NCBI GenBank assembly: GCA_951406725.2
Contig: OX597841.1
Span: forward strand, 10,726,001-10,790,000
Source: Octopus vulgaris
Taxonomy: Eukaryota
Direction of reading: 5' to 3'
Length of the DNA: 64,000 bases
Shown here: piece after piece, positions 1-64,000 of the stretch
Numbering within the stretch: the stretch's first letter is position 1
Layout: the number at the start of each line of letters is the position of its first letter
The notes under the pieces: model-generated
Told to the model about the DNA's origin: nothing
The model's database searches: none
The model's input: the letters and a program-made list of their open reading frames with translations, nothing else
Program-made: the position numbers and the translations under genes

Positions 1-375
1 GTCGGTGGCACATAAGAACACCATCCGAGCGTGGCCGTTCGCCAGCCTCGTCTAGCACCTGTGTCGGTGGCACATAAAAACACCATCCGAGCGTGGCCGT
101 CTGCCAGCCTCGTCTGGCACCTGTGTCGGTGGCACATAAAAACACCATCCGAGCGTGGCCGTTCGCCAGCCTCGTCTGGCACCTGTGTCGGTGGCACATA
201 AAATCACCCACTACACTCTCGGAGTGGTTGGCGTTAGGAAGGGCATCCAGCTGTAGAAACACTGCCAGATCTGACTGGCCTGGTGCAGCCTTCGGGCTCC
301 CCAGACCCCAGTTGAACCGTCCAACCCATGCTAGCATGGAAAACGGACGCTAAATGATGATGATGATGATGATGA
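1..375 (+). mobile_element. RTE-associated SINE-like repeat (3' part) with internal ~62-bp tandem units and (GAT)n tail
   Basis: Unit ctgtgtcggtggcacataaaaacaccatccgagcgtggcc... is repeated about 3 times. It ends in ...ccaacccatgctagcatggaaaacggacgctaaatgatgatgat, the same 3' end seen at 53270-53445 and inverted at 15061 and 16961. Confidence 0.75.
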
Positions 376-847
376 TATATATAATTATTTTGAATGAAAC
401 ATAAATTATTTCCTCTTTTCTATGACATATTTAATTATAGATACCACTTTCTTATTGTTAATAACATTAAAGAATAATCCAAAAACTAAATGTATGTGTG
501 GATACTGTTTTCTGTTTTTGGTTGGGGTTGTAGCATTGATAGGTGCATGGCAGTAGTGATCATTCATGTCTATGATAATGTGTTTGATTGACAGTATTCA
601 AAGAGGAATCAGATAAAAAATTTAAAGAAAACAAAAAATGATTGTATGAAAATCATATATTCTATTGGTTAAAATAATTACAGTAATTTAGTGTTACGGA
701 CATGCTCTTCTTGTAACTCTAATCTGTTACCATGACCATTTCTGCAACCGAAACCACCACCATTACTACTACCATTGCTACTCCTCTTCTTACTACTACT
801 ACTTCTACCATCAATACTACTACTACCAGTACCTCCACTACCTCTAT

Positions 848-879
<32 letters not shown>

Positions 880-2172
880 AAAATTTTAAAAACATTAGTA
901 ACTTTCAAAGTTTGGCACAAGGCCAGCATTTTTAAGGGGAGGAAAAAATGTAAATTACATTCACCCCTATAATTGGTACTTAATCAAACTTAAAGCAATG
1001 AAAAGCAAAGTTGATTCAGGCAAGATTTGAACTCAGAACATAAAGTATGAACAGAAGTATCACTGATCATTTTTTCCATGTTCTTATAATCCTGCTCTTA
1101 ATGATAATAGTTTCAACTTTTAGTACTTTTAGTGGGTAGGACAAGTTGATTACATTATCCCTCTACTAAATTAGTATTTTATATTATTGACCCCAAAAAG
1201 ATGAAAGGCAAAGCTGAGTTCAGTGGTATTTGAATTCAGAATGTAGAGCCAGAAGAAATACCACAAAGCTTCTTGTCCAACACAGCAATGATCCTGCCAG
1301 CTCATGCCCTTATAATAATAAGGTTAAATGTCTCAAATTTAAACATAAGGCCAGCAATATTTAGGGGGGAGGATAAATCAATTATATCGACCCCAGGGTT
1401 CAACTAATACTTATTTTATCAAGCCTTCTCCCCTCCCTCTAAGGATCAAAGGCAGTCAATCTTCACAGAATTTTAACACAACATAAAGATGAAGAAAATG
1501 CTGCAAAGCATTTTGTCTAGCATACTAATGATTTTTGTCACCTCACTACCTTAATAATAATTATTATTATTGTTGTTGTTGTTGTTGTTGTTATAATGTC
1601 TATCAAATTTTGCACAAATGCAACAATTTTTGGATTGAGGGGATGAGTCAAGTTGACTTCAGTGGGATTAGAACTCAGAATGTAAAGAATTGGAAGCAAT
1701 ACCAAAAAGAATTTAGTTGTATAGTTTCTTTTTTGTTTATGAAACATGTGTAAGGTGGTACGAATTAAATAGTTTATACACAAACTTTCTTGTTTTGTCA
1801 TGTGTATATATTCTGTGACATACCCAACTGTGGATTCCTAACAATGCATGGTTAATAATGTAACTTCTTGTGGTCTCCCATTAGATACACACATGGCACA
1901 AAACTACCTCCCTCAATACTACTCCCTCCTCTGTTGAGGGTTTTTGTCTTGTAAAATACTTTGTGATTTCACCAGGGCTGCTGTCACATAAAAGGCACCT
2001 AGTACAGTGTGTAAAGTGGTGAGCATTAAGAAAAGCATTCAGCTGTAGAAGCCATGCCAGAACAGACAGTTGAACTTGGCACAGTCTTCTAGCTTACCAG
2101 CTTCTAACAAAGCATGTAAGCATTGAAAACAGACTTTAAATGATGAAGTGATGACATAACTATACATACATG

Positions 2173-2222
<50 letters not shown>

Positions 2223-3129
2223 GAGAAAGAGAGAGAGAGAGAGAGAGTTGAGTGAAGGAGAAAAGGAGTAGATCCAACTTACAGAGTGCAAATGACAGAG
2301 AAAATTAAAGGGGAGGATATAAGTCTAACAGCTGTTTCTGGGAGAATGTTGGTAGATGTATTCATCACAGTATGTAGGCCATAATAGAAGGCAATCAGAA
2401 TTGGATAAATTGAGCTGCCATCAAGAAGTGCAAAGGTGGACAGATTAAATGTGGAGAGCAAGCAGTATTAGAGGAAGGAGGTAGGATGGAGTTATGGCGA
2501 GTGTTAAGACAGAATGGTGAGAGGAGATAAATAAACTAGTTCAGAAAGAGAGTGGCGGCTTAAGAATGGAAGTATTAAGGAAGTGGTAGTCGATGTGGAG
2601 AGTTGAGAGATGAGTGGGAGGGATGCAGTGGGTAGTAATTGAAGGGTAGTCAATTATTGGGTTTGTGTATAGTGTTGAGATAGTGAGAAAAGGGATGACA
2701 ATTATTTGAGGGAGGGAAAGACTCTAATTAGGCAACAGAAGGAGATTACTAAAGTATGAACAAAGATATGAGAGAAGATAAAGGGAGGTGCATAGAGTGG
2801 GGAGTTAGTCGGTGATAGGGTAGCTGTGGTTAGTACTATAATGAAGGTGGATTGGTGGTGGAGGGGGAGTACTGAGGTTTGCAAAGGTGTATGAAATTGG
2901 GTAGAGGGGTGGATGTTGATTGTTTAGTAGCTAATTGATTGTGGTAGTTGCAAGTGCTCTTGATTGAAGGCGAGAATTGAGACAATGGGGAAAGAATACA
3001 ATTTGTGAGGGAGGTGGTATGTTGTGGGTAAGAAGAATTTTCAAAGGTAATCATGAGAAGGATGGTATTACTGGAGAAGATGCATTGCTTCGCTAACCTT
3101 GTTGTACCCCAAGGTTAATTATAATTAAT

Positions 3130-3990
3130 GATAATCATTGTTATGAGATTATATAGATTTAATAAAATGAGTAAATGATGAGTAGAACCTGTGTTTACAA
3201 GAGAGTATTACATCTGAGAATCTATTAAGTAATCAGGGATTGTGGTTGCAAAGGATGATTAGTGATCCCTTACAAATACCAAGGTTTGAGCTGAACGAGG
3301 GAGCCTCCTTATGATGGATCGGGATAGAGTAGTTTTGGGATTTGTGGTTATGTATTTAAGTTGCTAAGGTGGTAGAATATTTAGAATTTGGATTGGAGAA
3401 AGAGTCCATTTGTGCTCAGTAGCAGTGCTTGAAATTGACATTCTGTCGTTATAGACCCTTACTTGGTGGGAGCATAGTATTATTACTCTGCACTTGTAGA
3501 CTACATTTTTGCATTGACAGAAACCTCCAAGAGGGCTGAATTGAAACACCTAATAATTGCAAGTTTTCCTACCTGTTCTGTGGTTTTCCTACCTACTCTG
3601 TGGTCTTCCTACCTGCTCTAGGAAAGAAATGTGCAATTTTTGCCTTAAGTTTAGTGTTGGAGATATAAGAGTTCTTTTTACAGAAACCACTTATCTGCTG
3701 AGCTTGGTTATAGTGTGGGGCATGATTATTAAAAATATCTTTGTTAGTAGATAAGCTGGAGATTCTGATAAAAATATCTGTGACTATTCTATTAGGAGTA
3801 AGTTTAGGGTAATTTGATAGGATGTAGATATATTGTAATGATTGATAGGGTTTCTAGAAAGGGTGATATAGATTTAAGATGTTTCCAGTGTGTGTCATTT
3901 TCGAATGAGATACCTAGGTTATGATTTTTAAAATCCTGTGGAATTGATTCCCTGTAAAGGTATGAGTCTAAGTTTGGATCATTTGAGCAC
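3130..3990 (-). mobile_element. Decayed Penelope-like element (RT thumb + GIY-YIG endonuclease remnant)
   Basis: Minus-strand fragments read ...LQYI..SNYP....RISSLSTNKDIFNNHAPHYNQA..SGF (PLE RT C-terminal region) and PLGGFCQCKNVVYKCRV / STATEHKWTL (Cys-rich linker and GIY-YIG region). Many stops and frameshifts. Confidence 0.65.
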
Positions 3991-4036
3991 TACTAAGTGT
4001 CTTCTACACTGAAAATCTCTGGACCTCATCTTCTGG

Positions 4037-4119
<83 letters not shown>

Positions 4120-4131
4120 TGTGTAAACATA

Positions 4132-5390
4132 CAGGAGTTGGACAAAATAATGGAAACACCTTAAAATTTCAAACAAATTTATTTTAATATGGGGTAGGGC
4201 TGCCTGTAGCAGTAATTACAGCTTGAATTCTACAAGGTATGAACTTGTACAAAGTTTGAATTGTTTCCAAAAGAATTTTTGTCCATTTTTCAGCTAAAAG
4301 AGTCCCCAATTCTTGCAGTGATGATGGTGGAGGGTATTGACTCCTTTTCCTGTTTTCCTAAAATGCACCACAAATGTTCAATAATATTGAGATCTGGAGG
4401 CTGTGGTGGCAAGATAAGATGTTCAACTTCTCTAGAATGTTTCTCATGCCATTCAGTAACAACTTTAGCTGCTCTATGAATTGGTGCATTATCATCCTGA
4501 AAGATTGCATTTCCCTTCAGAAACAGTTCTGCAATCATAGGATGAATTTGATCAGATAAAATGCTTAAATAGTCTGCCATGAAGGGAAATCATTGGGCTG
4601 GCAGATTTCCAAGATATAGCCCCCACCTCTCAGATCATCATAGATCCTCCTCCATGTTTAACAGTTGGAAGAAGGTAGTCTGGGTCAAAGGCTTGTTTTG
4701 GATGTCTCCACATGTATACTCGGCCAGTGGTCAGAAATATGGTAAAAGATGACTTGTCCAAGAAAATGACATTCTTCCACTGCTCTAGGGATCAGTTTTG
4801 TAGGTTTTTACCCCACTCTAAATGCTTTGCAAAGTTGGTTTTTGAAAGTAGTGGTTTTCTGATTGCAGCCCTCCCATGAAATCCAGCTTTGTGCAACTCC
4901 CAGCAATCAGTTTTATGGAAACTGGGTCCTTGAGATGGTTATTAAGCTCTACAGTTACTTTGGGAGCTGTACTTTTGTGATCCTTTCTAACAATTTGCGT
5001 AAGAGTCCAACAGTCCTTATCTGAAGGTTTTGGTTTTCTTCCAGAGTTTTGTTTTGACTAGAAGGTTTTTCCCACTTCCTCAAAGGCTGTCATTACTTTT
5101 GAGACAGGACTTCATGATACACCAAACACTTCGGCTGTTTTCATTACGCTAGCGCCTGCTATACGCACACCACAATTTGACCTCTTTGAAAGTCCAATAG
5201 ATCTGTCATTTTAATGAATTTCAGTTAACTTTTTCTGTTGATATCTGAAAAGAAACAGCAATTTTAGCAAAACATATTAAGCAATACTAATAATAATTCA
5301 AATAACATAAATATAAACAAGCTTTTGACAGTTTTATAGATATTTCAAAATTATGATGCTACATGTTTCCATTATTTTGTCCAACCCCTC
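4132..5390 (-). mobile_element. Tc1-family DNA transposon, decayed, with terminal inverted repeats
   Basis: TIRs caggagttggacaaaataatggaaaca (4132) and tgtttccattattttgtccaacccctc (ends 5390), each flanked by TA. ORF 4290..4580 contains IFQDDNAPIH...LPPQPPDLNIIEHLW, the Tc1 DD34E catalytic region. Confidence 0.9.
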
Positions 5391-6089
5391 TAGATCTTCA
5401 GATAGCTGTTCCTGAACAATGGGTGCCCAGAAAAAGAACTGGTATATAAGACCAATAACATGGGTTTGAACAGTAACAAATACATGTATTGGAATGATAG
5501 GGAACACCTTCAAATAAAGATATACATTGCACCTGGCTTTGTTCAGAGCCAAAAACAAAAAACACACAATAATCCTAGCCAATATAGAATAGAGACTGAA
5601 AAAGAGAGGTGTGAGCAACATCCAGATAACCTGGAGTATTATTGCTGAGGCCAACAAGAACAGAGGACGAGGCAGGAAATGCAAGCTTTACATCACTGAA
5701 ACATTATACATTATCACACCAAAAGTGAATATTTCAAATATTAGGGATGACACCTTCTTCCCCTTGCATGCATAAGCAGCATTTCACACTCTGAAATTTC
5801 AAGCAAATATCCCCACCTACTCTGTCTCCCGTGCAACCTGGATAAATTTTCATTCCAAACATCAGTTATACGCATTATATGAACTTCATGCATGAAAAAA
5901 CACATGACCTCATAAACTTATGCTGCGCTCCTCTCACAGATATATATGGGTCTCACACATATCCATGACATTACAAGTTATATACAAACTTATGAACCCA
6001 TAACACCATAAGTATCACATGAATTATGTGAAAGATATGTGAAAGCTCACAATAATGAGTACACACCCAAACAGACATACTACAGATCC

Positions 6090-6702
<613 letters not shown>

Positions 6703-9700
6703 TAAAATAAATATAAGAGAGTGGTCACTATATGGCTCACTCTAGCACCAGTTAATCCAAAAGGTTTCAACCACAAAAATACATGTTTCCCATGAAAGTC
6801 AGTACGATTGTTAGCTCACACGGACAGGGCAAATAAAAAATAACAAAAATACAGATTATTTTGGGACAATTGTTTCGCTATTAATGAATTAAATGTAATA
6901 TTACTTACAAAAAAATCCACTTGTAGCTCCTCAGCCAAAACTATCTGGATGAAATCCACTCAATCACACGCCAGACTTTACCATAACGATAAATACACGT
7001 GTGGTTCAATTGATTACATCCGACGTTATAATTCAAATGCCCCAACTAACAGCGCGCCAAACTTTCACGGAAAACAAAGACTGCATTTAGAAATAAATGT
7101 AGCATAATTATAATTAATTAATAAGGGTGAGAGAATTAGATACTAATTTAATAGTATATCTATTCAACACCAAGTGGCCTAGTGCTCCGAGAAACCTGGA
7201 TTATTATAATATTTTATAATATATTATAATATTTTTACAAAATAAATATAAGAGAGTGGTCACTATATGGCTCACTCTAGCACCAGTTAATCCAAAAGGT
7301 TTCAACCACAAAAATACATGTTTCCCATGAAAGTCAGTACGATTGTTAGCTCAAACGGACAGGGCAAATAAAAAATAACAAAAATACAGATTATTTTGGG
7401 ACAATTGTTTCGCTATTAATGAATTAAATGTAATTTTACTTACAAAAAAATCCACTTGTAGCTCGTCAGCCAAAACTATCTGGATGAAATCCACTCAATC
7501 ACACGCCAGATTTTACCATAACGATAAATACGCGTGTGGTTCAATTGATTACATCCGACGTTATAATTCAAATGCCCCAACTAACAGCGCGCCAAACTTA
7601 CACGGAAAACAAAGACTGCATTTAGAAATAAATGTAGCATAATTATAATTAATTAATAAGGGTGAGAGAATTAGATACTAATTTAATAGTATATCTATTC
7701 AACACCAAGTGGCCTAGTGCTCCGAGAAACCTGGATTATTATAATATTTTATAATATATTATAATATTTTTACAAAATAAATATAAGAGAGTGGTCACTA
7801 TATGGCTCACTCTAGCACCAGTTAATCCAAAAGGTTTCAACCACAAAAATACATGTTTCCCATGAAAGTCAGTACGATTGTTAGCTCACACGGACAGGGC
7901 AAATAAAAAATAACAAAAATACAGATTATTTTGGGACAATTGTTTCGCTATTAATGAATTAAATGTAATTTTACTTACAAAAAGATCCACTTGTAGCTCG
8001 TCAGCCAAAACTATCTGGATGAAATCCACTCAATCACACGCCAGATTTTACCATAACGATAAATACGCGTGTGGTTCAATTGATTACATCCGACGTTATA
8101 ATTCAAATGCCCCAACTAACAGCGCGCCAAACTTTCACGGAAAACAAAGACTGCATTTAGAAATAAATGTAGCATAATTATAATTAATTAATAAGGGTGA
8201 GAGAATTAGATACTAATTTAATAGTATATCTATTCAACACCAAGTGGCCTAGTGCTCCGAGAAACCTGGATTATTATAATATTTTATAATATATTATAAT
8301 ATTTTTACAAAATAAATATAAGAGAGTGGTCACTATATGGCTCACTCTAGCACCAGTTAATCCAAAAGGTTTCAACCACAAAAATACATGTTTCCCATGA
8401 AAGTCAGTACGATTGTTAGCTCACACGGACAGGGCAAATAAAAAATAACAAAAATACAGATTATTTTGGGACAATTGTTTCGCTATTAATGAATTAAATG
8501 TAATATTACTTACAAAAAAATCCACTTGTAGCTCCTCAGCCAAAACTATCTGGATGAAATCCACTCAATCACACGCCAGACTTTACCATAACGATAAATA
8601 CACGTGTGGTTCAATTGATTACATCCGACGTTATAATTCAAATGCCCCAACTAACAGCGCGCTAAACTTACACGGAAAACAAAGACTGCATTTAGAAATA
8701 AATGTAGCATAATTATAATTAATTAATAAGGGTGAGAGAATTAGATACTAATTTAATAGTATATCTATTCAACACCAAGTGGCCTAGTGCTCCGAGAAAC
8801 CTGGATTATTATAATATTTTATAATATATTATAATATTTTTACAAAATAAATATAAGAGAGTGGTCACTATATGGCTCACTCTAGCACCAGTTAATCCAA
8901 AAGGTTTCAACCACAAAAATACATGTTTCCCATGAAAGTCAGTACGATTGTTAGCTCACACGGACAGGGCAAATAAAAAATAACAAAAATACAGATTATT
9001 TTGGGACAATTGTTTCGCTATTAATGAATTAAATGTAATATTACTTACAAAAAAATCCACTTGTAGCTCCTCAGCCAAAACTATCTGGATGAAATCCACT
9101 CAATCACACGCCAGACTTTACCATAACGATAAATACACGTGTGGTTCAATTGATTACATCCGACGTTATAATTCAAATGCCCCAACTAACAGCGCGCCAA
9201 ACTTTCACGGAAAACAAAGACTGCATTTAGAAATAAATGTAGCATAATTATAATTAATTAATAAGGGTGAGAGAATTAGATACTAATTTAATAGTATATC
9301 TATTCAACACCAAGTGGCCTAGTGCTCCGAGAAACCTGGATTATTATAATATTTTATAATATATTATAATATTTTTACAAAATAAATATAAGAGAGTGGT
9401 CACTATATGGCTCACTCTAGCACCAGTTAATCCAAAAGGTTTCAACCACAAAAATACATGTTTCCCATGAAAGTCAGTACGATTGTTAGCTCAAACGGAC
9501 AGGGCAAATAAAAAATAACAAAAATACAGATTATTTTGGGACAATTGTTTCGCTATTAATGAATTAAATGTAATTTTACTTACAAAAAAATCCACTTGTA
9601 GCTCGTCAGCCAAAACTATCTGGATGAAATCCACTCAATCACACGCCAGATTTTACCATAACGATAAATACGCGTGTGGTTCAATTGATTACATCCGACG

Positions 9701-12700
9701 TTATAATTCAAATGCCCCAACTAACAGCGCGCCAAACTTACACGGAAAACAAAGACTGCATTTAGAAATAAATGTAGCATAATTATAATTAATTAATAAG
9801 GGTGAGAGAATTAGATACTAATTTAATAGTATATCTATTCAACACCAAGTGGCCTAGTGCTCCGAGAAACCTGGATTATTATAATATTTTATAATATATT
9901 ATAATATTTTTACAAAATAAATATAAGAGAGTGGTCACTATATGGCTCACTCTAGCACCAGTTAATCCAAAAGGTTTCAACCACAAAAATACATGTTTCC
10001 CATGAAAGTCAGTACGATTGTTAGCTCACACGGACAGGGCAAATAAAAAATAACAAAAATACAGATTATTTTGGGACAATTGTTTCGCTATTAATGAATT
10101 AAATGTAATTTTACTTACAAAAAGATCCACTTGTAGCTCGTCAGCCAAAACTATCTGGATGAAATCCACTCAATCACACGCCAGATTTTACCATAACGAT
10201 AAATACGCGTGTGGTTCAATTGATTACATCCGACGTTATAATTCAAATGCCCCAACTAACAGCGCGCCAAACTTTCACGGAAAACAAAGACTGCATTTAG
10301 AAATAAATGTAGCATAATTATAATTAATTAATAAGGGTGAGAGAATTAGATACTAATTTAATAGTATATCTATTCAACACCAAGTGGCCTAGTGCTCCGA
10401 GAAACCTGGATTATTATAATATTTTATAATATATTATAATATTTTTACAAAATAAATATAAGAGAGTGGTCACTATATGGCTCACTCTAGCACCAGTTAA
10501 TCCAAAAGGTTTCAACCACAAAAATACATGTTTCCCATGAAAGTCAGTACGATTGTTAGCTCACACGGACAGGGCAAATAAAAAATAACAAAAATACAGA
10601 TTATTTTGGGACAATTGTTTCGCTATTAATGAATTAAATGTAATATTACTTACAAAAAAATCCACTTGTAGCTCCTCAGCCAAAACTATCTGGATGAAAT
10701 CCACTCAATCACACGCCAGACTTTACCATAACGATAAATACACGTGTGGTTCAATTGATTACATCCGACGTTATAATTCAAATGCCCCTACTAACAGCGC
10801 GCTAAACTTACACGGAAAACAAAGACTGCATTTAGAAATAAATGTAGCATAATTATAATTAATTAATAAGGGTGAGAGAATTAGATACTAATTTAATAGT
10901 ATATCTATTCAACACCAAGTGGCCTAGTGCTCCGAGAAACCTGGATTATTATAATATTTTATAATATATTATAATATTTTTACAAAATAAATATAAGAGA
11001 GTGGTCACTATATGGCTCACTCTAGCACCAGTTAATCCAAAAGGTTTCAACCACAAAAATACATGTTTCCCATGAAAGTCAGTACGATTGTTAGCTCACA
11101 CGGACAGGGCAAATAAAAAATAACAAAAATACAGATTATTTTGGGACAATTGTTTCGCTATTAATGAATTAAATGTAATATTACTTACAAAAAAATCCAC
11201 TTGTAGCTCCTCAGCCAAAACTATCTGGATGAAATCCACTCAATCACACGCCAGATTTTACCATAACGATAAATACGCGTGTGGTTCAATTGATTACATC
11301 CGACGTTATAATTCAAATGCCCCTACTAACAGCGCGCCAAACTTACACGGAAAACAAAGACTGCATTTAGAAATAAATGTAGCATAATTATAATTAATTA
11401 ATAAGGGTGAGAGAGAATTAGATACTAATTTAATAGTATATCTATTCAACACCAAGTGGCCTAGTGCTCCGAGAAACCTGGATTATTATATTTTATAATA
11501 TATTATAATATTTTTACAAAATAAATATAAGAGAGTGGTCACTATATGGCTCACTCTAGCACCAGTTAATCCAAAAGGTTTCAACCACAAAAATACATGT
11601 TTCCCATGAAAGTCAGTACGATTGTTAGCTCACACGGACAGGGCAAATAAAAAATAACAAAAATACAGATTATTTTGGGACAATTGTTTCGCTATTAATG
11701 AATTAAATGTAATTTTACTTACAAAAAGATCCACTTGTAGCTCGTCAGCCAAAACTATCTGGATGAAATCCACTCAATCACACGCTAGATTTTACCATAA
11801 CGATAAATACGCGTGAGGTTCAATTGATTACATCCGACGTTATAATTCAAATGCCCCAACTAACAGCGCGCCAAACTTTCACGGAAAACAAAGACTGCAT
11901 TTAGAAATAAATGTAGCATAATTATAATTAATTAATAAGGGTGAGAGAATTAGATACTAATTTAATAGTATATCTATTCAACACCAAGTGGCCTAGTGCT
12001 CCGAGAAACCTGGATTATTATAATATTTTATAATATATTATAATATTTTTACAAAATAAATATAAGAGAGTGGTCACTATATGGCTCACTCTAGCACCAG
12101 TTAATCCAAAAGGTTTCAACCACAAAAATACATGTTTCCCATGAAAGTCAGTACGATTGTTAGCTCACACGGACAGGGCAAATAAAAAATAACAAAAATA
12201 CAGATTATTTTGGGACAATTGTTTCGCTATTAATGAATTAAATGTAATATTACTTACAAAAAAATCCACTTGTAGCTCCTCAGCCAAAACTATCTGGATG
12301 AAATCCACTCAATCACACGCCAGACTTTACCATAACGATAAATACACGTGTGGTTCAATTGATTACATCCGACGTTATAATTCAAATGCCCCTACTAACA
12401 GCGCGCCAAACTTACACGGAAAACAAATACTGCATTTAGAAATAAATGTAGCATAATTATAATTAATTAATAAGGGTGAGAGAATTAGATACTAATTTAA
12501 TAGTATATCTATTCAACACCAAGTGGCCTAGTGCTCCGAGAAACCTGGATTATTATAATATTTTATTATATATTATAATATTTTTACAAAATAAATATAA
12601 GAGAGTGGTCACTATATGGCTCACTCTAGCACCAGTTAATCCAAAAGGTTTCAACCAGAAAAATACATGTTTCCCATGAAAGTCAGTACGATTGTTAGCT

Positions 12701-12832
12701 CACACGGACAGGGCAAATAAAAAATAACAAAAATACAGATTATTTTGGGACAATTGTTTCGCTATTAATGAATTAAATGTAATATTACTTACAAAAAAAT
12801 CCACTTGTAGCTCCTCAGCCAAAACTATCTGG
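6703..12832 (-). repeat. 535-bp tandem array (~11.5 units), each unit carrying a hammerhead ribozyme; retrozyme / Penelope pLTR-like
   Basis: The anchor gtggtcactatatggctcac recurs at 6721, 7256, 7791, 8326, 8861, 9396, 9931, 10466, 11001, 11535, 12070 and 12605 (period 535, one of 534). Units differ at only a handful of positions. Confidence 0.97.
6852..6947 (-). ncRNA. Type I hammerhead ribozyme (representative copy; further copies start at 7387, 7922, 8457, 8992, 9527, 10062, 10597, 11132, 11666, 12201, 12736)
   Basis: Minus strand: CAGAUAGUUUUGG-CUGA(G/C)GA-GCUA-[long loop]-UAGC-GAAA-CAAUUG-UC-CCAAAAUAAUCUG. The core is complete, stem II has 4 bp, stem I has ~12 bp, and helix III is minimal with palindromic AAUU. 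Predicted GUC cleavage falls between 6865 and 6864. Confidence 0.9.
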
Positions 12833-13018
12833 GAAACCTTTTGGATTAACTGGTGCTAGAGTGAGCCATATAGTGACCACTCTCTTATATTTATTTTGTA
12901 AAAATATTATAATATATTATAAAATATTATAATAATCCAGGTTTCTCGGAGCACTAGGCCACTTGGTGTTGAATAGATATACTATTAAATTAGTATCTAA
13001 TTCTCTCACCCTTATTAA

Positions 13019-13025
<7 letters not shown>
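12833..13025 (+). repeat. Inverted partial copy of the 535-bp unit capping the array
   Basis: gaaaccttttggattaactggtgctagag...cacccttattaattaatta is the reverse complement of unit sequence equivalent to ~7110-7302. It is followed by (TA)n. Confidence 0.95.
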
Positions 13026-13077
<52 letters not shown>

Positions 13078-13081
13078 ATAC

Positions 13082-13113
<32 letters not shown>

Positions 13114-13260
13114 GTATATATAGATAGGTAGATAGATATATATATATATGTGTGGATGTGTGTGTGTATGTTGAACCCCGTGCACTTGTGCATGTACTCA
13201 CACAAACACATGCAGATAGACGCCCAAACACATACACGTATATATTTATATATATATATA

Positions 13261-13700
13261 AATTAGTAAATAAATGGCACAACTAAGTACCGATATTTAC
13301 TGGAAATAGCGAACGTAAAAATACGACGCTAATGTGTAGCTTCACCGCGTATGTATTAGCAAAAATGCGTGTGTGCAACAAACTAGAGCAGAAAAACGTC
13401 TTACCTCCAGGGAGAACATCTGAAAGATGAAACACCCGGAATAGGATGACGTGGGACCTGCAGGTTTCAGGTTTTACAAGATATGTCTCTCACCCATATT
13501 TTGTTTTACCTTCATCAGCCAAGCATATACCAAGACGAAATCTACGATGTTACCACATTAATACTATCACACTCGACTGAAATGCGGAACGCTAACAGCA
13601 CGAGAAATGGTGAAGAAGTTTCAAAATATCAGTAATGCAATACAAAGTATCGCCTTCCAGCAAAAAGTAGCCCGTGAGGGAAAAATACGCAAATTAGTAA

Positions 13701-13706
<6 letters not shown>
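13261..13706 (-). mobile_element. Single ~431-bp HHR-bearing unit with short direct terminal redundancy, in (TA)n
   Basis: aattagtaaataaat occurs at both 13261 and 13692. The unit contains an HHR at 13452-13521 and has TA tracts on both sides. Confidence 0.75.
13452..13521 (-). ncRNA. Type I hammerhead ribozyme (second family)
   Basis: Minus strand: UGG-CUGAUGA-AGGU-[loop]-ACCU-GAAA-CCUGCAGG-UC-CCA. Canonical core, palindromic helix III, GUC cleavage triplet. Confidence 0.85.
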
Positions 13707-13754
<48 letters not shown>

Positions 13755-13944
13755 GTAAAATATATATATATATATATATTATATTCGTAAAATATATATA
13801 TATATATTCGTAAAATTCTTCCCGGCATGCCCTATACTGCCGTGTAAGTTTTGCGTCTGCGCAGAGATTTGAAAAGTTAAGATCTGCTAGTAGTCGAGAC
13901 CAAAACATGGTCCCACATCGCTGCAGACCTCGATTCAATTTAGG

Positions 13945-14022
13945 CGACTCGCTGACGAAGCTAGCCTTAGCAAACATACTCTGTGTTTTGCTAGAAAGAA
14001 GCAGAAACCGCGGTTCGAGTTG
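13945..14022 (+). ncRNA. Type I hammerhead ribozyme (third family, copy 1)
   Basis: CGACUCG-CUGACGA-aGCU-[internal hairpin uagcaaa/uuugcua]-AGCa-GAAA-CCGCGG-UU-CGAGUUG. Stem I has 7 bp, helix III is palindromic, the triplet is GUU, and the first stem II position is an A.A mismatch. Confidence 0.8.
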
Positions 14023-14398
14023 TTAAAGTTATCGGTAAACGTTTTTGATTTTCACTCTCGATAAATTCATCCCCTTTTTGTGTTCCCAGCACTCGGCATC
14101 TTAATTTAGGAGCCCTTAATTGTATAACTACATGAATAATATTTTTCTATATGAATAATATTTTTGTCTTATGACTAATTCGTCTTTGGTGCTGGGCACC
14201 TGGTAGTAAATAATATTACTACCCTTCTTGTTTATATTCGCATATTACATGATGGATTTATTCGTAAAATTCTTCCCGGCATGCCCTATACTGCCGTGTA
14301 AGTATTGCGTCTGCGCAGAGATTTGAAAAGTTAAGATCTGCTAGTAGTCGAGATCAACACATGGTCCCACATCGCTGCAGACCTCGATACAATTTAGG

Positions 14399-14476
14399 CG
14401 ACTCGCTGACGAAGCTAGCCTTAGCAAACATATTCTGTGTTTTGCTAGAAAGAAGCAGAAACCGCGGTTCGAGTTG
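14399..14476 (+). ncRNA. Type I hammerhead ribozyme (third family, copy 2)
   Basis: Same motif 454 bp downstream, with core and stems unchanged. Confidence 0.8.
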
Positions 14477-14647
14477 TTAAAGTTATCGGTAAACGTTTTT
14501 GATTTTCACTCTCGATAAATTCATCCCCTTTTTGTGTTCCCAGCACTCGGCATCTTAATTTAGGAGCCCTTAATTGTCATGTTGATTCGTTAGCTACTGC
14601 ACGCATTTTTTTCTCTCCTTCTTTCTGTGTTCTTCTCTCTCTGTGTA

Positions 14648-14685
14648 TCTTTCTGTTGAAGAGCGTAGGCTCGAAACGTTAAAGA
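14648..14685 (+). ncRNA. Minimal Penelope-type hammerhead motif with variant core (fourth family)
   Basis: UCUUU-CUGUUGA-A-GAGC-GUAG-GCUC-GAAAC-GUU-AAAGA. Stems I and II are perfect, helix III is reduced to the palindrome AACGUU, and the core has U in place of A6. Confidence 0.6.
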
Positions 14686-14814
14686 CTTGTTTTATTTATA
14701 TTTCCTGAGCGCCATACTAATACAATTGTTCGTTTGTTTTCCACCTGCCTTCGTCTTTTGTTTATTTTCATAAAGCTTCCCGTTATATATATATATATAT
14801 ATATATAGATATAC

Positions 14815-15470
14815 ATCATCATCGTTTAACGTCCGCTTTCCATGGGTTGGATGATTTGACCGAGGACTGGTGAACTAGATGGCTGCACAAGGCTCCAGTC
14901 AGATCTAGTAGAGTTTCTACAGCTGGATGCCCTTCCTAACACCAACCACTCCGAGAGTGTGTGTGTGTGTTTGTGTATATACATACATACACTCACATTA
15001 ACACACATATACACACACATGTATATATTAATATACATATATATATATATATATATATACATCATCATCGTTTAACGTCCGCTTTCCATGCTAGCATGGG
15101 TTGGATGATTTGACCGAGGACTGGTGAACTAGATGGCTGCAGCAGGCTCCAGTCAGATCTAGTAGAATTTCTACAGTTGGATGCCCTTCCTAACACCAAC
15201 CACTCCGAGAGTGTAGTGGGTGCTTTTACATGCCACCGGCATGAGGGCCAGTGAGGTGGTACTGGCAACGACCACACTCTAATGGTGCTTTTTTACGTGC
15301 CACCTGCACAGGAGCCAGTCCAGCTGCACTGGCAACAATCTTGCTCAAATGGTATTTCACGTGCCACCAACATTTTTATGTGCCACCGGCACGGAAGCCA
15401 GTCAGCTGCTCTGGCAACGATCACACTCAGATGGTGCTCTTAGCGCACTACTGGTATAGGTGCCAGTCAT
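14815..15470 (-). mobile_element. Two tandem copies (one truncated) of the RTE-associated SINE-like repeat
   Basis: catcatcgtttaacgtccgctttccatg...gggttggatgatttgaccgagg occurs at ~14815 and ~15061. It is the reverse complement of the family at 1-375. Confidence 0.75.
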
Positions 15471-15745
15471 TGAATTTAAAGAAAAAATATATAAAACAAA
15501 AGAGAAACAAAAAGAAACAAAGAGAGAGTGAGTGAGAGAGAGAGAGAGAATGAGAGGGAGAGAGGTGAAAGTGAAAGTGTTGAAAGAGAAAAAGAAGAGG
15601 AAGGAAAGTGAGACACACACATACAGATGTATATATGTGATCGGCTTGAAAATTATTAACATATTAAGCTATTTTCTTAACATGAAACCACTGCTACCCT
15701 TAATACACAAATGTATGTATGTTTGAATGTATGTATACACATGCA

Positions 15746-15792
<47 letters not shown>

Positions 15793-15809
15793 ATATATCT
15801 ATCTATCTA

Positions 15810-15880
<71 letters not shown>

Positions 15881-16915
15881 ACGATCAGAAAAAATTCCAA
15901 TAAATGTAGTTCAAATAATACGAAAAGAAACAAATTCTTTAATCCTTTTGTTAAAGATGGCTAAGATTCAGAGATGAAGAGAGAGAGAGAGAGGAGAAGG
16001 CGAGAAAGACAGAGAGAGTGATTGACTGAGGGGTTACTTTACACTATTCCACATCCAATATCTCATAGTCTTGAGTTCAATTCCTACTAGGTATGCTTCT
16101 GCCTGTCATTCTTCTCATAAGAGTTGATAAAAATGAAAATAAAGTTTTGATAATGTACCAGTGGAAAGTCAGTCAAGCATTTCCCCATCCCCTTTCACCA
16201 CGCCCCCCCTTCTACCTGCAAACCCCCTATCATCACTGGTTACCACCTAAAAAGTTATAGGGGTGGTGGGTGGGTGTGTACACATCTTAGAAATCAATAT
16301 TGAGGAAAGATTTGCCAGCAGCTGTGATATGAGGCTGAAATTATTGTTGAGTCAGCAATGGATTGTTCCGGATGATAAAATCAGTGATGCCAATAGAGTA
16401 AGATGCTGAAATAGAAGTCGTTGCTGGATAATTGAAGGAGTGAGAGAGGAGAAAAGAAGGAAAAAGTATGGAAGGAGAGAGCGGAAGTAAAATATGGGAA
16501 AGAAGAAAAGAGTCAGGGGAATAACCGAGTGAGAGGGAGCGAGGGTAGTTGGTGTGAGAAAAGATTTTTTTAAGAGTATATATATAAAACAAAGGAGAAA
16601 TAGAAAGAGAGAGAGAGGGGTGGTGGAGAGAGGGAGAGAGATAAAAGTGAAAGTGTTGAAAGAGAAGAAGAGAAGGAAAGTGAGAAATATATATGTAAAG
16701 AGAGAGAGAGAGGGGGGTGAGTGAAAGAAGAGAATAGAATACAAAATATATAGAAAAATATATAGAAAAATATGAAATGTAATGTTTATATGTGTTTACG
16801 TATATTTCTTAAGATATTTTTTATTTCTTTCTCTTTTTCAATCAAACACTGTCTCGTCCCCCATACAAACACACATACACACACATATATTTGTAGATAG
16901 GTGTGATTCTGTGCT

Positions 16916-16960
<45 letters not shown>

Positions 16961-16962
<2 letters not shown>

Positions 16963-17556
16963 TCATCATCATTTAGCGTCCGTTTTCCATGCTAGCATGG
17001 GTTGGACGGTTCAACTGGGGTCTGTGAAGCCAGGGCTGCACCAGGCTCCAATCTGATCTGGCAGTGTTTCTACAGCTGGATGCCCTTCCTAACGCCAAGC
17101 ACTCCGCGAGTGTAGTGGGTGCTTTTTACGTGCCACCCGCACAGGTGCCAGACGGAGCTGGCAAACGGCCACAAACGGATGGTGCTTTTATGTGCCACCG
17201 GCACAGGGGTCAGGCGAGGCTGGCAACGGACACGAACGGATGGTGCTTTTATGTGCCACCGGCACAGGGGTCAGGCGAGGCTGGCAACGGACACGAACAG
17301 ATGGTGCTTTTATGTGCCACCAGCACGGAGGCCAGACGGTGCAGCACCGCCAACGGCCACGATCGGATGGTTCGCTTTACTGATGTTGATCGACCTCAAT
17401 TTTGGTTCTGCTTTCTGATATCTGATTTGATTTGGTTTGGTTTGATTTTGATTTTGATTCTGACTGTTCTCACTGGTCTTGCCGGGTCTTCTCACGCACA
17501 GCATACTTCCATAGGTCTCGGTCTCTAGTCATTTCCTTGGTGAGACCTAAAGTTCA
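16961..17556 (-). mobile_element. RTE 3'-end-derived repeat with internal ~51-bp tandem units
   Basis: Reverse complement of the 52650-53445 type sequence, including the RTE ORF tail (gcacagcatacttccataggtctcggtctctagtcatttcc). Confidence 0.75.
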
Positions 17557-17565
17557 ATATATATA

Positions 17566-18258
<693 letters not shown>

Positions 18259-18558
18259 GTGGAGGCGCAATGGCCTAGCGGTTAGGGCAGCGGACTCGCG
18301 GTCGCAGGATCGCGGTTTCGATTCCCAGACCGGGCGTTGTGAGTGTTTATTGAGCGAAAACACCTAAAAGCTCCATGAGGCTCTGGCAGGGGGTGGTGGT
18401 GACCTCTGCTGTAATCTTTTGCCCCAACTTTCTCTCATTCTTTCTTCCTGCTTCATGGATAACGCTGCGATGGACTGGTGTCCCCTCCAGCTGGGGGGAA
18501 CACATATGCCACAGAAACTGGGAAACCGGACCCATGAGCCTGGCTAGGCTTGAAAAAA
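18259..18558 (+). mobile_element. tRNA-derived SINE
   Basis: Head ggcgcaatggcctagcggttagggcagcggactcgcgg...ggtttcgattccc has A/B-box-like motifs, followed by a non-tRNA body and an A tail. A related copy lies at ~47348-47625. Confidence 0.75.
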
Positions 18559-19179
18559 AAGATCTTGTTAATAATCAAATTTTCTTTGAGTGGTCATAAG
18601 TACACACATATATGGCAAACACAACAACAACAGCATCAACAACAGCAGGAGCAACAGATGTTGCAACTTTCACCTTACAGAAGAAGGACTAAGCATATAG
18701 AAATGAATATTTATGCATCCTTCAATATAGATCATATCATCTCTGTGGTATGTTTTCCAAGATAATGGACCATACTGTATCATGATGTCCTATACAATCT
18801 CCCACAAAAGATACTTGGAAGTACCATGTTGTAGCAAAGCTGCTCTACATACCATATACGCTGGTGTAAAAGGTGCAATTTTTTTCATTCTGAAATATAA
18901 CAAAAAACTGCTTTGCAGCTAATGTGACTGTATTATGGATGGGATACCGAGTGTATATGATGAAACATAATCAATTTGTCTTCATTTCTTTTCTTTTTTT
19001 CCCACAAAAAGAGTAGGGAGTTTGTCTCATTTGAGATTGGGTCTTATACACCAGAAAATATGATATGTCTTGCCACACCATTTCGACTAAACAGATAAAA
19101 TGATTGGTACTTGTATGAACCTCTGTCTGCCTTAGAAAATGATGACGTGAAAATACTATATAACTTGAGCATACAAATA

Positions 19180-19530
19180 GGAGGAGGAGCCGGCCCCCTT
19201 CGGTCATAAATGACCATGGGGTTGCACCTAGAAAGTTACCCTCTGAGGCATAAGTCTGGGCAAGGTTGTTTGTGGAAGGCCAGCAGTAGCCCTTGCATGC
19301 CAGCCTCCCCTCCTTTCCACACCACCGATGTTATCCAAGGGAAAGCCAAAGGGGCCGATACAGCTTGGCACCTTTGACGTCGCAACTCATTTCTACAGCT
19401 GAGTTAACTGGAGCAACATGAAATAAAGTGTCTTGCTCAAGAACACAACATGTAACCCGGTCGGGGAATTGAACTCACAACCTCACAATTGTAAACTTGA
19501 TGCTCTAACCACTGAGCCATGTGCCTTCAT
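19180..19530 (-). mobile_element. tRNA-derived SINE (second family)
   Basis: Minus-strand head gaaggcacatggctcagtggttagagca...gagttcaattccc. A near-identical copy lies at 51950-52290. Confidence 0.75.
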
Positions 19531-20714
19531 TTACAAATAACAGCTGATAATATAGTATATATAAATGTAAGATAATTTTTCCTGATAAAATGGCAGTAAC
19601 ATAGTTATTGTCATGGCATTACCAAATAATTGTGAAGTTGTATAGAGTTAAGTGCCTTGACCCTTCTGAATGCAAAGCAGTTTCTGTGAAGGACAGAAAT
19701 GAGCCGTCAGCCAACATGGTGCTTGTCCCTAACTCATAGCAATTCTAACTTTTAAAAAGAAAAGAAAAATGAAATTTTGTGAACCAAAGGTGAAATAATT
19801 TTGTGGTAATTCAGTTCATCAGTTATGGTCTCTTAAACTTTAATGATTTGATCATCTGTTTCTTCTACACATGTAATATATTAATCAGAGTAGTTTTTTG
19901 TGTCATGAGGAATACCTACATGAAGACTTTTTCTTCAGTGTATTTAGAGCAATTCTGCTTCCCTGAAGTTTTTCCTGTCTCATGTTAAAGTAACTGAATA
20001 CAGTATGGAAAGGTAAATCACTCATTAATATTAAAGGTTTAGGTGGTGGTTGAGCTGACAGAATTGTTAGTTCACTAGACAAAATGCTTAGCAGCATTTT
20101 AGTGATCTGAGTTCAAATTCTGTTGAGGTCAATTTTTCCTTTCATCTTCTTGGGATCAATAAAATAGTTACCAGTTGAGCACTGGGGTCAATATAAATGA
20201 TTTACTCCCTCCCTCAAAATGTTTGGCCTCTTGCCAAAATTTGAAACCAATATTAATGTACTGGTAAAGGTGGAAAGCTGGCAGAATCATTAGTATAATG
20301 GCCAAAATGCTTAGTGGCATTTTGCCTTTCTTCGCATTTTGAGTGCAAATTCTGCTGAGGTAGACTTTGTCTTTCATCCTTTCAGAATTGATAACATAAA
20401 TACCAGTTGAATACTGGGGTCGTTGTAATTGACTTATTCCCTCCCCTACCTGTGCAGTGGCACACAAAAGTGCCTGTGTGGTCTCACCTAAAAGCACCCA
20501 TGCAGTACCAAATAAAAGCACCCAGCACACTCTGTAAAGTCAGTGTTAGGAAGGGCATCCAGCCATAGAAACCATGCCAAATCAGACTGGAGTCTGATGC
20601 AGCTCCCCAGCTTGCCAGCTCTGGACAAACCATCCAACCCATGCCAACATGGACAATGGACATTAAAGGATTATTATTATAATTATTATTATTATAATTA
20701 TTATTATAATTATA

Positions 20715-20761
<47 letters not shown>

Positions 20762-21152
20762 CATTATTAGTGCTTGGGAGCTCTACATTCTCATGATGCA
20801 AAACTTGCTCACTTAAGCATGCAAAACAAACAGGCATTATAAATGATGGCAATGATTACGACGATGATAATATGTACTTAGATAGGAACAAGACCCGAAA
20901 TTTTAATGGAAAGAGTTATTTTATTAAACTTTACTGGTTCTTTATTTTATCAACTCTGGAAATATAAAAGGTAAAATCGACCTTGGTTTGATTTGAACCC
21001 AGAACATAAAGAGACGGAACCAATATCTAAGCACATTTTGTCTGATCTTCTAACAATTCTGTCAATACCCTTCTTGGTGATGATGTCAATGATGATTATG
21101 ATTATGATCATATATACATATATATTATTGTTATTATTATTCATATACATCA

Positions 21153-21565
21153 TGTAGGCGCAGGAGTGGCTGTGTGGTAAGTAGCTTGCTAACCAACCAC
21201 ATGGTTCCGGGTTCAGTCCCACTGCGTGGCATCTTGGGCAAGTGTCTTCTGCTATAGCCCCGGGCCGACCAATGCCTTGTGAGTGGATTTGGTAAACGGA
21301 AACTGAAAGAAGCCTGTCGTATATATGTATATATATGTAAGTGTGTGTGTTTGTGTGTCTGTGTTTGTTCCTCTAGCACTGCTTGACAACTGATTCTGGT
21401 GTGTTTACGTCCCCGTCACTTAGCGGTTCGGCAAAAGAGACCGATAGAATAAGTACTGGGCTTACAAAGAATAAGTCCCAGGGTCGATTAGCTCGACTAA
21501 AAAAAGGCGGTGCTCCAGCATGGCCGCAGTCAAAATGACTGAAACAAGTAAAAGAGAGAGAGAGT
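21153..21565 (+). mobile_element. tRNA-derived SINE (third family, abundant)
   Basis: ggcgcaggagtggctgtgtggtaagtagcttgct...gggttcagtccc...ttgggcaagtgtcttct...gcatggccgcagtc...gactgaaacaagtaaaagag. Inverted copies lie at 31113-31500 and 31670-32108. Confidence 0.8.
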
Positions 21566-21574
21566 ATACAACAG

Positions 21575-22955
21575 ATTAGGCTGTTGGAAAAGAAAAATTC
21601 CTAACATTGGGCTACAAGTAGCCTTAAATACCAAGAACCTTCCTAAGTATCCTCGCTCTCCCTAACAACACTGTTTTATCCCTAACAACACTGCACTAAC
21701 CTTGGTTTTATTCCTATTTTCTCAATCCAAATGTTCAAATCGTTAGGGATAGCTCCTAATTCATTTATAACTACTGGGATACATTTTACCCACACTTTCT
21801 ATAATCTCCATAATTCAATGGCTAAGTCTTGGTACTTGGCTATTTTTTCTATTACTCTCATATCGATTTTTTCATCATTTGGGCCTATATAGTCAATTAT
21901 CTGGCACTTTCTATTGTCTTTGTCAACTACTACTAAACCAGGCTTTCTAGCTTCTATTACACTGTCAGCTTGAATGTTAAAGTCCCACAACATCTTATAT
22001 TTCTTACTTTCTAGTACTTTACTAGGTTCATATTCATACCATTTATCAGTAATGATCAAATCCTAGCTTTCTACATAACTCTCAGTGGATTTCTCTCCCT
22101 AGATTGTCATGTCTCTTCTGGTAGTCTTTCTGTACCAGTATGCTACATTCCCTTACTTTATGAGTAACACTTTCCTCTTTTGATTTGCATAACATACACT
22201 GGGAATATACTTGGTTTTTATCTATCTTGGCTTTTAATTAGTTCTTAATGCTTGATCTTGTGCTGCTACGGCTACTAACAAACTTTCTGTCTCCCTTTTA
22301 GCCTTCCTTTCTGCAACCACAATCATATCTCACTTCTACAATTTGCTGCAACTATCTTTGGGAGTCTACAATGTAAAGTCTTTTCCTGCCAGTCAGATAA
22401 CTTTTGCCCTTTTTTCTGGTTTTTAACTTCATTTGGTTATTTTGGTTTCCCTATATCTTGCTGTGTCTCTAGCAACTCTTAATAATCTTTCTTCCCTATT
22501 ACCTACATAGGAGTTTATATATACTCTAGCTAACTCCATGCAGTCTTCTATTGATATCAACCTTCTTCCACCTTCATTTCTAGATAAGTATAACCTTGCT
22601 ACTCCTGCCCTTGGGTGAAGGCCTTCATTCATATTGAATTCTTTCCAAGTTCTTCTTTCTAGATTTGCTAATTCAGTTTTTGTCCAATCTACAAAAGCTG
22701 TTGAGTATCTAGGTAATGATACTGCCCAAGTATTTACAGCCTTTGCTAGTTTCGGACCATTTTTGTTACCTTCCTTACCCTTCTGATGTACTCTTCAATT
22801 TTCATTTTCATTTCTATGGTTAGTACTCTGTCAGATTATAATACTCCTAGATACTTATAACTCTCTCTCCTTCTTTTAATGATTTGAATGTCTGGCCATC
22901 TGGTAATTGGATACCTTCACTATTGATTACCTGTCCATTTTTCATGACTAATTGT
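21575..22955 (-). mobile_element. R4/Dong-type non-LTR retrotransposon remnant (RT C-terminus + restriction-like endonuclease)
   Basis: Fragments LHPRAGVARLYLSRNEGGRRLISIED and WYEYEPSKVLESKKYKMLWDFNIQADSVIEARKPGLVVVDK..CQIID...EKIAKYQDLAIEL. Disrupted by stops and frameshifts. Confidence 0.8.
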
Positions 22956-23204
22956 TATTATATAAGCCAGTGAATTGGTAGAATCGTTAGCATGCTGGGC
23001 GAAATATTTAGCAGTATTTTACCTGTGCTTTGTCCTGAGTTCAAATTTCACCAAGGTTGACTTTCATCCTTTCAGAGTTGATAAACTAAGTACCAGTCAA
23101 GTACTGGGGTCGATGTAATTAACTATCTCTTTCCCTACAAATTCCAGGCTTTGTGCCTATAGTAGAAAGGATCATCATCATCATCATCATAATCATTATT
23201 ATTA

Positions 23205-23398
23205 TTGCCTAGCAGTATTTTGTCTGCCGCTTTGTTCTGAGTTCAAATTCTGCCGAGGCTGACTTTGCCTTTCATCCTTCAGGGTCGATTAAATATGTAC
23301 CAGTTAATCACTGGGGTCGATGTAATCGACTTAATCCATTTGTCTGTCCTTGTTTGTTCCCTCTATGTTTAGCCCCCTGTGGGCAATAAAGAAATAAA
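23205..23398 (+). mobile_element. SINE with Tx1-LINE-like 3' tail
   Basis: gagttcaaattctgccgagg...gcctttcatccttc...ccttgtttgttccctctatgtttagccccctgtgggcaataaagaaata. Other copies lie at ~54970-55128 and 63420-63800. Confidence 0.7.
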
Positions 23399-23399
23399 T

Positions 23400-23452
23400 T
23401 CTTCTTCTTCTTCTTCTTCTTCTTCTTATTATTATTATTATTATTATTATTA

Positions 23453-23492
<40 letters not shown>

Positions 23493-23669
23493 CATTATCA
23501 TCATTATTATTATTATTATCATTATCATTATTATTATCATTATTATTATTATCATTATTATTATCATTATTATTATTATTATCATCATTATTATTATTAT
23601 TATTAATTATCATTATTATTATTATTATTATTATCATTATTATTATATTATTATTATCATTATTATTAT

Positions 23670-23721
<52 letters not shown>

Positions 23722-23805
23722 CATTATTATTATTATTATTATCATCATTATTATTATTATTATTATTATTTATATTATTCATTATTATTATTATCATTAT
23801 TATTA

Positions 23806-23878
<73 letters not shown>

Positions 23879-23888
23879 CATTATTATT

Positions 23889-23986
<98 letters not shown>

Positions 23987-24021
23987 TATTATTATAATTA
24001 TTATTATTATTATTATTATCC

Positions 24022-24082
<61 letters not shown>
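23400..24082. repeat. (CTT)n followed by (ATT/ATC)n microsatellite
   Basis: Direct reading of the sequence. Confidence 0.98.
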
Positions 24083-24084
<2 letters not shown>

Positions 24085-24310
24085 ATAAGGCAACATACTA
24101 GCAGAATCTTTGGCATGTCAGGCAAAATGCTTTGTAGTAATTCATCTGTCTTTACATACAGAGTTCAAATTCTGCTATGGTCAGCTGCCTTTCATCCTTT
24201 CAGGGTTGATAAATTAAGTACCAGTGGAACGCTGGGGGTCGATGCAATCAACTACTCCCCTCCCACCAAATTTCAGGTTTTTGTGCCTTCAGTAGAATGG
24301 ATTATTCTTA

Positions 24311-24450
24311 TTATTATTCTTAAACAACAATATTATTGACAGTGACTTTGAAGTTTTAGCCTGTGAAGCCATGGTTGGACAGTCCAACAATAGCTTTAAC
24401 TGGCTGAAACTTCAAAATCGCCATCAATAATATTCTTATTTAAGAATAAT
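24311..24450. repeat. ~140-bp imperfect palindrome (MITE-like hairpin)
   Basis: attattcttaaa...tattattga...tttgaagttttagcc pairs with ggctgaaacttcaaa...tcaataata...tttaagaataat around the centre gttggacagtccaac. Confidence 0.7.
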
Positions 24451-24789
24451 AAATTTGTTCTCTACAAGAGTATAGAGTAATCCATCAGATTAATGTGTAA
24501 TTGTTTTTATTATAAGTGAGCATAAAAACAAACATTAACACATGCACGTGCGCACACACACATCTGTATGTGTGTATATCTCTCTTACTTGAAAATTAGG
24601 CAAGGGTTAGTGAGAGGAAGGGCATCCAACTGTACAACTCTGCCAACAATATTTAATCCATGCTAACTTGGGAAAACAGACTTAAAAAGTAAATATAAAG
24701 AAATGATGATATATGTGTGTGTGTGGATGTGTGGATGTATGTGTGTGAGATTTTCTTTTGATTCACCTATATGCAACAAATATATGAAA

Positions 24790-25520
24790 GTTATAAGAAA
24801 TCTAGTGCAAAAGTGGGAAAAATTGTTTTTATTGATTAACATAGGTGATCCAAAGTACACATGTTAGTGAATAATGCTTTATTAGAGTGAATAATACTTT
24901 ATGCAAAAGTACGATTCAGCACAGTCTCCATTGCATGGGATACATCTGCTCTATTGCTGAACCCGACACTCAGATCATCTTTGAAAAGATTCAGGTGTGC
25001 ACTGTTGGTGTCACTTTGGTACAGCCACTTTCATCTCACCAATATCATCAATGGACCAAAGAGGTGGAAGTCAGAGGGCCAGATCCAGTCAGTACGGTGG
25101 ATGGCAATCACTGATCAGCCTAATTTGCTGATTACTTGATTTGTTGCTAAAGATTTGTGCAGTTGTGCATTGTCATAATAAACTTGAGTCATTTGTTATT
25201 GTTCAGCCTCTTCTTGTTCAGATTCTTGGTCAGCCTCTTCCTCTTAATGGCTTCTCTAAGCCTTTTGAGTGTCTCGATGTTCTCTGTTCACACTTCAGGC
25301 ACATTCCAGAAAATCAAGGAGACCGACGCCCTTGTCATTCCAGAAAACAGCCACCAGGTTTTTCTGTGTCGATAACTATCTCTTAAACTTCTTAGCTCTT
25401 GGAGAAGAAATGCAACACCATTCCAAGGGCTGAGCTTTCTTTTCTGGATCGCAAAGATACACCCATTGAATGCAAACAAGATGCCAAGTAATGATTTTAA
25501 ATCAGGTGACAGATTCAATC
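24790..25520 (-). mobile_element. mariner (DD34D-type) transposase remnant
   Basis: Frameshifted motifs corresponding to MEW....SPR.KKF...VFW...G and ...DLAPSDFHLFGPL on the minus strand. Confidence 0.65.
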
Positions 25521-26831
25521 TATAATGTAAGCAGGCCTTATGAAGGTTTCATTCCAGAATGCAAAGAACCAGAATAAATACAGTAAGGCATTTGGCCCCA
25601 AATTCTTACTTTTCTCTCAATTCATCATTCAAGCCTGGTATTCAAGCTTGGTGCTTCTTATCAACCTTGAAAATATGAAAGGCTAAGATGACTTCAGCAG
25701 GATTTGAACTCAGAGCAGAGAGAGAGAGAGAGAGATAGAAGTATTTTTTTTTAGTAGGGTTCATGTTGCTATTGTTGATGTTTCACCCAGGTTAACCATG
25801 GTTCAACAGCTCTATAATTAGAAGTTGGGGAGGTACATGGCTTAGTGGTTAGGGTGTTGGACACATGATCGTAAGATTGTGGTTTTGAATCCTGGACCGG
25901 GTGATGCATTATGTTCTTGAGCAAAACCCTTTATTCCATGCTGCTCCTGTCCACTCAACTAGTAAAAATGAATCATCCTACAATGGAGCATCACCCCATT
26001 CAGGGAGGAATATATGCCCCAGAGAAACCAGAAAACTGGCCTTACGCTTCTTACAGAGTAATGTACGCTAACCAGGATTAGCAGTGACCCAACTGTAACT
26101 GCCCATCTTTATAGAGTTATGTATAAGAGTACATTATCCAGCGTACTCTTTTCTTTTTTCAAAAAGTAGGATGTGATTTAAGGGACGTTTTGCTGTTGTT
26201 TCAGGCTGATTTAGTGACCACATAGAAGCTTTCTCATTGGCTCAAGTTTCCTCATTGGCTTCTTGATATCACTGTGGTTGTTATTTAGCCTAAGGTTAAC
26301 TCTGATCAAACAGACCTATGATCACTGCCATTCCAACCATGACATCCTGTGCTTTTTAGTTTCTATTGCCACACTGTCTAACGTATGCCTTTCTCTTTGG
26401 AGTGTGATCTGAGGAAGATTTGGTTGCTTTTTCTAGCCGGATGTTCAGGCTATATAGCAGCTCCTTCATTGGCTTGTGTTGCTAATGGTTGTTGTTGTTG
26501 TTGTTCATGATAATGTTGTGGTTATTGTTGCTAGAAGTCTTCTTGTTGTTGTTGTTGTTGTTGTTGAGGTTACTGGCTGGTCTCCTTGGACTTCTACTGA
26601 TTTTCACAATACTCTCCAGAATCTAGTTTATCACCGTTGCTGCTGCTGCTGCTGCGGCTGCTGCTACTCCTGTTCCTGTTGCCTCTGTTACTGCTATTAT
26701 TGACGTTGTTGCTGCTGTTGTTGTTATTATTGCTGATGCTGTTGCTACTGCTATTATTGATGCTTCTGTTTATGTCTCTGCTTTTACTGCTGCATTGTTA
26801 CTATTAGAACTGCTACTAGTGCTGCTGCCGC

Positions 26832-26872
<41 letters not shown>

Positions 26873-27190
26873 ATGATATTAGTACTGCTACTACTGCCAG
26901 TGCTGTTACTCTCTTATCTCACACTGCTCCCATCCGTAGAAGTCTCCTTCACTTTCCCTTCTCCCCCTTCAAACCTTCTCCCTCATTACTTTCTTAGCTT
27001 CACCTCTCTTTCACTGCATATTACTAGATCCCAGTCTCCTCTCTCTTCCCCCATTTATGTTTCCATCTTTCTTTTCCTTCCTCTTTGTCTCGTAATCTAC
27101 GGCTCTTCCTTCATCCATCACCCCTTCTCACTCTCCTTTTTTTCTCATTTTCTACTTCCTCTTTGCCCCTTTCTATCATTCTCTTTCTTC

Positions 27191-27377
<187 letters not shown>

Positions 27378-29854
27378 TCCTCGGACGTGCTGTCACTTCG
27401 GCTCCGAAGGTAATCGCTTATTTTGACTATTTATAGCCCATATTTTGTGTACATTTTTGTAAATAAGGTGTGTAAGGCACCCAACTTTCGTGACCTTCCC
27501 TCTTGCCTCTTGTCTCTTCCAATGTTTGTGTGTGAAACACACTTTTCGTAAACGTCAATTATGCTTAAATTAGGTTGTGTGAATGCGCGTGGCTTGGCGT
27601 CGGCTTGGAAGCAAGGTTACCTTCTAAACGACATCATGTCACTGAACGTGGATATAGTAGCTATCAGTGAAACCAGACTCAGCAAGTCGCGGGCCCTCGC
27701 GTCCATGTTTGGCGATCAATTTGACATTTATTTTTCACCCTGTCTGCCGAACATGGGTGGTGGAGGTACCGCGGTGCTTTTTCGAAAGAGTCTAAATGTA
27801 AAAGTAAGAACAATATTCCTAGACCCGGAGGGTAGGCTGGTTGTCTTGGACGTGGATGGCAGAAATGGGTGTGCATTCCGTCTGATAGCAGTTTATGCAC
27901 CGTCCTTAACGGGTCGGGCGGATTTCTTCAGACGTCTAGAGGTTTTCCTGGGTACGTCTAGACCTTTACTGTTAGTAGGGGATTGGAACGCTACCTTGGA
28001 CACGCATCTAGATTATGTGGGAATCGATAGGAATAGAAGGGGGTGTAAGAGCCTCAAAGACCTACTCAGACGTTTCCATTTGTCTGACAGGTTCCGACTC
28101 GACAATCCGAACGTACCAACGTGGACTTGGACAAACCGCGTCGGATCGTCGAGATCTTATCTAGATAGAATTCTATGCAGGACAGCGGATAGGGATAGCG
28201 TAGGATGTCCACAATTTAAAATAGTCAGCTACACAGATCACAAATTTGTGACGTGTACGCTCGACTTAGATAAGACACATAGACAGGGTCCCGGTTACTG
28301 GAAACTGAACACGTCGCTCTTAGCGTGACAGGTTTACAGGAATTAGCGAGTTAATTAAGAGGGCGCTGACGGGAGCCGTCGTTAACAATCGCTGGTGGTT
28401 CGCCCTGAAAATGGCAATAAAATCGGAATCAATTAGGTTTAGCAAGGAATTAGCGATAGATCGAAACAGAGTAGAGGGAGACCTGGTTAAGAAACTAGAA
28501 GAGGCACTTACCACTGGCAGCGCAACCAACGTGCCGGCTGCGAGGATGGCCCTCGACCAACACCTCAACGCCAAGCACGAAGGTTGCGTCGTCAGAGCTA
28601 CAATGCGTACCTTAAGGAAGGAAGGGATCGAAGCTGCGCGAGAGGCCCGGGTAGCGGAGGCGCAGCGTGGCAACAGAGCCACCATTCGGTCTCTAATAGA
28701 TCAACAGGGATGCAGTTTACTCGAACCCGAAAGGATGTGTGAGGCCTTTCAACAGCACTTTGCTCGATTGTTTGGTGCGAGTGGTGGGTCGGAACGCGGA
28801 ATACATTTCAGTGCCTACCTGACCGACCTGCCGCGGCTCTCGGCAAGAGAAGCGAAGTGTTGTGAAAGTCCCATCACAGCCGCTGACGTGCGGGATGCGA
28901 TGGCGGGCTGCGCGAGGGATAAGTCGCTTGGATTAGATGGTTTACCCTACGAGCTGTATAGTCAAATGCCAGACTTGTTTGACGACCTCTTGGCATCAGT
29001 GTACTGCAACTGGCAACAAAACGGGAGAATTCCCGGTTTCGTGAGCCGAGGTGCAGTGACGTTGCTGAAGAAAGACCCAAACAAGGGGAATTTTATAGAT
29101 AATTTCAGGCCCATCACTCTGTTCAACGCAGATTTGAAAATTTTGGCCAAAGTAATAGCCGAGAGGTTGGCGCTTGTCATTGGTAAACTGGTCGACAGGG
29201 CGCAAACATGCGCCGTGCCGGGCAGAACCATACATGACAACCTCCACCTGATGCGCTACATTGTGGACAGGGTAGTTAAGGATCCTGGCATGGGTGGGGC
29301 GCTGATAAATTTGGATCAGTCTAATGCATTCGATAGGGTCGACCATCGGTACTTGGCGGCCGTCCTCAGGGCGGCTGGCTTCGGTCCCGTCTTCCGCGGT
29401 TGGATCGCTGCCTTGTATAGCGGCATCCGATCGGTGATTCGGGTGAACGGTCACCTGTCGAAACCGTTTGACATCACGTTCGGTCCGTCAGGGGTGTCCC
29501 CTGTAGGCGCTTCTGTATGTATTGACTCTCGAGCCGCTACTGCGGAAGCTGGCGACACTGAGGGGAATCCCACGAGAACTGGGTTGCGGGACGAGCGTGT
29601 CGGCATATGCGGACGATGTCACCGTCATAGTGTCGAGCGACAAACACATCCAGATGATAGGCGAGACACTAAGAAAATACGAAACGGTGAGGGGAGCGAA
29701 GATTAACCCGGAAAAGTCAGTGGGTTTGCTACTCGGCACCTGGAGAAGCAAACCCATGCCGTCCGACTGCAGCTCAGTAGTGGGACGCTGGACGGACGGA
29801 CCGGTTAAATTGCTCGGGGTCTGGTTCAGTCCGGACCTCCAAATGGATAAGAAC
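27378..29854 (+). mobile_element. Tx1/L1-clade LINE, ORF2 5' part (APE endonuclease + reverse transcriptase), disrupted and 3'-truncated
   Basis: 27561..28328 encodes an APE endonuclease (NARGL, SET, YAP, GDWN, YLDRI, TDH, GPGYWKLN). 28411..29480 and 29522..29854 encode RT (GLDGLPYE, FRPITLFNADLKI, DQSNAFDRV, YADD, KLLGVW). GC-rich and relatively young, with frameshifts near 28325 and 29478. Confidence 0.93.
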
Positions 29855-29859
29855 GTCAA

Positions 29860-30600
29860 GTGTATGTGACTAACGAATGGAGATTGTTTAAAGACTCGAG
29901 TAAGGTTAGCCTCGAAGCTGTGTTGTTACATAATGGTAATGAAAAACCTTCCATTCCTGTGGGTCATGCTATCGGTATGGAAGAAACTTATGAATCGATG
30001 GAACTCATTCTGAAAGGAGTTAATTACTCAGTTCATAAGTGAAATATTTCTGGTGATTTAAAGATGATTTACCTCATCCTAGGACTGCAGCTGGAATACA
30101 TCAAAAATATGCACTTCTTGTGTGTTTGGAATAGTCGTGATGACAGCAACCATTACACTGTAAAAGACTGCTCTAAAAGAGATCTGCGCATAATTGGTCG
30201 CTACAATGTGCAGCATGTGCCGCTGGTAAACCCAGAAAAAAATCTTCCATCCACCCCTTCACATCAAACTCGCCTTCATGAAAAACTTTGTAAAAGCAAC
30301 GACACACGATGTAACTTAGCGGTTCGGCAAAAGACACCGATAGAATAAGTACTGGTCGATTTGCTCGACTAAAGGTGGTGCTCTAGCATGGCCGCCGTAA
30401 AATGACTGAAAAAAGAGATTAAAAGAGCAAATATCGACAAAAGTGTATTTTCTTTAAACTACCTTATTAAGGGAGATAACTAAAAAATAACATCTTAGAG
30501 TTACTTCCCTTGCGTCATATAAAACCGACGTGAGAGTTTCAAATTGAAATGGGTTCGTTTTTCGCTTGCGAAGGGGACACGAGCATTGGCGCACCAACAG
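29860..30600 (+). mobile_element. Unclassified DNA-transposon-derived remnant
   Basis: EWRLFKDSSKVSLEAVLLHNGN..SIPVGH....ETYESMELIL...NY..H...GDLK...LGLQ....K..FLC.WNSR is a widespread transposase-derived protein family. I could not assign the superfamily. A SINE fragment interrupts it at ~30305-30425. Confidence 0.6.
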
Positions 30601-30780
30601 ACACACATACGCATGCAAGCTTCCTGCTGATACCTTTAACAATTAAACATCAACTAGCTTATAATTTGCATTTAATTACATGCCACAACTATATAAAGTA
30701 ATAACAATATCTAGTACAAACCTTTGCACTTGATCAGGTTATTATTTTGTTTCAGATATGCGTGTGTGAGTATATACACC

Positions 30781-30932
30781 TATGTATGTATGTATGTATG
30801 TATGTATGTATGTATGTATGTATGTATGTATGTATGTATGTATGTATGTATGTATGTATGTATGTATGTATGTATGTATGTATGTATGTATGTATGTATG
30901 TATGTATGTATGTATGTATGTATGTATGTATA
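30781..30932. repeat. (TATG)n microsatellite
   Basis: Direct reading of the sequence. Confidence 0.98.
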
Positions 30933-31112
30933 CTTTATTTTAAGCAGCAGAAAATTCAACAAAATCTGTTACTCTGAGTTTCTCGTTGCCGTTCATCAGA
31001 CAATATATATATAAAGATATATATAGACATTTATAAGTATGTATGATAGATGATTATAGATAGATTATATAGTATAGATAATATATAGATATATATATAT
31101 ATATATATAATA

Positions 31113-31625
31113 ATTTTACTTGTTTCAGTCATTCGACTGCGGCCATGCTGGAGCACCAGCTTTAGTCGAGCAAATCGACCCCGGGACTTATTCTTTGTAA
31201 GCCCAGTACTTATTCTATCGGTCTCTTTTGCCGAACCGCTAAGTGACGGGGACGTACACACACCAGCATCGGTTGTCAAGCAATGCTAGGAGGACAAACA
31301 CAGACACACAAACACACACATACATATATATATATGTACATGTATACGATAGGCTTCTTTCAGTTTCCGTCTACCAAATCCACTCACAAGGCTTTGGTCG
31401 GCCCGGGGCTATAGCAGAAGACACTTGCCCAAGGTGCCACGCAGTGAGACTGAACCCGGAACCATGTGGTTGGTTAGCAAGCCACACTGCCACTCCAGCG
31501 ACTATGTTTATATATTTTTTGCCTAAACTGGCAAAACGACCATTCCGAATTATAACCATATATATATATATATGTATACATATATGGTTGTATGTATATA
31601 TATATATATATATATATATACATAG

Positions 31626-31662
<37 letters not shown>

Positions 31663-31921
31663 ATTATATTTTTTTACTTGTTTCAGTCATTCGACTGCGG
31701 CCATGCTGGAGCACCAGCTTTAGTCGAGCAAATCGACCCCGGGACTTATTCTTTGTAAGCCCAGTACTTATTCTATCGGTCTCTTTTGCCGAACCGCTAA
31801 GTTATGGGGACGTAAACACACCAGCATCGGTTGTGAAACTATGTTGGGAGGACAAACACAGACACAGTAACATACACACACATACATACATACATACATA
31901 CATACATACACATACACACAC

Positions 31922-31956
<35 letters not shown>

Positions 31957-32108
31957 CATATATACGACAGGCTTCCTTCTGTTTCCGTGACAAAGCTTTG
32001 GTCGGTCCGTAGGCTATGGTAGAAGACATTTGCCCATGGTGCCACGTAGTGGGATTGAACCCGGAACCATGTGGTTGGTAAGCGAGCTACTTCCCATACA
32101 GACACTCC
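31113..32108 (-). mobile_element. Two tandem copies of the third tRNA-SINE family
   Basis: Both start with tttacttgtttcagtcattcgactgcggccatgctggagcacc, the reverse complement of 21153-21565. Confidence 0.8.
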
Positions 32109-32393
32109 TGTTTGTTAACCTGACAACAAGTTGAAGGTGAGCTCTGACTGGTTGTATGCAAATTAGTTCATTAATGGGATCCGGAACTCTCGTGGGAGAA
32201 AAAAAATTTCGTGGCTGGGTCAAATGAGACGATGTGACCACCTTGATATGGGTGGACTGTGCTCAAACACGCACAAACACCCACACATATAGATACATGC
32301 AAAGACGCACACTCGTAGCTATTTATGCTTTAAAAATGTTGACCTTAAAACCGTGACATTCTGAAGAAATTGTATGAGTGTGTGGGTCAGCCA

Positions 32394-32432
<39 letters not shown>

Positions 32433-32636
32433 TTCATTTCTGTTTCGCTGAATTTGTGAAAGAGGGACGGAGAAGTTGTTGACATCGATGACAATTTTCG
32501 TATATTGCTTCTTCTTTTTTTAAATTTTTTCAGTCATTAAATTGCGGCCATGCTGGGTTACCGCCTTGCAGTATTTTTAGTCGAACCAATTGACCTCATT
32601 AAAGTACATTTTTTCAGCCTGGTAAGTATCCGCTCA

Positions 32637-32676
<40 letters not shown>

Positions 32677-34239
32677 GCAGTCTTTAAATCGTAGTCTTCG
32701 TTTCTGCTGGGGGTTCTTTCCATAAAGAAGTTTAGCATATAGCATCTGTTTAGGGATCCTCTGATCATTAATCTAAAGAAAATGTCCAGTCCATCATTAT
32801 ACTCTGTGCTTTTATAATTTGACAATTTCAACCTCTCTTCTCTGGGCAACATATTTTCCTTTTGATGCTTTTAAAATATGAAAATTACTTTGACAGTCAT
32901 TGACCAGAACAAGATGAAGATCTCAGTCAGTAAAGGAATTTGTCTGGGGTCTTCAAAGTTTGAAGTTATTCTTTTTAGTTTTATAAAGTCACTAAAAGTC
33001 TTACGTTTTCTCAATTTAGAGAAAACTAACACTTTTATAAATGAGTTTATTGCTACGCATTAAATGTTAAACTAAATTTGCTCCAGCTGGTCTATATAAA
33101 CAGTAACCTATAGCTTTGAACAGCCTTATTATTTTGTTGTGTATTTACATGGCATATAATGTGTGAATAGAATTCCTCCCCCAGTTATCCAAGCAAAAAA
33201 TCAGAAACTTATGTTATCAATTTATTTAGAATAATTTTGTACAAAGTTTGATACAAAATAATTTTGTTGTGTCTGGGGAGAGTCATTCTCTTTTAGTGCC
33301 TTATTATTTAACACACTCAACGGTAAAATTTCGTTTTGCTTTAATAGTAATTATCAATTTCTGAATAAAGTTTCTTTTTATCTAATTTAAATATCTTGAT
33401 TATTTAATTTGAAAACAATCAGGTTTGTTCACTTCTATCACAAAAGAATCCAATAAAAAGTGGAGAATACTTATGAATCTTCCTTTCCAATTCCACAAAA
33501 GTCTGCTCGGTAGAGCTTCCTGTCACATCTTATAATGTACATAAAGGTCTCATGTGTTTTACTTATTTAATCTTGGTCTCTGCTGTAAGAACTTGAAATC
33601 TAATTTCAAATTAAAATAACAGTGGAGTAATATGAAGGTAAATATTGTAAGGAAGAATTGTACTCTTCCTTTATCTGAAGTTATTTAAAAAGAGGGAGAC
33701 ACTGTGGCTTTTCCACAATCACATGCAATTAAAACAACAAATGTTGTGTCATTATTTTATTATCTCAGACTTTTTCAGCACAGCTATTGTTTAATTATAA
33801 TTTTTTTGATTTATTTTCATATGTATAATAGTGAAGTTTTATTTTTACTGACGAAAATTTCAGTAATTAGTAAATAACGAAGGTCATAAAGTAAGAATAT
33901 AAAATTAGAATATTGTATATTGCACTCAAAACCCCCTGAATTTTTATTCAACCACCACCACTTTGGAGAGGCCTGTCTTAAACCACAACAGGACAAAGTG
34001 AGATATATCCTTAGATACATCATGTATTATATAGAAATACTATCTCTATAGGATATATAAAGGGAAAATACATCAATATATATATATACCAGGCATTCTA
34101 CTCTCAGATAAACATGAAGGTAGATAGCTATCAATATAGCAGAAGATATTAAAGCTGTCTATATAACAATGGGGTTGCTTAGGGGGGGTTAGATATACAA
34201 CAACAGCAACAACAATAAATGAACATTTCAAAGTTTGTC

Positions 34240-34245
34240 TTTATT
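34240..34245 (-). terminator. Candidate polyadenylation signal of the ANK-RING-death domain gene
   Basis: AATAAA on the minus strand ~240 nt after the stop codon, followed by a TG-rich tract. Common motif, so weak evidence. Confidence 0.35.
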
Positions 34246-34487
34246 TTAAATGTGAATTTTTAACAAAGGAGCCAAACCAGTGAAGGGATCACTATGTGGC
34301 TGATATACCTGCTAGAATTAGTAGCTAAATTCACACGATATCACTGTACAGAAGGGCATATTGGACAATGTGGTTGTGGGTTCTCTTTGGAAATAGGCAT
34401 GATGGTCCTGGCTGGAATGCGTTTGATCATAAGTCTCTGTTTGGTCAAGGTTAATCTGAGGCTAAACAACAACAGTTACACAGAAAT

Positions 34488-34687
34488 TCACTTTGCGTCT
34501 AATGACAGACATTCCATCGCAGCGAAACATTCAGCTTCTTCAAGAGCTGCACGTAATGTTGCGTGTGTCCGTGTTTCTGGGTCGCAATTTTTTAACCATT
34601 CGTAAAGAATCTGGTAGCCTTGTTTTACAGTGACATTAGACTCATCATCAATTTTCAGTTTAGTTGTATCAACTTCTAAAACAATAA
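34488..34687 (-). CDS. ANK-RING-death domain protein, terminal exon (death domain C-terminal part)
   Basis: Acceptor tgtgtcttttgcag, phase 1. Reads VIVLEVDTTKLKIDDESNVTVKQGYQILYEWLKNCDPETRTHATLRAALEEAECFAAMECLSLDAK*, with a death-domain L..W...T...L..AL pattern. Confidence 0.8.
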
Positions 34688-36228
34688 CTGCAAAAGACAC
34701 AACAATAAGAAATAAATGCAACAACATTGACAATAACATAAAACGCTGTGTACTGTAGGTTGTTATGAATATAACAAACAAACTTTATCAATAGAGAAGT
34801 AAAAAAAGAAATAGCTAAGAAACATGAAAAATATAAGACATTGTTTTCTATTGACAAAAATAACAAAGAGTTTGAATTAAACGAGATTTTTAAAGAAAAT
34901 TAATTGAAAATTATACTTGAGAAAATATATGGTAAACGAGGGCAGGAAAACTTTTGTGAAGGCAAAAGTATATCAGAACCTCAAGAATTAACATTGACCT
35001 CCAACAGTGAAAGCATATGATCCATCCATTTCCTCTGCTCAATATTCTTGAAAGGGCTGTGGGGAAAGAGTCCTCAGGCACCTCCTCCATAGGGTCCTAT
35101 CAGAAGCATCCATCATTAGACATTCTGCTTGTATTCTATGATGTGAAGAACTAAGACTATGGATATCATCCAACCATTTCTTTCTTGGCCTCCCCCTCGG
35201 TATCCTGTTCCATTGGTTTGACTTTGAGAACCTGTCCTGTAATTCATTCCTGCAACACCCTGATCACATGTCCGAGGTACCACAGATGTGGAGGAGATGT
35301 GGTTCAACCTGGAGAGACTCCCAGATCTCTGAACTGTAAATCCTATTGAGTAACATTACTCCAAAGACCCTTTAGAAGAATCCCATATATCTGTCTTATT
35401 CTGGTAGATTTCAGACCTGGTATTCAAAGGGTCATGAAAGTACTGTCCCTCTGTGTCATCTACTACCTTGCAAAGTTCCCAAGAGGACACTGGAAATCGA
35501 ATGATCAGTGATTGTCCAACAGTCGATAATTCTAAGTCAAACTCAATCCCATTTCAAACTTCTCCAATGAACTCCAGGTTCGATCAATTCTACAGAGCCT
35601 ATTCAGTTATTATTATGTCAGTCTGAATGAGAGATGCCCCCTGCAGTTCGGCTTGACTTGTGAATGTTCATTTTCTGGTAAATTCCCTTAAAGGAATTCT
35701 CTGTTTTCGCCTGAGGAGAATGATAGGATTTCGCTGTGTCACCTTTATTAAATCTCTTTTTATTGAAGCATTTACAGACATATGTCATGTGGTAAAGTCA
35801 TTGCAAAATGGCAAAATAAATTGGAATTATCAGCTTCCAACACAATAACCCAATAAATAATCTGCTTGAAGAAAGATGCTTTGTTTTAGATGTTAACTTT
35901 GGTACTTGTCCTTCATTACAATAACCTAACAGTGAACCTAAAGAAAATGTGAAACAAATTCACTCACCTGTTTACCCTTAAACAATATATTTTAGTTCCT
36001 TCTTCCAAAAGATAATATTAAACGCCATTTGTGTTTTCTAGTTTATCCATTATTACCAACCATGCTAACCTCAGTGGATATTTTATGAAATATCAGGAAT
36101 ATCGTAAATAAAATTGTCATACAGATAACCTATCAATTGGAAATGAGGAATGTAACTTGTTCTCATTCATTCTGACAAATAAAATAGATCAGGTGAAAGT
36201 AAAATATATAGAAATCAAATATACTCAC

Positions 36229-36300
36229 CTATTTGCCACCAATCACGTCCTAACCTCTTAGCCACTCTCAGAAGATCTTTCTCCTTCAGAACTGGACTCT
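36229..36300 (-). CDS. ANK-RING-death domain protein, death domain N-terminal exon
   Basis: tttatttcag / gtgagt boundaries, 72 nt, phase 1-1. Reads ESPVLKEKDLLRVAKRLGRDWWQI, a typical death-domain helix 1-2 (L..VA..LG.DW..). Confidence 0.85.
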
Positions 36301-38806
36301 CTGAAATAAATATTTCCAGCTTTTATAATTTATTGTAAAACTTATTTATCTCTATAAATATTCTGTAGTTTATTGTTGTGGGACATTGTTATCATCAGTG
36401 GTTGGCTGGTGACCACTAGGGTTTTGCTCAGTATTTTTATACTTTCCATTGTGGGACCAGGTAATAGCTCAATATTTAGGCCCGCAACAAAATAGACTAA
36501 CTTTCCGAAACCTTGTTTCTCTTTAACAGAGACATCCTACATAATCTAACAATGTTGCAATTATTTCATTCAATTATCATTTCATAGTTCTCTCTCTCCT
36601 TTCATATATCTGTACCAAATCTATGACATGTGACTGTCCTCTGAACTCTACACTTCACTAACCACCATTCTCCTCATCTTCTGCTAAAGTCCAATATCAT
36701 CCAATGTGGTCTCCAAAGATCTCGTCAGAATTGCATGACACACCACTTCAAGTAAAATAAACGTAATACCTGTTCTCTTTGCTGTTGGAAATCTTGAATT
36801 TTATCATCCCACATCCCAGTTCACCTGGTCATTATCTGGTGCAGGGAATATTTTAAGACTCCTTAATACAGGTGAGCAATGATCAGTTCTCCAAAGATGA
36901 CACAAAAAGTGATATCAGGTGTCCTAAAACAATGTACACTTGCACAAAACCCCATTCACTACATACAACTGGACATCTACACATTATTGCAGTGAAGACA
37001 TCTGAAATGGTACAAAAGGACTGATACTCAAAAATATATAAGAAAGACGGGAATACAAAGTGCGAGCTCCAAATCTTTTATTTTCCAGAATGTTTGGCAT
37101 ATTTGTTTCTTTTAACCATCTTCGTTCTGTGACTTGATCTCAATGCCTTTACTCTTATTGCAAAATTAGGTAGTGTACCATCGTCGTAATAGTTTTTCAA
37201 GTTTCCCTTTAAACTTCATCAGGGTTTCTCCTGCTATTTTGACCTTCACTTGTTTCTGCTGACCTTTCAGAAATGACTGGCTTCATTACTCATTTGCATT
37301 GAACCACATTCTTCACCAAGTTCCTCAGTCTACCCAGTTAATCCAGAACTATTTGCATATCCTTTTATTTGTTGTTACTATTGTTATGTAATCCATTAAT
37401 GTCTTCTCGAGTGTTTTCCTTTGAGCCATTTCTTATCAATCTGCTGATTTAAGTAACATCTCCATAACAATCACCAACCAAATGACTGATATTGTAGAAA
37501 CTACAGCAATTCCCGTTTCAAAATGATACCAGTCTATCGAGAAAGTTTTCCTCATGAACTGCATATTGAAATTGTTATAGCAGCTCCTCATCAGATCCTT
37601 AATCTTTTCTCATATATAAAACAGGTCCACTGCTTCCATCAACAATTTGTTTGCTAGAGAACCATAAACCAGATCAAATCACACAACATTCAATCCCTTT
37701 TATTCTTCTTTCCGTCTTGTATCACATCCTAGATTTAAGACACATGTTCCACACAGCCAGGAATGCCAGAGGATTCCAGTCTTCGAGATACTTTTAGTCC
37801 CATATTCATTATTCTGTAGATTTACAGTTGATCTCTTTGTGAATACAACCTTATAAATCTTGCCATTTATATTCAAGGTTGAAATTAGTCTGAACTAATC
37901 AATCGGTATTTGATTGCTGGTTTCAATGGACATTTCAAACTGTCTATGAATGGGAATCATTGCTTTTGCTTTGGATCTCCTGCATATATCCATCCAGTTC
38001 ATCTTTATTGTATTTTAGCTTTCTGTTCTCAGTATCTGCAAACAGAATTTCCTTGTAGAAGTTAAAGAGGAGCGTTTAATTTTGTTGACGACATGATCAT
38101 TTTTCTAGGGCTTTTGGAGCAAAATTGTGCCCAAGGCCCTTTTTAAAGTGGTTGATGTTAGGAAAGGCACATCACCATAGAAAAGCCGGAATGTGTTCCT
38201 CATCCAATCAAGGCGGACAGTATTTGTTAATAAGAACTGACATGGATAGGAATCATCCATCCAATCGATAGGAGCATAGACATCAGATGATAAATGATGA
38301 GGGTCATCAGTGTCTATCTTGGAGAGAGAGAGAGAGAGAGAGAACGGTTGTCTCAGCATCAAACCTAATGCTTTTACATGAATAAAGACAATGTTTAGGG
38401 GATGTAATGATAAATTTATTATCAGTGAAAGAAAAAGGCAGGGTGTTCACATACGGAACACATTTCATTGTAAATCTGTCACATTATGAGAGATATTTGC
38501 CTAAATAGCAACAACAGCAATAACCTATCAGTAAACTTAGTAACTACATATTTTAGTCCTCCGTTTCAAAATACAGTATTAATTCTATTGTCTTCTAAAT
38601 TATCCATTTTCCGAACCATGCCAACCCCGTTGACTATTTTGTGAAATTCCATTGATATCAAAATGTCTAATAGAATTATTATACAGCTAATATTTCAGAT
38701 GTAAATTAGGAATGGATCTTGTCCTCAGTCATTCTGATAAACTACAAATGCTCAGGTGAAGGTTAAAAATATAGAAATCCATGAGGTACTGTTATTTGCT
38801 TCTCAC

Positions 38807-38854
38807 AAACTGGCTGTGATGTTGTCAAGGCATCCTTCACAGAAGTTGGAGTCT
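38807..38854 (-). pseudogene. Degenerate paralogous linker exon (acceptor AG>AA)
   Basis: Same flanks as the neighbouring exons (tattcatttcaa vs tttatttcag; gtgag donor). 48 nt, open frame TPTSVKDALTTSQPV. Confidence 0.5.
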
Positions 38855-40870
38855 TTGAAATGAATATTTTCAAGTTTTACGTTTTATAGTATAATTTCAT
38901 TATAGTTATTGATAATCAACACTTTATTATTGTGGGAAGGGCATACAGCTGTAAAAACTAGTTCGTAGGGATGTGGTTGTGTACCCATGTAAAAGTTATG
39001 TTAACTTTGAGGGTAACAAGGTGTAAAATATCAGATGAGGGTACAAGATAATGCTATGAAACTTCACACAGACAAGTTTAAGAGAGTTAATGAATGATAG
39101 CTGATTAATTATCATGTTAATGCGGCGTTTAAACACTAACTATCAATATAGATTGTATAAAATCTGTGTGAAGAACATGTGACATTTGTTACAATGAATA
39201 TGGTTGTGTCTCAGCACAGTTGATATTATGGTAGTTCCATGAGAAACCATAGAAAAATGTAACCATTTCCAGTACCGAATACTAATGATGAATTCTTTTC
39301 TTGGTCAAATAACAATGACCAGGTTCCATGATCTAATTTCAACAGAACAATCAAGTCGGAAGTAAAACCAAAATGTGAAAGACGGAAAACAGTGACTCTC
39401 TTACAATTGAAACCATCTCAAAGCCAACAATTGTCAGTATAACGATGTCTATATATGGACAGTAAACGTTATTCAAACATCGTAACAAGCGATAATATAT
39501 ATATATATAGTTAGAAAAGAGTTGTGAGTTCAAGTCACACTGGAATCTCATACGTTCATTCCTTTCCATGTATTGCATATGTTAACATCAATGTTTTGTT
39601 CAAATGTGAACATATGTTCTCTGTTCAATATGAATGTTATCAAAATCACTGAACCGGTTTCCACAATCGATATTATTATACTGAGCTAATATGTTATACC
39701 AGACAGGAAACTACTGTAACAATCTAAGACAAAGAATTATGATGAGTTACTGGAAGACAGCATCATCATCATCATCATCAACATTCAAAGTTTGTTTTCC
39801 ATGCTGGAATGGGTTGGAAATCTTTACAGGATCTGACAAGCCAGACAACTGCACCAGGCCCCAGATGGTTTCTTTGGCATGGTTTTCTATGGTAGGATGT
39901 TCTTATTGATGCCAACCACCTCACAGAGTGTACGTGGCCCCTTTGTGTAAAGCACAAGTACTGGCATATTTAGCCAAAAGACATGTAAGACAAAGACCCC
40001 ACAGCCGGGAGAGGGGGTATTGCAAATTTCTCTCCCCGCATCCTGATTCTTTTGTCATCACATTCCCTTCTCACCTCCTGAAAATGTCATCAGCTTCAGT
40101 GAACCAAAACATCATAGAGTAGTGAGGACCGTCTAATTATGTAGAATGTAACACAACTTGATTACTACTTGTGCTATAATTAAATGCTCCCAGAACACAC
40201 CAGGAAGTGGTTGGTGGAAACTAGGAAAGATGACACCACAAGTTTGAAAGGAACGTTTGATATTGTTGGGAAATTGATGATCATTTCTAATGCTTGTGCG
40301 ACAATAAAATATACCCACGACCCTTTATAAAGTGGTTGGGGTTAGAAAGGGTCTACCACCTTAGAAAAGCTGCAATGTTTAAGTGAGATGTTTTCCTCAA
40401 CAAATGACGGTTGGCAGTAATTTCAGATACAACTGACTTGGACAGTGATGACCCACCTAGTGTATGGGAGCATGGAGAGCAGATGAGAAAAGATGAGGAT
40501 GATATCATTTATTGTATTGAAACTTTTAACCAGCATCTTTCTTGAAAAGACGGAGAGAAAGAGCATGAGTGAGAGAGAGAGAATGAATGAGTACAATGAG
40601 ATGACAAACAGGGCGAATATTCTCCTTAACGGGAGAGAACCGTTTCAGGGTTTATATTTAATATTTGTATCTTTCTTTCTGCGAGTGAATGAGTAACTGA
40701 TGTTTGCATAAAGTACATTTATTGGATATTTGTGTTGTTGTAGAAGAACAGAATTTCTTTATAGCTAATCATTCAAATGAAACCTGTTCTCGGTCATTCT
40801 ATTGACCACAATAGCTCAGTAAAAGCTAAAATTTATAGAAATCAATTATGTAATGTCATTCTATACTCAG

Positions 40871-40921
40871 CACGTGGCTCTTCTACTGTCTGGACCTCTT
40901 TGTCTTCAAATATTGGCCTTG
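40871..40921 (-). pseudogene. Paralogous linker exon with mutated donor (GT>CT)
   Basis: tttatttcag acceptor, 51 nt, reads ARPIFEDKEVQTVEEPR. It is followed by ctgagtata where the paralogues have gtgagtata. Confidence 0.55.
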
Positions 40922-43223
40922 CTGAAATAAATATTTCCAAGATTATACTTTATAGTAAAATTTCTTTAATGAACATCGATATTTTATAATTGTGAAATAT
41001 TCCTATAACCAATATTCAAGATTAACCGTCCCAAATGCCCCCACTCTGTAGGTAACGAAGGGCTTCTCCCTAAGAGTGGAAAGCAGATTGTATGAGACTT
41101 GTGTACGGACAGATGTACAACACAATAATGAAAGATAGGCTGTGAAGATAGAAGACATGCAAAGGGTTGGAGACAAATGAAGCCAGCATGCTCCACTGGA
41201 TGTACAACATCAGTGTTCAGGTAAGTCGCAGTGGAAATGTCTTCAGAGAAAATCTGGGTATAAGAGTCATCCGATGTAGAGTTCAAAAGAGAGATCTTTC
41301 ATAGTATGGTTATGTGATGCATATGGATGAGGTGATCAGCATAAAGAGATGCGGATCTCTAAATGTGGAGAGAAGCTGAGGAAGAGGAAGACTGAGAAAG
41401 ACATGGGACAAAGTGGTGAGAAATGATGTTCAGATGCTGAGCTTCACACGGGAAGATAACTAAAACAACTGAGACAATCAGCAATTTTCTGTGCTTGAAA
41501 AGACCCAACTGGCTAAGTAACATCGAGGCCATCAAGGCATGTCCTTTATGTGCATACCCCCACCCCGCACACAATCTGTCCCCTAAAAATCATCTCCACG
41601 AGCCAAATTCCATACACCCTTCCCCAACATGATCCCTAACAAGATATAAAATGTAAGGTGAGGGTACACGATGTTCCTATGACAAAATATGTTTACATTT
41701 CAGACATACAAATGTAAGAGAGTTAATGAATTATAGCTTATTAATTATCATGATAATTGGGTATATATGTGATACAATGGCACTGTGCTTGACGGTGCAA
41801 TACTAGATATCAATATAGATTGTATATAATCTGAGTAAAGAACATATAACCTTCATTACTATGAATATGATTGTGTCTCAGCACAGCTAATATTATGGTA
41901 GTTCCATGAGCAAACGAAGAAAGATATAACCAAGTCCACTGCCAAATACTAATGACTAATTCATTTCCTGGTCAAATAACAATGACTAACTTCCATTAAA
42001 TAATTTGAACGCAAGAATCAAGACCAAAGGGTGAAACACTCAGAAAACTGTGCCTCTTTTAGCATTAATATCATCTAAAATCTAACAAGAGTGAGAAAAA
42101 GAATGACTATATGGATGGTAAATGTTGTTCAAACAATGTAATAAGTGTATATTATATATAGTTACAAACAAGGATTTGTGAGATCAAGTCACACAGGGAA
42201 CTCATATTTAATTCCTATCTTTATAATTTATGTCAACACCAATATTTTGTTTAAATGCAAACAGATGTTCACCGTTCAATACTAAATTTGATATTTAATC
42301 AACGTTAATGATCATTATACTTATAATCTTAGAGATTTGATTTTTAATGTCTTTAATTTATAACAAAGTTATTCTGACCTGAGACATTCAGGGTACGTAC
42401 CTAAACAACATATCATGACAGACATCTGGCTACATAACAACAACAACAATAACCTATGAGAAAACTTAGGAAAGACCTTAGTAGTAAAAGAAACAAAATC
42501 TTTCTCGTTAACTCACCTGTTTACAAATAAACAACAAAATGTTTTAGTTCTCTGTCCTAAAAGACATCATTAACTCTATTATGTCTTCTTATTTAACCAT
42601 TTTACCAACCACGTTAACCTTGATTTTATGAAATTTCAGTGGAATATTTAATAGAATCCTTTTTACAGCTAATGCGGAAACTAGGGATTGACGAGCGATT
42701 ATAAGAGTTGAAGAGGCCCTGTAGTAAGGTGAGGATCGGCAATGAGTATAGTGAAGAATTCCGGATAGAAGTAGGAGTTCACTAGGGATCATTCCTAAAC
42801 ACCTCGTTTTCATCATAGTCCACCAGGCAATAACAGAAATGACAAATCAAAAGCAATTCAAGATCGAAATCAAAATGGAAATTGTAGTTGTGACCGATGC
42901 CAGTGCCGCCTGACTGGCACCTGTTCCTGTGTCACGTTATAAGTACCATAGAAGCATAGGTCCTTGTCACTGCCGCCTGACTAGTTCCCTGTGCCGGTGG
43001 CACGTAAAAAGCACCATCCGAACGTGGTCGATGCCAGCCCCCACCCCGACTGGCTCCTGTGTCGGTGGCACGTAAAAGGCACCCACCACACTCTCGGAGT
43101 GGTTGGCGTTAGGAATGGCATACATATGTGGAAACCTTGCCAGATCACATTGGAGCCTGGCGCAGTCTACTGCCTTGCCAGTGAAATCGTCCGACCCATG
43201 CCACCATAAGAAACGGATGTTAA

Positions 43224-43254
<31 letters not shown>

Positions 43255-43504
43255 GTTCTGTGACCAAATGACAAAATTAACTCTATTGTGTCTTCTAATT
43301 TGAACATTATTACCAACAGCATTAACCTCAATGGGTATTTCATAAACTCTCAGTAAATCGATATCTTTAATACAATTATTATACAGATAATTGTTCAATT
43401 GGAAAATAGGAATGGAAGCTGTTTTCAGTTATTCTTTCAAGCACAATATACTCGGGGAAGAAAACCTTACAGAAATCAATTGGGAACTATTATTTTATAC
43501 TCAC

Positions 43505-43582
43505 CAATTGCCTGAGATGCAGCCCCTAATTCCTGACATGTAGCCTCTGTTTGTACACACCTGTCCTCACATTTTGTAGCCC
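43505..43582 (-). CDS. ANK-RING-death domain protein, linker exon (duplicate B)
   Basis: tttatttcag / gtgagt boundaries, 78 nt, phase 1-1. Reads GATKCEDRCVQTEATCQELGAASQAI. Confidence 0.7.
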
Positions 43583-43800
43583 CTGAAATAAATATTTCCA
43601 AGTTTTACATTTAATAATAAAATATCTATATCTTTATTTTTAATAAACTCTATCTTGTTATTGTGAGACATTCAATTCCTGTCGTTAATGGTCAAATGTT
43701 GACCATTATGGTTTTGGTCAATATTTCTGTACTTTCTACAGTGGTCCCATGTAATAGCTCAATATGTCCACAATAAAACAGACTAACATTCCTAAATCCA

Positions 43801-43832
<32 letters not shown>

Positions 43833-45596
43833 AAACACATTAAATATTCTAACAATGTTGCAATTATCTCATTTAATTAACACTTGATAACAGTTTTCTC
43901 TTAGCTTTGTCTTTCTTTTCTTATAACTGTGCCAAATCTATGGCATGGCACAGTCCTCTCATCTCTAGAATTCACTAATCAACATTCCTCTCTAATTAAG
44001 TAAAACTGAGCCCATAAAGACATGTCCTTTATGTGCATACCCTCCACCCCGCACACAATCTGTCCCCTAAAAATCATCTCCACAAGCCAAATTCCATACA
44101 CCCTTCCCCAACATGATCCCTAACAAGATATAAAATGTAAGGTGAGGGTACACGATGTTCCTATGACAAAATAAGTTTACATTTCATACATACAAATGTA
44201 AGAGAGTTAATGAATTATAGCTTATTAATTATCATGATAATTGGGTATATATGTGATACAATGGCACTGTGCTTGACGGTGCAATACTAGATATCAATAT
44301 AGATTGTATATAATCTGAGTAAAGAACATATAACCTTCATTACTATGAATATGATTGTGTCTCAGCACAGCTAATATTATGGTAGTTCCATGAGCAAACG
44401 AAGAAAGATATAACCAAGTCCACTGCCAAATACTAATGATTAATTCATTTCCTGGTCAAATAACAATGACTATCTTTCATTAAATAATTTGAACGCAACG
44501 ATGTCAGTGTGCACACAAGGCAGAGTGAAGAGGCCTGAGAGAAGTGTTAGACATAAGAAGCATCAGATGTGGTGTACAAGAGAGACAACTGCACTGGTAT
44601 GGTCATGTGTATGGATGAGGAGAATTGTGGGAAGAAGTGTTACACCCTAACAGTGGAAGGAACCCGTGGAAAGGGGTGACCCAGGAAGACAGGGGATGAC
44701 GTGGTGAAACGACCTTCGAATGTTGGGCCTCACAGAGGTAATGGCAAGAGACAGAGACAGAGACCTCTGTAAATATGATGTGATTAAGAGGACCCGGCAA
44801 GTGAAGTGAGATCACAGCTGTAGCCTATACCAGTGTTGCATAACCAGCCCTTTTTAAAAGTACCCTTGAATCACAGAGTGATAAGTTGCGCTTGAGAAGA
44901 ATTTCTGAGTCAAGTAAAACCAAAAATCAGAAATCACAAATCAAAATCAAATCAAGATCGAAATCAAAATGGAAATTGTAATTATGGCCGATGCCAGTGC
45001 CGCTTGCTGGCACCTGTGCCGGTGGCACCATAATAAGTACCATTCAAACATTGTTTGTTGCCAGTGCCGCCCGACTGGTTCCCTGTGCCGGTGGCACGTA
45101 AAAAGCACCATCCGAACGTGGTCAATGCCAGCCCCCACCCCGACTGGCTCCTGTGTCAGTGGCACGTAAAAGGCACCCACCACACTCTCGGAGTGGTTGG
45201 CGTTAGGAATGGCATACATATGTGGAAACCTTGCCAGATCACATTGCAGCCTGGCGCAGCCTACTGCCTTGCCAGTGAAATCGTCCGACCCATGCCTCCA
45301 TAAGAAACGGATGTTTAATGATGATGATGATGATGATGATGATGAGTTCTGTGACCAAATGACAAAATTAACTCTATTGTGTCTTCTAATTTGAACATTA
45401 TTACCAACAGCATTAACCTCAATGGGTATTTCATAAACTCTCAGTAAATCGATATCTTTAATACAATTATTATACAGATAATCGTTCAATTGGAAAATAG
45501 GAATGGAAGCTGTTTTCAGTTATTCTTTCAAGCACAATATACTCGGGGGAAGAAAACCTTACAGAAATCAATTGGGAACTATTATTTTATACTCAC

Positions 45597-45674
45597 CTAT
45601 TGCCTGAGATGCAGCCCCTAATTCCTGACATGTAGCCTCTGTTTGTACACACCTGTCCTCAAACTTTGGAGCCT
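45597..45674 (-). CDS. ANK-RING-death domain protein, linker exon (duplicate A)
   Basis: tttatttcag / gtgagt boundaries, 78 nt, phase 1-1. Reads KAPKFEDRCVQTEATCQELGAASQAI. Confidence 0.7.
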
Positions 45675-47679
45675 CTGAAATAAATATTTCCAAGTTTTAC
45701 ATTTAATAATAAACTTTCTTTATCTTTATTTTTATTAAACTCTATCTTTTTATTGTGAGACATTCAATTCCTGTCGTTAATGGTCAAATGTTGACCACTA
45801 TGGTTTTGGTCAATATTTCTGTACTTTCTACAGTGGTCCCATGTAATAGCCCAATATGAAACAATAAAACAGACTAACATTTCTATATCCACCCCTTTCT
45901 CTCTCTCTCTCTCTCTCTAAAAACACATTAAATATTCTAACAATGTTGCAATTATCTCATTTAATTAACACTTGATAACAGTTTTCTCTTAGCTTTGTCT
46001 TTCTTTTCTTATAACTGTGCCAAATCTATGGCATGGCACAGTCCTCTCATCTCTAGAATTCACTAATCAACATTCCTCTCTAATTAAGTAAAACTGAGGT
46101 CATAAAGATGTCCTTTATGTGTATCCCCTCCACCCCGCACACAATCTGTCCCCTAAAAAACATCTGCACAAGCCAAATTCCATACACCCTTCCCCAACAT
46201 GATCCCTAACAAGATATAAAATGTAATGTGAGGGTACACGATGTTCCTATGACAAAATAAGTTTACATTTCAGACATACAAATGTAAGAGAGTTAATGAA
46301 TTATAGCTTATTAATTATCATGATAATTGGGTATATATGTGATACAATGGCACTGTGCTTGACGGTGCAATACTAGATATCAATATAGATTGTATATAAT
46401 CTGAGTAAAGAACATATAACCTTCATTACAATGAATATGATTGTGTCTCAGCACAGCTAATATTATGGTAGTTCCATGAGCAAACGAAGAAAGATATAAC
46501 CAAGTCCACTGCCAAATACTAATGATTAATTCATTTCCTGGTCAAATAACAATGACTATCTTTCATTAAATAATTTGAACGCAACAATCAAGACCAAAGG
46601 GTGAAACACTCAGAAAACTGTGCCTCTTTTAGCATTAATATCATCTAAAATCTAACAAGAGTGAGAAAAAGAATGACTATATGGATGGTAAATGTTGTTC
46701 AAACAATGTAATAAGTGTATATTATATATAGTTACGAACAAGGATTTGTGAGATCAAGTCACACAGGGAACTCATATTTTATTCCTATCTTTATAATTTA
46801 TGTCAACACCAATGTTTTGTTTAAATGCAAACAGATGTTCACCGTTCAATACTAAATTTAATATTTAATCAACGTTAATGATCATTATACTTACAATCTT
46901 AGAGATTTGATTTTTAATTTCTTTAATTTATAACAAAGTTATTCTGACCTGAGATATTCAGGGTAGGTACCTAAACAACATATCCTGACAGACATCTGGC
47001 TACATAACAACAACAACAACAATAAACTATCAGAAAACTTAGGAAAGACCTTAGTAGCAAAAGAAACAAAAATTTTCTCGTTAACTCACCTGTTTACAAA
47101 TAAACAACAAAATGTTTTAGTTCTCTGTCCTAAAAGACATCATTAACTCTATTATGTCTTCTTATTTAACCATTTTACCAACCACGTTAACCTTGATTTT
47201 ATGAAATTTCAGTGGAATATTTAATAGAATCCTTTTACACCTAATCTTACAAATAGAAATTAAGAACGGAACTTGTTCTCGATCAGCCTGACAAGCAAAA
47301 TCACTCAGGCGAAGATAAATGCTATAGAAATCTATAAAGTACTGTTGTGGAGGCGCAACGGCCCACGGTTGTAGGATCGCGGTTTCGATTCCCAGACCGG
47401 ACTTTGTGAGTGTTTATTGAGTGAAAACTCCTAAAGTTCCACAAGTCTCTGGCCGGGGGTTGTAGCGATCCCTACTGTTCACTTTCTCCACAACATTATC
47501 TCACTCTTTCTTCTGTTGGCCTGCTCGCTTAGCCAGCGGGGTGGCACCACTTGAAGGCGAAGCGCATTGTAACCAGCGATGTGTAGCAACATCTGATAGC
47601 CTGGTCGGTCACAGTGATAACGGTGATAAGGTACTGTTAATTTATAGAAATCTATAAGGTACTTTTAATTTATACTCAC

Positions 47680-47730
47680 TAACTGCCCCTGCCATCATCT
47701 TGGCTTCCTTCTCTTTAAAATTTGGACTCC
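47680..47730 (-). CDS. ANK-RING-death domain protein, linker exon
   Basis: atatctcag / gtgagt boundaries, 51 nt, phase 1-1. Reads GSPNFKEKEAKMMAGAV. Confidence 0.6.
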
Positions 47731-49065
47731 CTGAGATATGTGTTTTCAAGTTTTATACTTTATAGAAAAATCTTTGTTTATTAATAATCTATATTATTGT
47801 GAGCCATTCCTATCATAAATGAACAACTGGTGACCATTGTGGCTTTGGACATTCTGACAGATTCAACAGTGTTACCATTTAATAGGTCAATATTTAGGTG
47901 CACAACAAAATAACCTTCAAACCTTCTTAACTCTTAAATCTCTAATCTTCTTAAATCTCCGCTGCCTATTAAGACATCCTACATAATCTAACCATGACCA
48001 ACTTCGATGACCAACTTGGTTGACATTAGAATCCAGAAGATAGGAAAATGTTGGTTTAGGAAGTCTAGAGGTGAGAGAACGACGCCATGTCATAGATCTG
48101 GCACAGATATAAGAAACGAAAGAGAAAACGGAGAGATTAACAGTGATATCAATGGAAAATTAAATGAGTAGTTGTGTGTTCGAATCTGATATTTCAAAAG
48201 CTGAATCGAAGTCCCAGCAGCAGAATTGGGTATTATCACCCTTACAAGACAGAACAAAATAGCCATTCGATAAAAGTAATTTAATGATCAATATTCTAAT
48301 ACAGAGTGAATATTTAATTTTGTTTTATTTACTTTCTAGAGTATATATTCGAAGTTGAGACCTTCTGTGTATATACCGCAAGAGATGATATCTCATATCA
48401 AGCAATTATTTGAGATCTTTTATAAGATGATAAACCATTATGTATTTCCGGAGGACAACTTTATAAAATATCCAAGTCGTTTTTTACAAGTTGCCAGTAT
48501 TTACACTTACACAGAACAACCGATTTAACAGACAGACTTTCTAATGTTGGTTCTCAAACTCTCAGCTGAGATTTTATGATCAAATATCTTACTTCAGCAA
48601 AGCTCAAAATGATGGTCTTGTGAATATCTTTGACTATAATCATCACCTTCCCTAGATACTGATAAATCATTAATCAACTTTGATGACTCACAATCAATTG
48701 TTAGAAATTGGTGTTTACTGATATAAAAACGAATGTACTGATATTTCAGTTAGTTGCAAATTATCTTGCTGTATCATTCATTAGTCTTGTGCTGCAGCAT
48801 GATTCATTAGTCTTGTGCTGCAGACAGGACCCTCTTGAAATGTGACAAGTCTTCTATTTGGATAAAGACAATGTTTAGTGGATGTAGTGAGATATACACT
48901 ATCACAGAGAAATGACACCTGGAACATCTTTCAACATTAATCTGTCAGATTATGGCAGATCTGGGTCTACACGACAATTCTGAAGCACATTAAATACTAT
49001 ATATACCTATTATATATCATAAAGTCAATGAGACGAACAGACAGATTATCAAATAGTTTTCTTAC

Positions 49066-49208
49066 CAAATTCTCTCACACTACTTATTGGCTGATGACAA
49101 GTGAGGCATGATTCCCCCTTAATTCTGATATAACAATCAGGACATAGGACTATATGTTCACAGGGCTTGAATTCGGAAGAGGCATACATCACTTGACAAT
49201 ATGTACAT
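49066..49208 (-). CDS. ANK-RING-death domain protein, RING-HC exon (MIB/IAP-like)
   Basis: ttttgttctacag / gtaaga boundaries, 143 nt, phase 2-1. Reads CTYC-x11-C-x-H-x3-CPDC-x8-CLTCHQPI, a complete C3HC4 motif. Confidence 0.88.
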
Positions 49209-49728
49209 CTGTAGAACAAAATAATAAAGATTGCATTGTGTACCTGTTCAGAGTAGAGAATATTACGAGACATTACAATGAAGAGTAAGACTACATTAGA
49301 AAGAGATTTCTTTTAACAATTACATTCAAACAGATTTGTGTGTGTATGAACAGAGCACACATGCAAATGCATATATATATTTAATTATACACATATTGAT
49401 AAATATATAATTGACTGTGACACATGTCTAAAATCGCAAAAACACAATGGGATACATATATTGAAGAAATATACTTCAATTCTAGCATAGACTCCATTTA
49501 TTCTGAATAAACACATGTATGAACACCAGTTCATTTGTGTAATTACAAATACTTTAATTGCATCTAATCTATTTAACAAGCGTTCTGTACTTTGATATTT
49601 GATTTCAAATTTTATAGATAGGCAGAGAGAACACAATTGCCATGGCTTCCTTTATAGATACACTATGTAACAAAACAAGTCATAGTTCTAAAATAGAACA
49701 ATGCCTTGAAAATCATTTTTAATACATA

Positions 49729-49767
<39 letters not shown>

Positions 49768-49779
49768 GTGTGTGTGTGC

Positions 49780-51691
49780 GTGTGTACATAATTTGAGAAC
49801 ACATTTCAAATAGATGGGTTGAATACAGTAACCGTTATATTTCTATCTGGCATTAATGTAGCAATAACCCCAAGATGGTCCCAGACCAATAGAAGGTACA
49901 TAATGGTCCTATGATTGAAGGACTGGGGGAAATGGTCCAACTACCGTATTGGTCATTTCAGTGCCTGATTCACGTATCTTCTACAAGTTTTGCCAACTAA
50001 AATCTGACCATGCACGGGGAAATTTCGGAAATTTGTTCTAAAGGATATTAATCTCAAAAATCCTTACAGAACTGCAAAATGAAGGATCATAACAGAATGC
50101 CCAGCATACAAACTTGCCCCTAGTGAGAGCTGAATCCAGGCCCATTGAGAAAATCACTGAAGCTGACAGACATGATGCAATCTTCATTCGTATGGCTGAA
50201 GCTTTCATTGATCTACAACTATTTTCTAACAACTTGTTCACTTTAACTGTGTTCCTCCAAAATATGTCCCCTACCTCCGTTGATTGGATCAAAACTCAGA
50301 CTATTTAGATTAAGCCTCCTTCTCAGGTATGTGCATACGGTTTAGCCTCTGATAATGCTAAATGTGAAAATAAAATTGCATATTGGTTTCGCCCTTATAT
50401 GAACTCTGAGGATATGTATTGTAGCTCCTTTGTATCAAGACTCTACACCAGGTGGAAAACTGATGCGATTTGGTCTGAGGATATTGAACAACGTGCAACA
50501 CTGTATAAACTTTGATTCAGAATTTAATAATGGCAGACCCTCAGCTTACTCAAGAAATAAAGAGACATGCTGTTATTGTGGTTGTAATGGCCGAGCATAG
50601 CGATTTAGAAATATCTCAATTTTTACAAGTTGCCAGATCTTTCATCTAGAAAGTTTGTAAGGAGTTAGAGACTGCAGATGAAAATGTATCACCAGTATCA
50701 AAGCATCAAATGCATTCTAAACGCTCTGAAATCATCAGAACACCTGAATTTATCCACCAAGTTCAACAGACCATTGATTACAAACCCAGAAATTTCCATG
50801 AGTTCAATTGCAAAAGATCTCCATGTGTCAGAAGGAACAGTTAGAAATGTTGTCCACGAAGACATCAGATATATGTCTTATTTGATTGGTCAGAAAAAGC
50901 AAAAGAAAATCACTACATCAGACTTAAAAGTATCTTGAACAAACTGTAAAATCCAGCTGAAGAAGATTTGATTTGGTATTTCTTAAACGTGAAAAACTTC
51001 GACCAAGATCAAAGAAGAAATAACAGATGGTTATGTGCAGACCCTTCTGAAGTTCCAAATGTTATGCATGCAAAGTTTTCTGAAACTGTCATGGTTTTAG
51101 GGGTTGTCAGCTATGAAGGACAAGTTATGCCGCCTTACTTCTTTCCATAAGGCCTTAGAGCTAACTCTACCACATACCGTCAGGTCCTGAAAACTATTGT
51201 TAAACCCTGAATAGACAGTGTCTGCAATGGAAGGCCTTATGTGTTTCAGTAAGACTCTGCACTATCATACATAGCTCTAGTAACTAAAGAATAGATGGTC
51301 GAAAATTTTCATGATCATATAACCCCTAACATTTGGCCTCCTAATTCATCAGATCTCAATCATTGGACTGTTACACATGGAGAGTTGTTGAGAGAAAAGA
51401 GACAGAGAGAGAGAGAGAGATCAATGAACACGAACATAACTTAAAATGCTTTGCAAGCTGGCATATTCAGAGTAATGTTCAAAATGAAACCAGGACCACT
51501 TGATTCGAGTATGTAGATAATTTAGATCTCATATAGAAGCAGTTGTTAAAGCTGAAGATGGCGTTATTGAATAACATTATAGAAAAGAAGGTTTATTTTT
51601 ATCGTGAAAGCATTTTTGATAAAGTTATTATCTTTTATTATATATCTGCTTTTTTATAAACATAAATCTGTCCTCAAATATCTTACACACC

Positions 51692-51695
<4 letters not shown>
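49780..51695 (+). mobile_element. Tc1/mariner-superfamily (maT-like) transposon, decayed, intronic
   Basis: Fragments SMSSIAKDLHVSEGTVRNVVHEDI, KNFDQDQ.RNNRWL...VMVLGVVS.EG.VMPPYFF and WPPNSSDLN. Weak TIR match between ~49780-49800 and ~51670-51695. Confidence 0.75.
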
Positions 51696-51746
<51 letters not shown>

Positions 51747-51869
51747 TAAATAAATGGAGTTTAACGCAGGTGTAATCAAATATTTTTACTTTCGACACAT
51801 GTTTCGAAAATTCCTGGTAACTATTTATTTTTTTTTCCATGTTAATTGTTAACAAGGTAAAAATACACT

Positions 51870-51949
<80 letters not shown>

Positions 51950-52290
51950 AGGGGTAAAGACCCCCTTCGGTCATGAATGACCATGGGATTGCACCTAGAA
52001 AGTTACCCTCCTAGACACAAGTCCGGGCAAGGTTGTTTATGGAAGCCAGCAGTCGCCCATGCATACCAGCCTCCCCTCTCCATGCCACCAGTGTTATCCA
52101 AGGGAAAGACAAAGGTCGATACAGCTTGGCACCAGTGACGTCGCAACTCATTTCTACAGCTGAGTGAACTGGAGCAACGTGAAATAAAGTGCCTTGCTCG
52201 AGAACACAACACGCAGCCCGGTCCGGGATTCGAGCTCACAACCTCACGATCGTAAGCTCGACGCTCTAACCACTGAGCCATGCGCCTTCA
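51950..52290 (-). mobile_element. tRNA-derived SINE (second family)
   Basis: Matches 19180-19530. Head ggcgcatggctcagtggttagagcg...gctcgaatccc. Confidence 0.75.
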
Positions 52291-52292
52291 CA

Positions 52293-52337
<45 letters not shown>

Positions 52338-52341
<4 letters not shown>

Positions 52342-53445
52342 TACATGGCAGTGAAACATGGGCCGTGACTGCTGAGGATATGCGTAAGCTCGCTAGAAAT
52401 GAAGCCGGTATGCTCCGATGGATGTGTAATGCCGGTACTCACACTCGGCAGAGTGTAAGTACCTTGAGAGAAAAGCTGGACCTAAGAAGCATCAGTTGTG
52501 GTGTGCAAGAGAGACGTTTGCGCTGGTATGGTCATGTGGCAAGAATGGATGAAGATAGTTGTGTGAAAAAGTGCCACACCCTAGCGGTTGAGGGAACCTG
52601 TGGAAGAGGCAGACCCAGGAAAACCTGGGACGAGGTGGTGAAGCACGACCTTCGAACTTTAGGTCTCACTGAGGAAATGACTAGAGACCGAGACCTCTGG
52701 AAGTGTGCTGTGCGCGAGAAGACCCGGTAGGACAAGTGAGTCCATAACCCGTGGCCTTCTACATGGGATGGAGCCGGCCTACGTATGCATACCTTCCCTT
52801 CTTGGGACACAAAACTCTACTTGTGAAGACGTGTTGAGGCAAGTGAGGATCAGAATCGAAATCGATCAATGGAAATTGCGGATGTGCTACCAGTGCCGGT
52901 GGCATGTCAAAACTCTGCTTGTGAAGACCCGTTGAGGCAAGTGAGGATCAGAATCGAAATCGATCAATGGAAATTGCGGATGTGCTACCAGTGCCGGTGG
53001 CATGTCAAAACTCTGCTTGTGAAGACCCGTTGAGGCAAGTGAGGATCAGAATCGAAATCGATCAATGGAAATCGATCAATGGAAATTGCAGATGTGTTAC
53101 CAGTGCCGGTGGCATGTAAGAGAACTTTCCGTTTCGCGACCGTTGCCAGCACCGCCCCGTTTCGTGTCCGTTGCCAGCCTCGCCTGGCCCTCGTGCCGGT
53201 GGCACATAAAAAGCACCATCCGTTCGTGGCCGTTTGCCAGCTCTGTCTGGCACCAGTGCGGGTGGCACGTAAAAAGCACCCACTACACTCACGGAGTGGT
53301 TGGCGTTAGGAAGGGCATCCAGCCGTAGAAACACTGCCAGATTTGACTGGGCCTGATGAAGCCTTCTGGCTTCACAGACCCCAGTAGAACCGTCCAACCC
53401 ATGCTAGCATGGAAAACGGACGCTAAACGATGATGATGATGATGA
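52338..53445 (+). mobile_element. 5'-truncated RTE-clade LINE with long 3' UTR containing 98-bp tandem repeats
   Basis: Intact ORF end MLHGSETWAV...MLRWMC...RRLRWYGHVARM...GRGRPRKTW...DRDLW. 98-bp units start at 52811, 52909 and 53007. (GAT)n tail. Confidence 0.85.
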
Positions 53446-53683
53446 TATATATTGTACTGCTAGTGCGTGTTTGTAGATTATTTTAGGATGAAAGCTTGCA
53501 TATGATGACTGACCGGGGAACAGAAGAAAGATATTGCGCAGGCAGATATATCCCAATGCATGGCTAATACTAGTGACAATACAATATATTGCTAGAATTA
53601 AAAGTAAACGAATAAATAGACATGATTATATAAAAAAATAGGAAATATACTGGTTTATCTTGTCATTGCCAGGAAATACTTAC

Positions 53684-53859
53684 GCTGGTGGTAAAAAGGT
53701 TTTTAATTTTTCTTTCAAATTTCCATCCTTGATGAGGTCCAGTGGTGACATACCCTCCATATTTTTCTGGTAAAAGGTGGCTCCGGATTCGAATAGGTAA
53801 CTCGCAACAATTATGGAACAGAGCCTATCTTTCTTGTTCAAAGAGAGTTTCCAGGACCA
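53684..53859 (-). CDS. ANK-RING-death domain protein, last ankyrin exon
   Basis: cctatgtag / gtaagt boundaries, 176 nt, phase 0-2. Reads WSWKLSLNKKDRLCSIIVASYLFESGATFYQKNMEGMSPLDLIKDGNLKEKLKTFLPP. Confidence 0.82.

Positions 53860-64000: not shown

Follow-up and report, generated by a model that had tools for sequence, protein, structure and literature searches.

The 64,000-nt stretch of the Octopus vulgaris genome analyzed here (the window; contig OX597841.1 of assembly GCA_951406725.2, positions 10,726,001 to 10,790,000 of the forward strand) contains a 535-bp non-coding unit repeated head to tail at positions 6704..12832 on the minus strand, in an array of 11 full units and a partial twelfth (11.4 units). 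On both sides, the array is embedded in (TA)n microsatellites identified with Tandem Repeats Finder, one at 6401..6703, on the element's 3' side, and the other at 13028..13149; both junctions were mapped, and a target-site duplication is unreadable because both flanks consist of (TA)n. The forward array ends 1 nt past stem I of its twelfth hammerhead ribozyme and is followed by a 195-bp inverted piece of the unit (12833..13027, plus strand; unit positions 394-535 plus 1-53) that lacks the hammerhead. At the opposite end, 161 nt (6704..6864, minus strand) separate the predicted cleavage site of the first hammerhead from the element's 3' end, which lies in an AT-rich patch where reverse transcription would have started. 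The unit has a GC content below 50% and a highly self-paired monomer, and pairs of units differ at 0-11 sites. No open reading frames of at least 100 aa start inside the units, no tRNA genes were found in 6300-13300, and there is no autonomous partner among the six open reading frames scanned.

Each of the 12 units, including the partial one, encodes a type I hammerhead with all the characteristic elements, namely CUGANGA, GAAA, UH, stems I-III and an open stem I. In copy 1 (6852..6947, minus strand), stem I consists of 6947-6935 and 6864-6852, with 12 of the 13 pairs formed, and the core is made up of CUGANGA at 6934-6928, GAA at 6876-6874 and C17 at 6865, with cleavage predicted at 6865|6864. 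Stem II is fully paired (4/4 bp) and closes a 43-nt loop II that is predicted to fold as a hairpin, whereas stem III is palindromic (ACAAUUGU, 6873-6866). The other 11 copies span 7387..12831 on the same strand, with C3 at 7469, 8004, 8539, 9074, 9609, 10144, 10679, 11214, 11748, 12283 and 12818, and share the core and stems of copy 1. In the predicted fold, 15 of 17 positions have pairing probabilities of 0.89-1.0. Modeling of stem III gives +2.4 kcal/mol for the monomer hairpin compared to -6.4 kcal/mol for the dimer duplex, and the active monomer fold is predicted to lie 2.7 (G7) or 5.6 (C7) kcal/mol above the minimum. The predicted fold of the cleavage-to-cleavage monomer has a z-score of -6.9 (none of 100 shuffled sequences was as low); the plus strand also folds well in the model (z-score -5.2), so that part of the fold of the unit reflects plain inverted repeats.

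Although the core consensus CUGANGA...GAAA...UH of the Rfam hammerhead models is present in the array copies, none of these models matched the window at the gathering score or the segment 6700-7800 at E values up to 10, a failure for which the length of loop II is probably responsible; two Rfam matches with E values of 4-5 were rejected as chance. A scan of metagenomes with the core pattern, used as a control, yielded 24 loci, none with more than three contiguous stem I pairs and none related to the array (best BLAST match, 25 nt). A GU...AG stretch within loop II was considered as an intron and discarded on visual inspection, given that it spans only 31 nt and its removal would take away stem II.

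A preliminary description of this DNA held that variation between the units avoids the catalytic core and affects only the N7 position and loop II. As a description, this holds exactly. Extraction of all 12 hammerheads showed that the 96-nt ribozyme differs at three sites only, with the core and stems I-III identical in every copy: N7 (6930, minus strand) is G in units 1, 4, 5, 8, 9, 11 and 12 and C in units 2, 3, 6, 7 and 10, and the two proposed loop II sites correspond to unit-1 positions 6900 (A/T), which the predicted fold places in the terminal loop of the hairpin, and 6914 (A/G), in the helix of that hairpin. The 6914 variant, found in units 3, 7 and 10, is predicted to break a U-A pair of the hairpin (+1.8 kcal/mol). 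The states at 6900 and 6930 are perfectly linked in all 12 units.

As evidence of more than chance, however, the avoidance does not stand. Across the whole array, 14 substitutions and two indels make up 16 variable sites in the 535-bp unit, of which three fall in the ribozyme, compared to 2.87 expected. The 52 core and stem positions are free of them (P=0.19), as are the 12 core positions taken by themselves (P=0.69), and, given three variable sites inside the ribozyme, the probability that all of them miss the constrained positions is 0.093. When the mask of core and stem positions was slid around the unit, zero variable sites were encountered at 127 of the 535 offsets; invariant runs of 88 nt and 78 nt occur outside the constrained set, compared to 80 nt over stems I-III. 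These offset counts and run lengths might shift slightly, given that alignment columns 493/505 were used for unit positions 491/503, whereas the hypergeometric counts are unaffected because both sites lie outside the ribozyme. Furthermore, the copies are not independent draws, because units 1-4 recur as units 5-8 with a single base difference (21 of 100000 permutations) and N7 is linked to 6900. The preliminary description itself cautioned that the variable sites are few: a complete absence from the constrained positions would reach P<0.05 only with 29 sites for the core and stems or 117 for the core, compared to 16 in the array and 26 in the union with the family-wide sites. The compensatory changes in stems I and II suggested there as a check were not seen, either in the array or among family variants at 2% or more, and the invariant stem pairs are uninformative on covariation either way.

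To place this variation in the context of the family, we used sequencing runs. Of 24 run rows from 12 studies, 20 contain at least half of the unit's words, and four of the 24 were examined; allele shares derive from two runs, X2 and X4, from two studies, and cover variants at 2% or more. The unit is represented by 1274 contigs in X2 and 773 in X4 (601 and 382, respectively, at 99% or more), and the two runs share the same variant sites. C7 accounts for 38% (X2) and 64% (X4) of the summed depth, and the 6900 variant for 73% and 84%; these shares reflect summed contig depth and are not copy numbers, and the window itself may have come from one or the other run. Both N7 and 6900 are thus polymorphic family-wide and probably older than the present array, whereas 6914 is not among the variants at 2% or more in the runs used. 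Within the ribozyme, family-wide variants at 2% or more occur only at the tolerant sites, and the core and stems are free of variants in the family set (P=0.19) and in the union of the array sites with 10 family-wide sites (0/26, 2.5 expected, P=0.065). Run X23, raw DNA reads of which about 3% were read, covers only an AT-rich patch, and the 11 rows that it contributed to the 26-row variant table were therefore left out; it also shows that the coded organism labels of the runs are no guide to the host species. Run X13, the RNA origin of which is a guess, was likewise set aside; its single closed contig (565 nt, depth 15) would be explained equally well by a circle, by a multimer or by DNA carry-over. 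None of the runs listed as containing the unit is an RNA run. Among the 17 loose contig ends listed of 118, TA repeats adjoin unit position 514, near the element's 3' end, in at least four contigs of X2 and unit position 394, the edge of the inverted piece, in at least two contigs of X4. A contig joint resembling the inversion junction of the window did not map to that junction and was rejected. A diverged relative of the unit is seen as short contig pieces only.

The array is a tandem ribozyme-carrying mobile element of an already known kind. The most likely explanation, in our view, is that the locus is a young, high-copy, non-autonomous Penelope-type retroelement (a non-LTR retrozyme) that was inserted as a ready-made multimer into (TA)n, with the N7 and loop II variants inherited as family polymorphisms. 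The 12 consecutive units with complete type I hammerheads compare with the two or more consecutive units by which non-LTR retrozymes are defined (Li et al. 2026; bioRxiv 2026.07.22.740005), and the tandem/inverted insertion in a microsatellite with the 3' end past a hammerhead is the layout of a non-autonomous Penelope element. The non-LTR retrozymes of animals (Cervera and de la Pena 2020, PMC7229834; Li et al. 2026) similarly consist of tandem non-coding units with one type I hammerhead each, a GC content below 50%, a highly self-paired monomer and a two-pair stem III with a palindromic tetraloop. Their unit lengths are 150-450 bp (PMC7229834) and 51-972 bp (the 2026 preprint), against 535 bp in the array. 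Also unlike them, the array has a long plain helix as stem I and a 43-nt hairpin as loop II, lacks the canonical loop 1/loop 2 arrangement, includes an inverted 5' piece, and is known from DNA sequence rather than circular RNA. With hammerhead-bearing Penelope-like elements (pseudo-LTRs; PMC4209133, PMC8557442, PMC11167929), the array shares the tandem plus inverted 5'-truncated layout, the (TA)n target, a 3' end shortly past the hammerhead and a palindromic helix III that suits cleavage as a dimer. Tandem plus inverted 5' copies, the tail and (TA)n targets are known in such elements (PMC8557442), and AT-rich targets with internal priming have been described (PMC11167929). Unlike them, the array lacks a reverse transcriptase or GIY-YIG open reading frame and comprises 11.4 short units instead of a 3-4 kb element in partial tandem. 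No description of the present family was found in the literature searched (few subscription papers, without supplements).

Under this scenario, a Penelope-type reverse transcriptase/endonuclease acting in trans would nick the TA tract, and the cDNA would begin at the AT-rich site 161 nt past a hammerhead, on a multi-unit RNA template that already carries different family haplotypes in a row; copying would end with the inverted 5' piece. Later unequal exchange would then duplicate a block of four units (6716-8855 and 8856-10995, minus strand; 1 difference in 2140 bp) and shuffle alleles. The units are mosaic, with all four gametes at 7 of 36 site pairs, and hence do not fit one cleaved monomer circle; an uncut multimeric template with later duplication fits better. 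On the other side, gene conversion following insertion could also explain the mosaicism, and an error of assembly could have produced the four-unit duplicate.

The preliminary description also took the pattern to fit selection for cleavage during amplification, and the pattern is compatible with such selection without being a test of it. Specifically, each amplification round would need cleavage (through a monomer, a circle and rolling-circle reverse transcription, a life cycle proposed in PMC7229834), and core and stem mutants would be removed, leaving only N7 and loop II to vary; as the explanation of the array, we regard this as possible but unlikely. It draws on the trend in the union set, the intact ribozyme in 12 of 12 copies, the two intermediate-frequency ribozyme variants at tolerant sites, and the fact that the sole core change affects N7, termed a spacer in PMC4075628. 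In addition, by eye and on the one strand visible, the diverged relative at an X4 loose end retains CUGAGG while about half of the adjoining stem I strand is changed, and one DNA contig has a deletion starting exactly at the predicted cleavage site. However, none of the three sets (array, family, union) reaches significance; one monomer circle would yield identical units, whereas neighbors differ by a mean of 6.0 sites; the polymorphisms at N7 and 6900 are old and family-wide, not changes filtered in the present array; changes private to the array disrupt predicted pairs as often as chance would (6/10 vs 5.9 expected); there is no compensatory pair; and one X4 contig end has a stem I change. 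Ribozyme-dead mutants of the one Penelope-like element tested inserted normally in vitro (PMC11167929), and eight of nine Xenopus retrozyme dimers remained uncleaved in vitro (bioRxiv 2026.07.22.740005). The array leaves selection unproven because the differences are too few; purifying selection on the ribozyme over the family history is plausible even though the array itself does not demonstrate it. Under the retroelement explanation that we favor, a young and nearly invariant family is the main reason why the ribozyme has stayed intact.

Constraint that acts on how the entire 535-nt RNA folds, or A-to-I deamination of a double-stranded RNA intermediate fixed by reverse transcription, with the ribozyme only a part, seems to us improbable; all the tests involved are post hoc on 9-13 sites, and the fold itself is a prediction. 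Family-wide variants break one of 13 predicted pairs (3.2 expected, P=0.053-0.061), compared to 6/10 for array-private changes, a contrast that is confounded with transitions vs transversions; the signal disappears when pair gains are counted as changes (5 vs 4.2 expected, P=0.87; linear, 4 vs 4.1, P=0.62). Type-matched refolding, for which alignment columns 493/505 again stood for unit positions 491/503, gives P=0.008, but this value comes from two stabilizing alleles, one of which stabilizes an inactive fold; the pair counts use position 503. On the RNA strand, eight of nine transitions in the family run A>G or C>U (P about 0.007), with polarity assumed from the majority letter, and addition of the array-private transitions lowers the bias to 9/13 (P=0.053). 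Two of five A>G changes are in UAG (8 of 155 A's, P=0.02), one of them opposite a C mismatch, whereas the 5' neighbor test is not significant (P=0.13-0.18). In a bolder version that we consider a long shot, uncut multimeric RNA would be the main template and arrays would keep the donor order, a double-stranded intermediate would be A-to-I edited or filtered for G-U-compatible changes, RNA-level changes would enter many genomic copies, and G7 and C7 would be long-lived alleles of different activity; the C7 allele would then be damped by inactive pairing of G5-A6-C7 with G16.2-U16.1-C17. Editing fixed in retrozyme copies was not described in the literature searched (again few subscription papers, without supplements). 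Finally, a DNA satellite or minisatellite seeded from a Penelope terminal repeat and spread by unequal crossing-over and conversion, with the hammerhead as a passenger (a route discussed in bioRxiv 2026.07.22.740005), would account for the higher-order repeat, the four-gamete incompatibilities and the neutrality of array-private changes toward the predicted fold, but is very unlikely given that the ends resemble a single retro-insertion, in that the left end shows a short AT match to (TA)n and the inverted piece meets (TA)n at the right end, and that other contigs also have ends joined to TA at corresponding unit positions.

The claim of selection as stated adds little, given that an intact hammerhead is expected in a young retrozyme array. 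The need for cleavage in the mobilization of Penelope-type elements and retrozymes is debated, with the circle model (PMC4209133, PMC7229834) opposed by the insertion of ribozyme-dead RNA (PMC11167929). A young, high-copy family with phased haplotypes and mapped ends offers a test case for this need through genome-wide counts, and the same family is suited to ask whether RNA-level changes enter the genome.

The array consists of head-to-tail copies of an AT-rich 535-bp unit (6704-12832), 11 of them complete and the twelfth ending at unit position 233, and adjoins an inverted 195-bp piece of the same unit (12833-13027); (TA)n flanks the array and the inverted piece on both sides. No long ORF is present in the 535-bp unit. 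Each unit carries, on the minus strand, a type I hammerhead composed of stem I (12 of 13 pairs), the CUGANGA core, a 4-bp stem II, GAAA, a palindromic stem III and C17; the 43-nt loop II is predicted to fold as an extended hairpin. The array hammerhead was undetected by Rfam, and scanning the window with a descriptor recovered these 12 hammerheads only. A chance motif match was rejected: the core pattern has 24 matches in metagenomes, in which contiguous stem I pairs number three at most. Four metagenome loci (L004, L007, L011 and L017) contain nearly the same match (CUGACGAG...CGAAAC), in which stem II has four pairs and stem I is absent, possibly another hammerhead type with no relation to the array element. 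Computed energies disfavor stem III in hairpin form (+2.4 kcal/mol) and favor it in duplex form (-6.4 kcal/mol), which resembles the dimer-type animal hammerheads portrayed in PMC4209133. The left array end meets (TA)n 161 nt beyond the first predicted cleavage site. The forward array terminates at 12832, 1 nt past the stem I 5' strand, which leaves the last unit with a single complete hammerhead and nothing further; no microhomology was found at the inversion junction (12832).

According to the preliminary description, variation in the array spares the ribozyme core and affects only N7, the variable nucleotide of CUGANGA (6930 in unit 1), and loop II, which would fit selection for cleavage. 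Extraction of the 12 hammerheads reproduced the listed G7 and C7 alleles unit by unit, and the description is right in that the 52 core and stem positions include none of the just 16 variable sites of the whole unit, but its significance is not shown: 1.56 sites are expected there (P=0.19), and the absence of variation from the 12 core positions has P=0.69. With zero hits assumed in the test, significance requires 29 sites for the core and stems and 117 for the core alone; when the mask is slid round the unit, 127 of the 535 offsets have zero variable sites. The ribozyme as a whole is not depleted of variants, since it contains three of the 16 sites against 2.87 expected. One of these, 6914, had been assigned to the loop; instead, it lies in a predicted pair that the change breaks. 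The array copies are related in blocks: units 5-8 repeat units 1-4 with one difference (21/100000 permutations), and the N7 allele is linked to the variant at 6900 in 12 of 12 units.

For the family-wide view, contigs of four sequencing runs were aligned to one unit; the figures come from runs X2 and X4 (two studies), with 1274 and 773 matching contigs, respectively, the majority at 95% identity or higher. The variant table had 26 rows, and the 11 contributed by run X23, in which an AT-rich stretch gave an unrelated match, were removed. X2 and X4 share 15 substitutions and one deletion (at least 2% in at least one run), and the ribozyme contains only two of these 16, N7 and 6900. The C7 share is 38% in X2 and 64% in X4, and that of the 6900 variant 73% and 84%; the shares are sums of contig depths and do not give copy numbers, and X2 or X4 may itself be the source of the window. 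This shows that the two variants are old family polymorphisms, probably predating the window array, rather than changes that underwent filtering during its growth. Core and stem avoidance among the family-wide copies agrees in direction with the preliminary description, but at P=0.19 (P=0.065 when array and family sites are pooled, 26 in all), and compensatory stem changes are absent among the array, X2 and X4 variants because the stems are invariant at the sampled depth. Unit 11 (12065-12599) is the sole window unit with the family-majority letter at unit position 364, and at position 367 the letter common to all window units is a minor one in the family; this combination would represent either a retained intermediate haplotype or conversion.

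Some observations lean toward a role for cleavage. An X2 DNA contig (depth 42) has, relative to unit 5, a 66-nt deletion (9005-9070) that removes N7 to C17 and, in this single observation, begins precisely where cleavage is predicted (9004/9005); either termination of cDNA at the cleaved 5' end or a jump over stem I would produce such a deletion. A second X2 contig (depth 14) skips 8913-8990, a gap that ends next to stem I. A diverged relative with approximately 85-90% identity, which may be either a sister family or the terminal repeat of an autonomous partner, covers 9098-9252 (X4 records 15 and 16) and 8847-8978 (X2 records 6 and 7); in one X4 loose end of this relative, a single case judged by eye, CUGAGG persists next to a stem I strand that is heavily altered.

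The monomer has a strong predicted fold (z -6.9), and so does the plus strand (z -5.2). In post hoc tests against the predicted monomer fold, with two sites at which the window letter is at most about 1% in the family treated as array-private, the family-wide substitutions disrupt a single pair out of 13, against an expected 3.2 (P=0.053-0.061), and the array-private ones six of 10 (5.9 expected); the effect vanishes when pair gains are included (P=0.62-0.87). Also post hoc, on the RNA strand all but one of the nine transitions in the family are of the A>G or C>U type (8/9, P=0.007), a bias that drops to 9/13 (P=0.053) when array-private transitions are added, and two of the five A>G family transitions occur in a UAG context (P=0.02); the 5' neighbor test was not significant. 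The strand bias could stem from wobble tolerance or from A-to-I editing fixed by reverse transcription. A-to-I editing prefers UAG. Neighbor preferences of this editing are mentioned, with no more stated, in the pertinent portion of PMC4384741. N7 may not be neutral, since C7 is predicted to stabilize, by 2.9 kcal/mol, a monomer fold that is inactive; a role of N7 as a spacer is supported in PMC4075628.

The host is an animal-type genome, and repeats elsewhere in the window resemble those of octopus. A frameshifted LINE remnant (27552-29869, plus strand) carries endonuclease (PF03372) and RT (PF00078) domains and is not of Penelope type; a zf-RVT piece related to it occurs at 59825-60304 (minus strand). 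A dispersed GC-rich repeat, putatively of octopus type, forms short tandems at 1-208, 17118-17326, 44991-45177 and 52810-53280, with a repeat length of 61-68 bp, or 98 bp in one of these arrays. A short interstitial TTAGGG-like tract (62977-63052) is located near an N gap (~62630-62730), and two near-identical minus-strand stretches ~2 kb apart with matching reading frames (42967-43428 and 44947-45519) are a local duplication.

With regard to the origin of the array, TA-joined loose contig ends fall at unit positions 514 (four contigs) and 394 (two contigs), the latter coinciding with the point at which the inverted piece ends on its outer side. The geometry of the inversion fits twin priming as in L1 elements. 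Penelope-like elements, as characterized in PMC8557442, are arranged in tandem next to an inverted copy truncated at its 5' end, bear tails and target (TA)n, and in vitro results in PMC11167929 include internal priming beyond the hammerhead into AT-rich DNA. Taken together, these features make a non-autonomous Penelope derivative (a non-LTR type of retrozyme), along the lines outlined in PMC7229834 and bioRxiv 2026.07.22.740005, the best reading of the array. Had a single cleaved monomer been copied by the rolling-circle route, the units would be identical, which does not fit the average of 6.0 differing sites between neighboring units and the four gametes in seven of 36 site pairs. Given these differences, the non-autonomous Penelope derivative would have required a multimer left uncut as template, template switching or subsequent exchange at the DNA level. 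The mosaic units make cleavage at every unit less likely as a filter, in accord with the normal insertion of ribozyme-dead RNA of a Penelope-like element in the experiments covered in PMC11167929 and with the lack of cleavage in 8/9 Xenopus dimers in the data quoted from bioRxiv 2026.07.22.740005.

Literature searches found no earlier description of this 535-bp retrozyme family. The locus belongs to an already known class of elements, and, since hammerhead loci and Penelope elements are listed for a squid genome in the corresponding part of PMC6962438, such elements in cephalopods would be unsurprising.
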